Below, in pieces: positions 1 to 64,000 of a DNA stretch of 64,000 nucleotides. This DNA comes from a virus, in IMG/VR virus record IMGVR_UViG_3300025425_001694. One strand, written 5' to 3'. The notes beneath the pieces were generated by a model that saw only the letters and a program-made list of their open reading frames with translations, had not been told where the DNA came from and ran no database searches. The translations under genes were made by a program, and so were the position numbers. The number at the start of each line of letters is the position of its first letter. Position 1 is the stretch's first letter.

Positions 1-10
1 AAACGAAATG

Positions 11-460
11 TCAATAGTTAATTTGGAGTCTCTTTAAAAAGTCTACTTTATTTTCTATCTCAACATCAGGAATAGGATCACCACCCCAATGCAGTATTGA
101 TTGACGCTGGCGTATACGCTTGGTCATATTTCCGTTGCCATTTTTCTTTACTTGTGCTCCGTGCCGTGCTACAAAAGAATTATGTCTCTTTATCTGACGG
201 GCATCTAGAGCTTCTATACGACGTCCTTGATAATATCTTAGATACCATTGAAACCAACCCATTGGATCTTCAGGAGTGATCCAGCCACGGTCTTGCCAAT
301 CCTTAAGAGGAAGCGACACGTTTGGTGCAAACAAATTTTTCAATCGTATTACAGGTTTGCGATTGAAATCTTTATTAGTATCAAGATAATACTTACCATC
401 AAATATGCCCAATTCTAACATTTCGTAAGGTGTGAATATCGGTGCAAATTTTATCTTCAT
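11..460 (-). CDS. conserved hypothetical protein (GWFQWY-RY motif family)
   Basis: 149-aa ORF with DPMGWFQWYLRYYQGRR motif; its stop overlaps a TTGACA promoter repeat. Confidence 0.6.
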   Translation of the reverse strand: MKIKFAPIFTPYEMLELGIFDGKYYLDTNKDFNRKPVIRLKNLFAPNVSLPLKDWQDRGWITPEDPMGWFQWYLRYYQGRRIEALDARQIKRHNSFVARHGAQVKKNGNGNMTKRIRQRQSILHWGGDPIPDVEIENKVDFLKRLQINY

Positions 461-697
461 TTAGTTTATTGCAAAAGGAACGTTAACTTCCAACCAACGA
501 ACACAATCTGAAGGCGATGTAAAGTTTTCTTCGTCGGAAATCATTAGGTTATTAGGATCTTCATAAGAAGCAACCCAACCAACGGTATCTACATATTCAA
601 CAAAACATTTAAGAACGGCATTTGTAGATGTATAGAAATTTTCAAACTTGTCAGAAGATTTGAATTTCATCATTGAGTTAAAAATATCGTTTGACAT
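461..697 (-). CDS. hypothetical protein
   Basis: ORF 461..754; likely start MSNDIF at 697 after an AAGGA RBS, downstream of the promoter at 726-763. Confidence 0.55.
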   Translation of the reverse strand: MSNDIFNSMMKFKSSDKFENFYTSTNAVLKCFVEYVDTVGWVASYEDPNNLMISDEENFTSPSDCVRWLEVNVPFAIN

Positions 698-725
698 GTT
701 GTATTCCTTTTCATTTGTTAATATC

Positions 726-763
726 AATATAACTGATTCTAAAGAGAATGTCAATAGTTAATT
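726..763 (-). promoter_or_regulatory. sigma70-type early promoter repeat
   Basis: AATTAACTA-TTGACA-17 bp (contains TAGAATCAG)-TATATT on the minus strand. Confidence 0.8.
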
Positions 764-963
764 TTAAAATAACTACAAAAATCTCTAGCGTCATGCGCAA
801 ATTCAAAAAAGAAAGTGTCTTCATACATATTGGTGTTTTGTTTATAGGTCCATTGTGATTGATTCATATGTGTTTTGCAATAATCCTTTGCATTATTTCT
901 CACATCAACGTGAATATGAACTATGTGATTTTTTTTATGGTTTGATATATCTAACGGTGTCAT
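751..963 (-). CDS. hypothetical protein
   Basis: 70-aa ORF with GAAGGA RBS; ends INY* within the promoter repeat. Confidence 0.6.
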   Translation of the reverse strand: MTPLDISNHKKNHIVHIHVDVRNNAKDYCKTHMNQSQWTYKQNTNMYEDTFFFEFAHDARDFCSYFKINY

Positions 964-992
964 ATCGATTTCCTTCGTGATTTAAGCACGTT

Positions 993-1000
993 TATAAATA
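993..1000 (+). promoter_or_regulatory. T4-type late promoter TATAAATA (others at 17028, 26153, 32860, 40737, 44988, 46849, 49350, 57113)
   Basis: exact gp55 consensus in intergenic positions upstream of genes; gp55 and gp33 are in the window. Confidence 0.7.
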
Positions 1001-1065
1001 GTTATGATCTATACAATCATCTGCTTTGAATTATATTATTGTAATTATTTAAACAATTTAGGTTT

Positions 1066-1554
1066 ATGACAATGATTGATCCGATTACAGCAATTGCAGC
1101 TGCCACCACCGCGTTTAATACTGTTAAAAGATTTGTTCACGCTGGGCAAGAATTTGAAAACGTGGCAGGACAACTTGGGAAGTGGTATACAGCTGCAGCC
1201 GACTTTAGGCATGCCCAGGCTGAAAGTAAAAATCCTCCAATTTTTAAAAAATTATTTCAGGCTGGAAGCGTTGAAGAAGAAGCATTAGCAATCTTAATTC
1301 ACGAAAAGAAATTAGTTGAACAAGAAAAAGAATTAGCGCAGTTACTTAATATGCGATTTGGTTGGGGTACTATGGACGAACTCAAACAAATGAGAAGAAA
1401 AATCCGGGCCAGACGACAAGAAACAGTATATAAACAAATCGAAAGAAAAAAAGCTTTAATGGATGGGATTGTGGTCACAATCTTAATTGCCCTTTGTATA
1501 GCATTGATAGGGGGTGGCGGGTGGCTAATAGGAGTAGCTACTGGGGCATGGTAA
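1066..1554 (+). CDS. hypothetical membrane protein
   Basis: MIDPITAIAAA N-terminus, coiled coil, C-terminal TM helix; follows a late promoter. Confidence 0.65.
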   Translation: MTMIDPITAIAAATTAFNTVKRFVHAGQEFENVAGQLGKWYTAAADFRHAQAESKNPPIFKKLFQAGSVEEEALAILIHEKKLVEQEKELAQLLNMRFGWGTMDELKQMRRKIRARRQETVYKQIERKKALMDGIVVTILIALCIALIGGGGWLIGVATGAW

Positions 1555-1745
1555 TCCTGTTATTATATTCCGTGACTCTTTCTCATGCGTGGATTAATAA
1601 TAGTAATACTTTAGTAAAAATATGTAGGTATTCTGTTGTAAATGAAATAGGCAAGAGCGTAAGTAGCAACCCTCGCCAAATATCAATACATTATATGAGT
1701 GTATGCCCAAAGTCAATCGAAGTAAATAAATAAGTTAAATTAACA

Positions 1746-2042
1746 TTAACCCCAATCTTTAAAACCCATAATAACGGTTTCGTTAAACTCAAAACCTGCA
1801 TAATAGGCTTCTTTTTCAACGCTAGTTAAATCAGTAATTTTTTCCGACGTATTAGTTCCACCAACAAAATAGTGCGGTTCAAACGAACGGCCGTAATAAC
1901 TATCGGCCGTTCCTCGATCAAAAGGTCCTCCATGACGAGTGTCGCCTGAATCATCTCCTACATCATAGACACGGCCGCGATATTCAAAAGTTTGTGATTT
2001 TTCGTGATACATCATTACATTACCAAATTCTATTTTAATCAT
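1746..2042 (-). CDS. conserved phage hypothetical protein
   Basis: 98-aa ORF with HGGPFDRGTADSYYGR motif; translationally coupled to pcyX. Confidence 0.6.
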   Translation of the reverse strand: MIKIEFGNVMMYHEKSQTFEYRGRVYDVGDDSGDTRHGGPFDRGTADSYYGRSFEPHYFVGGTNTSEKITDLTSVEKEAYYAGFEFNETVIMGFKDWG

Positions 2043-2727
2043 TAATTTTAGGAAACAGCATGTCAGTACAAAACTTGTCTACATCTGCTTCGTCCAAACC
2101 CAAACTCTTCATTGTGCGAGGAGTGTGTGGATTTTGTTGTTGATTGTGGCAGTAGTAGTTTTGTGCAGCAACAGTTTCGTTGTATTCGCCCTTACCTGTA
2201 AACTCACCAATTTTACTAAAGTAATCTCGTAGATTATTCTGCGCTAGCGTGATAATGGCAACTGCTTCTTCTTCTGAATTTACATTGCCAGCAGCCAACA
2301 TTTTATCTGTAAAGATATTAGTTGCCCATTCGGGTAATTGCCGCTGTTTTTTAGGAATAAAGTCAGCGACCGATTTTTTGTATCCTACAATCATAGGATG
2401 ATCAATACCGCCACTGCTTGCTGAAAAGTCGTGAAAAGCACCTGTCATTTTGTTTTTGCCAGCAATAACGTCAAAGCCATATATAGGACCGTTATTGTTA
2501 AGCACAGGGAAAACACAAACATGCATCATCCATAAGCCTTTAGTATCACGTGCGTCTACTACATCAATATGTGCCCTGCGTACATGATCATTATGCCAGA
2601 CGCGATTGACCCAGGTGTCGCTGTTGAAGTGCACCAAGCCTGGTTCGTCAAATTCATTTGCTCGTTCATTAAAAATATTAATAATTTCATCTTTGCACTC
2701 TATTAGTCTGTCCCAAATAATACTCAA
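2035..2727 (-). CDS. pcyX: ferredoxin-dependent bilin reductase, PcyX-like
   Basis: RRAHIDVVD...LWMMHVCVFP...PIYGFDVIAG...GAFHDFS and QNYYC..QQQNPHT motifs; Asp55, His69, Asp86 present. Confidence 0.85.
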   Translation of the reverse strand: MSIIWDRLIECKDEIINIFNERANEFDEPGLVHFNSDTWVNRVWHNDHVRRAHIDVVDARDTKGLWMMHVCVFPVLNNNGPIYGFDVIAGKNKMTGAFHDFSASSGGIDHPMIVGYKKSVADFIPKKQRQLPEWATNIFTDKMLAAGNVNSEEEAVAIITLAQNNLRDYFSKIGEFTGKGEYNETVAAQNYYCHNQQQNPHTPRTMKSLGLDEADVDKFCTDMLFPKIND

Positions 2728-2749
2728 TGTTTAACCTCATAATTTATAA

Positions 2750-3025
2750 TTAGGCCGCAAGACCAAGATAATCTGTTTTTAAAACTTGTAAGCGATCGTA
2801 TGCGACGTCCAAGTCGTATTCAGCAGATAATGTTTTCACACATTCTTCAATATGATGGAATTCGTAGAAAGTATCTAAATCCCAGGCTATATCTGAAATA
2901 ATAGAATTCCAATTAATAGAACCATCAGTGTTAATGTTTTCTTTGCTTTCAACAGCAATATCAAAAGCAGCGATGATATCACCGTGGATTGCTGAGCCAT
3001 TTGGAAAATGTACGATTCTAGACAT
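2750..3025 (-). CDS. hypothetical protein
   Basis: 91-aa ORF downstream of a promoter repeat (~3060-3097) with AAGGA RBS. Confidence 0.55.
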   Translation of the reverse strand: MSRIVHFPNGSAIHGDIIAAFDIAVESKENINTDGSINWNSIISDIAWDLDTFYEFHHIEECVKTLSAEYDLDVAYDRLQVLKTDYLGLAA

Positions 3026-3097
3026 AAGACTGATTCCTTTTGTTTTACCTTATAGAATCAATATAAACTAATCAAATAAGAATGTCAACAGTTAATT

Positions 3098-3328
3098 TCA
3101 GTTATATCCTAAAATAGCCGCAAATTCTCTATCTTGTTCGAACCGTTCGGCGTATGCAAACTCAAACCCATCCTCATGAACGCAGTTTTCGTGATTACCC
3201 CACACCCTTTTAAAATAACTATTATATATGCGTTTTACACTTTCGTCACTTTCTGCTGCAGGTATTAAATGACCCTTAACAATCCAGTGTAGTCGGTTAG
3301 CTTCTTTACGTACATATTCTGTACACAT
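3098..3328 (-). CDS. hypothetical protein
   Basis: 76-aa ORF with AGGAGG RBS. Confidence 0.55.
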   Translation of the reverse strand: MCTEYVRKEANRLHWIVKGHLIPAAESDESVKRIYNSYFKRVWGNHENCVHEDGFEFAYAERFEQDREFAAILGYN

Positions 3329-3431
3329 GGTGGAACCTCCTAATAATATAATATTATTTATTCCCCAAATATAAAAATGTTACCGAAAACAAAAATTGTT
3401 AACGGTAACACCAAGTAACTAATTGTTACAT

Positions 3432-4391
3432 TTATAGTCCGGCCGGGACAATCACATAATGTATTAACAATACGATAGCAAGCGATGCTGATAAACCAAT
3501 CATCATTTTCCCAAAGTCTCTACCTACAATTGGGAACACACTTTTTGTTTTCTTTTTGCCCATGAAACTTGCTATAGCAAATTCTCGCCCCGCGAGCATA
3601 CCTACAAAAACCCATGTCGTACTCATTGGAATATCATTAAGTTCTTTGAAGAAGAACAAAATTGCCCAATAGACAAGATCAATAATTGTGGCGGAACGTA
3701 TATATCTAGTATTGTGTTTTTCTAATACGATTTGCTGGATTTTACCGCCGCCTTCACGAAACATAAATCCTAGACCTATAACAAACACACTAGACACCAT
3801 GATCATTAATGGAATATCAAGTGTACGTGGCAAGAATACAGCAATGTTAGCCATATCGTGAGATAACCAAGTAAACCACAGAAACCCCGTAGTTACCCAT
3901 TGTGCTACGCGCCAATAGCCTTTATGTTCTTCCTTAACTGGCTTACTTTCATCTAGCAAACGGCTAACGACATACCAAATACCATATGCCGCAGTAGCCG
4001 CAACAACATAACCCATCATCGATTTCATTAACATTTGTTCTAATACAAACGTACTAGCAAATGCGCTTAATACCAAAAATGATGTTGAAACTGGAACACC
4101 ATAGCGCGTTAACAGCAACAATACAGCTGGGGCCATTGCGTGATACCATTGCACTTCTTGAAATGGTATTTTATTAAGACGGCCGTAAGATATATCGCCG
4201 CCATTCATATACCACCCATACCAAATAGTATAAAGTAAAACAGCACTAGCTGCTGCCCACATAGTTTTCCAATTAAATCTCTCGTTATTTGATGCAATCC
4301 ATGTACCGAGAGTTTGTACAGAATCGTTTGCTATAACAGCATAGGCCGCGAATAGAAATCCTATCGCCATCCATATTGTGAGTGCGTCCAT
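3432..4391 (-). CDS. polytopic membrane transporter, PiT/PHO4-like anion permease
   Basis: many TM helices; internally repeated IANDSVQ / SHDMANI and GVPVSTS / IPMSTT motifs resembling PiT signatures. Confidence 0.55.
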   Translation of the reverse strand: MDALTIWMAIGFLFAAYAVIANDSVQTLGTWIASNNERFNWKTMWAAASAVLLYTIWYGWYMNGGDISYGRLNKIPFQEVQWYHAMAPAVLLLLTRYGVPVSTSFLVLSAFASTFVLEQMLMKSMMGYVVAATAAYGIWYVVSRLLDESKPVKEEHKGYWRVAQWVTTGFLWFTWLSHDMANIAVFLPRTLDIPLMIMVSSVFVIGLGFMFREGGGKIQQIVLEKHNTRYIRSATIIDLVYWAILFFFKELNDIPMSTTWVFVGMLAGREFAIASFMGKKKTKSVFPIVGRDFGKMMIGLSASLAIVLLIHYVIVPAGL

Positions 4392-4433
4392 TGTTTTCTC
4401 CTTTGCTTGACGGCTTTACCCCGTCGCTCACGT

Positions 4434-4461
4434 AAAAAAAAGACAGAGCGATTGCTCTGCC
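4434..4461 (-). terminator. rho-independent terminator
   Basis: GGCAGAGC-AATC-GCTCTGTC followed by a T-run on the minus strand. Confidence 0.65.
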
Positions 4462-4491
4462 TAATTCTATTTATTCACTCATTTAATTTTT

Positions 4492-4920
4492 TTATAGTGC
4501 GACGTCGATATCACCATGATTGTCGAGATGGTCTGGAGCTGTCCATCCAGACGGTTTCACCAAATCTGGCACGCCGAACGGATTTGGTCGACCTTCTTTA
4601 ATACCAACTTCTTTTGCCATGTTTGCAGTATAAACTCGATCCCATGCTTCATTAACATCAACACCAAAAATATCAAGTGTGCCAATAGCAAAAACGCACA
4701 GATCAATAAGACCATCTACAATTTCTTCTGGATCTTTTGCTTCCATTGCATCGAATGTTTCATCGAGTTCTTCTTTACACATCGCCAATCTAAAATTAAG
4801 ATAATTTTCCATGAGTTCGCTGTTGTGCTTGTTTTCTTCAAACCATTCTCGTACACCAAACTTGTGGTGCATCATGTACATGTCGTTTGCCATATCAGCC
4901 ATTATTATATTCTCCTTCAT
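4492..4920 (-). CDS. MazG-like / PRA-PH family NTP pyrophosphohydrolase
   Basis: EELDET...EEIVDGLIDL...VYTANMAK...DLVKPSGWTAP motifs. Confidence 0.75.
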   Translation of the reverse strand: MKENIIMADMANDMYMMHHKFGVREWFEENKHNSELMENYLNFRLAMCKEELDETFDAMEAKDPEEIVDGLIDLCVFAIGTLDIFGVDVNEAWDRVYTANMAKEVGIKEGRPNPFGVPDLVKPSGWTAPDHLDNHGDIDVAL

Positions 4921-4962
4921 TATTCATTATATAAATTAATTTAACACAGTAAGCGTGTTTTG

Positions 4963-5148
4963 TCAACTGTTAGTTTTAAGTTTATCTAGGTAATTAATTT
5001 CATCTTTTAGTTTTAGTTTTTCAACCTTAGCCTTTTTAATATAAACCTCAGGAGCCTTTTCGGCTTCTAAAGAATTTACTGTATCGTGCAATTTTTTATG
5101 GCGTTCTTCTAATAGTTTAATTCTGTGAATTCTGTCTTCGTTTTTCAT
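4963..5148 (-). CDS. DUF465 (YdcH-like) small coiled-coil protein
   Basis: LEERHKKLH...KVEKLKLKDEI. Confidence 0.65.
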   Translation of the reverse strand: MKNEDRIHRIKLLEERHKKLHDTVNSLEAEKAPEVYIKKAKVEKLKLKDEINYLDKLKTNS

Positions 5149-5160
5149 AATTGCTTTCCT

Positions 5161-7689
5161 TTATACAAAAAAGTTTTCAAGAGTATCCACTTTTACAGCA
5201 TTCCAACCAACAGCTTCAAGAATACTTTCAATTGGACTTAAGAATACTTTATTGAATTGTGTTTCATAATCTACATATTGATCTAAACCTAATTGACTTG
5301 GTAAAATGCTTGGGAATGAAATGATATTTTCTCGAATTGGGTTTGGCAGTTTTAAATACACAAATTTAATTTTATCGCCACCTTTAACGGTTTCGTACGT
5401 TTTGTTTAGACCTTTTTCTTTAAGAAATTTGTTATATAAAATAGCCCCACGAACATGCATTGGGCAACCTTTTTTATATGTTCCACTTGACATATATTTT
5501 TCAATGTTATCAGTACCACTGTTACGCCCAATCGAAGTGGCCGGAAGGCTGTAGAATGTTTGGCGGAATTCCTCAACAAAGTCTTGAACATTTTGCTCAG
5601 TACCTTGCATAATAACCTCGAACGATTCTTTAAGTTTATCGCGGCATACTTCAGGAGTTGAAGACCGAACAGATTCCAAACCAGTTACTGAAACTTTTGG
5701 TTTTTCGTAATGAACACCTTCTGAATTAAGCGTATTCATAATATAGCGTTTCTTTGCAATGAAAATAGATTTATCAGTAATTTTTTCTCGTTTCATAACC
5801 ATAGCCTGGCGATATGCGCCAACTTGCTTTGCTAATTTAATATATCCATCTTCAATTACTCTTTCTATTTTTAGTTTACATACTTTATCTAGATATTCTT
5901 CGCCTTCTTTACGACTAACATCAACAGTACCAAAACCTTTTTCAACAAGCGGAGCCATGTTAACATAAATTGAGTCAGTATCAATATAGAAAATATAATC
6001 AGCGTCAGTCTTAAGTATTTTGTTTAAATAATTGTTTACAGACTTCTGGGCATACCGAATAGATAACTGTCCTGACGTAGTAATTGCTTCGGCCATGTCA
6101 TTAATATAGTAAAGAAAATATACATTAGCCATTGCGCCGTACAACGAATTCATGCTAATTTTGATGGCCATTTGCGAGTTATGTAGTTGGGTTGTAATTC
6201 TTTTAAGATCAGATTTTTTAGTTGAATCAGTCGCGTTTTCGAGTTCTTGCTCAACCCCAAGCATCTTTTGTTTAATAACTTTACGATTGTTATAATATTC
6301 ATCAATGATTTCTGGAATTACACCTTTCTTTTCGTTTGAAAAACAAGCGCCGTTTGCTGCTACAGAATAGTTAGGATTGTCGTTTTGAAACTTATCTTCA
6401 AGTATCATATCTTGAGATACATATTGGCGTTCATTTTCCATGTATGTTTCGGGCGACATATTGTATTGAAGCATAAGGTGTGGATACAATGAATTCAAAT
6501 CAAACGATACAATCCAAGGATGCATGCCAACTTTTGGATCTTTTACATACCCGCCGACCAAATCTCCTGCTCTTTGCCCTGGCCCGCCTTTTATATGTGG
6601 TACTTTATTCTCTTTAATCAGTCTACGGTAAATTGTAGTTTCCCATATACCAACAGTACCAAATGCATCAGAATAATTAACACCGCCACCATATGCAACT
6701 GTTAAAACAAGAGATAACAAACCAGTTTCTTTTTCAAACTCTTCAACAAGCCACGTATCTTTAAGGTTATAGTCAAGATACAGTTGTGGGTTTTGGTCAT
6801 ACAACGCCGTGAGATTTCCATATTCAGAATAGTCAAGTTTCTTTTCCCCAAGGATAACACTTGCGATATGGTCTAGTTTATATGTTTCTTGCGGTCCATA
6901 CTTATAACCAAACTTTTTGAAAGCATCCATATAGTCAATCACGGTCATACCGGAAATATGGTATGTTGATTGTGGTTTACCAAAGAATTCGCGAGTACTT
7001 TTACGAATATTTCTCCAGGGAGATAATTGCTTTGCCTTTTCTTCACCAAGCAATCTAATAATACGTGTAACAACATACATAATATCAAAGTATTCAACGT
7101 TCCAACCAGTAACCACATCAGGAAAGTTATTAGACCAAATTTGAATAAACCGTCGGAGCAGAGCTTCTTCAGTATCGAATTTCATAAACTCGATATTTTC
7201 AGGTTTGACGTCAACTAGTGTTTTGTACTTATCGTAATCTTTACGTCCGAGCAAATGGTGCGTATCAGACTTTGTCGATTTAATTGATATAGATGTAATT
7301 TCTTTATCGGCTGCATCGATATCAGGATAACCGTCTCGAATATCAACCTCAATATCAAACGAAACAATATTAATTTTTTTCATATCAAATTTAATATCGT
7401 TTGGATATTTTTCCTGAATGAATTGCGCTACATAGTTTGTATTGCCATACATTTCAAACCCGTGAACATCCTTGTGACGATCAATAAATTCCTTTGCATC
7501 AAACATTGATTCACAGGGGCGAGGAGAAAGTGCGCGGTTACCAATTAATGAACGGTATTCACCGTCTCGATCTGGGAGAAACAATGTGGGGGCGTATTTT
7601 TCCTTGCGCATGAATGGCTTGCCGTTTTCGTAACCGCGCCAGAGAATGTTGTTACCATAGCGTTCAACGTTTGTGTAAAAATTAGACAT
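5161..7689 (-). CDS. gp43: family B DNA polymerase
   Basis: FDIEV (ExoI), GWNVEYFD, SFDLNSLYP, KISMNSLYG, YIDTDS, KKRY. Confidence 0.97.
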   Translation of the reverse strand: MSNFYTNVERYGNNILWRGYENGKPFMRKEKYAPTLFLPDRDGEYRSLIGNRALSPRPCESMFDAKEFIDRHKDVHGFEMYGNTNYVAQFIQEKYPNDIKFDMKKINIVSFDIEVDIRDGYPDIDAADKEITSISIKSTKSDTHHLLGRKDYDKYKTLVDVKPENIEFMKFDTEEALLRRFIQIWSNNFPDVVTGWNVEYFDIMYVVTRIIRLLGEEKAKQLSPWRNIRKSTREFFGKPQSTYHISGMTVIDYMDAFKKFGYKYGPQETYKLDHIASVILGEKKLDYSEYGNLTALYDQNPQLYLDYNLKDTWLVEEFEKETGLLSLVLTVAYGGGVNYSDAFGTVGIWETTIYRRLIKENKVPHIKGGPGQRAGDLVGGYVKDPKVGMHPWIVSFDLNSLYPHLMLQYNMSPETYMENERQYVSQDMILEDKFQNDNPNYSVAANGACFSNEKKGVIPEIIDEYYNNRKVIKQKMLGVEQELENATDSTKKSDLKRITTQLHNSQMAIKISMNSLYGAMANVYFLYYINDMAEAITTSGQLSIRYAQKSVNNYLNKILKTDADYIFYIDTDSIYVNMAPLVEKGFGTVDVSRKEGEEYLDKVCKLKIERVIEDGYIKLAKQVGAYRQAMVMKREKITDKSIFIAKKRYIMNTLNSEGVHYEKPKVSVTGLESVRSSTPEVCRDKLKESFEVIMQGTEQNVQDFVEEFRQTFYSLPATSIGRNSGTDNIEKYMSSGTYKKGCPMHVRGAILYNKFLKEKGLNKTYETVKGGDKIKFVYLKLPNPIRENIISFPSILPSQLGLDQYVDYETQFNKVFLSPIESILEAVGWNAVKVDTLENFFV

Positions 7690-7749
7690 GAGGATCCTTT
7701 TGCTTTATACAGATTATTATATACCAAGATACTGAATATGTAAACTACT

Positions 7750-9705
7750 TTATGCAGCAATCTGACTAAAGTTTTTAATTTTTTCAAATCTGACGTGCGA
7801 TTCAAACTTTTCGCTAAATTGGTCCCCGCGGTGTGAGATCACAAAGATATTGTCGTTATTATTTAAATTATGTAAAGTATCAATTAAGTTTTCAACACCA
7901 GTTGCATCCATTGCGCCATCAAGAGTTTCGTCAAGAATAAGCAAGTTTGTTGAAACTGAATTGCGCAGTTTAGCAACAGCTCGCCAAGACATCATAATAG
8001 AAAGAGTAATCCGAAGCTTCTCGCCTTCAGAAAACGACGAATACGAAAAGGCATCACGGAAACGAGATTTAATTATTTCATTAAAGTTTTCGTCAAGATG
8101 GAAGTCAACAAACAGTTCAAACGCAGACAGATATTTGTTAATAAGTTTATTCATAACTGGAATGTATTGTTTAATAATTCGTGTTTTAATTCCACCATCC
8201 TTGAGCATTGTATTCACTACACTCAATGTTTCTTTTTTATCAAACAATTCGTTTTGTTCAGACTGCAATAGTTTAAGGTTTGTATTATAACCATCAAGCT
8301 TACTCGTGTCAACTTCTTCAACTTCTTTTTCTGCGTCGTCAAGTTCTTTTTTATACGACTTGAGTGCATTCATCGACATTTTAATTTGAGCTCTATATTC
8401 TCCAATATTTAAATTGTTTTCCTGAATTTTATCTTCAACATTTGAAATTTCTTCAATTCTTGATTCACATTCATTTATCTTTTCCAATAAATTACCAAGA
8501 CCGTCTTCTATTTCAGTAACCTTATTACCCTTTTCAGTAATAACGTTTTCCTTGAAATCGTGATCAATACCTTGTTTGCAAGTAGGGCAATTATCATTAT
8601 CGTGGTAAAAGCTCAAATCTTTTTTATATGTTCTAATGTTATTTTCTAATTCACGCTGTAAACCTTTTGCATTTTCTAGACGCTTTTTAATTGTTTGTTT
8701 ATCAGATATAGTTCCAATAAGATCTTTGATTGTCGTTTCAACTTTTTCAATTTCATCTTTTTCTGTTTCTATTTTTTCAAGATGAGCTTGGATTCTTTCT
8801 TTAATTTTGTTAACTTCCGTTTCCTTAATTTTTAAAATAGAATCATTATGTTCTTTTGCACTTTCAATCTTTGAATCTATAATATCTATTTGATAGTTAT
8901 TTTCCGTTATAGATTCTTTGTTTGTAGAAACTTTATCTTTTAGTAAATTATTCATTGTACTAAAAACTTGGATGTCAAGTAGATCTTCAATTATTTCACG
9001 GCGAGAGTGCGCTGGAAGCTCCATAAAAGGAACATACGTAGCACTACCCAATACCACAATTTGATTAAACGACTTATAATTTAGGCCGAGAATGTTTTGT
9101 TCCAAATACGATTGGTAATCTCTTGATGCGGCATCTTGGTCAACCAATTCACCACCGCGATAAATTTCAAAGATATTTGGTTTAATACCACGACGAATTA
9201 AATACTCATTTCCTGAAACTAAAAATTCAATTTCAACTACAGCATCTTTTTGATTAATAGAGTTTACTAACTGTGGTTTATTTACTTTACGAAACGGTTT
9301 TCCATATAAAGCAAAAGTAATAGCATCAAGCATTGTGGAATTGTGACTTACAATACCATTAGCGTAAAATTCTTTTACATCTTCAATCTGTAAATCAAAC
9401 AAATCTTCGGTAAAGTCTTGCTTAACAACAGATATAACTTTTTCAAAACCGTCTTTGGTATCTAGATATTCTCCAGGTTTTATATTTTTAATTGGTATCC
9501 AATCGGAGCTATACAGCATGTGATCTGGAGATCCTTCTACTGATTTGCCGGATTCCAAAACTACCTTCATAACTTCAGAATCGTATGCAGTTACATCAGC
9601 ATATTCTATTCGTTTTTTACCTTGGCGAGTGGTGGTAGTAAGACCGCCAATACATTCTGGATGGTGCTTATAAAATTCAACAATCGTTTCAATGTTTGTT
9701 AACAT
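7750..9705 (-). CDS. gp46: recombination endonuclease subunit gp46 (Rad50/SbcC), C-terminal half fused to IntC
   Basis: intein C part ending FYANGIVSHN, then STMLDAITFALYGKPFR; CPTC hook, FSEGEK signature, LILDE Walker B, ISH. Confidence 0.93.
   Translation of the reverse strand: MLTNIETIVEFYKHHPECIGGLTTTTRQGKKRIEYADVTAYDSEVMKVVLESGKSVEGSPDHMLYSSDWIPIKNIKPGEYLDTKDGFEKVISVVKQDFTEDLFDLQIEDVKEFYANGIVSHNSTMLDAITFALYGKPFRKVNKPQLVNSINQKDAVVEIEFLVSGNEYLIRRGIKPNIFEIYRGGELVDQDAASRDYQSYLEQNILGLNYKSFNQIVVLGSATYVPFMELPAHSRREIIEDLLDIQVFSTMNNLLKDKVSTNKESITENNYQIDIIDSKIESAKEHNDSILKIKETEVNKIKERIQAHLEKIETEKDEIEKVETTIKDLIGTISDKQTIKKRLENAKGLQRELENNIRTYKKDLSFYHDNDNCPTCKQGIDHDFKENVITEKGNKVTEIEDGLGNLLEKINECESRIEEISNVEDKIQENNLNIGEYRAQIKMSMNALKSYKKELDDAEKEVEEVDTSKLDGYNTNLKLLQSEQNELFDKKETLSVVNTMLKDGGIKTRIIKQYIPVMNKLINKYLSAFELFVDFHLDENFNEIIKSRFRDAFSYSSFSEGEKLRITLSIMMSWRAVAKLRNSVSTNLLILDETLDGAMDATGVENLIDTLHNLNNNDNIFVISHRGDQFSEKFESHVRFEKIKNFSQIAA
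9340..9705 (-). mobile_element. split intein C-fragment (~122 aa, includes block B)
   Basis: block B GSPDHMLY, block F LFDLQI, block G NGIVSHN|S. Confidence 0.9.
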
Positions 9706-9865
9706 AATTTTCAATCTCATTAATAGTTACAACGCCTAATGGAACAAATCTTTTAATAATTTGTTCTTTCGTCATTAATTCATCTCTAAATAAATGCAAA
9801 AGATATTCTTCTACATCACTGTATGGTTTGTCGCACAAAGGACATGATAAACTCATTATATTCAT
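9689..9865 (-). CDS. 58-aa Zn-finger-like ORF between the gp46 halves (not in ORF track)
   Basis: translated by hand: MNIMSLSCPLCDKPYSDVEEYLLHLFRDELMTKEQIIKRFVPLGVVTINEIENYVNKH*; its 3' end overlaps the IntC start. Confidence 0.6.
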   Translation of the reverse strand: MNIMSLSCPLCDKPYSDVEEYLLHLFRDELMTKEQIIKRFVPLGVVTINEIENYVNKH

Positions 9866-9888
9866 CCGTTTCTTTTAATATGAAAGCA

Positions 9889-10101
9889 TTATACTTTTTG
9901 CTTTGCGAATTCTTTGAATTTCTTCATCACATCTTTATCAACAAAGCCTATTTCAACTTCAGTTGAGCCACGAAGGCACTTACCACTACCGTTCGATCCA
10001 CTTACTAAAGTAGTTTTGCTTTTATCTAAATTGATTTCAGTAAATACATTACCGGTTGATAGTACGTTTTTATAGCGTACTTTTTTAAATTGTATTTGCA
10101 T
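9889..10101 (-). CDS. gp46: gp46 N-terminal half (41 aa) fused to 29-aa IntN
   Basis: KNVLSTGN...GSNGSGK Walker A, directly followed by intein block A CLRGSTEV. Confidence 0.9.
   Translation of the reverse strand: MQIQFKKVRYKNVLSTGNVFTEINLDKSKTTLVSGSNGSGKCLRGSTEVEIGFVDKDVMKKFKEFAKQKV
9892..9978 (-). mobile_element. split intein N-fragment (29 aa, atypically short)
   Basis: CLRGSTEVEIGFVDKDVMKKFKEFAKQKV*. Confidence 0.85.
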
Positions 10102-11162
10102 TATAAATCCATTGCCTCTACATAAAGTTCATCAATAACTTTTTTGATTTTTTTCTTTTCTACTGTAGTTTCAATAGAATCAATATATGCATGTAGAATA
10201 TCTTTTGTTTCTTGGGTTTCATCGAGAATTTCATCTACACCAGAAGACTCTAGGTTGAGTGTATCATCAATAGATTTTACGTCAGCTGCTCCGCTATCTG
10301 CTATTTTATTTAGAAACGTATCATACAAATATGCATTTGTTCTATTTTTTACAATTACTTTTACATACGTATTTTTTAATGCATCAGTGTCAATATTCGT
10401 GATATCTTCAATAGTCATATCTTCGTCATCATATTCAATTTTATAGAAGATGCGATTAGGATTTTTTACAAGTTTAATATCTCGAGTCTCTGTATCAAAC
10501 ACATGAAAACCACGGCGACCGTTATAATCAGTCCATGTCATTTCGTATTGAGCGCCGAGGTATTTGATATTACCATATTCCGAAGGGTGGTGGAAATGGC
10601 CGGAATACACAGCTTCAAATCCAGAAAATATATCTTTCTTTAAACCATGATCACAAAGCATACCTTTCATCATTTCAAAACCTTCAATTTCAAAATGTCC
10701 TAAAAGAATGTTTGCGTCTGAAGAACTAATAGCGGCATGGCATTCTTCACGATTGTTTTTAGTAATCCACGGCACCATCATAAATTTAGTAGAACCAAAT
10801 GTTAATTCTACAGGTTCGCGGTCGTATATGTGGAAATTATCATATTCTTGTAGTAACAAAGACATAGAATTTACTTCGTTTGTATTTGTAAAATAAACAC
10901 TATGATTACCAACAACTGCGTGATATTCTATATTGCGAGACGCTAACTGGCTAAAGAAAAACTCTTTTGCTCTTTTCAATGTAACGTAGTTAATATACTT
11001 GCGTCTATCAAACGTATCACCGAGATCCATTACAGTTGTAATTTTGTTATCATCTAAGTAAGGAAAAAACACTTCTGCAAAAAACTTTTCTTGATGATCC
11101 AAAAATATTTTGCTATCACCTCTACAACCAAAGTGATTATCATTAATAAAAGCAATCTTCAT
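10101..11162 (-). CDS. gp47: recombination endonuclease subunit gp47 (Mre11/SbcD)
   Basis: DNHFG, GDTFD, GNH, GHFH metallophosphoesterase motifs; adjacent to gp46. Confidence 0.93.
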   Translation of the reverse strand: MKIAFINDNHFGCRGDSKIFLDHQEKFFAEVFFPYLDDNKITTVMDLGDTFDRRKYINYVTLKRAKEFFFSQLASRNIEYHAVVGNHSVYFTNTNEVNSMSLLLQEYDNFHIYDREPVELTFGSTKFMMVPWITKNNREECHAAISSSDANILLGHFEIEGFEMMKGMLCDHGLKKDIFSGFEAVYSGHFHHPSEYGNIKYLGAQYEMTWTDYNGRRGFHVFDTETRDIKLVKNPNRIFYKIEYDDEDMTIEDITNIDTDALKNTYVKVIVKNRTNAYLYDTFLNKIADSGAADVKSIDDTLNLESSGVDEILDETQETKDILHAYIDSIETTVEKKKIKKVIDELYVEAMDL

Positions 11163-11719
11163 TTATCGTCGTCTTCCTTCTTAACTTCAACTTCGATTGT
11201 TTCTATAATTTCTTTCGGTTGTTTTGGAATTTTACTCTTTGCTAGCTTTTCCTCATAGTCACTAACAAAGTGATTTATATAATCTGCGTTTGTATTTAAA
11301 TGCAGCTGCACTTCGTTTGATTCATATGTAGCGCCTTGTGCAACCATGTTATGAGATGATTTAAAGCGAATATACATTTGCTTTTTTTCTTTTTGAATAC
11401 GACGCAAAAACGCGTACCAAATAATTTGTGTAAAATATGCAAACGGGTTTGATGATTTGTTGTGATCGAAGTTGCCAATATATAAAAGACAGTTTTCAAT
11501 ACCATCCATGATCATATCTTCTTTATAGGTATATCCTGAAAAGTTTGGTTTTGTTGCTAGACGATTTGATATTTTAAAAATACATTCGCCAATATAATTT
11601 GGCACAGTAGGCAAATTATCACCTTGATCTTCAGCCTCTTGGCATTTTTTCTTGTACTCAATAAGAGCATCTAGTAAATCTTTGTTGTTTACGTAATTTC
11701 TTTTTGCCCGGCGAGCCAT
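11159..11719 (-). CDS. gp55: late sigma factor
   Basis: NYVNNKDLL, PNFSGYTYKEDMIMDGIENC, NPFAYFTQI. Confidence 0.95.
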   Translation of the reverse strand: MARRAKRNYVNNKDLLDALIEYKKKCQEAEDQGDNLPTVPNYIGECIFKISNRLATKPNFSGYTYKEDMIMDGIENCLLYIGNFDHNKSSNPFAYFTQIIWYAFLRRIQKEKKQMYIRFKSSHNMVAQGATYESNEVQLHLNTNADYINHFVSDYEEKLAKSKIPKQPKEIIETIEVEVKKEDDDK

Positions 11720-11880
11720 GATACTACTCCTTTATATCTTTGTTATATACATTTTATATTAGAATTTGAAAAATGTCAACTGTTAATTTGAAAAATATTT
11801 TCATCAACTGTGCATTTTTCTATTGACATTTTCGAAATAATGAGTATAATAGAATTAATAATTCTGGGAGTTGTGGTATA

Positions 11881-13377
11881 CTATTCTAACGGTATGGTGT
11901 ATATTTTAAATGGAAAATGTTCTTCTGAGTATATTTCTATACGTCTCTTAAAGTGATTAAGAGTATAGTTCGTAAATGCTCCTACAGAAAGGTCATCTGC
12001 AATATCGTACAGAGTAGCTTTATTTGAGTCATCAGCTTTACGTAACGTTCTACCAATTGATTGAAGTACTTTGATTTCAGATTTAGATCCGGAAGCAAAT
12101 ATTACATTGTCTAATCTTTTAATATTTACACCAGTTGAGAATACACCGTATGATGCTAATATGTCGTGTTGTTTAATTGGATCATTTTCCACAAGATGTC
12201 GAATGTTTTCACGTTCATCACCCTTTACTCCACCATATACAAAATGTAATTGACGATCGTCTCTCCGAAGGAGTGGCTCTAATACCTTACCATGTTTTTC
12301 AACAAGATCAAAAAGAATAAGATTATTTTGACCTTTCAAAGACCAAACTAAATTACGAATGAAAATGTTTCTCTTTTCGTGATTAATAAGATATTCTCTT
12401 TCGGCAGGATATCTTTTTTGTTTAACTTGGATTGAATTAAAAGCTTTACGGAAATCTTTTCGTTTATTTTCAGGGTGAGAAAGTACTAAAGCTTTTACTT
12501 GAAAATTTGCTACGGTACCTTCTTTAATAAGATCTTTTGTTTTTACAAATCTTTTTACTTGTCCAAAGCATCCTTCTAAAACTAGCTGATGAGTTTTTGA
12601 TTCGCCTGATTTTAACGTTCCAGTAAAACCGTGTCTATATTCGCAATCTGTTAATTTTTCCATAATTGTAGTTAAAGATTTTGCTTGAAATAAATGAGCT
12701 TCATCTCCTAGAACAACTCTAAATTGGTCAAACCATTCTTTAGGTTGTTTTATTAATGACTGCCAAGTACTAATAACAATAGGTGCAGAAGTTTCTTTAT
12801 CTACTCCACCTTGTATTTTATATATTATAGAAGGATCACATCCATAGTCTTGAAAGTCTCCAGCCATTTGATGAACTAGCGATATTGTTGGAACTACAAC
12901 TAATGTTCTATGACCATATGCTTGTGCATAATGTTGCTGTATCAAATAAATGATAAGTGATTTACCAGAAGAAGTCGGAGATAAAGATAATGAACGATTG
13001 TTTTTAATTGCATTAACAATGTATTCATTTTGATAATCACGTGGAACAAATTTACAATTAATTTCCTGTGCAAGCTCAGTCCCATAATCATCTGGTACAA
13101 TATGGTCTGTAATCATTTCATCAGGAATTGAAATTTCATAATCACGTTCTTTGCAAAACTTTTTTAAATATGCTAGCAGTCCTACGTACAACACAGGTCG
13201 CATAGGTTGATACATGCGAATATATCCGTCCCACACTCTAGCTTTAAATTTTGGACTGAATTGATATCCATCAGGTCGAAAAGAAAAGTAATTCATTATT
13301 TCTTGGCGTATACCTGGATCCGCCGTAACTTTCATATGTACCGCATTAATCGGCTCAACTGTCACAATGTCATTCAT
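11881..13377 (-). CDS. uvsW: SF2 DNA helicase UvsW
   Basis: WDGYIR, PTSSGKS, DEAH, QSIGRTLR. Confidence 0.95.
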   Translation of the reverse strand: MNDIVTVEPINAVHMKVTADPGIRQEIMNYFSFRPDGYQFSPKFKARVWDGYIRMYQPMRPVLYVGLLAYLKKFCKERDYEISIPDEMITDHIVPDDYGTELAQEINCKFVPRDYQNEYIVNAIKNNRSLSLSPTSSGKSLIIYLIQQHYAQAYGHRTLVVVPTISLVHQMAGDFQDYGCDPSIIYKIQGGVDKETSAPIVISTWQSLIKQPKEWFDQFRVVLGDEAHLFQAKSLTTIMEKLTDCEYRHGFTGTLKSGESKTHQLVLEGCFGQVKRFVKTKDLIKEGTVANFQVKALVLSHPENKRKDFRKAFNSIQVKQKRYPAEREYLINHEKRNIFIRNLVWSLKGQNNLILFDLVEKHGKVLEPLLRRDDRQLHFVYGGVKGDERENIRHLVENDPIKQHDILASYGVFSTGVNIKRLDNVIFASGSKSEIKVLQSIGRTLRKADDSNKATLYDIADDLSVGAFTNYTLNHFKRRIEIYSEEHFPFKIYTIPLE

Positions 13378-13397
13378 TATCTACCTGCAATTTATTA

Positions 13398-13847
13398 TTA
13401 TCCACCAGCTTGAAAGCGGGCCCAATCTATCATGTTCTTAACTATGAAGTTCCTATTATTTATCTGTCTAACAATACTTTCCAAATACTTTGCTCTTTCC
13501 TCGTGTAAGGCTATTTTTAAGCTAAGTTGTATTATTTCACTATCGCTCTGAACATAACGGTCTAAATCACCACGAAGAACTTTAAGCTGAAAGGGTTTCC
13601 ATCCTCTATCTTTAAGATCCAATTCGTCCATTGTTCCGTTATAATAGTCTGACTTTATTTTTTGAAATTCAAGTAAGTCAGCTTTTAGCTTTTTTACCTT
13701 TAGAGCTTCGCGGTAAAAAAGGTTATAGTACTTATTATGAAGCTCAGGAATGCGTGAAGATTCACGAGACAAGTTAGTTTCGTCAATCTTACAATCCTGA
13801 GCCCACAGATGATTTATTTCATCAATATCCATATCGCACGTCTCCAT
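13398..13847 (-). CDS. uvsY: recombination mediator UvsY
   Basis: IPELHNKY...RNFIVKNMIDWARFQAG; upstream of uvsW. Confidence 0.9.
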   Translation of the reverse strand: METCDMDIDEINHLWAQDCKIDETNLSRESSRIPELHNKYYNLFYREALKVKKLKADLLEFQKIKSDYYNGTMDELDLKDRGWKPFQLKVLRGDLDRYVQSDSEIIQLSLKIALHEERAKYLESIVRQINNRNFIVKNMIDWARFQAGG

Positions 13848-13890
13848 TATATAGCATACAGTATTAATATATCACAGAAGTGAGTAAATG

Positions 13891-14367
13891 TCAACCGTTC
13901 TGTTTAGCAACTTGCTTTTCATATTCGGCTCTATCGACGATTCCTTCGTTAAGTAATTTTTGACGGTTAACTTCGTGAGCTGCCTGAGTTTCTTCTTTGG
14001 ATCCGCCAAAGTATGAAACTGCATGTCCTTCTTCGATAAGTATTTCAGTTAAACGCTTATCTTCACCGTTATAATCTTCAATTATAAAATCGCCAAGTAC
14101 TCGTCCAAACTTTCCTTTCATATCCTCACCCTTTTTACTTACTTCAGTTTTAAGGATAACATCTCCGGAAAGAAGTTCTTTTACTCTTGCTTTTGCAGCC
14201 TCTCCAAACAAGTCTTCAACTTTATCTGAAGTTCTAGATTCTGGAGTATCAATACCCATGATACGTACTCTTTCGTCTGCGAGGACTACGCCAAATCCTA
14301 ATTCTATATCGACATCAACAGTGTCTCCGTCAATTACTCTATTAATTGCGCATCTGTATTCGTACAT
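13891..14367 (-). CDS. thermonuclease (SNase family)
   Basis: VIDGDTVD, RIMGIDTPE, GKFGRVLG. Confidence 0.88.
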   Translation of the reverse strand: MYEYRCAINRVIDGDTVDVDIELGFGVVLADERVRIMGIDTPESRTSDKVEDLFGEAAKARVKELLSGDVILKTEVSKKGEDMKGKFGRVLGDFIIEDYNGEDKRLTEILIEEGHAVSYFGGSKEETQAAHEVNRQKLLNEGIVDRAEYEKQVAKQNG

Positions 14368-14378
14368 TTATTATTTCC

Positions 14379-14864
14379 TTATAGTTGTGTAATTATAAAA
14401 TCTCTAAAAGTAAAACTTACCGTTGCTTGTGGATACGTGACATCGGTTTGAGTTGTATCAAGAGTTATATCAGATAGGTTTGTTGGAAAACAATCCCTAA
14501 ACTGTATGTTTATGTTTGGGTTTTTGTGGCTATTCATAATTACAAGCGAAATATCTGTAAGAATTCCGTATTCACCATCCTTTATTCTGTCAAATTGTGC
14601 AAATTCTTCATTGAACGTCATATCTTTTAACCAATTGTAAACTTCTATGTAATTATTCATAGATTCGTCAACTATAAATGATAAAGGCAATTCACCGTAA
14701 GTTAATCGATCTCCAGGAACTGGGACAATTTTAAACGGTGTATTCTGATCTACCTGCGCGATTGATACAGACGGAATTGTTATAGCCTGAGTAAAAAACT
14801 CTACTTCTGGTAACCTTTTTACAGTTACCACGAATTCCAATGGCGATAAAAAATTGGTTATCAT
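14379..14864 (-). CDS. gp3: tail completion / tube terminator protein (gp3-like)
   Basis: NFLSP..F, FIVDESMNNY.EVYNW, FRDCFP..LS; typical position near uvsY. Confidence 0.75.
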   Translation of the reverse strand: MITNFLSPLEFVVTVKRLPEVEFFTQAITIPSVSIAQVDQNTPFKIVPVPGDRLTYGELPLSFIVDESMNNYIEVYNWLKDMTFNEEFAQFDRIKDGEYGILTDISLVIMNSHKNPNINIQFRDCFPTNLSDITLDTTQTDVTYPQATVSFTFRDFIITQL

Positions 14865-14963
14865 TCTTTTTCCTATTTACATTTATATAGAAGTGGTATA
14901 TAATCTATTTATAAGAAATGGAATCAATATAAATAAATCTACAAACCGTGGTGTTTCACTCGA

Positions 14964-15143
14964 ATGGTAAAAAGAAAAAACAAAAATCCTCCTATACTTA
15001 TCAATCCATGCGTAAATATATGTATTATTGAAAATAATTCGTGTATAGGTTGTAAGAGGACCCAAAGGGAAATTTCTGAATGGTTCTGGATGGAAGACGA
15101 AACGAAACAGAAAATAATGATGTCTTTGAAAAAAAGATGGTAA
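14964..15143 (+). CDS. DUF1289-like Cys-rich small protein (not in ORF track)
   Basis: hand translation, 59 aa: NPCVNIC...SCIGCKRTQREISEW. Confidence 0.7.
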   Translation: MVKRKNKNPPILINPCVNICIIENNSCIGCKRTQREISEWFWMEDETKQKIMMSLKKRW

Positions 15144-15201
15144 TGTTAGCTACGCAGGATCCATGTGATGATTGTACCCATTGGGTAGGAAGAATATAGA
15201 T

Positions 15202-15903
15202 ATGAAAAAATATATATTTGATGTTGATGGGACTTTAACTCCAAGCCGTGAAAGAATAAACAGACAGTTTGGAATTTGGTTTAGTAAATTTTGCCAAGAA
15301 AACGATGTTTATTTAGTTACAGGTAGCGACCGTGCCAAAACGATTGAACAAGTTGGCGCGTTTATTTGTTTTAAATGTAAACGAGTTTATAATTGTTCTG
15401 GCAGCGATGTTTACCAAGGTGACAGTAATATAAGAACTTCTGAGTGGAAAATACCCAATGATCTTAAAGCAAATTTAAATCTGTGGCTTAAGAAAAGCAA
15501 ATTTCCTATACGAGCTGGTAAACATTTAGAAGAAAGACCTGGGTCAGTTAATTTTAGCATTGTAGGTCGAAACGCATCTCGCGAAGAAAGAGCACAATAT
15601 GTACAATGGGATTTAAAAACAAATGAACGTAAAGCTATAGCACAAAAAATTAATATTCTTTTTCCGAGTATAACTGCGAGTGTTGGTGGAGAAACAGGTC
15701 TCGATATTTACCCAAAGGGAAATGACAAATCCCAAATACTCAAAGATTTTTCAAGTAAAGATGTTATATATTTCTTCGGTGATAAAATGGATAAAGATGG
15801 AAACGATTATCCGTTAGCTAAAGAATTGAAACACCCTAGCAAATCTTTTTGTGTAGACAATTGGGAACATACATTTAAAATTTTAAAGGAGCTTAAAGAT
15901 TGA
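15202..15903 (+). CDS. HAD-IIB phosphomannomutase (eukaryote-type PMM)
   Basis: FDVDGTLTPSR, VTGSD, NFSIVGR, FFGDKM..GNDYP. Confidence 0.8.
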   Translation: MKKYIFDVDGTLTPSRERINRQFGIWFSKFCQENDVYLVTGSDRAKTIEQVGAFICFKCKRVYNCSGSDVYQGDSNIRTSEWKIPNDLKANLNLWLKKSKFPIRAGKHLEERPGSVNFSIVGRNASREERAQYVQWDLKTNERKAIAQKINILFPSITASVGGETGLDIYPKGNDKSQILKDFSSKDVIYFFGDKMDKDGNDYPLAKELKHPSKSFCVDNWEHTFKILKELKD

Positions 15904-16316
15904 AAACTGGTATTGTAGCATCATCATTTGATTTACTACATTCAGGACATATTATGATGTTAAGAGAAGCAAAGACAAAATGCGATCATTTAATTTGTGC
16001 TCTTCAAATAGATCCTAGTGTTGACCGTAATGAAAAAAATTCACCAATACAAACTATCGTTGAAAGATATACACAATTAAGCGCAGTAAAATATGTCGAC
16101 GAAATTTTAGTATATCAAACAGAAAAAGATCTTGAAGATATATTAGAATTGTATCCAATAGATATTCGTATATTAGGTGAAGAATACAAAGATAAAGATT
16201 TTACAGGACGTGAAATTTGTAAACGTTTAGGCATTTACATTTATTTTAACAAACGAAATCATAGCTTTAGCTCCAGCGGTTTAAGAAAAAGAGTTGCGAT
16301 GAGAGAAACTGTTTGA
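15900..16316 (+). CDS. cytidylyltransferase (TagD/RfaE-like)
   Basis: FDLLHSGH, VKYVDE, RNHSFSSS. Confidence 0.85.
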   Translation: MKTGIVASSFDLLHSGHIMMLREAKTKCDHLICALQIDPSVDRNEKNSPIQTIVERYTQLSAVKYVDEILVYQTEKDLEDILELYPIDIRILGEEYKDKDFTGREICKRLGIYIYFNKRNHSFSSSGLRKRVAMRETV

Positions 16317-16341
16317 CATTCTAATAGAATCAGTATAGACT
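16313..16341 (+). promoter_or_regulatory. sigma70-type promoter with GAATC in spacer
   Basis: TTGACA-17-TAGACT with TAGAATCAG; a similar one at 18500-18528. Confidence 0.7.
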
Positions 16342-16372
16342 GAAATATCTAAATATTAAAAGGTGAAAAATT

Positions 16373-17005
16373 ATGATTCAATTGCAGGGAAAACTTCCAC
16401 GTAATATTAATGTAGCATGTTCAGGTGGTGTAGACTCCATGGCCGCTGTAGATTTTTTGAGAAGAAATCATAATGTAAATCTTATGTTTTTTGACCACGG
16501 CACTGAGACGTCGGCTGATGCTCTAGAATTTTTACGTGAATATATTAATAAAAAGAATAATGTTTTTATTAAAACGCCAACCGCTACATCTATGACATTA
16601 AGCATAGGACAAATTTGCAACAAAAGAAAAAATAGAGAGTCGGAAGAAGAATATTGGAGAAACGAACGATATAATTTCTTTTTTCAAGAATCCTCACCAG
16701 TTATAACATGCCATCACCTAGATGATTGCGTAGAAACATGGATTTGGTCTAGTTTTCACGGCGAAGGAAAAATCATTCCATATTCAAACAGAAATGTAAT
16801 TAGACCGTTTCGATTAAATAAAAAGGCAGAACTGGTAAATTGGTGTAGGCGTAATAGTGTACCGTGGATCGAGGATACGTCAAATGAAGATACAACATAT
16901 ATGAGAAACTTTATACGACACGAAATTATGCAAAAGGCACTGATCGTAAATCCCGGGTTACATAAAGTAATTTCTAAAAAAATTAACAAAGATTATAATA
17001 TTTAA
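16373..17005 (+). CDS. tilS: tRNA(Ile)-lysidine synthase (catalytic domain only)
   Basis: PP-loop ACSGGVDS, RNERY, HHLDD..ET, IRP, DTSN...RNFIRH. Confidence 0.85.
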   Translation: MIQLQGKLPRNINVACSGGVDSMAAVDFLRRNHNVNLMFFDHGTETSADALEFLREYINKKNNVFIKTPTATSMTLSIGQICNKRKNRESEEEYWRNERYNFFFQESSPVITCHHLDDCVETWIWSSFHGEGKIIPYSNRNVIRPFRLNKKAELVNWCRRNSVPWIEDTSNEDTTYMRNFIRHEIMQKALIVNPGLHKVISKKINKDYNI

Positions 17006-17058
17006 CCTTTTAAGATATCTTTGTTATTATAAATAAAACTAAACAGAGTCCAAGATGG

Positions 17059-17943
17059 GTGCAAAAAATGAATAAAAACGAATCAGTTTCAGGTACGTTA
17101 AATTATATTGACGATATGACGAATAAAAAAGCACAGCGCAAATCTCCTAATATAGTACCACAAAAAAATTCTGTACAAGTTAAAAAAATACAAGCTCCTA
17201 GGAATGAATCGATTTCTGCTGCAGAGCCGCATTTAAAACAATTTGCTGGTATGCTTAGCGAAGAATTGTCGAATGTAAAAAAATTAAGAGCAGAAGAAAT
17301 AGAAAAAATTCGTCAAGAAGAAATTGCCAAAATACGTTTTGAGCAAGCCGAAAAAATACGTGCGGAAGAAGCCGAAAAGGCCAGACTTGTCCGTGAACGC
17401 GAAAGAATACGCGCAGAAGAAGCCGAAAAGGCGTTTATGGCGCAAGAGCGTGAAAAAATTAGATTAGAAGTGCTAGCTGAATTTAATCAAATGGCACAGC
17501 CAGTTTATGAGCAGCCTCAGCAGCCAGTTTACGAGAATGTACAATATGAAAATACTCAAGCGGTTAATTTCGAAGATCAACCGCAAATTGAATTAAGCGA
17601 ATCTGAAACAGAACAATATAACGAATCAAGCCAAATAGATGAATCGCTATTAATGTTTTCTAATAAAAAACTCGCCAAAACTCAAGTTAATGAGCAAACC
17701 GATTTCGTAACATTCGAAGATTTGAAAAATCACTATTCAGATTTTATTGGCAAAATTAATACACAACTAAGTACTTTAGGTGGAGGCGGTGAAGTTGTTA
17801 TGCGCGGCCTTGATGACCTAGATATGTCAACTGTTGAAGATGGCGATTTCATATCATATGACGCAGCTACTGGAAAATTTATTGGTGGTTCAATTACACC
17901 AGAGGGTGTAGACGGCGGTGTTCTTGAAGGTGGCGAGTTTTAA
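17059..17943 (+). CDS. hypothetical coiled-coil protein
   Basis: repeated IRxEE(A/I)EK units; follows late promoter 17028. Confidence 0.6.
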   Translation: MQKMNKNESVSGTLNYIDDMTNKKAQRKSPNIVPQKNSVQVKKIQAPRNESISAAEPHLKQFAGMLSEELSNVKKLRAEEIEKIRQEEIAKIRFEQAEKIRAEEAEKARLVRERERIRAEEAEKAFMAQEREKIRLEVLAEFNQMAQPVYEQPQQPVYENVQYENTQAVNFEDQPQIELSESETEQYNESSQIDESLLMFSNKKLAKTQVNEQTDFVTFEDLKNHYSDFIGKINTQLSTLGGGGEVVMRGLDDLDMSTVEDGDFISYDAATGKFIGGSITPEGVDGGVLEGGEF

Positions 17944-17968
17944 ACAAACAAAAGTTATTAACTAGTGT

Positions 17969-18000
17969 GGCCCTTCTAATTAATTTTAGGAGGGCCTTTT
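17969..18000 (+). terminator. rho-independent terminator
   Basis: GGCCCTTCTAA...TTAGGAGGGCC-TTTT. Confidence 0.6.
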
Positions 18001-18074
18001 ATATAAATATACCGTGAACTGAAAAAACCTTTCATGATGAATATACAATGTTATATAAATTATAGGAGGTAAAC

Positions 18075-18455
18075 ATGGCTAAAGAGAAAGCTAAAACGCT
18101 ATCTGCAGATTCAATATATGCTCATTTGGATACAGATGGGGATGGCGTAATTACAGATGAAGAAATGGCTCGTGCGAAAGAAATCGCACAATATGAGCAC
18201 AAAAAGAAACTTCAAGAAAACGAAGACGCAAAGGAAGATCAAATTCGTGCTATGGCATGGTTTGCACTTTGGGGTATGTTACTCTACCCAGTTCTTATCC
18301 TTATTACGAGCGTAATTGGAATTGACGACGCTGCTATGATTATTGGCGATATTGCGCCAACATACTTTGTTGCAATTGCTGGTCTTGTTGCTGCATTTTT
18401 TGGGGCTCAAGCGTACTCAAAAGGCAAGTCTTCAAGTTCAGACGACGACTATTAA
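18075..18455 (+). CDS. EF-hand-containing membrane protein
   Basis: DTDGDGVITDEE loop plus two TM helices. Confidence 0.7.
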   Translation: MAKEKAKTLSADSIYAHLDTDGDGVITDEEMARAKEIAQYEHKKKLQENEDAKEDQIRAMAWFALWGMLLYPVLILITSVIGIDDAAMIIGDIAPTYFVAIAGLVAAFFGAQAYSKGKSSSSDDDY

Positions 18456-18584
18456 ATAAAAATACATTCTATACTGGTTTTATGTAAATCATTTTTTAGT
18501 TGACATTTGCATAGAATCAGTATAGATTTGTATTAATGAAGCTTAAATCATGAGAATACACAAGAGTATTCATATTGGGAGTAT

Positions 18585-20423
18585 ATGATGGCAAACGAAG
18601 AATTTAAGATACTAACAGCAAGAGATCACGTACGTACCCGCATTGGTATGTACATGGGATCCGCTTCGAAAGAAGAAGTTGAACGGTTCGTACTTGGTGA
18701 ATGGAAAAAATCTGTTTACGTACCGGCACTATCAAAAATGATTGACGAAATATTGGATAACTCGATTGATGAGGCAATCCGAACAAATTTCAAATATGCA
18801 AATAAGATCAATGTTTGGGTGGATGGAAACAAAGTAACAGTTTCAGACAACGGCCGCGGAATTCCACAAGAAAACGTATATGACGAAACCTCGAAAACAA
18901 ATATACCTCGCCCAGTAGCGGCCTGGACAAAGGTTAACGCAGGAACTAGCTTCGATGATAACCGTGTTACGATTGGTACAAATGGTGTAGGATCAGCGGC
19001 AACCAATTTCCTATCATCTGCATTCGTCGGTAAAACCTGGCAAAATGGAAACGCCATCGAGGTTAAGTGCAAAACCGGTGCGTTAGATATTAAAGTAAAT
19101 TCTAATACGAAAGCAGGACATGGTACTGAAGTATCCTTTGTTCCTGACTTTTCTTTGTTTGAAGTTGATTCGTTAGAAGAGCTTGATACAATAGCATTAC
19201 TTGAAGATCGTCTAATCAGTCTCCAAATGGCATTTCCTGAAATCGCATTTTCCTTTAATAAGAAAAGAATTCACGTTTCCAATATTAAAAAATATGCTGA
19301 AATGTTTACTACAGAAGAGAACGCATCTGTCATAACTGATGTATCCAATGACCTTTCGTTTTTCTTTGCATCTTCCGAAGATGGTTTCCGTTCAAACAGT
19401 TTTGTGAATGGTGTAAATACTCGACAAGGTGGTGCATATGTTGATTTTATTGTAAACGGCATTGTTGAAGAATTGGGAGTATTAATTAAACGCCGCCATA
19501 AAATCGAAGTTGCTAGGAACACCATTAAAGGTGGACTAACTTTTATTATGTTTGCTCGAAATTTTACAAATCCAAAGTTTGACTCTCAAACTAAAGAACG
19601 CCTTACAAATACTTTTGGTAACGTAAAAGAGCATTACGAAAAATCAGAATCAAAAGACTTTATAAACATAGCAAGAAAAATATTTGCAGCTAACGATATT
19701 GTAGAACCAATTATTGAAGCACAACTTGCTAAGAAATTGGCGGCAGATAAAAGAGCCGCAACTCTTGCTCAGAAAAAGCTACGTAAAGTAAAGGTAGCAA
19801 AACACATTGCTGCAAATTCCTATAATGCAACGCTCAAGATCGTAGAAGGAGACTCAGCTATGGGGTTCCTACTTAAAGTTAGGGATCCTAATAAAGTTGG
19901 AGCTTATCCGCTTCGAGGTGTTATTATGAATACCTGGGATATGAAACCTGCCGATGTTTTAAAAAATAAAGAACTCGGCGAGTTGGTTGCTGTATTGGGA
20001 TTGGATATTAATGATCCTAATAGTGTTGACGATATGTCTTATTCAAATATCGCAACTTTAACTGATGCTGACCATGACGGTATTGGACATATTTCGCCAT
20101 TACTTATTGCATTCTTTTATAAATTCTGGCCGCGCCTTCTAACAGAAAAACGCGTGAACATTACTCGTACTCCTATTATGATTTCAACAAAAGATAAAGA
20201 CGTGAAATGGTTTTACACATACGAGGATGCTAGCAAATTTAAAACAGAACGTGTTGGTTGGAAGCATCGTTATATTAAAGGCCTCGGCAGCCTCAGCGAG
20301 GAAGAATATGATAAGATTATTAATGAACCTGTGTACGATACTGTAACTGTTGATGACGCATCTGTATTTCAAATGATGTTTGGAAAAGAGTCTCAACTTC
20401 GTAAAGAGTATATGTTTGCGTAA
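18585..20423 (+). CDS. gp39: type II topoisomerase large subunit (gp39+gp60 in one ORF)
   Basis: EILDNSIDE, DNGRGIP, GTNGVG, EGDSA, PLRG, DADHDG, YIKGLGS. Confidence 0.95.
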   Translation: MMANEEFKILTARDHVRTRIGMYMGSASKEEVERFVLGEWKKSVYVPALSKMIDEILDNSIDEAIRTNFKYANKINVWVDGNKVTVSDNGRGIPQENVYDETSKTNIPRPVAAWTKVNAGTSFDDNRVTIGTNGVGSAATNFLSSAFVGKTWQNGNAIEVKCKTGALDIKVNSNTKAGHGTEVSFVPDFSLFEVDSLEELDTIALLEDRLISLQMAFPEIAFSFNKKRIHVSNIKKYAEMFTTEENASVITDVSNDLSFFFASSEDGFRSNSFVNGVNTRQGGAYVDFIVNGIVEELGVLIKRRHKIEVARNTIKGGLTFIMFARNFTNPKFDSQTKERLTNTFGNVKEHYEKSESKDFINIARKIFAANDIVEPIIEAQLAKKLAADKRAATLAQKKLRKVKVAKHIAANSYNATLKIVEGDSAMGFLLKVRDPNKVGAYPLRGVIMNTWDMKPADVLKNKELGELVAVLGLDINDPNSVDDMSYSNIATLTDADHDGIGHISPLLIAFFYKFWPRLLTEKRVNITRTPIMISTKDKDVKWFYTYEDASKFKTERVGWKHRYIKGLGSLSEEEYDKIINEPVYDTVTVDDASVFQMMFGKESQLRKEYMFA

Positions 20424-20487
20424 TAATATTATGATTGACATTTGTGTTGTAATGTGTTAGAATAGTATAGAATCAGACGAGGATAAT

Positions 20488-21840
20488 ATGAGTATATTAG
20501 AATTTACTAAAGACGATGACGCGATGAATAATTATCCAATTTCGAAAGTAGCTGCTAACGAATGGCTTAGTTTTGCTATGTATACTGTTGAGTCGCGTGC
20601 CATCCCTAATATGATAGACGGTCTAAAACCAGTCCAAAGGTTTTATCTGTATAGTTCGCTACTTAATTCAAAAAAGGATTTTAAAAAGGTATCAGCTGTT
20701 GCTGGTATCATATCAGACTACGGATATAATCACGGAGAAGCTTCAGCTGCTGGTGCAGGACAACTAATGGCTGCAACATGGAACAATAACGTTTGTCTTA
20801 TTGAAGGTCGAGGGTCCTTTGGTACACGACTTATTCAAGAAGCTGGTGCAGCCCGGTATGTATATACTCGAGTCCATGCAAATTTTAGTAAGTACATCAA
20901 GGATTTGGAATTAGCACCAGTTCATTCTGATCCTGAACACGAACCTCCTGCGTTTTATTTACCAGTTATTCCATTGGTTTTATCGAATGGTACAAAGGGT
21001 ATTGCTACTGGTTTTGCAACAAACATTTTACCTCGAAGTATTGTCTCTCTTTCTCGTGCCTGCGATGAATTCCTTACGAATGGTAATATAGCCGAAAGAC
21101 TTCCAGTGTCATTTCCAGACTTCAATGGTAGTGTAGAATATGATAAAACTGAGGATAAATACACTGTATTTGGTTGCTTTAAAAAGAAGAGCAAAACAGT
21201 ATTAGAAATTACTGAGGTACCATATGGCTTTGACAGAGAAGGCTATATTAAAGTTTTAGATAAGCTTGAAGATGATGGAGATATCGTATCTTACGAGGAT
21301 CTTTGCGATAAAACTGGTTTTAAATTCGAAGTTAAACTAAAACAGACTTCGTCGGCAAACTGGGCAAATTCGAAAGTTATTCAGAAGTTTAAGTTAAGTA
21401 AGCCACTTACTGAAAACCTAACTGTTATTGATTATGATGGCAAGCTGCGTGAATATAAAGATGAACGCGAGCTAATTAAAGATTTTTGCAATTATCGCCT
21501 TATGATCATGAAGAGCAGAATCGAGCTAAAGAAAAAAGAAGCATCTGAACTTGCTCGTTGGCTAAAAGTAAAAATGCAATTCATTCAAGCTGTCATTGAT
21601 AATAAAATTGAATTTAAAAATAAAAAGAAAAAGCAAGTAGGAGAACAAATATTGTCTCATACTGATGCAAATGGTAATAGCGATATTGATCGCCTTCTCC
21701 GTGTTAACATCATGAGTCTTACTCAGGAAATGGTTGCTGAATTGAAAAAAGAAATTAAACAAGGGCAGCAAGAGTTTAAATACTGGAAAGAAACTACAGC
21801 TGAAGTTCAATTTAAAAATGACTTAGCTGAGATTTCGTAA
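20488..21840 (+). CDS. gp52: type II topoisomerase medium subunit
   Basis: RAIPNMIDGLKPVQR, YNHGEAS, AARY catalytic Tyr. Confidence 0.95.
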   Translation: MSILEFTKDDDAMNNYPISKVAANEWLSFAMYTVESRAIPNMIDGLKPVQRFYLYSSLLNSKKDFKKVSAVAGIISDYGYNHGEASAAGAGQLMAATWNNNVCLIEGRGSFGTRLIQEAGAARYVYTRVHANFSKYIKDLELAPVHSDPEHEPPAFYLPVIPLVLSNGTKGIATGFATNILPRSIVSLSRACDEFLTNGNIAERLPVSFPDFNGSVEYDKTEDKYTVFGCFKKKSKTVLEITEVPYGFDREGYIKVLDKLEDDGDIVSYEDLCDKTGFKFEVKLKQTSSANWANSKVIQKFKLSKPLTENLTVIDYDGKLREYKDERELIKDFCNYRLMIMKSRIELKKKEASELARWLKVKMQFIQAVIDNKIEFKNKKKKQVGEQILSHTDANGNSDIDRLLRVNIMSLTQEMVAELKKEIKQGQQEFKYWKETTAEVQFKNDLAEIS

Positions 21841-22298
21841 TGTTTTATGTAAGCTATGATAAACCAAAAACGATTTCAAATAAACTGTTAGATAACGCTG
21901 TTTCCTTTGCTGCTAACTTTTTAGAAATAGATGGCGAAATTGAATTATATTTCGACGGCGAATTTAATGAAGGATGTTGCGGTTATTGCGAATATGATCT
22001 AGAGGATGAAGAGCTGACGGTATATATTAATCCAAAACACGATAGGCACGATATCATCACTACATTCTTTCATGAAATGGTTCATGCTAAACAATATTTA
22101 AAAGGCGAATTAGAATCTGGAATTGGAAAACAGTTATCAAAATGGAAAGGAAAAGAGTATGACGTACCGTACTTCGAATCTCCTTGGGAACAGGAAGCAT
22201 ATGAATTAGAGAAAGTAATGTTTGATATTTTTAACACCATGAAAGGATATACTTATGGCTTGGCCAGCAAAAAACAGACCACGCAAAGGGCGGCGTAA
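21840..22298 (+). CDS. zincin-like metallopeptidase
   Basis: HEMVHAKQY...PWEQEAY. Confidence 0.75.
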   Translation: MFYVSYDKPKTISNKLLDNAVSFAANFLEIDGEIELYFDGEFNEGCCGYCEYDLEDEELTVYINPKHDRHDIITTFFHEMVHAKQYLKGELESGIGKQLSKWKGKEYDVPYFESPWEQEAYELEKVMFDIFNTMKGYTYGLASKKQTTQRAA

Positions 22299-22354
22299 AA
22301 TCGGATCTTCAAAAAGCAAAAAGAAAATCGAGGAATCAACGTAAGAAAAAAATA

Positions 22355-22729
22355 ATGAATATTATTATAGAATTGAATAACGAATATATTCAATTAGCTA
22401 AAAGGTTTGTGAAGTTCTTGTGCAAGGAACTTTGTATTCTTCCCCGCAATATTTTAATAGCAAACTGCGACGTTAATGGTAGCAATGGAATGTGTATAGA
22501 TGAAAGCAATGGAAGCTATATGATTCTTGTGAAGCAAACTGATCGTAATGTTGGAGAAATATTTACTACAATTGCCCACGAAATGATACATGTAAAACAA
22601 TACATGACCCAGGATTTGGGTACTCTTTTAGATGAATACAAGACTGTTCCATACTTAGACAGATGGTGGGAACAAGAAGCCTTCGACAATTCGGTTTCTT
22701 TTGTTGAAAAATTTTCAAAACAAGTGTAA
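22355..22729 (+). CDS. zincin-like metallopeptidase (paralog)
   Basis: HEMIHVKQY...WWEQEAF. Confidence 0.75.
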   Translation: MNIIIELNNEYIQLAKRFVKFLCKELCILPRNILIANCDVNGSNGMCIDESNGSYMILVKQTDRNVGEIFTTIAHEMIHVKQYMTQDLGTLLDEYKTVPYLDRWWEQEAFDNSVSFVEKFSKQV

Positions 22730-22776
22730 TTAACTATTGACATTCTCTTTAGAATCAGATAGATTGTATATATCAA

Positions 22777-22995
22777 ATGGAAAAGGAAAATGCCATGAAT
22801 ATGATTAACGGAACAGACAACGCAAAAATTGCATACGGTATGCGCGAAATGGCTCGTACTCACAAGAACGATCTTATTTCTGTTAACTTGGCGAGAGTTG
22901 CAGGAAAAGTAGCAGGAAAAGGTGCAGCCTGGGCTGGTTCTCCTATGACTGAAATTGACAATACAATTGTTAAATACTATTTGGATAATAAATAA
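22777..22995 (+). CDS. hypothetical early protein
   Basis: ORF right after the promoter repeat; AAGGA RBS. Confidence 0.55.
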   Translation: MEKENAMNMINGTDNAKIAYGMREMARTHKNDLISVNLARVAGKVAGKGAAWAGSPMTEIDNTIVKYYLDNK

Positions 22996-22999
22996 TACC

Positions 23000-23263
23000 A
23001 TGGAAAATATGGAAAATTTCGTAGGCCTAATCATAGTGTTAGCATTAGTAGGCACCGTTTTTGGAATTGTGTTTGGCGTAATCGCATCGTTTATAAAAAT
23101 AGGAATGCAGCTAGCTCCAATTATCGTAGGAGCTGTTTTAATTCTTTTGTATTACGAATCAGGCACAACAGATTTTAACATTGACGGCCATCTTAGTACA
23201 ACCACAAACATAATTACAGACATTATGAAAAATCAAAATATAACTATCCCAGGATCCGAATAA
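23000..23263 (+). CDS. hypothetical membrane protein
   Basis: two hydrophobic helices; start approximate (MENMEN). Confidence 0.5.
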   Translation: MENMENFVGLIIVLALVGTVFGIVFGVIASFIKIGMQLAPIIVGAVLILLYYESGTTDFNIDGHLSTTTNIITDIMKNQNITIPGSE

Positions 23264-23264
23264 T

Positions 23265-23420
23265 ATGAAAACGAATGCAACACCACCAAAACACCCAGTT
23301 GAATTCTCAACATATGAAGCGTATGTTAAGAGCCGTATTCAACCAACTGGTCTACAACTTCAAGTAATACCTGAAACATTATATGATGCTTTGAGAGATA
23401 AAAAACAAAAAGAAGAGTAA
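23265..23420 (+). CDS. small hypothetical protein (51 aa)
   Basis: hand translation MKTNATPPKHPVEFSTYEAYVKSRIQ... Confidence 0.45.
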   Translation: MKTNATPPKHPVEFSTYEAYVKSRIQPTGLQLQVIPETLYDALRDKKQKEE

Positions 23421-23487
23421 TTAACTATTGACATTCTGTTTAGAATCAGTTATATTAGTACTGTAAAGAGAATCAATGGAGAATAAA

Positions 23488-23637
23488 ATGAAAAATACTA
23501 CAACGATGTTTCAAGACGTTTCAAAAGATATCATAGATAACGAATTTCCTATTGAGCAAGAATTTGATGGTATGTTTTGCGCTGAATTTTCAAATCCAAT
23601 TGTAGATTTAGATTTCGAAACTGAAATTAACTATTGA
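23488..23637 (+). CDS. small acidic hypothetical protein (49 aa)
   Basis: GGAG RBS; lies between two promoter repeats and ends INY* inside the next repeat. Confidence 0.5.
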   Translation: MKNTTTMFQDVSKDIIDNEFPIEQEFDGMFCAEFSNPIVDLDFETEINY

Positions 23638-23688
23638 CATTCTGTTTAGAATCAGATAGATTGATAATATAAACAGAAAGGCTACAAA

Positions 23689-23886
23689 ATGCAAATGATC
23701 ACATTCACACAAACAATCGCCAATCAAATCCCTACAGGCCTTGAGCGTTATGACCAAATCTTTGCTGCTAAGGAATTGATTTTGAAATCAGACTCACCTT
23801 GCCTAGCTACATGCAGAGAGACTCTAGAAGAAATCGAAGAAATCATCTTCCAACGAGAAATTAAATTGTCTTTTAAAGGAAATTAA
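23689..23886 (+). CDS. hypothetical early protein
   Basis: 65-aa ORF between promoter repeats. Confidence 0.55.
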   Translation: MQMITFTQTIANQIPTGLERYDQIFAAKELILKSDSPCLATCRETLEEIEEIIFQREIKLSFKGN

Positions 23887-23944
23887 CTATTGACATTCTG
23901 TTTAGAATCAGTTATATTAATAGTATAAAGAGAATCAAACAAAG

Positions 23945-24067
23945 GACTCTTTTCTGATTATATAGTACGAGCAAAGAAACGTAACAGGTAGGTATGCCCA
24001 TGGAGCAGAACCCGTAAAATCCTGGTGAGGGACTAAGTTAAGACCACTATGTAATCAGCAAAGAGTC
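23945..24067 (+). ncRNA. candidate structured ncRNA 1
   Basis: 22-bp closing stem (1 mismatch, 1 G-U) right after a promoter; GC-richer interior; no ORF. Confidence 0.55.
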
Positions 24068-24077
24068 TAAGACAAGG

Positions 24078-24333
24078 AAGACTATTTTAACCAGCGTCCG
24101 TGTGGAGGGTACCGGACCCGCAAGCACTTGGATTAGATCCAACAAACAATAGCTGTATGGGTAAACGTAGATCGCGTTTTACTAGTAGCCCATCAGAGTA
24201 TTTGCGCTTCACCGCGTGCTACTATGCTAGAGTAGTTGGATCCAATTAGTTTCAATCAAACTAGAGCGCCCTCGCTACGCGTACGCAGGCGCGGGGAGAT
24301 TGGAGATACTAGGGCGTTGGTTAAAGTAGTTTT
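24078..24333 (+). ncRNA. candidate structured ncRNA 2 (~256 nt)
   Basis: fully paired 22-bp closing stem with 4 G-U pairs; internal GATCCAAC/GTTGGATC helix; abuts tRNA-Trp. Confidence 0.65.
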
Positions 24334-24335
24334 AT

Positions 24336-24409
24336 GAGGGTGAAGTGTTATGGTAGCACGTGGGATTCCAAATCCTTAAGCGAGGGTTCGACTCCTTCCA
24401 CCCTTGCCA
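24336..24409 (+). tRNA. tRNA-Trp(CCA)
   Basis: cloverleaf; anticodon loop TTCCAAA; GGTTCGACTCC; encoded CCA. Confidence 0.88.
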
Positions 24410-24428
24410 ATATAAAGGATTATTATGA

Positions 24429-24617
24429 ATGTTTAAACTGTTTCGTTCTACTGAGTTTAAAGCTGACGATGTTGATTGGGAATTAGATGTACATCCGATT
24501 CTGCCAGTAGTTGATATAAATCATAAGGAATTGACTCTAAGCGAATCTTATGAAGTAATTCTAGATCGTCTTAATAAAATTGAAGAAAAAATTGACAAGA
24601 TCTTAAAAGACAAATAG
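24429..24617 (+). CDS. hypothetical protein
   Basis: 62-aa ORF with AAGGA RBS between tRNAs. Confidence 0.5.
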   Translation: MFKLFRSTEFKADDVDWELDVHPILPVVDINHKELTLSESYEVILDRLNKIEEKIDKILKDK

Positions 24618-24624
24618 CAATAAT

Positions 24625-24702
24625 CTCTCGGTGGGAAAGTCTGGTTAATCCGCTTGGTTTGGGACCAAGAAACCGCTGGTTCGAATCCAGCTCGAGAGAC
24701 CA
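24625..24702 (+). tRNA. tRNA-Pro(TGG)
   Basis: CTTGG-TTTGGGA-CCAAG anticodon arm; CCA end. Confidence 0.9.
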
Positions 24703-24772
24703 AATATAGATTGACATATTACATAATGTATGTTATAATAGTAATATAAGCGGATTAAAAATAAATTTTGAT

Positions 24773-24849
24773 GGTCTCTTAGTTCAGCTGGATAGAACAA
24801 CGGATTTCTAATCCGTAGGTCGTAGGTTCGAGTCCTACAGAGATCACCA
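24773..24849 (+). tRNA. tRNA-Arg(TCT)
   Basis: ACGGA-TTTCTAA-TCCGT; CCA end. Confidence 0.92.
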
Positions 24850-24888
24850 TAAGTTATTTTAAGTATAATAATTAGAAATAATATTCGT

Positions 24889-24965
24889 GGGCCTTTAGCA
24901 TAATTGGTTAATGCACAGTGCTCATAACACTGCCGATTGGGGTTCAAGTCCCTAAGGGCCTACCA
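24889..24965 (+). tRNA. tRNA(CAT), probably Ile2 (lysidine) rather than Met
   Basis: CAGTG-CTCATAA-CACTG; acceptor GGGCCTT with C4:G69 and C5:G68; no initiator features. Confidence 0.8.
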
Positions 24966-24975
24966 ATATTATTTC

Positions 24976-25047
24976 GCGGGTATCGTATAGTGGTTATTAC
25001 GGTAGGTTTCCAACCTTTAGACAGGAGTTCGATTCTCCTTACCCGCT
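24976..25047 (+). tRNA. tRNA-Gly(TCC), CCA not encoded
   Basis: GCGGGTA/TACCCGC acceptor; loop TTTCCAA; U73. Confidence 0.85.
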
Positions 25048-25238
25048 CGTAAGATCTACTTTAGACAGACTGTTTAAAGAACCAAACATCGAAAAAGGGT
25101 TTGTAGTAGAGAATGGCAGACCAGAAACCCCGAAACACCCAAAGCCGAAAGGTGAGTACGCTGTTAGGTCATTCACATTAATAAGGAGTTGCAACGATGT
25201 GGGTTTAAACCTTTGTTGCGAATTATAAGGAAGAAACA

Positions 25239-25766
25239 ATGATTAAGATTATGCAATTCATAATGCCACTGTTGCTCTTAGTGGCATTATCCGCACCTGC
25301 GAGTGCGAGCTCGCAGGAAGAGAAAGAAATATGCACTGATGCTATTACAATAAACGGAATATGTTGGCGAATGTCGATGCCTCAGATGATGCAAGAGTTG
25401 GAACAGCGGTATTTTACATGTAGACCAAATAATTTTAATGGTTTTCAATGCTCTGGAAATTCATCAATGGTTTTAGCAATTGAAAAGCAAGTTTTCTTTT
25501 CTTGTGAACAGCTTAATGTATGTGATATTGAATTTACTGACTTAGCACGTGTCATGGCAAACCATGCTATGGCAGAGATGAGTTACAAAAATACCGCTTT
25601 CGGAGGCAAGTTTTGTGGAATGGGCGGCATGGGGGATACTGTCTGCGTTTTTGCATGGAATGATGGGATAAGAGCATGGAACAATAGTACACGGCCTTTC
25701 TTTAAAAAAAATATCGTTATGATTGGGAGGGGTGCCATAGCGTCTGGTGGCATCAGTTTGAATTAA
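25239..25766 (+). CDS. secreted Cys-rich hypothetical protein
   Basis: signal peptide (ALSAPASA) and 8 Cys; inserted among tRNAs. Confidence 0.65.
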   Translation: MIKIMQFIMPLLLLVALSAPASASSQEEKEICTDAITINGICWRMSMPQMMQELEQRYFTCRPNNFNGFQCSGNSSMVLAIEKQVFFSCEQLNVCDIEFTDLARVMANHAMAEMSYKNTAFGGKFCGMGGMGDTVCVFAWNDGIRAWNNSTRPFFKKNIVMIGRGAIASGGISLN

Positions 25767-25783
25767 TACAGAATAAAGTTACG

Positions 25784-25866
25784 GCCCTCATGGCGGAATG
25801 GTAGACGCTGCGCACTTAAAATGCGTTTCCTTGTGAGTCCTGGTTCGAGTCCGGGTGAGGGCACCA
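25784..25866 (+). tRNA. tRNA-Leu(TAA)
   Basis: GCGCA-CTTAAAA-TGCGT; variable arm; CCA end. Confidence 0.9.
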
Positions 25867-26189
25867 AATCAAATAAAGATAAAAAATAAATAAGTATATC
25901 ACTGCAGGTTTGCTAATTAATCAGAGTTATTTCAGGCGTCATAACAGATTTCTTTGAGGTTCAATTCCTCGGGTGATACTATTTTAAATAAGCTGTATTA
26001 GGAAACTGTAGTGAGAATTTATCAGTATAAAAATAAACATATTTTGGTAGATGAAAATGATAAAATAATTTTATCTTCTACTGATAAATCAATTCTGACA
26101 AGAACATTAAACAATATACTTAACAAACAAAAAAAATTATAATGCTTTTTCTTATAAATAATAATGTAATTGCATAGAGGAGAAATATC

Positions 26190-26633
26190 ATGGAATTAGA
26201 AAACTTAATTGAAAAGATGAAGGTTGTATTGGCATCAGCCTTTTCTTTGTATTTAAAATCTCATAATTATCACTGGAATGTAACTGGTTCGAATTTTAAA
26301 GCTGATCACGATTTCTTTGGCGAATATTATGAAAATGTTTTTGGTTCTATTGATGAATATGCTGAACGCATTCGCGCATTAAAATCCTTTACACCAGGAT
26401 CTTTACAAAGGTTTTCAGAGCTTAGTGTAATTTCAGATGAATTATCAATTCCTTCTTCTAAGTTCATGTTTGTCCGCCTTGCGCAGGATAACGAAAGATT
26501 TATTGCAGAACTTAAAGAAGCGCATAACATGGCTAGTCAACTTGGACAGCCAGGAATTGCTAGCTTCTTAGAAGACCGTGTTGACTTCCATGAAAAAATG
26601 CAATGGATGTTAGATTCACACGCTGATATTTAA
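26190..26633 (+). CDS. dps: Dps-family mini-ferritin
   Basis: KSHNYHWNVTG.NF...H, DEYAERIRAL, HEKMQWML. Confidence 0.9.
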   Translation: MELENLIEKMKVVLASAFSLYLKSHNYHWNVTGSNFKADHDFFGEYYENVFGSIDEYAERIRALKSFTPGSLQRFSELSVISDELSIPSSKFMFVRLAQDNERFIAELKEAHNMASQLGQPGIASFLEDRVDFHEKMQWMLDSHADI

Positions 26634-26645
26634 ATACGGTTTGCT

Positions 26646-26864
26646 ATGTCAGAAGAAGAATGGAAACTCATTTTAGAAATAATTAAAGAGCTTGAAGATA
26701 AAGATGGCTTTGTAACATTTCCAATTACTGGCGAGTTTAGTGATGATTATAAATTTTACACTGATGATATAATGAAAATGATAGCTGAAGAATTAGATAG
26801 TATACTTGTTGATGATACTACAATGGCAGAACACATGCTAAACAAAATAGGAATCAAAACTTAA
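26646..26864 (+). CDS. hypothetical protein
   Basis: 72-aa ORF in operon. Confidence 0.5.
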   Translation: MSEEEWKLILEIIKELEDKDGFVTFPITGEFSDDYKFYTDDIMKMIAEELDSILVDDTTMAEHMLNKIGIKT

Positions 26865-26900
26865 CTTTATATTTAATATTAAACTTTAAAGAGGTACGAT

Positions 26901-27092
26901 ATGTTGCAAACAGAAATTAAACCCGATGAAGATGTAATAATTGAAAAGCCAAAAACACGAGCTAGACGAATTAAGAAATCTGTAGCTGCTCGTATTAGGC
27001 GTAAAGTAGTGAAACAGATTAAGCGGTTCCATTTTGCAAAAGAAGAAAAAGAAGCACAGAGTAAACTAGAAAAACAAAAGAATACCAATTAA
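26901..27092 (+). CDS. basic hypothetical protein
   Basis: GAGG RBS; Arg/Lys-rich. Confidence 0.5.
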   Translation: MLQTEIKPDEDVIIEKPKTRARRIKKSVAARIRRKVVKQIKRFHFAKEEKEAQSKLEKQKNTN

Positions 27093-27331
27093 TGTTTACT
27101 AACGAAATTGAGTTTGACGAATCAATTATAACAGTCCTTGATGATAGCGGATTGTATGAAGATATAAAAGTTTTTTTAGATGATCAAGAAGTTTATATCC
27201 AACAATATAATAACAAAAAAGAAAAAATAGAATTTGTTGTAATGTCAGCAAAAATGTTTTACGAGTTAATGGAAGCGATGAAAAAGCCGACAGGCGCATA
27301 TATTTCTAATAGGAAAATTGACGGTGTTTGA
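27092..27331 (+). CDS. conserved phage hypothetical protein
   Basis: coupled TAATG start; MFTNEIEFDES..TVLDD. Confidence 0.55.
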   Translation: MFTNEIEFDESIITVLDDSGLYEDIKVFLDDQEVYIQQYNNKKEKIEFVVMSAKMFYELMEAMKKPTGAYISNRKIDGV

Positions 27332-27803
27332 AAAAAAACAAATTGAAGATTTAGTTAATTTATTATATTCTTTAGATCAAAGTACTAAAATATACATTGG
27401 AACTGATTCCGTTCGTTTTAATAAAAACGGGGTTTGGCATGCAAAATATGCGTCTGTTTGTGTAGTACATATGAATGGGCGGAGCGGATGTAAAGTATTT
27501 AAGCACAGATCTATTGAAAGAGATTATGATATAAGAAAAAATAGACCGTCTTTAAGATTAATGAATGAAGTAATGAAATCTTGCGAACTATATGCTCAAT
27601 TAATTCCGTTCGTTGATGAGTTTGATGTAGAAATACATCTTGATGTTAATACAAATCCAATTTACGGTTCGAACTGTGTTGCACAACAGGCTGCTGGTTA
27701 TGTATTAGGTGTTACTGGCCTTTCAGAAAATAATGTTAAATTAAAACCAAATGTTTTAGCAGCAATTTCTGGCGCGGACCATTTTGCTAATAATTTCTAT
27801 TGA
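27318..27803 (+). CDS. RNase H-like YkuK/DUF458 family protein
   Basis: IYIGTDS, RLMNEV, EIHLDVN, ADHF. Confidence 0.75.
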   Translation: MTVFEKKQIEDLVNLLYSLDQSTKIYIGTDSVRFNKNGVWHAKYASVCVVHMNGRSGCKVFKHRSIERDYDIRKNRPSLRLMNEVMKSCELYAQLIPFVDEFDVEIHLDVNTNPIYGSNCVAQQAAGYVLGVTGLSENNVKLKPNVLAAISGADHFANNFY

Positions 27804-27848
27804 CATTTTGTCTATTATAGATTAATATTAATTATAAGGAGAATCAAT

Positions 27849-28355
27849 ATGAAAACAATCATCGCAGCTTGCGCACTATCAATTCTGCCAACGCTTTCTT
27901 TCGCAGGTAACTCAAATAATTACGCTACTATTACGTCAGTTGATCCAGTGTATAAAAATAATTACGTGACACGCTATGATAATAATTGTTATGATGTTGA
28001 CGTTCCTATTTACCAAGAGCGTGTGATCCGTGGCGGTGGTTCTGATGGTGATGTTTTCACTGGCGCAGTTATAGGTGGAGTTCTTGGGAACCAGTTTGGT
28101 AATGGTAATGGGAAGGATGTTGCAACAGTACTAGGAGCTATCCTTGGTGCTAATAGAGCATCTAACAAACGAGTTCAGGAAATAGTAGGATATCGTGTTG
28201 AGCAAAAATGTGAATCAACACGAAAAACTGTAAACGAGCCGACTATCTACAAATATAATATCAGCTACGAATATAACGGATATACTTATACTCAAGAAAC
28301 TACTAAGCGTTATACTTTAGGCCAAACTGTCTTAATTCAACCATCTTTGAATTAA
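27849..28355 (+). CDS. glycine-zipper 2TM (YcfJ-like) exported protein
   Basis: signal peptide; GAVIGGVLGNQFGNGNGKDVATVLGAILG. Confidence 0.8.
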   Translation: MKTIIAACALSILPTLSFAGNSNNYATITSVDPVYKNNYVTRYDNNCYDVDVPIYQERVIRGGGSDGDVFTGAVIGGVLGNQFGNGNGKDVATVLGAILGANRASNKRVQEIVGYRVEQKCESTRKTVNEPTIYKYNISYEYNGYTYTQETTKRYTLGQTVLIQPSLN

Positions 28356-28443
28356 GTTGTTTTCGGGTGGTTACGTAATAAACCCGTGAAGGCCAACGGT
28401 TAGCCTTTTTTTTAATTATGAAAATCCACGCAAGGAAAAGTAC

Positions 28444-28800
28444 ATGGGCATTAAAGCTGGAAAAATTTGGGGAAACACAGAACTCGTTCATGCAAACGGG
28501 GTGTTGGAATTCCATCGCATTGAATTTAACAAAGGTTATAAGTGTTCAGAGCACGAACATAAATTTAAATGGAATGGGTTTTACGTAGAATCTGGACAAA
28601 TGATCGTGAGGGTATGGCAAGATGAAGATCAAGCTGGCTTGGTTGATGAAACAATTCTTGGTCCTGGTGATTTTACTCAAGTTAAACCTGGGAAAATTCA
28701 CCAGTTTGAAGGGGTTGAGGACGGAGTGGCCTTTGAATTATACTGGGCAGAGTTTTCACATTCAGATATTGTCCGAAGAACCATCGGCACTAACGTATAA
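28444..28800 (+). CDS. cupin domain protein
   Basis: CSEHEH...FYVESG...PGKIHQF. Confidence 0.75.
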   Translation: MGIKAGKIWGNTELVHANGVLEFHRIEFNKGYKCSEHEHKFKWNGFYVESGQMIVRVWQDEDQAGLVDETILGPGDFTQVKPGKIHQFEGVEDGVAFELYWAEFSHSDIVRRTIGTNV

Positions 28801-28813
28801 AAAAGTTTAAAAA

Positions 28814-29584
28814 ATGAGAATTATTGCAGGACCATGTCAACACGAATCGTTAGGCCAATCAGCAGAGATTGCTCGAGAGTGTAAGCGCGTATGTGACAAA
28901 TACGGTGTCGAATATTACTTCAAGGCAAGCTATGACAAAGCCAATCGCTCAAGTATGCAAGGCCAGCGTGGTATGGGTATGGAAGCAACACTTACAGACT
29001 TCCTTGCTCTAAAAGTTACATTGGGTGTTAAAACTTTAACTGATGTGCACGACGCAGTTCAGATTAGACGTATTGAACGACAATTTAAAGATGCTGTTGA
29101 CGTCTATCAAATCCCTGCATTTCTTTGTAGGCAAACTGATCTTATTCAAGCAGCGTGTGCTACAGATAAAATTGTTAATATTAAAAAGGGCCAATTTATG
29201 GCTCCTTGGGATATGCTAGGAGTATTGAGTAAGTGTGATGGTGCAAAAGAAGTTTGGATAACTGAAAGAGGTACTAGTTTTGGATATAATACATTGGTGA
29301 ATGATTTCACTGGAATGATGTATCTTCTAGACAATTTTGATGATCCTATTGTGTTTGATGCAACGCACAGTGTACAAAAACCTGGAGGTAATGGAAATTC
29401 CTCTGGTGGAAATAGAGATTATGTTGAGCGTCTTTGTTATGCAACCGCCGCTATTGGCGTTGAAAACTTTTTTCTTGAGACACATCCTGATCCTGATAAT
29501 GCACCGTCAGATGGTCCAAATATGGTAAAACTAGAAAATATGGAAAAGATTATTTCAGGTATTGCAAAAATATTGAATAAATAG
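28814..29584 (+). CDS. kdsA: KDO-8-phosphate synthase
   Basis: IAGPC, FKASYDKANRSS, QIPAFLCRQTDL, KKGQF, ERG, DATHSVQ, SDGPN. Confidence 0.95.
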   Translation: MRIIAGPCQHESLGQSAEIARECKRVCDKYGVEYYFKASYDKANRSSMQGQRGMGMEATLTDFLALKVTLGVKTLTDVHDAVQIRRIERQFKDAVDVYQIPAFLCRQTDLIQAACATDKIVNIKKGQFMAPWDMLGVLSKCDGAKEVWITERGTSFGYNTLVNDFTGMMYLLDNFDDPIVFDATHSVQKPGGNGNSSGGNRDYVERLCYATAAIGVENFFLETHPDPDNAPSDGPNMVKLENMEKIISGIAKILNK

Positions 29585-29656
29585 AAAAAGGAAGGGAGAT
29601 AAACCGCCAAGTAATATCTCCCTTCAACACAATACAAACGTATAAGGAAATGTATT

Positions 29657-30325
29657 ATGTCAATTATTTATTCAAAAATAAAACCTACTGTTCTGGCAGT
29701 AAAGAAACATTCTATTACAGGAAAACTCTATTTCTGTAAAACTACATTTCTTGACGAGGTTTATTCTTACCCCGGTTCTGGCACGCACTGGAAAAGACAT
29801 CTGAATAAACATGGAAAAAATGTAAAAACATTATGGGTTAGTGATGTTTATTACAACACCTCAATAGTTGAGTCTGCCTTGCAGTTTAGTAAATTACACG
29901 ATATTGTAAAGTCAAAACTTTGGGCAAATCAAAAACCTGAAAATGGTTTAGATGGCGGAGACAACTCTCAGTTTATTGATTATGATAAAACAATATCAAA
30001 AGGATTACAAACAAAAAATTCTACAGAATGGAAAGAAACAAAAGGCAAAGAAAGAGCAAAAAAGCAGTCTATTTCTCTCTCTAACACCATGAATTGCAGT
30101 GAGTGGTTAGAGACTGTCGGTCACAAAAAAGCAGAAAATGTTTCACTAGCCCTAACTGGTAAGAAAAAAACTAAAGAACATAAAAAAAATATTGCTTTAG
30201 CAAAAAAAGGTTGTAAAAGTAATAAGGGTTATGTCTATAATATAGTTGAATGTCCGCATTGTGGCACAAAGGGTGCTGGCGGAAACATGAAAAGGTGGCA
30301 TTTTGATAAATGTAAAAACAGATAA
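29657..30325 (+). mobile_element. free-standing Seg-like GIY-YIG homing endonuclease (degenerate motif) with NUMOD3-like and Zn-ribbon segments
   Basis: LYFCKT..YPGSGTHWKRHLNKHG, WANQKPENGLDGG, KKTKEHKKNIALAKKG, CPHC...HFDKC. Confidence 0.7.
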
Positions 30326-30350
30326 ATTAGAAAGTAAAAATAATGGAATC

Positions 30351-30650
30351 AGTACTTTGGTTGTTGATTACACCGGTCTTATTTACATGCTCGACACTCT
30401 TAATGCTGATATTGTTTTTGATGTTACGCACTCTGTCCAAAAACCCGGAGGACACGGGGATAGTAGCGGTGGGAATCGTGTTTACGTGCCTGGGTTGGCT
30501 CGTGCTGGGGCTGCACTTGGGGTCACATCATTCTTTATCGAAACCCACCCTATGCCTGATGACGCGCCAAGCGATGGTCCAAACATGCTTAGATTAGACA
30601 ACTTTGAAAAAGTAGTGCAAGATATAGTTAATATTAACAGAGCATTTTAA
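30351..30650 (+). pseudogene. kdsA: diverged duplicate of the kdsA 3' region (codons ~159-256)
   Basis: STLVVDYTGL..FDVTHSVQKPGG..ETHPMPDDAPSDGPNM aligns without gaps to the KdsA C-terminus; no N-terminal part. Confidence 0.85.
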
Positions 30651-30817
30651 CCAAACTTTCTTTAAACTAAGTAATAGTAATTACAACTAGCAATAGGATA
30701 TAATATGGCTGATATAATTTTATGGAATTTAATATTTTGGAGTGTTTGGATGCCGATTTGTTTTATTCCTTACTTGCTTATGCAATATGCAATAGATAAT
30801 AGCGAAGATATAAATGA

Positions 30818-31498
30818 ATGAAAAATGTAGCTTTATTGATACCGGCTAGGTACGGCAGTACTCGTTTTGAGGGAAAGCCACTTATTAATTTAGGTGGTAA
30901 AACAATGGTACAGCGAGTTTTTGATGTCTGTAAAAGTACAGGATATGACGCGTATGTGCTAACAGACGATATGAGAATATTTGAATTGTTTGGATCTACG
31001 AGGTGTTGGATCGAAGAAGTCAAATATGATAATGGCACTGAACGGTGTGCAGGCGCTATTAAGAACAGTTTCTTTAAAAAATACGATCACTTTGTTAACG
31101 TGCAAGGAGATATGCCTGACGTTACAATTGATATGATTGAAAAATGTATATCAAGTTTGGATCACTACCCAATAAGCACAGTGTTTACAAGTATGCCGAA
31201 ACAAGAACAAAACAATCCTAACTCAGTTAAAATGGTGCGTGCTGGCGACAACGCGCTATGGTTTGGTAGAGGAATGACAGGCTATGGCGATTGGCACATG
31301 GGTGTGTATGGATATAGGCGCAATGCGTTGGAAATGTATTTGGCACTTGACATACCCGAAGAAGAGTGTGTTGAAAAACTTGAACAGTTGCGTTGGTTAA
31401 AGTCAGGCTGGAAAGTTGGTTGTCTTAAAGTTGATTTTGACGGCACTGAAATTAATACACCAGAAGATTATGAAAAATGGAAAGAAGTTAACAAATGA
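30818..31498 (+). CDS. kdsB: CMP-KDO synthetase
   Basis: IPARYGSTRFEGKPL, NGTER, NVQGDMP, EKLEQLRW. Confidence 0.92.
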   Translation: MKNVALLIPARYGSTRFEGKPLINLGGKTMVQRVFDVCKSTGYDAYVLTDDMRIFELFGSTRCWIEEVKYDNGTERCAGAIKNSFFKKYDHFVNVQGDMPDVTIDMIEKCISSLDHYPISTVFTSMPKQEQNNPNSVKMVRAGDNALWFGRGMTGYGDWHMGVYGYRRNALEMYLALDIPEEECVEKLEQLRWLKSGWKVGCLKVDFDGTEINTPEDYEKWKEVNK

Positions 31499-31664
31499 AT
31501 GATGAATATCAATATGAAGACGAATACTATGAAGATACCGAAGAAGACGATTTTGGAGAAATGGACGATGGCGCTTAGGTAACATAATAGTAACATAATA
31601 GTAACACACCAAGTTATTAAAATAAATAGTTAACATTTGGACTACAATGTATTATATATAATTA

Positions 31665-31985
31665 GTAAGCGTTGAAACAACGTGGACACATACTGGACCT
31701 CGGGGCGGTACCGAGCAGTTCCACCAAAAGCACTTGATAGAGGACGCTCTATATTCGATGAAGCAGATAAGGATTTAGCTACCTAATGCTGTGGAGAAGT
31801 TTCAAGTGTTTTTGCTGGGACTGAAATTTAGGATCGACAGGTGTGAAAGTGGAAGTGGAGTTTACCGGATGACTGCGTTATTGGTCAAACTTTCTAAATG
31901 CAAACGCAAATAGAGCGCCAGAAATGGCATTAGCAGCCTAAGGGTATGTGAGGGTTGGCAACGCACCTAGTAACAGAAGCGTTGC
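31665..31985 (+). ncRNA. ssrA: circularly permuted (two-piece) tmRNA
   Basis: T-arm plus CAGTTCC-ACCA (31716-31726) precedes GGGACTG (31817); G3-U70 pair; tag ANANRAPEMALAA* at 31900-31941; outer ends approximate. Confidence 0.9.
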
Positions 31986-32016
31986 ATTTATTTTAAATAA
32001 CAGAGGAAAAGATGCA

Positions 32017-32808
32017 ATGAATAAATTTTTAACGACAACAGCAATCGTGTTTGCAAGTTCTACAGCTTTCGCAGAAGAAACTACTGTATTACCCCACGTC
32101 AGCATTAGTGGTGAAATAGAAACAGTAATCGCAGAAACCGCTGGAGATAAGTACGGTGCTACTACATCTTTGGATTTGGACATCGAAGCAATGCATGGAA
32201 TAGCTTTTGGTACTATGGATTTTGCTATTGATTCGGGATCTAACGCAATTACACTTGATGAATATTCGGTAGGTACAAATGTTGGAATAGCATCAGTAAG
32301 CTTTGGCCGTCAAGGTAACATTTTTGTAGAAGGCGAAACAGGAGCAACTTTACTTGACCCAGCACTAGGTACGAGTGCTATAGTTAAAGCTCATGGCGCA
32401 TCTGTTGGTCTCGGTTTTACTGACATAACTGCTGACGTAACTGATATTGAAAATGTACAAGGGGCATATTCCCTTGGCGCAAGTATTTTTGATCTAGCAG
32501 TATCTGCAGATTATAATTTAAACTCAGAAGATTGGATCTTGGGTAGTCGTGCAACTACAGATCTAGATAACGCAGCAATTGGTATAACAACAACTTATGG
32601 TTCAGCTGCAGAAACATTTGCTTTTGAAGCTGATGCAACTGTATTCGGTATTACTGGATATCTTGCCGGTGATGCTGACGATATGGCTCAAAATGTTGGT
32701 GGTTCATATGAAATGAATTTTGCCGGTATGGCATTAAAGTCTGGCATAGATTATAATCTAGATTCTGAAGTAATTGCCCCGTCATTCACGGCAAGCTTTG
32801 CATTCTAA
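32017..32808 (+). CDS. alphaproteobacterial-type porin / outer-membrane beta-barrel
   Basis: signal peptide (ASSTAFA); amphipathic beta strands; C-terminal ASFAF. Confidence 0.7.
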   Translation: MNKFLTTTAIVFASSTAFAEETTVLPHVSISGEIETVIAETAGDKYGATTSLDLDIEAMHGIAFGTMDFAIDSGSNAITLDEYSVGTNVGIASVSFGRQGNIFVEGETGATLLDPALGTSAIVKAHGASVGLGFTDITADVTDIENVQGAYSLGASIFDLAVSADYNLNSEDWILGSRATTDLDNAAIGITTTYGSAAETFAFEADATVFGITGYLAGDADDMAQNVGGSYEMNFAGMALKSGIDYNLDSEVIAPSFTASFAF

Positions 32809-32830
32809 TCACTAAAAATAACTTTCTAAT

Positions 32831-32860
32831 AAAAAGAGGAGCTTCGGCTCCTCTTTTTTT
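32831..32860 (+). terminator. rho-independent terminator (bidirectional)
   Basis: AAAAAGAGGAGC-TTCG-GCTCCTCTTTTTTT. Confidence 0.9.
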
Positions 32861-32899
32861 ATAAATAGATAGCAATCGTTATGAATATAGGATTAATTT

Positions 32900-33484
32900 A
32901 TGTTTAAGAACTTTATTTTTATTACAATAATGCTGATGGTGTCGGGCGCTGCGCTGGCACAGGACACAGATAATGACGTAATTTACACTGATAATACAAA
33001 CACAAGTGACGTAAACAGTACAAGTAATTCTAAGACCACTGTAAAGTCTCCACCGCCGTCGGCAATTTCACCTTCTATAAATTCTGCAAACTCAGACTTG
33101 TGTACAACCGGTGTATCTGGTGCTGTGCAGACTCAAATACTTGGTATTTCAGCTGGAAAAATGGTTCGTGATATGAACTGTGAAAAGTTAAAGAATGCTA
33201 AAGTATTATACGATATGGGTATGAAGGTTGCAGCTGTTTCGGTGATGTGCCAAGATGAAAGAGTCTTTGATGCTATGATGAACGCAGGAACCCCTTGTCC
33301 GTACAAAGGAATGATTGGTGCAGAAGCAAGGGCGGCCTGGGAAGCAAATCAAGATAAACAACCTAGCAACAACAAACCAAAGAATAAATCAATGAACCCA
33401 TTTAAGGATTTAGGAGAAGATGAAAAGTCAACTATCTTTGGCGGCGGTGCTGTTGGCGCTCTCCTCCTCTTATTGTTACTCTGA
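32900..33484 (+). CDS. exported Cys-containing protein with C-terminal anchor
   Basis: signal peptide; PPPSAISP..DLC, MGMKVAAVSVMCQD, AGTPCP. Confidence 0.7.
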   Translation: MFKNFIFITIMLMVSGAALAQDTDNDVIYTDNTNTSDVNSTSNSKTTVKSPPPSAISPSINSANSDLCTTGVSGAVQTQILGISAGKMVRDMNCEKLKNAKVLYDMGMKVAAVSVMCQDERVFDAMMNAGTPCPYKGMIGAEARAAWEANQDKQPSNNKPKNKSMNPFKDLGEDEKSTIFGGGAVGALLLLLLL

Positions 33485-34313
33485 TATAAGTTACAGTGTT
33501 ACTAATAATGCAGCGATTGCTGGATTGTCTTGGAGTATGCAGCAAATACTCCCCGATTATTCTGCGCCATATGTTACAGTCCAAATTCATGGTTTAACAT
33601 ACAGATATAAAATGGTAAAAGATCCTGAAACGGATGCCTTAGTTTATATTAGAAACGAAAATGCTGTTGATGGTGGATATATATTTGAAGAAACTGATGA
33701 TTGGTCTGGTAATCCTGGCGGAACTATTCAAAAATATATTAGATTTCCATACAGCGATGCTACTAAATGGGGCGATGGATCTATGAGTGTTGAAGGCGAA
33801 GGGCGCATAGAAAATCCTTTGGCAATATATAATTATAAATTAGATGTAGACGAGCAAGCAATGTTATGCTACGGTAATCCTTTATATGATTCGTCATGCC
33901 CGGGTTTTCAACAAGCATTATTAGATTATTTGAATAACATGGAAACATTAAGTCCTGACGACCCGTTTTATGATGAATGGGTGCAAGCAAATCTTTCTTT
34001 AAATGATGAAAAAGGCAATGAAGAAGTAAAAGAAATAAAAGAACCCAAAGAAAAATTATCAAAATTTGAAAAAAAATTAGGTGGCGAAAATTCTATAGGA
34101 GATTTGGTTAATGGTGCAGAACAAGAAAGAGTATTAGCTGCACTAGCACAAAACCAAAAAATTGAAAATTATTATGCTGTAGTAATACCAGGCGGTGAAT
34201 ATACTGATGAACTAATACTTGAAGATGCAATATTACCAGATAACCCAAGGGCAATGAAAAGTTTAGCATCTGATACTAAACATAATACAATGGTACGCTC
34301 TCAATACGATTAA
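33420..34313 (+). CDS. exported hypothetical protein
   Basis: signal peptide; C..PLYDSSCPG. Confidence 0.65.
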   Translation: MKSQLSLAAVLLALSSSYCYSDISYSVTNNAAIAGLSWSMQQILPDYSAPYVTVQIHGLTYRYKMVKDPETDALVYIRNENAVDGGYIFEETDDWSGNPGGTIQKYIRFPYSDATKWGDGSMSVEGEGRIENPLAIYNYKLDVDEQAMLCYGNPLYDSSCPGFQQALLDYLNNMETLSPDDPFYDEWVQANLSLNDEKGNEEVKEIKEPKEKLSKFEKKLGGENSIGDLVNGAEQERVLAALAQNQKIENYYAVVIPGGEYTDELILEDAILPDNPRAMKSLASDTKHNTMVRSQYD

Positions 34314-34331
34314 GAACAATAGGAGAAATAT

Positions 34332-34835
34332 ATGTTCAAACAATTATTAACTTTGAGTACATTTAGCATCATTGTAGGCACAGCAGCCTTTGCTAACGAA
34401 ACACCGATTGTAGGTAATGTTTCATCCAAGTGCTCAATATATACAGATAAAGCAGGTGTTTATGGCAACCCTACGCCTGACGAGTTGAGCACACTAGTAG
34501 CAGACGGTGGTGTACTTCCAGTCGTTAGATATGATGTGTCTATTGCTGATTATTACACTGCTAAAATATCATGGCCAAACACATTCTCTAGCAGTCCAAC
34601 ATTGCCAGATGCGATTGCTTGGGACGGCGAAATAGAAGTATCAAATACATCTGACGCTGGCATGTCTGGCTACGAAGCTGCAAAAATTGAGTATGAAAAC
34701 CATACAGAATACGATCTTTCAGTAGCTGGTTCAACGTGGTTTAAAGTAACTTCAGAAGCAATATATGGTGTTGGTAAAGCATTACCAGGCGGTGAATACA
34801 AGGCTAACGTTGTAGCGGAATGCATTGCAAAATAA
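34332..34835 (+). CDS. exported beta-rich protein, pilin-like
   Basis: signal peptide; IVGNVSSKCSI N-terminus; GGEYKANVVAEC C-terminus. Confidence 0.55.
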   Translation: MFKQLLTLSTFSIIVGTAAFANETPIVGNVSSKCSIYTDKAGVYGNPTPDELSTLVADGGVLPVVRYDVSIADYYTAKISWPNTFSSSPTLPDAIAWDGEIEVSNTSDAGMSGYEAAKIEYENHTEYDLSVAGSTWFKVTSEAIYGVGKALPGGEYKANVVAECIAK

Positions 34836-35209
34836 TGAAAATTTTTGCTACAATCGCGGTGACACTTTTTGCTAGTAGTGTCACCGCACACGAACTAACA
34901 CCTACATATCCAAAAATATTACCGTCTTATATTACAGGCATATCAGTAATAAAAATGAAATTATGGAATAGAAGAGATGATGTTAGCTTTTATGAAATAG
35001 ATGTATTTGATTCTGAGTGGAACAAAATCTTATTTGCAACAACTGATAAAATTTTGCAGTTAACATATTTGGAGCATAAAAATTTTGAAGTCTTTATAAG
35101 GGACACCGATAAAGATAAAATAACCTTTGTATGTACTTCGTCAAAGCAATTAAAGAAAGACGTCGTGTCAACAGGAATAAAATCTAAAATTTGTTCAAGA
35201 ATAAAATAA
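34835..35209 (+). CDS. exported protein, possible pilus chaperone-like fold
   Basis: signal peptide; AHELTPTY..., LWN, beta-rich. Confidence 0.5.
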   Translation: MKIFATIAVTLFASSVTAHELTPTYPKILPSYITGISVIKMKLWNRRDDVSFYEIDVFDSEWNKILFATTDKILQLTYLEHKNFEVFIRDTDKDKITFVCTSSKQLKKDVVSTGIKSKICSRIK

Positions 35210-35226
35210 CACGAGTGAGATAAAAT

Positions 35227-35631
35227 ATGAAATATATAGTACTATTGTTTATCGTTATTGGTTCAGCTTCATACGCAGATTCATCTTCGTTAAATTTACA
35301 GCTGCCAGGAGCACCAGGCAATTATCAATCTGATAAGTTTCGTGCAGGTGACCTTGATTGTTCTAATGCTATTGGGTCGGCAACTAATTTAGAATTCGGG
35401 GTTACTGGTTTGATTGATAAAGATTATAACGATCCTATAAGTGGTTATAACCAAGACACTAGAACCGACGTTGGTGTATACGCAAGAATAACCATCCCCT
35501 TAGGTAAAAAGGCCAAATCGCGTATCGATTGTAATAGATTATTTGAATTAGAATTAAGAAAAAAGCAATTAGAAGTAAGAAAGCTAGAAAAAGAATTAGA
35601 GCAACTTAGAGAACTACAGTTCGAAAATTAA
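35227..35631 (+). CDS. exported hypothetical protein with coiled-coil tail
   Basis: signal peptide; GVYARITIPLG..RIDCNRLFELEL. Confidence 0.6.
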   Translation: MKYIVLLFIVIGSASYADSSSLNLQLPGAPGNYQSDKFRAGDLDCSNAIGSATNLEFGVTGLIDKDYNDPISGYNQDTRTDVGVYARITIPLGKKAKSRIDCNRLFELELRKKQLEVRKLEKELEQLRELQFEN

Positions 35632-35678
35632 AGGAAATTAGTTTTGTTTTGTAAATATTTAATAGGAGATTAGGACTG

Positions 35679-36374
35679 ATGGCTGAAGTAGAATTTGGCG
35701 GATTAAAATTTTCTGGTGGTAAGATGTTTGCAGTACTTACCGCACTATCAACATTAGGCGGCGCGGCCTGGGGTGGATTTGAAATATATAAAGATTACAT
35801 GGACATGAAAGAGATTATCCAAAACATTGACATAGATGAAATACAATCCGCTAACACATTACAACTCCAAAAGTTAAATGACGCGATTGGTTACACAACA
35901 GCCATAAGAGAAGACTTAGCATCCGACGTAGAACGTGTAGAAAATGCAGTTCGCCAGTTAGAAGCACAAGTACAACGTGCTGAAGAAACTGTTCGTACTC
36001 TTCGTACTGATGTATATACAAAATTAGATACGTTCGAAGAGCGTTTAAGATTAACGCTAACAAGCAACCAAAATACTATGGCGACACTTCGTGATACAAT
36101 TAGTACAAACTTAGAAACATCCGAAGCACGAATTAAAAGTACACAATCTTCTATAGAAAATATTCTTGCAAGTGTTCGTGATGATTTAAACAACCAAACT
36201 AAAGATGTTACCACGTCTATACGAGAAGTTGAGGCAACTGTGCGACTGTCAGAAAAAGATGTACGCAATGTCATGAAAGAAACAACCAAAGATCTTGAAG
36301 AAAAAATGGCAAAACTTGATAGTGATATAAATAGAATAATACAAGAAGCTCTTGATAATCCATTATCAGACTAG
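35679..36374 (+). CDS. membrane-anchored coiled-coil protein
   Basis: N-terminal TM, long heptad region, ends ALDNPLSD. Confidence 0.65.
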   Translation: MAEVEFGGLKFSGGKMFAVLTALSTLGGAAWGGFEIYKDYMDMKEIIQNIDIDEIQSANTLQLQKLNDAIGYTTAIREDLASDVERVENAVRQLEAQVQRAEETVRTLRTDVYTKLDTFEERLRLTLTSNQNTMATLRDTISTNLETSEARIKSTQSSIENILASVRDDLNNQTKDVTTSIREVEATVRLSEKDVRNVMKETTKDLEEKMAKLDSDINRIIQEALDNPLSD

Positions 36375-36400
36375 TACAAAAATCTTTAGGAGAAACGGCA

Positions 36401-37129
36401 ATGATAGAACAGTGTTCTAAAATGGCAAAACTGGCTGGGATTGCATATCTCGATGAAAAGCCAGCAAAACCAAAATATAAAAAGCTTGGGTATGCAGGTC
36501 ATAATTTTATAGAAAATGATGGAGCACAATGTCACGCTATTTGGAACGATGAAGAAATTGTATTATGTTTTAGAGGAACTGAGCCAAACGAATTTTCAGA
36601 TATATTAGCAGATCTTAATGCTTGGCCTGATAAAGCGAAAGTAGGTGGAAGAGTTCATAATGGTTTCCAAAACGAATTGGAAAAAATTTGGGAAGATATA
36701 ATTGAAATTCTCGAATTAAACAAAGATAAAGAGCTATATATCACAGGTCATTCTTTAGGTGGTGCAATGGCAACAATTGCTGCTAGCCGTTTAAAAGACG
36801 AAATAGAAGCTCTATACACATATGGATCGCCACGAGTTGGTACTAGAAAATTTGTAAAATCTTTTTCTAACGTTGAACATTATCGTCACGTTAATAATAA
36901 CGATGTAGTTACTTCAATTCCACTAGCCTTTATGGGATATGTACATCACCGCCCTCCTCGTTATATCAATTTTCATGGTCATATTAGACCTTTCACTACT
37001 TGGCAAAGATTAAAAGATAAATGGCGTGGCAGACTAGCATCCATCAAACAATGGAAACCATTTGATGGTGCTTCAGATCACGGAATGAATTTTTATGTAG
37101 AATATACAGAGAAAAATAAAAATGTCTAA
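36401..37129 (+). CDS. class 3 lipase
   Basis: FRGT, VHNGF, TGHSLGGAMA, TYGSPRVG, NNNDVV. Confidence 0.9.
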   Translation: MIEQCSKMAKLAGIAYLDEKPAKPKYKKLGYAGHNFIENDGAQCHAIWNDEEIVLCFRGTEPNEFSDILADLNAWPDKAKVGGRVHNGFQNELEKIWEDIIEILELNKDKELYITGHSLGGAMATIAASRLKDEIEALYTYGSPRVGTRKFVKSFSNVEHYRHVNNNDVVTSIPLAFMGYVHHRPPRYINFHGHIRPFTTWQRLKDKWRGRLASIKQWKPFDGASDHGMNFYVEYTEKNKNV

Positions 37130-37331
37130 AGAAGTATTAAAAGATGAAGACACTCCTGAAGGAACTTTTGATTTAAGTTTTAGAGTTATGAATAACGAAA
37201 TACTAGGATTCACAATGCGTGTTGATGACTTTAAAGCTAAGTGGCTATTACTTGGTCTTATATCTATCGCCGTTTTAGGATACATGGTTTCTGTTTTCGG
37301 GCCTGTCATAATGTCTACGTTTGGAAGCTAA
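37122..37331 (+). CDS. small membrane protein
   Basis: single TM; coupled ORF. Confidence 0.55.
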   Translation: MSKEVLKDEDTPEGTFDLSFRVMNNEILGFTMRVDDFKAKWLLLGLISIAVLGYMVSVFGPVIMSTFGS

Positions 37332-37332
37332 C

Positions 37333-37608
37333 ATGGATACATTAGTAAGAATGTTTGGTGATACACTGTGGATTTATACAGCTATCGGCGGGTCAATAAT
37401 CGGTGCTGCGTTTCTGGCCTGGTTTAGAAATACAAAAGCTGCGCTATATCTAATGGGTAAGTTTGATAACGCTTTAGATTACTTGGTAGATCGATTTGGG
37501 TGGGATTGGCTACAAGACGATCCCGAGGCTTGGCGGAAACGCTATCCACGTGTTACTAAAAAAATTGACGACTTAGAATCTCGCGTTAAAGAATTGGAAG
37601 GTAAATAA
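37333..37608 (+). CDS. small membrane protein
   Basis: TM helix; WRKRYP. Confidence 0.55.
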   Translation: MDTLVRMFGDTLWIYTAIGGSIIGAAFLAWFRNTKAALYLMGKFDNALDYLVDRFGWDWLQDDPEAWRKRYPRVTKKIDDLESRVKELEGK

Positions 37609-37844
37609 TGAGTGATAGATTGAATATGCACGATGCTGTGGAAGATCTTAGAAAAAGAATCAATACTCTTCGAGCTCATATGGAAGCAAGTGAATCAAAT
37701 AACAATGTTGTTAATGATGCTGAACATGAAGATCCACCAATACAAATAATAGATAAAGTAGAAGACGAAAAAAAGATAGCAGCTGATAAGAAAATGGCTG
37801 AAATGAAAGCAATGAAAGCTAAACTGTTAGGAAAGAAAAAATGA
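37608..37844 (+). CDS. hypothetical protein
   Basis: coupled TAATG start; ends MKAKLLGKKK. Confidence 0.55.
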   Translation: MSDRLNMHDAVEDLRKRINTLRAHMEASESNNNVVNDAEHEDPPIQIIDKVEDEKKIAADKKMAEMKAMKAKLLGKKK

Positions 37845-38272
37845 ATTGGATTAAAAAAAGATTAACAGAAAGAACTACTCTTGATGGCGCCGTTCTTATT
37901 GCGACTGGCGTAGCAATGATTTTAGTTCCAGTAGATTTAATTGCGTATGCAGTGATTTTCTACGGTGCATGGACTATTTGGAAAAAAGGATAGTATAGTG
38001 TTTAGTAAAAAATGTAAACTACACTTAGACGAAGCTGATCAAAAACCTTTGGGGCATATGATGCATGCTCTAACCATAGCAGCTAAATTACAATTGCTAG
38101 TTCCTGTTTTAATTATACATAGTGTAGTGCCAAGATGCTTTACTAATACGGCATCTAACGTAATGAAAGATATATTGAATAAACAAAAAGATACTTAAAT
38201 TAATCTATTGACAAATACAAAAATATGTAATATAATAAAACAATAAGACTAAGTAAAGGTGAATTTGAATTA

Positions 38273-38866
38273 ATGGACAATTTAAAAAACTTAACAAAAT
38301 CAGAACATCGAAACGCTGAAAGAACTGCGTTTATGCGCAGGCTAATAAAAAAGAATATTGCTCCAGTTCAATACTATGTTTATTTAAAAAACCAATTGTT
38401 TGTATACACTACGTTAGAATATTATGCAGGGCTTAAAGGTATTTTTGAAGGTGAAATGTCAAAATTAGAAAGATCTTCTTCATTACTTCAAGATGTTTTG
38501 GAAATGGAATCGATTGAAAATTTTAATAACACTGATGACGATTTAATACTTTTAGCCGCTAAAGACTACGTAAAATATATTGAAGAAATACAAGACGATA
38601 AAGATAGGCTCTTTGCTCACGTTTATGTAAGGCATATGGGTGATTTATCTGGCGGGCAAATGATTAAAAAATTAGTACCAGGTCCTATATCCTTTTATGA
38701 ATTCGATGGCGACACCGAAGATCTTAAAGGCAAAATAAGAGAAAAACTACATGACGGCCTGGTTGATGAAGCTAAAGTTTGTTTCAGCATGGTTCAAAAA
38801 TTTTTAGAAGAATTGGAACAATATTTTAATGGAACAGACACCGAAGCTGTGGAAAACGTTGAATGA
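38273..38866 (+). CDS. hemO: heme oxygenase
   Basis: TKSEHRNAE proximal His; AHVYVRHMGDLSGGQMI signature. Confidence 0.92.
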   Translation: MDNLKNLTKSEHRNAERTAFMRRLIKKNIAPVQYYVYLKNQLFVYTTLEYYAGLKGIFEGEMSKLERSSSLLQDVLEMESIENFNNTDDDLILLAAKDYVKYIEEIQDDKDRLFAHVYVRHMGDLSGGQMIKKLVPGPISFYEFDGDTEDLKGKIREKLHDGLVDEAKVCFSMVQKFLEELEQYFNGTDTEAVENVE

Positions 38867-39518
38867 ATATGCCAACTATTTAGAAGCAAGGTTTGACGAA
38901 GTCTTTGAACGTTACGAAGAACCAAAAATAAATAAGTTAAATTTTAAAAATTGGAACAACACTTTTTGGAGTTCTAATGTTATTCGTAAGTGTCATTTAA
39001 AAACAATTGTACCTAAAGACGGGCGCGACCATTGGCTAATGCATGTAAACGTGTTTCCGAACACGAATATAGAATTGCCAATCCTTGGGTTTAATATCGC
39101 AGCTAGCCCTAAAAAGATTACTAGTTCGTTTATGGACTATAGCCCTTTATATGGATTTCCACATCCGTATCACGATTATATGGAAATGCGTGTTGCTGGT
39201 TTGGAATGGAACATGCCACAGAATTTGCCACCCTGGGCCAGTGAAATCTTTTCAGGAGATGTGCTTACAGCTGACAACATTGATACTGATGCGGAACTCA
39301 ACCATTTTATCCAAGTCATGACCGATTTGGTAGATTATTACCTAGACAATTTAAATGCGAATGCGCTCGAAACTCAGCGTGATATAAAGCCATTATTAAA
39401 CAGATATTGTCAAAATCAAAAACTAAATCCGCATTTACATCGTTCTATTTTGGCTATGGGCATATCAGAGCAAGATAAAAACGATTACGTAAACAACGTA
39501 TTGTTTGAAGAAATTTAA
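38829..39518 (+). CDS. second ferredoxin-dependent bilin reductase-like protein (divergent active site)
   Basis: IRKCHL...LMHVNVFP...LPILGFNI...FMDYSP, LPPWASEIFS, RYCQNQKLNPHL; overlaps the heme oxygenase stop. Confidence 0.85.
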   Translation: MEQTPKLWKTLNEYANYLEARFDEVFERYEEPKINKLNFKNWNNTFWSSNVIRKCHLKTIVPKDGRDHWLMHVNVFPNTNIELPILGFNIAASPKKITSSFMDYSPLYGFPHPYHDYMEMRVAGLEWNMPQNLPPWASEIFSGDVLTADNIDTDAELNHFIQVMTDLVDYYLDNLNANALETQRDIKPLLNRYCQNQKLNPHLHRSILAMGISEQDKNDYVNNVLFEEI

Positions 39519-39728
39519 ATGAAAATATTCAAAGCTATTGCTGCCTATACCAACAATTCACCAAAAAAACAGTTGACATACATGCACTGTTGTGATAATA
39601 TTAATATTATTAGTAATGAAACAGTCCTAAACTTTTCGAACCACAAGTATTTAATAACTGTGGTTTGCTGTAGTAATTGTGGTAGTAAAAAAGCAACCTC
39701 TTACATTAAACACATAAAGGAGATATAA
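39519..39728 (+). CDS. small Cys-rich protein
   Basis: HCCD...CCSNCG. Confidence 0.5.
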   Translation: MKIFKAIAAYTNNSPKKQLTYMHCCDNINIISNETVLNFSNHKYLITVVCCSNCGSKKATSYIKHIKEI

Positions 39729-39929
39729 ATGATTGTAAATAAATTCCTAAAAGAAAAGTCAGGACAAAATTTACGCGCTGAAATTCATTCTGACGTGGAT
39801 GGATATAACGTCAAATATTTTATAAATGAAACCATGCAAACTCAAAAAACATTTGCAGGGCAAACTATTCGACAAGTTGAAGATGAAGCAAAAGGATGGA
39901 TTAATTCGGTAGGAGTTATAAACGGTTAA
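39729..39929 (+). CDS. hypothetical protein
   Basis: GGAG RBS; 66 aa. Confidence 0.55.
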   Translation: MIVNKFLKEKSGQNLRAEIHSDVDGYNVKYFINETMQTQKTFAGQTIRQVEDEAKGWINSVGVING

Positions 39930-40162
39930 TGATAGAAACTAGAACCCCGGAAAAAATTCACTTGGCAATTCAAGACAAATTAAAAAGAGGAGCAACTTAT
40001 ATTGATGCTCTTGTTACCTATGCCAAAGAAAACAATCTTGAAATTGAAACAGTCGCAAATATAGTTAAAAAATCTACAATCATAAAGCAAAAAATAAAAT
40101 CCGAAGCTTTAGAAATGAGATTGGTAAAAAAGGAAGAAAATGACGTCACTGAATTATGCTAA
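39929..40162 (+). CDS. gp33: late transcription coactivator
   Basis: TYIDALV..A.ENNLEIE...IKQKIKSEA; upstream of gp59 and gp32. Confidence 0.85.
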   Translation: MIETRTPEKIHLAIQDKLKRGATYIDALVTYAKENNLEIETVANIVKKSTIIKQKIKSEALEMRLVKKEENDVTELC

Positions 40163-40736
40163 TGAAGCATCGTTTCGAGTTTATGTCAACTATCTAGCAC
40201 TTAAGAAACATTTCGATACTGATGGTTATGATTATCACAAATATAATGGAAAAATTAGAGCTTCTTTCGATAAATTTCAAACACGAAACGATGCATTCTT
40301 TTTTTATAAGTTATCGAAAAAAGAAGATCCGTTAAAAATTCTTATCGCCAATCTAGTTCGTAATCCAAAGGCTTGGATACGAGAAATAGTCGAAGATCGT
40401 GGTGAAGAAATATATGCCGAATGGGAAAAGAGAATGGATTCTCTAACCTATTCGTATAAAATGGATTTAAAAAAACTAAAAGACAACTATCACGACAACC
40501 TAGCTGTTAACGACGGGCAGCATCCTTATATAATGACTATGTATTTCCAAAAGGAAATTTCTATTGAAACTTTTACTATACTTTCAAAGATTTCTAATGT
40601 TTATGACTATTGGGAAGAAAAAGTAGTTGACAAATTCGTTGCACGTGATATAATAAGATTATCCAAGAAATATTATCCATTCTTGGAAATAGACCAAAAA
40701 AAGTTTTCTGCAATCACTAAAGAATACTTTTTTTAA
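40140..40736 (+). CDS. gp59: helicase loader
   Basis: YLALKKHF...YDYHKYNGK...RND..FFYKL. Confidence 0.9.
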   Translation: MTSLNYANEASFRVYVNYLALKKHFDTDGYDYHKYNGKIRASFDKFQTRNDAFFFYKLSKKEDPLKILIANLVRNPKAWIREIVEDRGEEIYAEWEKRMDSLTYSYKMDLKKLKDNYHDNLAVNDGQHPYIMTMYFQKEISIETFTILSKISNVYDYWEEKVVDKFVARDIIRLSKKYYPFLEIDQKKFSAITKEYFF

Positions 40737-40819
40737 TATAAATAGATGGTGGAATAAATCCACAACATACATCGCAATATAAACCAATGCTATATAACGC
40801 AAAACTAGGAGACACAAAT

Positions 40820-41758
40820 ATGACAATGTCATTTGATGCACTTAAAAAGAACCGTTCATCTTCACTCGATAAGTTGAACTCACAGCTCTCACAAATCGCA
40901 ACAAAGAGCTATTCAGATCCTAACGAAGGTAAATTTTGGAAACCAACACGTGATAAAGCAGGTAACGGTTTCGCAATCATACGCTTTCTTCCTCCATCAT
41001 CGGGAGAAGAAATGCCATTCGCTAGACTCTGGGACCACGGATTTCAAGGTCCAACCGGTTTGTGGTATATCGAAAACTCTCTTACGACAATCGGAAAAGA
41101 CGATCCAGTTTCAGAATTTAATTCAAAGCTCTGGAACAGTGGTGTCGAACAAGATAAAGAGCAAGCTCGTAAACAAAAACGCCGCCTTAAATATATATCA
41201 AACGTTTATATAGTTAAAGATAGTGGCAACCCTGATAATGATGGAAAAGTATTCATGTATCAGTTTGGCAAGAAAATCTTTGATAAGCTAAATGATTTGA
41301 TGAACCCATCCTTTGAGGATGAAAGTCCAGTCAATCCGTTTGATTTTTGGGAAGGCGCAAACTTCCGTCTCAAAATCCGACAGTTTGAAGGATATCCAAA
41401 CTACGACAAATCAGAATTTGACGGCCCATCGCCGCTATTTGAAGATGATGATGAATTGGAGGGAGTTTGGAAGCAACAGCATTCTCTGCAAGAATTGGTT
41501 GATGAAAAGAACTTTAAATCATATGGAGATCTAAAAGCAAAAATGTATCGTGTTCTAAATCTCACTGGTGATTCTCCGCTGTCAACAAATACAGCAGATG
41601 ATGATACAGATAATGATCTTGACATGAGCAAGTTTGGAAAATCTGCTGATGCACCTACGATGAAAGAAGAAACATCTTCGGCATCAACATCGCAAACAGA
41701 TAGTATTAGTGATGATGACGAAGATCTCGCAATGTTTAGAGACCTCGTTAAAGGTTAA
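40820..41758 (+). CDS. gp32: single-stranded DNA-binding protein
   Basis: GNGFAIIRFLP, WYIENSLTT, NPFDFWEGANF, NYDKSEF, acidic tail. Confidence 0.95.
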   Translation: MTMSFDALKKNRSSSLDKLNSQLSQIATKSYSDPNEGKFWKPTRDKAGNGFAIIRFLPPSSGEEMPFARLWDHGFQGPTGLWYIENSLTTIGKDDPVSEFNSKLWNSGVEQDKEQARKQKRRLKYISNVYIVKDSGNPDNDGKVFMYQFGKKIFDKLNDLMNPSFEDESPVNPFDFWEGANFRLKIRQFEGYPNYDKSEFDGPSPLFEDDDELEGVWKQQHSLQELVDEKNFKSYGDLKAKMYRVLNLTGDSPLSTNTADDDTDNDLDMSKFGKSADAPTMKEETSSASTSQTDSISDDDEDLAMFRDLVKG

Positions 41759-41762
41759 CAAA

Positions 41763-41787
41763 GAGAAGGGGCTTCGGCCCCTTCTCA
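41763..41787 (+). terminator. hairpin / probable terminator
   Basis: GAGAAGGGGC-TTCG-GCCCCTTCTC (no clear T-run). Confidence 0.6.
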
Positions 41788-41805
41788 TATCTAGGAGGTT
41801 AAAAC

Positions 41806-42132
41806 ATGGCTAATAAAATATACGAAGAAGTTTTAGATTTCGATTTTGGGTTTACTTTTATAGACGAAGAACTGCAAGAAAAAGAACTTGCGGCTGCTGA
41901 CACTATTCAACAAGTAAGCTCAGAAAAGCAAACACTTGAAGATCAGCTTAATGATTCAAAAGTTGCTGCTGATGATTTGGAATATAGATTAGAACTTTTA
42001 TATAAATCTATTGTACCATTTTTAAATAATCTTTGCAAAAATCCCGATAAATCAACAATCTTTTGGCCTGATAGAGTTTCTAAAATTCAATCCTATCAAG
42101 CTAAACTGCTTTCAATCGCAGAAGGAAAATAA
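41806..42132 (+). CDS. conserved hypothetical protein
   Basis: FDFGFTFIDE...NL.KNPDK..I.WPDR. Confidence 0.65.
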   Translation: MANKIYEEVLDFDFGFTFIDEELQEKELAAADTIQQVSSEKQTLEDQLNDSKVAADDLEYRLELLYKSIVPFLNNLCKNPDKSTIFWPDRVSKIQSYQAKLLSIAEGK

Positions 42133-42133
42133 T

Positions 42134-43243
42134 ATGAGTCTACTATTAGACAAACTTGTGAAAAACTCTACCATTAAACTTACAGCTCAACTTACTGAGT
42201 CGAAAGTTTTTGGTAAAAAGGAAATGGCACCAACACCAGTTCCTATGGTAAATGTAGCTCTTTCTGGTGATATCGATGGTGGATTATCCCCAGGCCTTTT
42301 GGTTTTGGCTGGTCCGTCTAAACACTTTAAGTCTGCGTTTGCGCTATTAACAGCAGCTGCATATATGAACAAATATAAAGATGCAATTTTACTGTTTTAT
42401 GATTCAGAATTTGGTACACCACAAGCATATTTTGAATCGTTTGGTATTGACATGGATCGAGTAGTTCATACACCAATTACTAATGTTGAAGAACTTAAGT
42501 TTGATATCGCAAGTCAGCTTGATGCAATTGATAAAAAAGATCATGTATGTATTATCATTGACTCTGTAGGCAACCTTGCATCTAAGAAAGAAGTCGAAGA
42601 CGCAATGAATGAAAAATCTGTTGCGGATATGTCTCGTGCAAAGGCTCTTAAATCTTTGTTCCGTATTGTAACACCGCATCTTAATTTGAAAGATATCCCA
42701 CTTATTGCCGTGAATCATACTTATCAGGAAATCGGTTTGTTTCCAAAGGCTATCGTATCAGGCGGCACAGGCATATATTATTCGGCCACGGCTATTTGGA
42801 TTGTTGGTCGCCAGCAAGACAAAGTTGGTACTGAGGTCCAAGGTTATCACTTTGTTATTAATATTGAAAAATCACGGCACGTTAAAGAGAAATCCAAAAT
42901 TCCAATTACTGTATCTTGGGACGGTGGTATTGTTAAATGGTCAGGTTTGATGGACGTTGCTGAAAAGGGTGGATATCTACGTAAACCAAAGGTTGGTTGG
43001 TATGAGGCAGTAGATCCAGCAACTGGTGAAATACTTTCAGAAAAACTAATGCGAGCTAAGGAAGTAAATGACAATGGCGATTTTTGGAATATGATGTTTG
43101 AAAAAACTGATTTCAAAGCCTACGTTCACGATCGCTTTACAATCGGTGCATCTGGTAGTATTATGCGTGAAGACGATAGTAATAGCAGATCAAAGTCATT
43201 GGACGATTTGGCAGAAGCTAATAGCGAAGATGATCTAATTTAA
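42134..43243 (+). CDS. uvsX: RecA-like recombinase
   Basis: AGPSKHFKS, YDSEFG, DSVGNLASKKE, DMSRAK. Confidence 0.95.
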   Translation: MSLLLDKLVKNSTIKLTAQLTESKVFGKKEMAPTPVPMVNVALSGDIDGGLSPGLLVLAGPSKHFKSAFALLTAAAYMNKYKDAILLFYDSEFGTPQAYFESFGIDMDRVVHTPITNVEELKFDIASQLDAIDKKDHVCIIIDSVGNLASKKEVEDAMNEKSVADMSRAKALKSLFRIVTPHLNLKDIPLIAVNHTYQEIGLFPKAIVSGGTGIYYSATAIWIVGRQQDKVGTEVQGYHFVINIEKSRHVKEKSKIPITVSWDGGIVKWSGLMDVAEKGGYLRKPKVGWYEAVDPATGEILSEKLMRAKEVNDNGDFWNMMFEKTDFKAYVHDRFTIGASGSIMREDDSNSRSKSLDDLAEANSEDDLI

Positions 43244-43349
43244 TTGTTGACAATTCTATGATATAGTGATATATTAAAATTAATTACAAAGGTGATGGCA
43301 TTGATCTGTGATTGGTGCCATTACTCATCTTAACAATGGAAAAATTTGT

Positions 43350-44780
43350 ATGATTGAAAAAACAATATTATCTAATTTGATTTACAACGAAGAATATTGC
43401 AGAAGAGTATTCCCTTACATTAAGGAAGAATATTTCGATGATAATAGTCTTCGTAAAATCTTTTCAACATATTCGGATTATATGAACGAATATAAAGAGC
43501 CGCCATCAATTGAAGCTCTTAAAATCTCAATAGATAAACGTAAAGATCTAAATGAAAGCGCGTATAAAGAAGTCACGAATTTAATTGATGAATTGAAGAC
43601 GGACGAAAAAACAAACGAAACGTTTCTTGTTGATGAAACAGAAAAGTTCTGTCAGAATAAAGATTTGTATAATTCTATTCGTAAAGCTATTCTTATTCTT
43701 GACGGCCAAGATAAGGAAAATGATAAGGGTGCAATTCCAGGAATTCTTTCTGATTCGCTCGGTATTAGTTTCGATACACATATTGGCCACGACTTTCTTG
43801 AAGATTTTGAGTCTAGGCATGAATACTACCACCGTAAAGAAGAACGCATTCCTTTTGACATTGATATTTTAAATAGTATCACAAAGGGTGGATTACCTCG
43901 TAAATCCATGACTGTATTACTAGCAACAACTGGTGGTGGTAAATCATTAGTTAAATGCCATATGGCCGCAGCTAGTTTAATGCATGGCAAAAACGTTTTG
44001 TATGTTACAATGGAACTTGCCGAAGAAGAGGTTGCTCGTCGTATTGATGCCAATATTATGGACATTACACTCGATGAAGTAAAGGAAGTTCCGCTTGATG
44101 TATTTAAGAAGCAAATGGATCGTTACAAAACAAAAACTACAGGGAAGCTAGTTGTCAAAGAATATCCAACAGGTTCAGCTCACTCAGGCCATTTTAGACA
44201 TCTTTTAAATGAAATGCGTCTAAAGAAAAACTTCGTACCCGATGTTGTCTTTATTGATTATCTTAATATTTGTGCATCAGCAAGAGTAAAGGGTGCAGCC
44301 GCAGCAAATTCATATACACTAGTAAAATCTATTGCTGAAGAAATCCGTGGCCTTGCTATGGAATTTGATATTGCTATTGTAACCTCATCTCAGTTTAACC
44401 GTTCGGGATACGACAATTCTGATGTCGACTTAACAAATACCTCCGAGTCAATGGGTATTACTCACACTGCAGATTGTATTCTTGGTCTTATTACATCAGA
44501 AGATTTAGAATCAAGAGGACAAATTATGATTAAGCAACTAAAAAATCGTTGGGGAGATTTAGGTTATTATCGTAGGTTTGTTGTAGGAATTGACCGTTCA
44601 CGAATGAAACTGTTTAATCTTGAAGACGGAGCGCAACGAAACATTCAATCAGAATCATCCAATAGTAAAACAAATAACAATGATTCTGGATCGACGTTTG
44701 ATAAATCTTCTTTTGGACAAAAGTGGGATATGAATTCAAACAAAAAGAAAAGTTTATTTGAAGTAGGAGAATTGCAATGA
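43350..44780 (+). CDS. gp41: replicative helicase
   Basis: MIEKTILSNL start; ATTGGGKS, IDYLNIC, SESMG, KNRWG. Confidence 0.95.
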   Translation: MIEKTILSNLIYNEEYCRRVFPYIKEEYFDDNSLRKIFSTYSDYMNEYKEPPSIEALKISIDKRKDLNESAYKEVTNLIDELKTDEKTNETFLVDETEKFCQNKDLYNSIRKAILILDGQDKENDKGAIPGILSDSLGISFDTHIGHDFLEDFESRHEYYHRKEERIPFDIDILNSITKGGLPRKSMTVLLATTGGGKSLVKCHMAAASLMHGKNVLYVTMELAEEEVARRIDANIMDITLDEVKEVPLDVFKKQMDRYKTKTTGKLVVKEYPTGSAHSGHFRHLLNEMRLKKNFVPDVVFIDYLNICASARVKGAAAANSYTLVKSIAEEIRGLAMEFDIAIVTSSQFNRSGYDNSDVDLTNTSESMGITHTADCILGLITSEDLESRGQIMIKQLKNRWGDLGYYRRFVVGIDRSRMKLFNLEDGAQRNIQSESSNSKTNNNDSGSTFDKSSFGQKWDMNSNKKKSLFEVGELQ

Positions 44781-44968
44781 GTTACTCAGTGAAAAAAAAT
44801 AAAAACCAATACGATATTTTAGAAAAAAATACTGGAACTTTAATTCAAATTGGGCATAGTGAAAAGAACGCGAGAAATACCTGCAGGAAACTAAATTTAG
44901 GATCTGGTTTTGAAGGATGGACTCCACCATTCTTTTCTAAAAAAAATATCCTTGTTAATTTTTCGTAA
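44777..44968 (+). CDS. conserved hypothetical protein
   Basis: LNLGSGFEGWTPPFF. Confidence 0.6.
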   Translation: MSYSVKKNKNQYDILEKNTGTLIQIGHSEKNARNTCRKLNLGSGFEGWTPPFFSKKNILVNFS

Positions 44969-45026
44969 AGCATACCAAACACTTTTTTATAAATAATAGA
45001 AATTAAACCTATAATAGAGAATAGAT

Positions 45027-46322
45027 ATGATTTCATTTAAAAAATATGTAAGAGAGAATGCTGATATGCTTTTTACATCGCAACAAGATAAAGCAAAATT
45101 AGATAGTGCAATAACGCCTTATACTTATACTGTTAAAAATTCAACGCAAAGAAAAACAGTTTTAGTTGTTCGTTCTCAAAAAAACGATCGTGAAAAAGTA
45201 AAAAGAGACCTAGAAAAAAAATTAGATGACGCGAGTATTAGTTATGAATTAAGCACTACTGGCGGGTCTGTTGGATCTACTGTTGTAAAATTAGGTTCGC
45301 AATTAATTCAAATTACATATAAGCCAACGTCAGGCGGAATGTCTGAAACTACTCTTAATGCAACAATCACTGAACTTGCCCCTGCGCTTGCGTTCATGGC
45401 AAAAACAAAATTTTCTAATATAGATGACTTGTATAATTTTATTTCTAGTGCAGACGGAAATAAATTAGGAGTATATGTAAATACTCGTGATGCAGCGGCT
45501 GGTAAACAATTTATTGAACAAATGCCAACGTCGTCCAAATATGCTGAAAAAATGGAAAATGCTTTAGCTATCTTAGATTATCTAAATGATTTAAATAAGC
45601 AAACTCCAGTTAGCCAAGTATTTTGGGGCTATCGGGCAAAACCTGCTGGTATTGCGGCATCTCATAAAGGAGATCTTTTCGTTAAATTTAAAAATGGTAA
45701 TATGCTTGGAGTATCTCTTAAAGCTGGCGGTGAAAAAACCGCTGAACCACAATTAAATACATATGTAAACAAATTCTTTGATGATTACGGCTATAGTAGA
45801 GAAAAAACAACTTTGCAGAGTGAAGTGTATAAAGCGGTTCACTCAACTATCGGTCTTCCTAAAGATTGGGATTCTAGAACAAATAAAAAATCTTCTATTC
45901 AAACAATTAATGACTACAAGAGAAAAAATGCAAGAGAGTATGAAGCAAAATACGATCAAATGCTCGAAGTTATTCGGGGCGGTTTAATAAAGGCGGTAAA
46001 CCAAAATAAAAATAAAACTATAGATTATATACAAAAACAAGTATTGAAAAAAGATGCGAGCGTTCCTTTGGTTGTTGTAAAGGCTTTTGGTAAAAAATAT
46101 AAAATGGTAACAGATGAAGATGATTTAGAAACATTTTTACCAACTATAAAAAGTGTTCGCGCTTATTCGTCTACATCTTCAAAACAAAACTGGTTTATTG
46201 AATTGAGTAGCGGCCGCGAAAAGTTAACAATGAACATGTCTGTCCGCTCGAACAAATCACCACCTGAAAATAAAATTGCTCAGGGTTTTAATCTTACTAT
46301 CAAATTTAATGGAATTAAATAA
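45027..46322 (+). CDS. late protein with PD-(D/E)xK-like motif
   Basis: KGDLFV...GVSLK; N-terminus MISFKKYVRE; late promoter at 44988. Confidence 0.55.
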   Translation: MISFKKYVRENADMLFTSQQDKAKLDSAITPYTYTVKNSTQRKTVLVVRSQKNDREKVKRDLEKKLDDASISYELSTTGGSVGSTVVKLGSQLIQITYKPTSGGMSETTLNATITELAPALAFMAKTKFSNIDDLYNFISSADGNKLGVYVNTRDAAAGKQFIEQMPTSSKYAEKMENALAILDYLNDLNKQTPVSQVFWGYRAKPAGIAASHKGDLFVKFKNGNMLGVSLKAGGEKTAEPQLNTYVNKFFDDYGYSREKTTLQSEVYKAVHSTIGLPKDWDSRTNKKSSIQTINDYKRKNAREYEAKYDQMLEVIRGGLIKAVNQNKNKTIDYIQKQVLKKDASVPLVVVKAFGKKYKMVTDEDDLETFLPTIKSVRAYSSTSSKQNWFIELSSGREKLTMNMSVRSNKSPPENKIAQGFNLTIKFNGIK

Positions 46323-46814
46323 ATGTTAAGCTTTAAAAAGTTCATGACTGAAGAAAAAAACTTACACATGACGCACGCGGAAGATGCTGTTATAGATGGC
46401 GGAATTACAGGTACTCGTAACGTTATTAATTACCTACGTGATATTCGTGATATGCTAGCAGGTAATACTAAAGCACCTGTCAACATTAGCGTTAAGTGGG
46501 ACGGTTGTATTCACGAAGACACTATTGTTCTAACCAATGCCGGTGATATGACAATCAAAGAAGTTGTTGAACGCTGTCAGTTGGATGATAATCTTATGGT
46601 AATGGGTAAGGAATTGGGTAGCCCATTACAATATGATCGCATGGTTCATATTCTAGCTGGTATGTCACAAGATGGCAAAAAGGCTTGGGTTGAAATTGAA
46701 TTGGAAGATGGATCAAAACTGAAAATGACAGAAGACCACGAAGTACATACTTCTAACCGCGGTTGGGTTAAAGCTGGTGAATTAACTGAAGAGGATGATG
46801 TGACCGAATTGTAA
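46323..46814 (+). CDS. KxDG ligase-like protein (DUF6267-like), N-extein plus 102-aa IntN
   Basis: KNLHMTHAED...SVKWDG then CIHEDT (block A) and TEDHEV (block B). Confidence 0.9.
   Translation: MLSFKKFMTEEKNLHMTHAEDAVIDGGITGTRNVINYLRDIRDMLAGNTKAPVNISVKWDGCIHEDTIVLTNAGDMTIKEVVERCQLDDNLMVMGKELGSPLQYDRMVHILAGMSQDGKKAWVEIELEDGSKLKMTEDHEVHTSNRGWVKAGELTEEDDVTEL
46506..46811 (+). mobile_element. split intein N-fragment (102 aa)
   Basis: CIHEDTIVLT...KMTEDHEVHTSNRGWVKAGELTEED; acidic. Confidence 0.9.
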
Positions 46815-46875
46815 AGTGTGATGGATACCGCCTCAAATTACATCTTTTTATAAATAAAAATAAAAGGAGGCTAAT

Positions 46876-47523
46876 ATGACTATTGAATTCACAGAAGAAA
46901 TGAAGACAAAATACATTGAGAAATACAAAGAAACGTATTCTGTATCAGAAGTATTGAGATCATTTGATAATGGAGTTGGAAGAAGTAGAGTAGTAAAGTT
47001 ATTAAAAGATGAAGGTATATACGAAGGGTTAACCGGCTCTAACTATCTCCGGAAGAAAGTTGAAAATAATGAAAAGATAATGACAGAGAGATACGGCGTT
47101 ATTAATTGGGGACAGACGAAAGAAGGCGGCTACAAAAAACAAAACAAAATACCATACCAAAAAATATCTTATTTAGATGATAAATACAGAGAATATAGAG
47201 CTGCGGTTGAAAAAGAAACAAAGAAGAATATAAAACATATAGACTTTCCAACATATTGTTATTATACTGGAATACAATTTGCAGACGAAGAAGGACTTGT
47301 TAATCCGAACGACCCAAGAAAGAGAAGTGTAGATCATAAGGTTCCGGTTATTATTTGTTATTTAAACGGTATATCAGTAGAGCAAGCAGGTAGTATAGAT
47401 AATCTTACTTTTGTTTTAAAATATGTAAATTCGGTTAAGTCTAACACAGAACACAAATCGTTTTTAGCGGTAGCGCATAAAATAAGAAAGGTTTTTATAA
47501 ATGAAGGTTATAAAAGTAATTAA
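46876..47523 (+). mobile_element. free-standing HNH-like homing endonuclease between the intein halves
   Basis: CYYTG...RSVDHKVP...NL......NSVKS; ERYGV.N repeat-like segment. Confidence 0.75.
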
Positions 47524-48673
47524 ACTAAAAGAGAAGTATGAGCAATATGATATTAGCACTACTTCCGAAAACTTTTATGTGCGAACAAACAATGGATACA
47601 TATTAATTCATAACTCGCCAGCTGTATTTGCTGGAATTGATCCTAGCGATGGTAAATTCTTTGTAGCTAAAAAGGGTATTTTTAATAAGAACCCAAAGCT
47701 ATATAAAACACACGCCGATATTGATGCTGATACTATTGGCAAGGCTGAATTAAACGCAAAATTAAAAATTGCACTCGACGAGTTTTCAAAGCTCGGAATT
47801 AAGGGTGTAGTACAAGGTGATTTTTTATATGAAAAAAGCGATATTAAAGAAGATAAGATTAATGGGGAATCGCATATTACTTTCCATCCTAATACGATTG
47901 TTTACGCTGTACCTAAATCGACTGCCCTTGCTAAAACAATACTCAAATCCAAAGTTGGAGTGGTCTGGCATACTGTATACCGAGGATCAAAACTTGAGGA
48001 AATGTCTGCAAGTTTTGGAGAAGAGATTGCAAGCGGTCTCAAAACAGTCCCGTCGGTCTGGTCAGTAGACGCAGTATTCAAAGATCAATCTGGCAACGCA
48101 ACATTTACCGCAAAAGAGACTGCTGATATTACAAAGGTAATATCTCAAATTGGTTCACTGTTTAGAACAATTCCAAAAAACACGTTTGATGCTTTAAAGC
48201 CAGGATCTCAGTATGATATTAATATGCGCCTCAATACTTACATCAATACAAAGGTTCGTGCCGGCGAAAGAATTGGTAGTCCAAAAACTTTTGTTAAAGG
48301 CTTTCAGAAATACTTAAGTGATTATTATGATAAAGAAATTGATAATAAAAAATCGCCAAAAGGTAAAGCAACCTGGCAAGCTAAAAAAGATAATGCCATG
48401 ATGTTTTTCAGTAAAGTTAAACCACGTGATTTAGAAAATCTTTTTACTATGTATAATTTAATCGTTGACGCAAAGCATACAATTATTCGTAAACTTGAAA
48501 ACGTTGATGGTTTAAAAACGCTACTCAAAACTAATAATGGTTATGAGGTTACAGGACAAGAAGGTTTTGTTGCTATTGACCGTTATGGTAAAAACGCACT
48601 AAAACTAGTCGACAGATTGCAATTTTCGTCAGCAAACTTTTCAGACAAGTATATTAAAGGATGGCAAAAATAA
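47501..48673 (+). CDS. 38-aa IntC plus C-extein of the KxDG ligase-like protein
   Basis: MKVIKVIK...YDISTTSENFY...LIHN|SPAVFAGIDP.DGKFFVAKKG, QGDFL, FHPNTIVY, EGFV, KLVDRLQFS. Confidence 0.92.
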   Translation: MKVIKVIKLKEKYEQYDISTTSENFYVRTNNGYILIHNSPAVFAGIDPSDGKFFVAKKGIFNKNPKLYKTHADIDADTIGKAELNAKLKIALDEFSKLGIKGVVQGDFLYEKSDIKEDKINGESHITFHPNTIVYAVPKSTALAKTILKSKVGVVWHTVYRGSKLEEMSASFGEEIASGLKTVPSVWSVDAVFKDQSGNATFTAKETADITKVISQIGSLFRTIPKNTFDALKPGSQYDINMRLNTYINTKVRAGERIGSPKTFVKGFQKYLSDYYDKEIDNKKSPKGKATWQAKKDNAMMFFSKVKPRDLENLFTMYNLIVDAKHTIIRKLENVDGLKTLLKTNNGYEVTGQEGFVAIDRYGKNALKLVDRLQFSSANFSDKYIKGWQK

Positions 48674-48818
48674 TGGCGATGTGGAACAAAAATTCATTGT
48701 TGACATACGTGAATACCGGCTATACCAAATAGGCAACTCTAATTTGCCTATTTTTTAACTTTCCTCTAATAAATATAATTGTTAATTAAAACAATAACCA
48801 TTATTAGGGGAAACTAAA

Positions 48819-49106
48819 ATGACTACAACAGTTAACTACTTACCGAAACAGATAGTAATCACCCCAGTCGTACAACTCTTTAAGGTTGTATTTAATGCAC
48901 TGGGGTCACTTCATAGGTCATATAAAAAAGCAAGAAAAGCTAGTGAAACTATTCAAGAACTGAATAGACTAAGCAATTCTGAACTGATGGATATTGGTCT
49001 TACACGGGGTGACATCTATTCTATTGCACATCAGTCTATGTCTGATTACTCAGATAAGATTAATACTAAAGTTGGTCCTAACCAAAACCTTAAGGGGTGG
49101 GTGTAA
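48819..49106 (+). CDS. DUF1127 (YjiS-like) small protein
   Basis: ELNRLSNSELMDIGLTRGDI. Confidence 0.85.
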   Translation: MTTTVNYLPKQIVITPVVQLFKVVFNALGSLHRSYKKARKASETIQELNRLSNSELMDIGLTRGDIYSIAHQSMSDYSDKINTKVGPNQNLKGWV

Positions 49107-49279
49107 TGACTGCAATAGCATATAACCTTATCGCCGGCCCGTTTGCTGGTCTGGGCAAAAAGATTATGACTAATCTAGAAATCATTGGATATGCCCGAGC
49201 AGCTGCTCATTTGGCAAACCACGGCTTTCACGAAGAAGCAAAAAAGTGCATGGAAGAATACTCTAAGTTGCGTAAGTAA
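49106..49279 (+). CDS. small hypothetical protein
   Basis: coupled TAATG start; GYARAAAHLANHG. Confidence 0.55.
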   Translation: MTAIAYNLIAGPFAGLGKKIMTNLEIIGYARAAAHLANHGFHEEAKKCMEEYSKLRK

Positions 49280-49359
49280 ATATAAATGCTAGCACCAAGA
49301 GAGCTGAATGACCAGATGAATTGAAAAAATAAATAATTTTTATAAACATTATAAATATT

Positions 49360-49387
49360 AGGGTAGTCGAAAGGCTACCCTTTTTTA
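49360..49387 (+). terminator. rho-independent terminator
   Basis: AGGGTAGTC-GAAA-GGCTACCCT-TTTTT. Confidence 0.75.
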
Positions 49388-49405
49388 TTAATATGGATTA
49401 ACAGA

Positions 49406-49942
49406 ATGAAAGAATGGTTTGAAGGAAAAACTGTTGCTGTAGTTGGAAACGCTGCATCTCTCATAGAAAAAAAATACGGTGAAGAAATAGACACTGCTGA
49501 TGCTGTTGTAAGAATAAACCGTGGCGGTTATAGGTTTCCGCAATTCGAAAAACAAATGGGTAAAAAACTCAACGTGTGGTGTGTGCAAAACATACGCCAA
49601 AATAAAAAGTGGATTCAAAATCCGTTAATAAAATCGGCTCATATAATGCAAATGGATACGATAGATATATCTCCACAGTTTATAGAAATGGCTGATATGG
49701 TGTTTACCAAAAAAGATAGACATGCGTTAGATAAAAGCTTGCCAAAGAAATCTTCTACAGGTCTTAGGGTTCTTTATTATATAGCCAAACACAATCCAGA
49801 AAAAGTTTTTGTATATGGCTTTGATTGGAAAGAAACGTATTCTTGGCATGAAAAAAGAAAATGTATAGCACACAACTTTGAGGAAGAAAAGAAGTATTGC
49901 TATGATAACTTTTTTAATAACCAATTTGAATTAAGGAATTGA
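49406..49942 (+). CDS. GT29 (sialyltransferase-like) glycosyltransferase 1
   Basis: sialylmotif L-like VAVVGN...GEEIDTADAVVRIN; S-like SSTG...VYGFD; VS-like HNFEEE. Confidence 0.75.
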   Translation: MKEWFEGKTVAVVGNAASLIEKKYGEEIDTADAVVRINRGGYRFPQFEKQMGKKLNVWCVQNIRQNKKWIQNPLIKSAHIMQMDTIDISPQFIEMADMVFTKKDRHALDKSLPKKSSTGLRVLYYIAKHNPEKVFVYGFDWKETYSWHEKRKCIAHNFEEEKKYCYDNFFNNQFELRN

Positions 49943-49943
49943 A

Positions 49944-50996
49944 ATGAACTTTTTCGTGGCATCATCTTCAAAGGCTACTGCGCATATAGCAGAAGTATTG
50001 TGCTCGCCAAGAATTAAGTATTTCTCTGAAAATACTACTATACCAAAGCATGTAATGCCAAAGGACTTTAAACACCACTTTGATAATTCTGATGCTTTAA
50101 TACTCAACGGTACATGGGGTTCCAAACTAAGAAAGAAATTGTATTTGCCAAAGTGCGAGAATGGAGTCTGGAAAGATGGGAATATTCCTAGACACATTTA
50201 CAAGGGAAACAAACTACCTGACAAAAGCAGATTTGCAATATTGGATTACATTAATTCAGAACTAGTGCTACTTGCGCGGAAACAGAAAAAGCCGATTATC
50301 GTTTTAGAGAGTGCAACTATTTCTCGAGCCGAAAAGAATTATGCTAAAGATTACGATCATAAAAATTTTGTAAGGATTAGCTTGGACAATTGGTCATACG
50401 GTGACGGCAAATGGTTGGATGAAAACAATGTGGACAACATAAGAACTGTAAATGCATCGCGTCTTTATAATCACCAATGGAAATCAGAGAAAGAAGGTAG
50501 CATATACATATTTACCGGTCTTGAGACAGACCCAACTAGTACCATGCCAATCGAACAATTTATCACAAGTTCTATAAAAAAAATAAGAAACCATACAAAT
50601 AAAAGAATATGTATAAAAGTACATCCTGGCTCAAAAAATAATAAAGCAATCGGACTCAAGTTAAAAAACTACGAGAACGTAGATTTAATAGAAAAACGTG
50701 TTCCTATTCAAAACTTCTATCAGGACATGTACTGCGCAGTGATAGACAATTCAACGAGCATCTTTGAACTAATAGACGCAGGAATACCAACTTTCTGCTC
50801 AGACACAAACTTTGGATCTTTATTACATAACACAGATCTAAATAATATATGCGATCCCTACTTCGCGACTCAAAAAGAAATACTTAACTGGACCAATAAA
50901 ATGTCCTGCACTGAATTTACTAAAAAAGACATCAGTTCACCAAACATAGTGCATATACTCGAAAAGCTAGTAAGGAAGAATAAGGAATTCAAATGA
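49944..50996 (+). CDS. KpsC/KpsS-like capsule-synthesis glycosyltransferase
   Basis: IKVHP, NSTSIFELIDAGIPTF. Confidence 0.55.
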   Translation: MNFFVASSSKATAHIAEVLCSPRIKYFSENTTIPKHVMPKDFKHHFDNSDALILNGTWGSKLRKKLYLPKCENGVWKDGNIPRHIYKGNKLPDKSRFAILDYINSELVLLARKQKKPIIVLESATISRAEKNYAKDYDHKNFVRISLDNWSYGDGKWLDENNVDNIRTVNASRLYNHQWKSEKEGSIYIFTGLETDPTSTMPIEQFITSSIKKIRNHTNKRICIKVHPGSKNNKAIGLKLKNYENVDLIEKRVPIQNFYQDMYCAVIDNSTSIFELIDAGIPTFCSDTNFGSLLHNTDLNNICDPYFATQKEILNWTNKMSCTEFTKKDISSPNIVHILEKLVRKNKEFK

Positions 50997-51784
50997 AAAA
51001 AATAAATGCAGTAACTTGTTTTAGTCTAAAAGGTTGGAGAGAGACTGGTGGTCTATTAGTAAATGGCTTTATTAAATATTGGCCTAAAGAAACAACTCTT
51101 ACCGTGTACGTTGATGATCCAATTCCAAAGAAGGATCTAATACGCGACCCTAGAGTAAAGTACGAGATACTCAATCACAAAGATCTTTTGGCGTTTAAAA
51201 ATAGACACAAGAATAATACAGAAGCAAACGGAGGTGGCAAGTATTTAGTGAAGGGTGCTAAAAACTATAAGTACGATGCTGTTCGTTTTAGTCATAAGGT
51301 GTTTACTCTGTTTCAATTTCTAGAAACAAATGACACCGACATTCTTATATGGCTTGACGGTGATAGTAGAACACATTCGCCTGTTAGTATAAATAATATT
51401 AACAGTTGGTTGCCAACAGGTAAATTTGCTGGGTATCTTGCTCGTCCTTGGATGTATACAGAAACAGGGTTCCATATTTTTGACGTAAAGCACAAAATAG
51501 CAAATGATTTTTTAAATATGTGGAAGCAATATTATTTAGACGATAGCATTTTTCAATTAACAATGTGGACTGATTGCCATACGTACGACGCTGCTAAAAC
51601 TCACTTTGAAGATTTGCATTGGTTTAATCTTAGTCCTCCTGTTAAAAACAACCACCCTTTTATTAATGGCCCGCTTGGCGAATTCATGGATCATATGAAG
51701 GGTCCTCGTAAAGCAAAAGGTACAAGTCATAAAAAAGATTTGGTAGTTCGAAGAAAAAATACTTATTGGGATAACGTAAAATGA
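50993..51784 (+). CDS. GT-A fold glycosyltransferase
   Basis: DAVRFSHKV, LIWLDGD, ETGF, WTDC, DHMKG. Confidence 0.65.
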   Translation: MKKINAVTCFSLKGWRETGGLLVNGFIKYWPKETTLTVYVDDPIPKKDLIRDPRVKYEILNHKDLLAFKNRHKNNTEANGGGKYLVKGAKNYKYDAVRFSHKVFTLFQFLETNDTDILIWLDGDSRTHSPVSINNINSWLPTGKFAGYLARPWMYTETGFHIFDVKHKIANDFLNMWKQYYLDDSIFQLTMWTDCHTYDAAKTHFEDLHWFNLSPPVKNNHPFINGPLGEFMDHMKGPRKAKGTSHKKDLVVRRKNTYWDNVK

Positions 51785-52668
51785 TATATTCTTTTATGTC
51801 AGGCAAAGGAGAACAAGATCTTTATGTAAGGCATTTTGGTGCTTCTGTCGGTGCAAAGCTGGTTTGGACAAAACATTTTTTTACAAAAACACAAGGTAAC
51901 AGTCAAGTACCGGGCAGTATTAGAAAACGGCCGCTACCACAGAACGTAACTGGAATTATATTTGCAGGCATGCTCCGTGGAAACGCGCATTTATTTCAAT
52001 TGGCGAAGCAATATAATATTGATTTTTATTACATTGATCATGCGTATTTTAACTCAGGATATAAAAATCCACACTGGATGCGGATTATAAAAAACGGATT
52101 TGCTCAGAACGCAATCATTTCTCAAAGAGATAATAACAGATACAAATCCAACTTTAACACAGATTTTAAAGACTATAGTTTTAAAGACAAAAAAAATATT
52201 GTTGTCCTTCCGCCTAGCAACGTTGTTTCAAAAGTTTTCGACAAAGGCGCTTGGGAGGAAGATGTAATTACTACGTTAAGAAAACATACAGATCGTCCTA
52301 TTGTTATAAGAAAAAAAGTTGGTACTAACATTGACAAGTTATTATATAGTCCGATTAAACAAAAAAACAAAATTGTATATGCAACATCTTTAGAAGAAGA
52401 ACTCGAAAATGCATACTGTGTTGTTGCATTTAATAGCTCAGTAGCATTAGACGCATTAAGATTAGGAATTCCAGTTATATGCGACAAGTTTTGCCCAGCA
52501 TATCCATTATCGCATTCTCTTTCTCAAATTGAAAATTTGCAGGAAAAAAGTAGAAAGCAATTATTTAATAGCCTAGCTTGTGGTCAATTTACATTAGAAG
52601 AAGCTAGAAATATTAAAACATTTAACTATATTAACACAATTAGACAATGGAGTGGAAAGTTCCCATGA
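51781..52668 (+). CDS. KpsC/KpsS-like capsule-synthesis glycosyltransferase
   Basis: YIDHAYF, TDRPIVIR, VVAFNSSVALDALRLGIPV. Confidence 0.6.
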   Translation: MIYSFMSGKGEQDLYVRHFGASVGAKLVWTKHFFTKTQGNSQVPGSIRKRPLPQNVTGIIFAGMLRGNAHLFQLAKQYNIDFYYIDHAYFNSGYKNPHWMRIIKNGFAQNAIISQRDNNRYKSNFNTDFKDYSFKDKKNIVVLPPSNVVSKVFDKGAWEEDVITTLRKHTDRPIVIRKKVGTNIDKLLYSPIKQKNKIVYATSLEEELENAYCVVAFNSSVALDALRLGIPVICDKFCPAYPLSHSLSQIENLQEKSRKQLFNSLACGQFTLEEARNIKTFNYINTIRQWSGKFP

Positions 52669-53825
52669 AATACAGATTAGCGAATGATACCTGGGGTAAA
52701 GAGGAAATTGGCGCAATACAAAGGGTTATAGATAGCGGCCGCTATACTATGGGTGAAGAAGTAAAAAAATATGAAAAACAATTCGCTGAGTTTTTTGGAA
52801 GTAAATATGCTGTAATGACAAATAGCGGAAGTAGTGCTAATTTAATTACAATTGCTACACTAGCTTTAAATCCAAAATACAAAAACAAAGGAAATATAAT
52901 AGTCCCGGCTGTTAGCTGGAGTACAACATATTTTCCTGTTCATCAGTGGGGATATAAATTAAGATTTGTTGATGTAGATCCAAATACTTTTAATATAGAC
53001 CCTAAGAAGGTAGAAGAAGCTATAGATGAAGACACTGCTGCTGTTTTTGCAGTTAATCTATTAGGAAATCCAGCACATCTCAATGACTTAAAAAACATAT
53101 GCGAAAAAAATAATATTACACTCCTAGAAGATAATTGCGAAAGCTTGGGCGCAATTGAATACGGAAAGCACTGTGGATCAGTTGGTGAAATGGGAACGTT
53201 TAGTTTCTTTTTTAGTCATCATATGCAAACCATGGAAGGTGGAATGGTTCTTACAAATGATGATATTACTTACGAGTATTTAAAAAGTTTAAGAGCACAC
53301 GGTTGGATCCGTGACATGTCTGACGATAGCCCGTTATATGAAAAATCTGGAGATCCTTTTGAAGATAGTTTTAAATTTATATTACCAGGATATTGCGTAA
53401 GGCCGCTAGAAATGAGTGGTGCTATTGGTCAAGTACAACTCGCTAAATGGCCAAGTATGATGGAAGGTCGTAGAAAAAACGCAGTTGAAGCTAAACGAAT
53501 ATTTGCCGATGTTCCTAATATAAGACTTCAGCAAGAACACGAAGTTAGTAGTTGGTTTGGTTTTGGTCTAGTGTTAGAAGGATCTTTGGCAGGAAACAGG
53601 AAAAAGGTAATAGCCGAATTAACAAAACACGGCGTAGAAACCCGCCCGATTGTAGCAGGAAACTTTATGCGAAATCCTGTTATAGACAGATTAAATTGGG
53701 ATAGCGTTGGAGATTTTACTGGAACTGATAAATTACATTTTGATGGTTTTTTCGTTGGTAACGATTGTGTAGATCTTTCTGATAATATACAAATGGCGGC
53801 AGACGCAATAAGGAATATAAAATGA
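52665..53825 (+). CDS. colD: DegT-family PLP enzyme, ColD-like GDP-4-keto-6-deoxymannose 3-dehydratase
   Basis: NSGSSANL, EDNCESLG, FSFFFSHHMQTMEGG (His in place of the Schiff-base Lys). Confidence 0.8.
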   Translation: MKYRLANDTWGKEEIGAIQRVIDSGRYTMGEEVKKYEKQFAEFFGSKYAVMTNSGSSANLITIATLALNPKYKNKGNIIVPAVSWSTTYFPVHQWGYKLRFVDVDPNTFNIDPKKVEEAIDEDTAAVFAVNLLGNPAHLNDLKNICEKNNITLLEDNCESLGAIEYGKHCGSVGEMGTFSFFFSHHMQTMEGGMVLTNDDITYEYLKSLRAHGWIRDMSDDSPLYEKSGDPFEDSFKFILPGYCVRPLEMSGAIGQVQLAKWPSMMEGRRKNAVEAKRIFADVPNIRLQQEHEVSSWFGFGLVLEGSLAGNRKKVIAELTKHGVETRPIVAGNFMRNPVIDRLNWDSVGDFTGTDKLHFDGFFVGNDCVDLSDNIQMAADAIRNIK

Positions 53826-54823
53826 AAACTGCTCTGATTACTGGCTTCCCAGGACAGGATGCATGCTATCTTGCCGATCTTCTTTTAGAAAAAGGTTATA
53901 TCGTATATGGATTAGTAAAAAGATATACGAGTCCAAATTGGTCAAATATTGAATATTTAAATTTATTCGAAAGAGGTCTTAAAACCATCATCGGGGATGT
54001 TACAGACCCCTGTAGTATGATGGATGCAATGGAAATAGCGAAACCTAACGAATTTTATAACCTTGCAGCTCAAAGCTTTGTTGGTGGTTCTTGGAGATTA
54101 GCTTATGTAACTACACATGTTGACGCTATCGGCCCACTTAATTGTCTTGAAGCTATTCGGCGAATTAAACCTGATACTAAATTTTATCAGGCTGGTACAA
54201 GTGAAATGTTTGGAAATAGTAATGTAAACGGAAGACAAACAGAAAAGACACCGTTTGAACCAGCAAGTCCGTATGGAATAGCAAAACTATATGGTTACCA
54301 TATAACAAAAAATTACCGCGAAAGTTATAACGCGTTTGCATGCACAGGTATACTTTTTAATCATGAATCTTCGATACGTGGAATTGAATTTGTTTCAAGG
54401 AAAATCACGAACGGTGTAGCAAAAATAGTGTTAGGGAAATCTGATAAAATTGTATTAGGAAATCTTGACGCTGAAAGAGATTGGGGTCATGCCAAAGATT
54501 ACGTGAGAGCCCAGTGGCTTATGCTTCAAGAAGACAAACCTGATGATTTTATTATCGCAACTGGTATTAAACACAGTGTACGTGATCTATGCAAGATAGC
54601 TTTCGAAACGGCAGGAATATCAGATTGGGAACAGTATGTTAAATCCGACAAAGAATTTGAAAGACCAAATGAATTGCACAGTTTACATGCTGATTCAAAT
54701 AAAGCAAAAAACATATTGAACTGGGAACCAGAATATACGTTTGAAAAAATGATATCTGAAATGGTTGAAGATGATATATCTAGACACAAAATTTTAAACG
54801 TTAGTGGCACTTTTAAATTATGA
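53822..54823 (+). CDS. gmd: GDP-mannose 4,6-dehydratase
   Basis: ITGFPGQDA.YLA, YNLAAQS, SPYGIAK, LFNHES, RDWGHAKDYV. Confidence 0.93.
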   Translation: MKTALITGFPGQDACYLADLLLEKGYIVYGLVKRYTSPNWSNIEYLNLFERGLKTIIGDVTDPCSMMDAMEIAKPNEFYNLAAQSFVGGSWRLAYVTTHVDAIGPLNCLEAIRRIKPDTKFYQAGTSEMFGNSNVNGRQTEKTPFEPASPYGIAKLYGYHITKNYRESYNAFACTGILFNHESSIRGIEFVSRKITNGVAKIVLGKSDKIVLGNLDAERDWGHAKDYVRAQWLMLQEDKPDDFIIATGIKHSVRDLCKIAFETAGISDWEQYVKSDKEFERPNELHSLHADSNKAKNILNWEPEYTFEKMISEMVEDDISRHKILNVSGTFKL

Positions 54824-55359
54824 AAATAGTAATCACTGGCCATACAAGTGGTCTTGGAAAAACATTATATGAAACTCTTTCAAAAAAGCATGAAGTTGTA
54901 GGATTAAGCCGAGCAACTGGTAACGATTTAAACGACGGCGTTAATTCTTTCTTAATAAATGATTTTGATTTATATATTAATAATGCGCATTGTAAATACT
55001 TTCAATCAGATCTTTTATACGAGTTGTTTAATCGGAATAAATATAGAAAATGCGCAATAATTAATATTGGAAGTGTAAGCGCAGACGGCAATAAAGATAT
55101 GGTAAATGAATACGCTATTCATAAAGCCTCGCTTGAAAAAGCATGTTTGCAATTACAACTTATCGATTCTGATTGTAAAATAATTCATATGAAGCTAGGG
55201 AGAATGAATACTCCTATGACTGAGCACAGAAAAGAATATCCTAGGATGAATACTGATTACATAACTAGTACTATTGAATGGATTATGAGTCAACCAAAAG
55301 AAATAATAATAAAAAATTTGACACTAGATATAATGCATAGTAGAAGGAAACTTGTATAA
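54820..55359 (+). CDS. short-chain dehydrogenase/reductase
   Basis: TGHTSGLG, NNA, NIGS, YAIHK. Confidence 0.8.
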   Translation: MKIVITGHTSGLGKTLYETLSKKHEVVGLSRATGNDLNDGVNSFLINDFDLYINNAHCKYFQSDLLYELFNRNKYRKCAIINIGSVSADGNKDMVNEYAIHKASLEKACLQLQLIDSDCKIIHMKLGRMNTPMTEHRKEYPRMNTDYITSTIEWIMSQPKEIIIKNLTLDIMHSRRKLV

Positions 55360-56036
55360 TGATACCAATTTTTATGGGATACGATAAAAGAGAAGCAACA
55401 GCATATCATGTTTGTGCTAATTCTATTATTCGGCATGCAACATCTCCAATAAGTTTAAATCCTTTATCACTTAATCTTTTAAATGGTTACGAGGAAAAAC
55501 ATTCAGATGGTAGTAATCATTTTATATACAGCCGGTTTCTTATTCCACATTTGATGGAATATAAAGGATGGGCTATTTTTATTGACGGAGATATGATATT
55601 ACGCGATGACATATCAAAACTTTGGGAAATGCGAGACGAATCAAAAGCAGTTATGGTAGTAAAGCATGACTATAAAACCAAAATGTCTGAAAAATATTTA
55701 GGATCAAAAAACGAAGATTACCCTCGCAAAAATTGGTCAAGTGTAATTTTATGGAACTGTGAGCATCCTGAAAATAGAATTGTTACTACAGATTTTGTTT
55801 CAAATGCAACAGGGGCGCAAGTTCATAGGTTTACATGGTTAGAAGATAATTTAATCGGTGAATTGCCTATTGAATGGAATTGGCTACCAGACGAGTTTGG
55901 GCCAAATGAAGATGCCAAATTATTACATTATACTTTAGGAACACCGTGTTTTCATGATTTTGCTGATTCTCCAATGGCTGATGAATGGCACCGGGAAAGA
56001 ATATATATGGACTATAGTCAACAACACGGGTTATGA
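55359..56036 (+). CDS. GT8-like glycosyltransferase
   Basis: SRFLIP, FIDGDM, YPRKNWSS, EWN, LHYTLG. Confidence 0.75.
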   Translation: MIPIFMGYDKREATAYHVCANSIIRHATSPISLNPLSLNLLNGYEEKHSDGSNHFIYSRFLIPHLMEYKGWAIFIDGDMILRDDISKLWEMRDESKAVMVVKHDYKTKMSEKYLGSKNEDYPRKNWSSVILWNCEHPENRIVTTDFVSNATGAQVHRFTWLEDNLIGELPIEWNWLPDEFGPNEDAKLLHYTLGTPCFHDFADSPMADEWHRERIYMDYSQQHGL

Positions 56037-56042
56037 TATATT

Positions 56043-56552
56043 ATGAAAGAAGTATTTGAAGGTAAAACAATTTCTATTGTTGGAAATGCAAGAAGTTTGT
56101 TTGATAAAAAATACGGAAATGAAATAGATAACCATGATGTAGTTTGTAGAATTAAAAGAGGATTTTTCCTGCTAAAACCATCTGATGTTATTTCACACGG
56201 TACAAAAACAGACGTTTGGTTTTTAAATTGGTTTAAAACTATGAACCCCAATAAAGTTACCAACAAAACGTGTGATAATATTATTGAAATTCTGTATCAT
56301 CCTGAAATAAATGAAAAATGGTTAGTAAAAGATTTGGGTCATCATCGCCCATCAACTGGACTAAGAATATTACATTTAATATCTTTGTACAAACCAAAGA
56401 CTGTAAATGTTTACGGTTTTGATTGGAAAAAGACGCCGTCGTTTCATGATAAAAAAATGATTGACGAAAGGCACAACTTTGCGTTAGAAAAAGACTATTG
56501 TCGTATACGGTTTTTTGAAAAACAAAAAGAGGTTTTTAAATTAATAAAATGA
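56043..56552 (+). CDS. GT29-like glycosyltransferase 2
   Basis: IVGN...GNEIDNHDVVCRI, PSTG, YGFD, HNFALE. Confidence 0.75.
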   Translation: MKEVFEGKTISIVGNARSLFDKKYGNEIDNHDVVCRIKRGFFLLKPSDVISHGTKTDVWFLNWFKTMNPNKVTNKTCDNIIEILYHPEINEKWLVKDLGHHRPSTGLRILHLISLYKPKTVNVYGFDWKKTPSFHDKKMIDERHNFALEKDYCRIRFFEKQKEVFKLIK

Positions 56553-57109
56553 AAGAATGGTTTGAAGGAAAAACTGTTGCCGTGGTTGGAAACTCTATGG
56601 CGCTATTTAGTAAAAAATACGGAAACGAAATTGATTCCCACGACGTTGTGGTGCGCTTAAATAAAGCTGCCATGTTATATACAAGAATGCGTGTTCCGCT
56701 AAGTCACGGAAGTAAAACTAGCGTGTGGGTGTTTTGGAATACTTCTGAATATAAATTATTTTTTGAAAAAATACCAAAACATGTTAAAAAAATACACGCA
56801 GGACATCAGGCCAGGACTCCAGGTAATCTCAATAAAGTAGATTTTGTATACCCAGATTCTTTGTATAAACACTTGAAGTTAAAATCTGGGCGCCATAAAA
56901 ATCCTACAACAGGTTTAATCACGCTAGATTATATATCTACATGCGATCCAAAGAGTGTTACTGTTTACGGGTTTGACTGGAAAGAAACTGCAACGTTTAC
57001 AGATCCAGAAAAGAAAAGAGAACGCGGATGTCCACATGATTATCCTGTAGAAAAGGAATACTGCATGACAACGTTTTTTTCAAAGAATAACTTTTCTCTA
57101 AGAAGCTAA
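56549..57109 (+). CDS. GT29-like glycosyltransferase 3
   Basis: VVGN...GNEIDSHDVVVRLN, PTTG, YGFD, HDYPVE. Confidence 0.75.
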   Translation: MKEWFEGKTVAVVGNSMALFSKKYGNEIDSHDVVVRLNKAAMLYTRMRVPLSHGSKTSVWVFWNTSEYKLFFEKIPKHVKKIHAGHQARTPGNLNKVDFVYPDSLYKHLKLKSGRHKNPTTGLITLDYISTCDPKSVTVYGFDWKETATFTDPEKKRERGCPHDYPVEKEYCMTTFFSKNNFSLRS

Positions 57110-57151
57110 TATTATAAATAAAATAGAATTCATATGACCTAGGGGTATTTC

Positions 57152-59446
57152 ATGGTTGAGAAGAAAAAAGATAAAAAAGATCTTAAAAAAATAAAAGATC
57201 ATAATCCTAGCGATTATATTGAAACAAAGCCAACTATGTCTGAGGCTTTAAAGAAATCCGTGGTAGTAACTTTTGGTAGGTTTAACCCTATCACAGTTGG
57301 TCACGAAAAATTGATAAACAAAGTAATAACCGAAGCTGCGACACGTAAGGCTGATGCTGCAGTTTACATGTCGCATTCTCAAGATTCAAAAAAGAACCCT
57401 TTAAGTTATGATCAAAAAATATCGCTTGGGCAAAAAGCCTATGGTGGAATTGTAAAAAAATCTCCGTCAAGAACAATTATTGAAGTAGCTAAAGAATTAT
57501 CTAAAAAATATAGTACTTTTATACTTGTTGTTGGATCTGATAGAGTCAAAGAGTTTGAAGCACTTTTGAAAAAATATAATGAATTAGATTATACTTTTGA
57601 AAATATTGAAATAGTTTCTGCTGGCGAGAGAGATCCTGACTCTGACGGTGTGTCTGGAATGTCTGCATCAAAGATGAGAAAGGCCGCGGAAACTGGAAAT
57701 GTTGTTTCTTTTAAACAAGGTCTGCCTAAAAAGTTAAAAATATCTGCGGTATCTATAATGAACATGGTTCGTAAAGGTATGAATATTACAGAAGAACTTG
57801 ACGAAGAAAATCTTTCAGAAAGAGAACCACTTTCAATTCAACAAAGACGTAAAAGAGCTTTGGTAATGAGAAAGTACAAAACAAAAATAAAAATGGCACG
57901 TGAAAGATCTAGAAGAAAAATGGCTCCAAAAGAAAAGCTATTAAAAAGATCTAGAAAATCCGCTATTAATTTTATGAGAGACAGGTTATCTAAAAACAAA
58001 AAGTATTCTGCAATGTCAACAGCAGAAAAAATTACTTTGGACCGAAGATTACAAAAAATTCCTGGAAAAGTAATAGATCGTATTGCAACCCGTCTTTTAC
58101 CTAAAGTTAGAACTGCAGAAAAAGAACGTCTTGCCGGTGTTTTAAACCCGCAAAAGAATGAAGATATTTATGATATCAATAATATGTTTGAAACCTTTTT
58201 AGAATCAACATCAACAAAACCACAGGACCCTGATGTAAAAGATATGCCTGGTTCGCAACCAAAAGGTTATTATAAGGGTGTTGAAAAAGATAAAAAAGAC
58301 GATAGAGCTAGACATTTTGCAAAGCACGGTAAAATGGATGATGATAATCCCGACGCGTATAAACCAGCACCCGGTGATAAAGAAGCTAAAACAAAACCGT
58401 CTGTTCATACGAAAAAATTTAAAGATATGTTTGGCGAAAATCCAACTACCAGCGTAGTTCGTAAAAGACCTCATATGGCTTTAGAAAAAAACGGTTCTGT
58501 TAAATTTGACAAGCGGTTTAAAATATTTAAACCAAAAGAAAACTCAGTGAACGAAAGCCATGAAGACTTTAACGAAGATCTTGTAAACCTTATTAACTAT
58601 GTAGACGATTTTGTTATATCAGAAGATTTTGCTATTTTAACAGAATCAGATTCTTCAGCAGCACTTAAGAAAAAAGCAGAGAAAACCGGAATATCATACG
58701 GCATTCTAAAGAAGGTTTTTGATCGCGGCGTAGCTGCTTGGAGAACTGGCCACAGACCAGGAACAAACCCAACACAATGGGGATTTGCTAGAGTTAATTC
58801 ATTTGCTACTAAAGGTAAAGGAACCTGGGGAAAAGCAGATAAAGACTTGGCAGATAAAGTTAGAAAGGAACAGTTTAATTTGACAACAGGAGAAGAGCAA
58901 TTCTTAAACCTTGATGAACAAATTATGCTAAATAAAATTCTTGAAAAAATACACAATCACGTTTTAAAAGGCGAAAATTTAAAAGATGTAATCGAAGAAA
59001 TTGAAACCCTCATGAATACAGGAATTCCAGAGAGGCATTTGGAAGTAGAATACTTAAAAAAATATAATGATGAGTATATACACACCGAAGTACAGAGTGA
59101 AGACAGTGAAAGTTTATTAAAAAGAAACCAGTTACTTAAAAAATATGGTTATAAAGCAGAAAATAAAGTAAAAGATTCAAAAGATTCTTCGGCTGATAGA
59201 GAATATGGTACTGACGAATTAACTAAAAAATATAAAAAAGACACACCAGGCCAAACCAACGAAGAAGCTTCATTAAACTCAGTTATAAGTAGGGGTGATA
59301 CTGTCACGTTTAAACATGACTTAGTTACAAACAACACGAAAACTCTCGAGGGAATTTTTGTTGGAACTGATGGAGCTACTGGCAGAGCTAAAATAAAAAC
59401 AGGGGACGGTAAATTGTATATCGTAAAACATGATGAAATCGTTTAA
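57152..59446 (+). CDS. multidomain late protein with N-terminal HxGH nucleotidyltransferase domain
   Basis: FGRFNPITVGHEKL, VVGSDR, SAGERDPD, MSASKMR; later RGVAAWRTGHRPG..QWGFARVNSF domain. Confidence 0.8.
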   Translation: MVEKKKDKKDLKKIKDHNPSDYIETKPTMSEALKKSVVVTFGRFNPITVGHEKLINKVITEAATRKADAAVYMSHSQDSKKNPLSYDQKISLGQKAYGGIVKKSPSRTIIEVAKELSKKYSTFILVVGSDRVKEFEALLKKYNELDYTFENIEIVSAGERDPDSDGVSGMSASKMRKAAETGNVVSFKQGLPKKLKISAVSIMNMVRKGMNITEELDEENLSEREPLSIQQRRKRALVMRKYKTKIKMARERSRRKMAPKEKLLKRSRKSAINFMRDRLSKNKKYSAMSTAEKITLDRRLQKIPGKVIDRIATRLLPKVRTAEKERLAGVLNPQKNEDIYDINNMFETFLESTSTKPQDPDVKDMPGSQPKGYYKGVEKDKKDDRARHFAKHGKMDDDNPDAYKPAPGDKEAKTKPSVHTKKFKDMFGENPTTSVVRKRPHMALEKNGSVKFDKRFKIFKPKENSVNESHEDFNEDLVNLINYVDDFVISEDFAILTESDSSAALKKKAEKTGISYGILKKVFDRGVAAWRTGHRPGTNPTQWGFARVNSFATKGKGTWGKADKDLADKVRKEQFNLTTGEEQFLNLDEQIMLNKILEKIHNHVLKGENLKDVIEEIETLMNTGIPERHLEVEYLKKYNDEYIHTEVQSEDSESLLKRNQLLKKYGYKAENKVKDSKDSSADREYGTDELTKKYKKDTPGQTNEEASLNSVISRGDTVTFKHDLVTNNTKTLEGIFVGTDGATGRAKIKTGDGKLYIVKHDEIV

Positions 59447-59738
59447 GCAGCACATGGAAAATACACCAAATTTAAAAGAGCAACATCCAAACTGTGGTAC
59501 TCCGCAATGTTGCGGTAAATGCGATACTGCAGTTACCGAAGGTTCAGAAACTTGGGAAGATGGTTATAAACGTAGGGTTATAAAAACTACTAAACCAGAA
59601 CACAAAGACGATGGGTATAACTGGCGTATTAAAGGTAAAGACCGTCCTAATATTTCTATCAAATTGTATAAAGAAAAACCATCTTTTAAAGAATTTACAA
59701 AACAAATGAAAAGAGTTGCTGGTCATGAGTTTGGTTAG
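59433..59738 (+). CDS. putative internal head protein
   Basis: MKSFKQHME N-terminus; HPNCGTPQCCGKC. Confidence 0.55.
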   Translation: MKSFKQHMENTPNLKEQHPNCGTPQCCGKCDTAVTEGSETWEDGYKRRVIKTTKPEHKDDGYNWRIKGKDRPNISIKLYKEKPSFKEFTKQMKRVAGHEFG

Positions 59739-60024
59739 ATTTCGTTTATATATTTCTGAGGGTGTTCGTCTTAAACTCATTAGGGGTAAGGGCGAAGACA
59801 CTTTAAAGATGCAGGATACTAAAGAGAAATCTTGGGTTGAACTTCGTGGAAAACCTGGATTTGAAACTAAGTACGACAAACACGATCCTTTACACAAAGC
59901 TATTACCGCGTTAGGCAAATCTGCTAATATATCAGATTTCATGAACGGAGATGAAGTATCTATTAATCCAAACCATTCTGACGGTAAAAAAGCGTTGGCA
60001 ACAATAAAGAAGTTGATGAAATGA
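59725..60024 (+). CDS. putative internal head protein
   Basis: RFRLYISE N-terminus; WVELRGK. Confidence 0.5.
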   Translation: MSLVRFRLYISEGVRLKLIRGKGEDTLKMQDTKEKSWVELRGKPGFETKYDKHDPLHKAITALGKSANISDFMNGDEVSINPNHSDGKKALATIKKLMK

Positions 60025-60329
60025 AAAGTTTTAAAGAGTTTTTAGAAGAAAAAGATCCTCGATTGGCGAAGGCTGGAGTAGATGGTTATAATAAAGCCAA
60101 AAGGACTCCTAGCCATCCTGAAAAGAGTCATATCGTTGTCGCTAAGGACGGTGACAAGATTAAGACTATTCGTTTTGGTCAACAAGGTGCTTCTACTGCC
60201 GGTGATCCTAAAAAAGGCGAATCAGATAAAATGAAAGCTAAGCGAAAGTCTTTCAAAGCACGCCACGGTAAAAACATTGCTAAAGGTAAAATGAGTGGTG
60301 CATATTGGGCAGATAAAGAAAAGTGGTAA
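60021..60329 (+). CDS. putative internal head protein (basic)
   Basis: MKSFKEFLEE; KTIRFGQQG...RKSFKARH...AYWA..KW. Confidence 0.65.
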   Translation: MKSFKEFLEEKDPRLAKAGVDGYNKAKRTPSHPEKSHIVVAKDGDKIKTIRFGQQGASTAGDPKKGESDKMKAKRKSFKARHGKNIAKGKMSGAYWADKEKW

Positions 60330-60402
60330 CAATTGTTGCGTAATAACTCAATGCAAAAAATTGATAAATAGTTTTAAATACAACGAAAGTAAAGGTTAGT
60401 CA

Positions 60403-61605
60403 ATGAAAAACTTTAACAGATTTTTAAAAGAAAAAAATAAAAAAACTGAGTGCCCTAAATGTGAAGGAGCTGGCTGCGATCATTGCGATGATAAAGGCTA
60501 TCACATTATCGACGAAAGTTTTACTAAGAAACAAATTTCGTCTGCAATTGGAATTGCATCTGATAAAAGATATGCTGGCAATAATATGACTGGCGCTGTT
60601 AAAGTAATTGAAAAAATTAAAAACGGTTTATCTAATCACCCACAAGTAATGGCAGTTTTGAAAAGACAAAACGAAGAACTTGATGAGATTAGTGCTTCTG
60701 ATAAAAAGCATATGGCTCAAATCTACGATAAGAAAGGCAACCTTACTCCTCTCGGTAAAAGAGTTATGGATCACGGTAAAAAAGCTGCTGATGCAAAAGT
60801 AGCAGATAAGGCCCGGCGTAAAGAATATAACGCATATCAAAAATCTAAGCGCAATGAAGAAGTCGAGCTTGATGAAGCATCAATTCAACTTGTAGCTAAG
60901 GATCTTGAAGCATATGCTAAAAAACACGGTGGCATGGATAAAAAAGATTTTATGAAAGCTGCAGCTATGATGAAATCAAACCAGAAAGCTGACTTAGTAA
61001 AATTTGTAGACGACTTAGACACAGAGCCGCGCGAGAAAATTATTTATATGATTTTTCAAATGATGGGTAAAAAAACAGCAGAAAAAATGTTTAATGTTAA
61101 CATTAATGAAGCAGGGCCCAGGCATACAATGATACCAATGAATAAACGATTTGGTAGTAGTGGACGTGATTCTAAGAAATTTGATATATATAAGAAACAC
61201 ATGAAAAAGACTAGTTCTGATGAATCGACTGTGCGAATGATCGCTGACAACCCAGCCGACCCTGAATCAAAGCGTATGATGAAAAACAAAGATATTGCTA
61301 AGGGTGTTGAATTATATAAAGCTTCTTTTAAAGAAGAGGTTGAACTTGATGAAAAGGCGCCTAAAATACAAGGTGACTCTATTGCAATTCAACGTGCTAG
61401 AGATAAAGCTCATGCTGATGCTATGGGCCGGCATGTAAAATCTGGCCGTGAGAAAAGTGCACCATCTGTTCAATGGAAAGTTCAAATCGGTAAAAGACAT
61501 TATACTGTAACTGCGCGAGATACTGCTAATGCGCATGCAAAGGCTAGAGTGATGGCAAAGGCAGACCAAAATTTTGGTGTACCTGGCACAATTGAACGTA
61601 TTTAA
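60403..61605 (+). CDS. modular putative internal head protein
   Basis: MKNFNRFLKE; CPKCEGAGCDHC; repeated EE(VE)LDE linkers. Confidence 0.65.
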   Translation: MKNFNRFLKEKNKKTECPKCEGAGCDHCDDKGYHIIDESFTKKQISSAIGIASDKRYAGNNMTGAVKVIEKIKNGLSNHPQVMAVLKRQNEELDEISASDKKHMAQIYDKKGNLTPLGKRVMDHGKKAADAKVADKARRKEYNAYQKSKRNEEVELDEASIQLVAKDLEAYAKKHGGMDKKDFMKAAAMMKSNQKADLVKFVDDLDTEPREKIIYMIFQMMGKKTAEKMFNVNINEAGPRHTMIPMNKRFGSSGRDSKKFDIYKKHMKKTSSDESTVRMIADNPADPESKRMMKNKDIAKGVELYKASFKEEVELDEKAPKIQGDSIAIQRARDKAHADAMGRHVKSGREKSAPSVQWKVQIGKRHYTVTARDTANAHAKARVMAKADQNFGVPGTIERI

Positions 61606-61643
61606 AATTAATTTAAACAACCCAAACAAGGAGAACAACAACA

Positions 61644-61955
61644 ATGGCACTTTGGGGAAAAACAGACGCATTAGCTTCAGTACCAACATGGTTAGAAGCT
61701 GACTCTAATAATACAAACAAATCAAATGACCAAGATAACGCGATTTTTGTCGACACCACAGAAGCTGGTGTAGCAGCTAACCGTGCAAAAGGTATTAAAA
61801 CTCCAGGCTGGAATTTATATAATACTTATACAACAGCCGAGGGTAATACTCGCCACATAGTAGAATCATTAGTGACTATGAAAGTTACTGCAGGCGATGC
61901 TGGCGACCTTGGTGTAACTGGAGCAGGCGATGACTCAATCGTAGCTGATGCTTAA
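61644..61955 (+). CDS. putative structural protein
   Basis: GGAG RBS; MALWGKTD...TPGW. Confidence 0.55.
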   Translation: MALWGKTDALASVPTWLEADSNNTNKSNDQDNAIFVDTTEAGVAANRAKGIKTPGWNLYNTYTTAEGNTRHIVESLVTMKVTAGDAGDLGVTGAGDDSIVADA

Positions 61956-61975
61956 TCGAAAGTAGAAATTAAATT

Positions 61976-62350
61976 ATGAAGCTAGGAGAATCAACTTTTC
62001 TTCTTTATGCTGCAAAATATTATGAAAATCCGCATTGTTCGGATATTGCAGAATTTGAAGAAGACTTAAAAAGATTGCAGTACTTAAGAAAGCTCTTTGG
62101 TAGATACAAACAGTCCGGAGATCTAAAAGAAAGGTTGATTCTCAATCATTTAATTATTTTATATAATTGTTTTGGTATAGAAACAACAAATATGCTGTTT
62201 ATGAAGCTAGAAGAATACCACGATTATTTGAAGCCCTTTGTGGTATATTTAAATTTTATGCCAGAATTTATTGAATATGATGATGAAAAAATTCATAATC
62301 GTCACTTTAAATCAGATGAACATATAGAAGAAATTTTAAGGAAAATATAA
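61976..62350 (+). CDS. conserved T4-like hypothetical protein
   Basis: YAAKYYENP, EFEEDL, LKERLILNH. Confidence 0.65.
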   Translation: MKLGESTFLLYAAKYYENPHCSDIAEFEEDLKRLQYLRKLFGRYKQSGDLKERLILNHLIILYNCFGIETTNMLFMKLEEYHDYLKPFVVYLNFMPEFIEYDDEKIHNRHFKSDEHIEEILRKI

Positions 62351-62351
62351 A

Positions 62352-63350
62352 GTGATAGTAGATCTATTTTTAGTTTATCAATTTATTCGTAGATTAGCTA
62401 CGCCATTTGAGAAGTGGCCTGCTTACGAAGCCGGTGTAATAGATAAAAATGGAAATATACTCAAAGGAAAAAAACAGAGAAATTTAAAATCTGAAAAAGA
62501 TTCGTTTGGTATTTTTGATTTGATGATATTAAAACTTAAAAAGCTTTTAGCTAAACTACCAGGTGGATCATCAAATTTTGCTTCATACGCTGCAGCACTA
62601 TTTCTCATAAAGGAATGGAAACATTTTACTGATGACAGCATGCTTAATGAATCTGTATCTACCAAACAACTAGATGAATCATTAGATTTATTTTTTAGTA
62701 GATATAATCATTATAACACACTTTCAGAAGATGTCAATCTAAATATGTTGCCAGAAGCAAAAGAATTACCAACCAAACCACCTAAGTTCACAAAAGCTGG
62801 TCCAGATGGCGAAATTGAAATAAAGTTTCCGACAGGACGTAAGTTCCTGATCCGAAAGCAGCTTGATCCAAATTTGCGTCACGAGCGTGGTTCGTTTCAA
62901 TTTCTTGAGTGGGACGGAGACGATTGGGAGTGGGCTGATACAGTTAGTCCTAAAGCGTATGCAAAAGAAAAAGTGCTTGGTATAGGTATGTGGGATAAAG
63001 GGCACAAGAAATTAGTTGCTGATTATTCTTCATCTATGACCAAATATATTCATACTAAGGTTACTGATGGTAAAACTACTATTAATTTTAATGAGTCAGC
63101 TATTAATATGCGCACAATAAAATTAATTAATAAAATTAAAAAGTCTGGTGTAGTAAAATCTGGTTCAATGTCAAAATCAATAGACACGAAACCAGCAATG
63201 AAAGAAGAACTAGCTAATAGTGTTGGTGGCGGTGGTATAGCCGGTTTAGATGGCGGGCATATGTCAAAGGCTGCTCAGAAAAAATGGACATCAAGTAATA
63301 AGTCTAATAAAAAGAAAAGACTTAGAGATATTATAGGAGTGAATACATGA
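62352..63350 (+). CDS. conserved T4-like hypothetical protein
   Basis: DLFLVYQFIRRLATPFEKWPAY..GVID, YAAALFLIKE. Confidence 0.65.
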   Translation: MIVDLFLVYQFIRRLATPFEKWPAYEAGVIDKNGNILKGKKQRNLKSEKDSFGIFDLMILKLKKLLAKLPGGSSNFASYAAALFLIKEWKHFTDDSMLNESVSTKQLDESLDLFFSRYNHYNTLSEDVNLNMLPEAKELPTKPPKFTKAGPDGEIEIKFPTGRKFLIRKQLDPNLRHERGSFQFLEWDGDDWEWADTVSPKAYAKEKVLGIGMWDKGHKKLVADYSSSMTKYIHTKVTDGKTTINFNESAINMRTIKLINKIKKSGVVKSGSMSKSIDTKPAMKEELANSVGGGGIAGLDGGHMSKAAQKKWTSSNKSNKKKRLRDIIGVNT

Positions 63351-64000
63351 TTAGTTTAGATCAATTTAGCGCAATGATACCGAGGAATAAAGAACCAGAA
63401 GCCTGGTATAAAAATGTTGTTGACATGTTTGAAAAATATGATATAGTAACACCATTGCGTATTGCAGGTTTCATGGCTCAATGCGGTCACGAGTCTGCAG
63501 ACTTTAACTCGCTGGAAGAAAATTTAAATTACAGTGAAAAAGCATTGAATGGCGTATTTGGTAGGTACTTTGGATCTGGTAAAAGAAACGCGGCAGATTA
63601 TGCTCGTAAACCAGAAAAAATTGCGAATTATGTTTACCAAGATGAATTCCGTTCAAAACGCGGTCAGATGGGTAACACCAAAGATGGCGACGGTTGGAGG
63701 TTCCGTGGCCGTGGTATTAAACAATTAACCGGTCGCAACAACTATACTGCATTCGGTAAATCTGTTGGTATGTCGGCAGAAGAAGCGTCAGAATATGTAG
63801 CAACAAAAAAAGGTGCTCTTGAGTCTGCATGCTGGTTTTGGGCTACAAACAAAATTGATAGATATGCAGATAATGACGATATCGTTGGAATGACTAAACG
63901 CATTAACGGTGGTACAATTGGTTTAGACGATCGCAAATCTCGTTATTCAAGAGCAAAGAGTATTTTAGGTGGTGAAAGTATTCCAACGCCAAAGAAAACT
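63347..64000 (+). CDS. GH19 chitinase-like endolysin (runs off the window end)
   Basis: hand translation: FMAQCGHES...EENLNYS...DGDGWRFRGRGIKQLTGRNNY...TKRINGGTIGL. Confidence 0.88.
   Translation, partial: MISLDQFSAMIPRNKEPEAWYKNVVDMFEKYDIVTPLRIAGFMAQCGHESADFNSLEENLNYSEKALNGVFGRYFGSGKRNAADYARKPEKIANYVYQDEFRSKRGQMGNTKDGDGWRFRGRGIKQLTGRNNYTAFGKSVGMSAEEASEYVATKKGALESACWFWATNKIDRYADNDDIVGMTKRINGGTIGLDDRKSRYSRAKSILGGESIPTPKKT

Follow-up and report, generated by a model that had tools for sequence, protein, structure and literature searches.

The window, a stretch of 64,000 nt from IMG/VR virus record IMGVR_UViG_3300025425_001694, carries at the locus under study a series of genes that all lie on the minus strand, in the order UvsW-like helicase, gp55 late sigma factor, gp47, gp46 pieces and gp43 DNA polymerase, an arrangement that forms a replication/recombination module of the T4 type. 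The phage is T4-like. The stop of gp47 and the start of gp46 overlap by 1 nt. gp46, the only Rad50-like gene within the 64-kb window, is broken in its Walker A motif, between Lys and Ser, into two minus-strand ORFs that carry the two parts of an intein, IntN and IntC, as listed here:

10101..11162, minus strand: gp47, Mre11/SbcD-like nuclease partner (PHROG_100, SbcD-like, E 2.5e-99; Pfam Metallophos, E 3.5e-6)
9979..10101, minus strand: gp46 N-extein, 41 aa, last residues GSNGSGK, the first part of Walker A (PHROG_77)
9889..9978, minus strand: IntN, 29 aa plus TAA (9889-9891), with Cys1 at 9978-9976 (aligned with 20 other split N-fragments)
9689..9865, minus strand: open frame of 58 aa (55 aa if the ATG at 9856 is taken as start) with a Cys-x2-Cys-x12-His pattern, between the gp46 halves
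9340..9705, minus strand: IntC, 122 aa, with beta3 and alpha1 at the N-terminus, block B SPDH and block G SHN, ending at 9340 (motifs, intein models)
7750..9339, minus strand: gp46 C-extein, 529 aa plus stop (PHROG_77, NCBIfam SbcC/Rad50)

The first ORF (9889-10101, 70 aa) encodes 41 extein residues, followed by Cys1, 28 more intein residues and a TAA codon. After this stop come a 183-nt spacer and a new start, the ATG at 9705, which opens the second ORF (7750-9705, 651 aa) with 122 intein residues and then 529 extein residues. Both exteins align to the SbcC-like profile PHROG_77, residues 1-41 of the N-fragment to positions 294-333 (E 1.2e-13) and residues 128-654 of the C-fragment, in a 656-aa numbering, to positions 334-952 (E 1.4e-152), and they adjoin to the exact residue on this profile (333 and 334). 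Ser+1, at 9339-9337, completes Walker A, and the C-extein continues as Ser-Thr-Met-Leu-Asp plus 524 residues that include the zinc hook CPTC, the signature FSEGEK, Walker B LLILDE and the H-loop. NCBIfam SbcC/Rad50 models match this fragment as well.

The intein halves have the hallmarks of class 1, namely nucleophiles at positions 1 and +1, a block B of the form T/S-x-x-H and a terminal His-Asn. IntN is composed of Cys1, the strands beta1 and beta2 (about 12 aa) and a helical tail with a conserved Phe21-x-x-Phe24. Cys1 is found in every N-fragment examined, the +1 residue is Ser or Thr in every relative, and Ser59, Pro60, His62, His121, Asn122 and Ser123 are invariant in 31 IntC relatives. 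On the C-fragment, the Pfam Intein_splicing match (E 5.8e-6) falls short of the gathering score, TIGR01443 intein_Cterm lies at the cut-off, and NCBIfam intein terminal models match; phmmer with IntC matches the RadA, gp41-1 and CatC intein structures. An earlier sequence-only reading had proposed that gp46 is split at Walker A by an intein that pairs a short IntN with a long IntC, and this is supported by the abutting profiles, the motifs and the intein models. All of the coordinates, motifs and residue counts that it gave hold, and the intein model and metagenomic allele searches that it had suggested gave matches to the C-fragment and both split and intein-free alleles. With 29 and 122 aa, the division is of the atypical, short-IntN kind. 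The element is, as judged from its sequence, most likely a class-1 intein, naturally split into a short IntN and a long IntC, inside the Walker A of gp46, and it is predicted to splice.

The position of the break can be related to the HINT fold through contiguous relatives. In the alignment, the minimal contiguous members (L098, P0007, P0027) pass directly from beta2 through a short turn into beta3 and helix alpha1, and in the AlphaFold2 model of L098 (pLDDT 92.5) residues 13-19 and 28-30 form strands and residues 31-40 a helix. Split members, like the longer contiguous ones, have an additional helix after beta2; in the model of one of these contiguous forms, L102, this helix occupies residues 21-30 (pLDDT about 90), and the linker behind it is of low confidence. 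The models of contiguous relatives (pLDDT 89.6 and 92.5, pTM 0.86) are HINT domains, and at E<=1e-3 Foldseek with a contiguous relative matches over 50 structures of inteins or Hedgehog proteins, the top one being VidaL 6vgv (E 1.2e-10, TM 0.85). The HINT fold of the window intein is thus taken from models of contiguous relatives that are 37-60% identical to it. Since IntC starts with beta3 and alpha1, and the extra helix follows beta2, the alignment, the two AlphaFold models and the top Foldseek match place the break in the beta2-beta3 turn. This is the S1 site, at which VidaL and PolB16 are divided, and S2, after alpha1, is that of AceL-TerL and GOS-TerL (2026 paper, PMC13014065). Phe21 and Phe24 of the IntN tail are conserved across diverged split members, and we infer that the tail acts as a docking helix.

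The intein belongs to a wider family that occupies the P-loop of Rad50/SbcC-like genes. A word-index search with the IntC part yielded 31 relatives, most of them proteins of 651-657 aa that consist of IntC and C-extein, and six of 704-734 aa in which N-extein, IntN, linker and IntC share a single frame; free N-fragments of 69-70 aa were found too. When IMG/VR was scanned with a degenerate DNA form of the block-G motif, 28 loci were obtained, every one of them in a Rad50/SbcC-like gene at the junction of GK and S/T, and those with upstream sequence comprise 20 split (IntN 21-36 aa) and 2 contiguous inteins. HMMER, run exhaustively on 1.84 billion representatives, returned 497 clusters at E<=1e-3, of which 101 reach E<=1e-10, and roughly three quarters of the family (about 100 clusters at E<=1e-10) are split at the same point as the window intein. 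The rows classified for the intein tree include 107 split and about 36 contiguous forms, a few of them misclassified. This tree, built on a 114-column core, has little resolution (10 starred branches of 136). Split forms are mixed with contiguous ones in it, and well-supported branches force at least 5 changes; the order of the states is not given by the tree.

The spacing between the halves varies across split loci, from a 17-nt overlap through 35, 122, 149, 162 and 326 nt up to 1010-1339 nt. The most compact split form is seen in the region of L083:1494-1877 and in L109, where IntN is 21 aa, the N-fragment ORF and the IntC frame overlap by 17 nt and the spacer is zero. At 12 of about 20 diverged split loci the gap is long (1.0-1.34 kb), and in 9 of these 12 a nuclease-like ORF of 351-447 aa can be read, which combines repeated helix-turn-helix-like modules with a C-terminal nuclease-like domain of one of two types. 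Only weak matches, to REase/DUF559 and to a PHROG annotated as 'homing endonuclease', were obtained for these ORFs (MTES_1575, E 9e-4; DUF559, E 0.013; the PHROG, E 9e-4), most of them are without a curated family match, and no sequence match was found in the PDB; they may tentatively be placed, on sequence, in a Vsr-like family. Six of them (L088:7577-8707, L097:406-1530 and L101:8354-9481 versus L089:4223-5566, L108:5632-6930 and L106:1076-2131) have in common an N-terminal and middle region with repeated modules of the 'YW-KKGYS-EEA' type, and differ in which of two nuclease-like domains they have at the C-terminus, a pattern suggestive of a modular swap. At L092, where the gap is 326 nt, a C-terminal remnant of the endonuclease ORF is recognizable (E 5.6e-8). 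At another split locus, L099:11942-12076, the open frame 5' of IntN is just 45 aa, and the N-extein frame appears to be interrupted; this could be due to a frameshift, a further insertion or decay.

A matched natural pair is provided by L102:3331-3858, with a contiguous intein, and L089:4013-5942, with a split intein and a 447-aa endonuclease ORF. Their IntC proteins are 98% identical, with a dS of 0.14 that compares with 0.60 in the adjoining extein, which suggests that the intein has been shared more recently than the host gene. Where L089 has a cassette of 1349 nt, L102 has 48 nt. The linker of L102 was also considered as a leftover of the L089 endonuclease gene, with which it shares an 11-mer, and this was rejected, as 68 of 300 shuffles scored equally.

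In the window, no free-standing homing endonuclease gene of the fractured-gene type lies between the halves, and the gap holds only the 58-aa orphan ORF, whose 3' end overlaps the start of IntC by 17 nt. Its matches to C2H2 zinc fingers are all sub-threshold. No relatives of it outside this phage lineage were found among 5.8 billion clusters, and a comparison with the profile of the endonucleases of the intein family gave no similarity. On these two grounds, the idea that the ORF is an endonuclease remnant was rejected.

We consider it highly probable that gp46 is a fractured gene with a naturally split, short-IntN class-1 intein, and that trans-splicing yields a Rad50-like ATPase of 570 aa. 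In the proposed model, a single transcript probably covers gp47, both gp46 fragments and the small ORF between them, in support of which no minus-strand terminator was found between the gp46 halves. Ribosome-binding signals ahead of IntC are weak, and its translation may be coupled through the small ORF that runs into its start. The IntN, made of Cys1 and the beta1-beta2 core with an amphipathic helical tail, would dock with its 29 residues onto the nearly complete IntC of 122 residues and finish the HINT fold, as contiguous relatives suggest. An N-S acyl shift at Cys1 would then be followed by trans-esterification to Ser+1, cyclisation of Asn122 and an O-N shift. Lys41 would thereby be joined to Ser, making the Walker A loop GSNGSGKST, and the 570-aa ATPase would pair with gp47. 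The element probably descends from a mobile intein family that carries a homing endonuclease gene at the beta2-beta3 turn, the S1 site; the endonuclease gene would have been lost in the window phage, where the split stays as a fixed remnant.

That near-identical phages differ by the presence or absence of the whole cassette is indicated by an intein-free allele. The 90%-identity cluster of the gp46 C-fragment includes proteins of 570 aa, and one of these, P0048, is 99% identical to the gp46 exteins (41/41 residues in the N-extein, 525/529 in the C-extein) and reads GSGKSTMLD through the site, which agrees with the GSGK-STMLD junction that had been predicted from the split sequence. Its length equals the 41 + 529 residues of the predicted spliced product. 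The best 80 gp46 relatives in IMG/VR are all uninterrupted at the intein site. A megablast search of deposited phage genomes gave no match.

It could be argued that no splicing takes place, either because the halves hold the gp46 pieces together non-covalently or because the intein is inactive, and that the ATPase is a two-chain complex. Phage enzymes are known whose fragments are brought together by interaction domains of mobile-element origin (PMC3045599), and natural split inteins are often poor at splicing once purified (PMC11923092). However, none of the catalytic residues is missing or varies within the family, and without splicing about 150 foreign residues would separate the Walker A Lys from its Ser. 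In close pairs, moreover, the intein is under purifying selection, with an IntC omega of 0.05-0.10 that is similar to that of the extein, so that constraint on IntC is as strong as on the extein. This makes a two-chain complex unlikely. A decaying pseudogene, with recombination served by other factors, would fit with the loss of the endonuclease gene and with the orphan ORF in the gap, but both exteins are intact, as judged against P0048, all Rad50 motifs are present, and split forms persist in about 100 diverged lineages. A second strain, on IMG/VR contig L110/L001, is 99.5% identical, with only 21 substitutions over 4264 nt, no frameshift and the same stop, spacer and start. Decay is quite improbable.

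The same strain bears on whether the split was created by assembly or sequencing error, a doubt raised along with the first description of the locus, or whether the halves are joined at the RNA level or during translation. The exact N-fragment and C-fragment proteins are each recorded on 12 contigs from several sources, and an N-fragment variant, 99% identical, is found on 6 further contigs. The clean stop, the 183-nt spacer with its own ORF and the new start are therefore reproduced on independent contigs, the stop position is kept in diverged relatives, and the break falls at the homologous position in diverged phages. The insert is, in addition, an intein by sequence and fold. No point was found that supports an artefact or joining at the level of RNA or translation, and the probability of either is practically negligible. 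Trans-splicing of a fractured gp46 is thus retained as the preferred reading, and we infer on good grounds that the ATPase would depend on it.

VidaL is reportedly a naturally atypically split intein described by Burton et al. in 2020 (cited in PMC13014065), and AceL-TerL, GOS-TerL and the consensus Cat intein are said to go back to Thiel in 2014 and to Bachmann and Mootz in 2015. VidaL (PDB 6vgv/6vgw) resembles the gp46 intein in having its break between beta2 and beta3 (S1), although the sequence match is weak (E 6e-4) and the two are only about 19% identical. It is Cys-dependent, and its aligned chain has a Ser after the mutated terminal Asn, as at the +1 position of gp46. Its IntN is 16 aa, whereas that of gp46, lengthened by a conserved helical tail, has 29 aa; neither a helical IntN tail nor an endonuclease context is reported in the VidaL literature covered. 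AceL-TerL, GOS-TerL and Cat (PDB 6dsl) are, like the gp46 intein, naturally split, come from phage metagenomes and pair a short IntN of 25-37 aa with a long IntC; the Cat intein is a distant relative (CatC, E 0.013 alone and 3e-6 with the family profile). The likeness to AceL-TerL that had been noted from the sequence holds for the short IntN and long IntC, but not for the split site. AceL-TerL and GOS-TerL have the large terminase as host and are split at S2 (PMC13014065), whereas the gp46 intein has a Rad50-like host and is split in the beta2-beta3 turn at S1 and not after alpha1. TerL-type IntC proteins start past beta3 and alpha1, as an S2 split predicts, and both elements are kept in the gp46 type; the +1 residue is Cys in AceL-TerL, GOS-TerL and Cat, Thr in the TerL relatives examined and Ser in gp46. 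Eight terminase large-subunit C-fragments (P0140, P0146, P0150, P0155, P0163, P0168, P0171 and P0196) start with a long IntC, and their +1 residue is a Thr within the Walker A of TerL (HN followed by TT); to judge by sequence, these seem to be atypically split inteins of the S2 type in the P-loop of the terminase, distantly related to the gp46 family.

The fractured-gene hosts of Dassa et al. 2009 are gp41, IMPDH, DnaE, NrdA, NrdJ, ligase and terminase, without gp46, Rad50 or SbcC among them, and they break at the canonical site, with the exception of terminase (PMC2677866). [quoted passage not shown] Insertion of inteins in the P-loop of DnaB, MCM, RFC and RecA/RadA is a known hotspot (PMC4760082), but these inteins are contiguous or canonically split, unlike that of gp46, and neither Rad50 nor SbcC is named in the main text of that paper. 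The IntN of atypically split inteins ranges from 15 to 37 aa, and few natural split inteins with a short IntN have so far been characterised (AceL-TerL, GOS-TerL, VidaL and PolB16; PMC13014065). No report on a split intein in gp46, or on inteins in Rad50, SbcC or gp46, was found in the full-text literature covered, which does not prove absence. The earlier suggestion was that the gp46 intein may be a new orthogonal tool; the element is not a one-off, as it belongs to a large and mostly split family that is common in uncultured phages. The class of element is known; what is new is the host gene, the endonuclease arrangement at the S1 site in relatives and the helical IntN tail.

Short-IntN split inteins are prized because the short half is accessible by peptide synthesis for protein labelling. 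A large and diverse natural family split at S1 offers many tool candidates, including matched split/contiguous pairs, and amounts to a natural experiment on what split inteins need for association, namely the helical tail. The element is seen at several stages of its life cycle, with an empty site, with an endonuclease, with an endonuclease remnant and free of endonuclease. For a T4-like phage, the ATP-binding loop of a core recombination ATPase would exist only after protein splicing. A broader reading is possible but doubtful: the tail would be a docking module specific to S1-split inteins, and the catalytic core of IntN would be just about 12 residues. The roughly 100 diverged clusters, mostly split and some contiguous, would then form a panel of mutually orthogonal, very-short-IntN ligases, and the repeated switching between split and contiguous states would mean that the splitting of inteins is reversible in nature.

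The window holds a second fractured gene, on the opposite strand:

46323-46814, plus strand: ORF with an N-extein ending KWDG and an IntN of canonical length, about 100 aa
46876-47523, plus strand: ORF of 215 aa, HNH-like by eye, with no Pfam match
47501-48673, plus strand: ORF with an IntC of about 38 aa ending IHN, followed by the C-extein

The exteins at 46323-48673 adjoin on Pfam DUF6267, covering profile positions 1-47 and 48-373 (E 1e-8 and 1.7e-86). This is, unlike the gp46 locus, a classical canonical-site split with an intervening gene.
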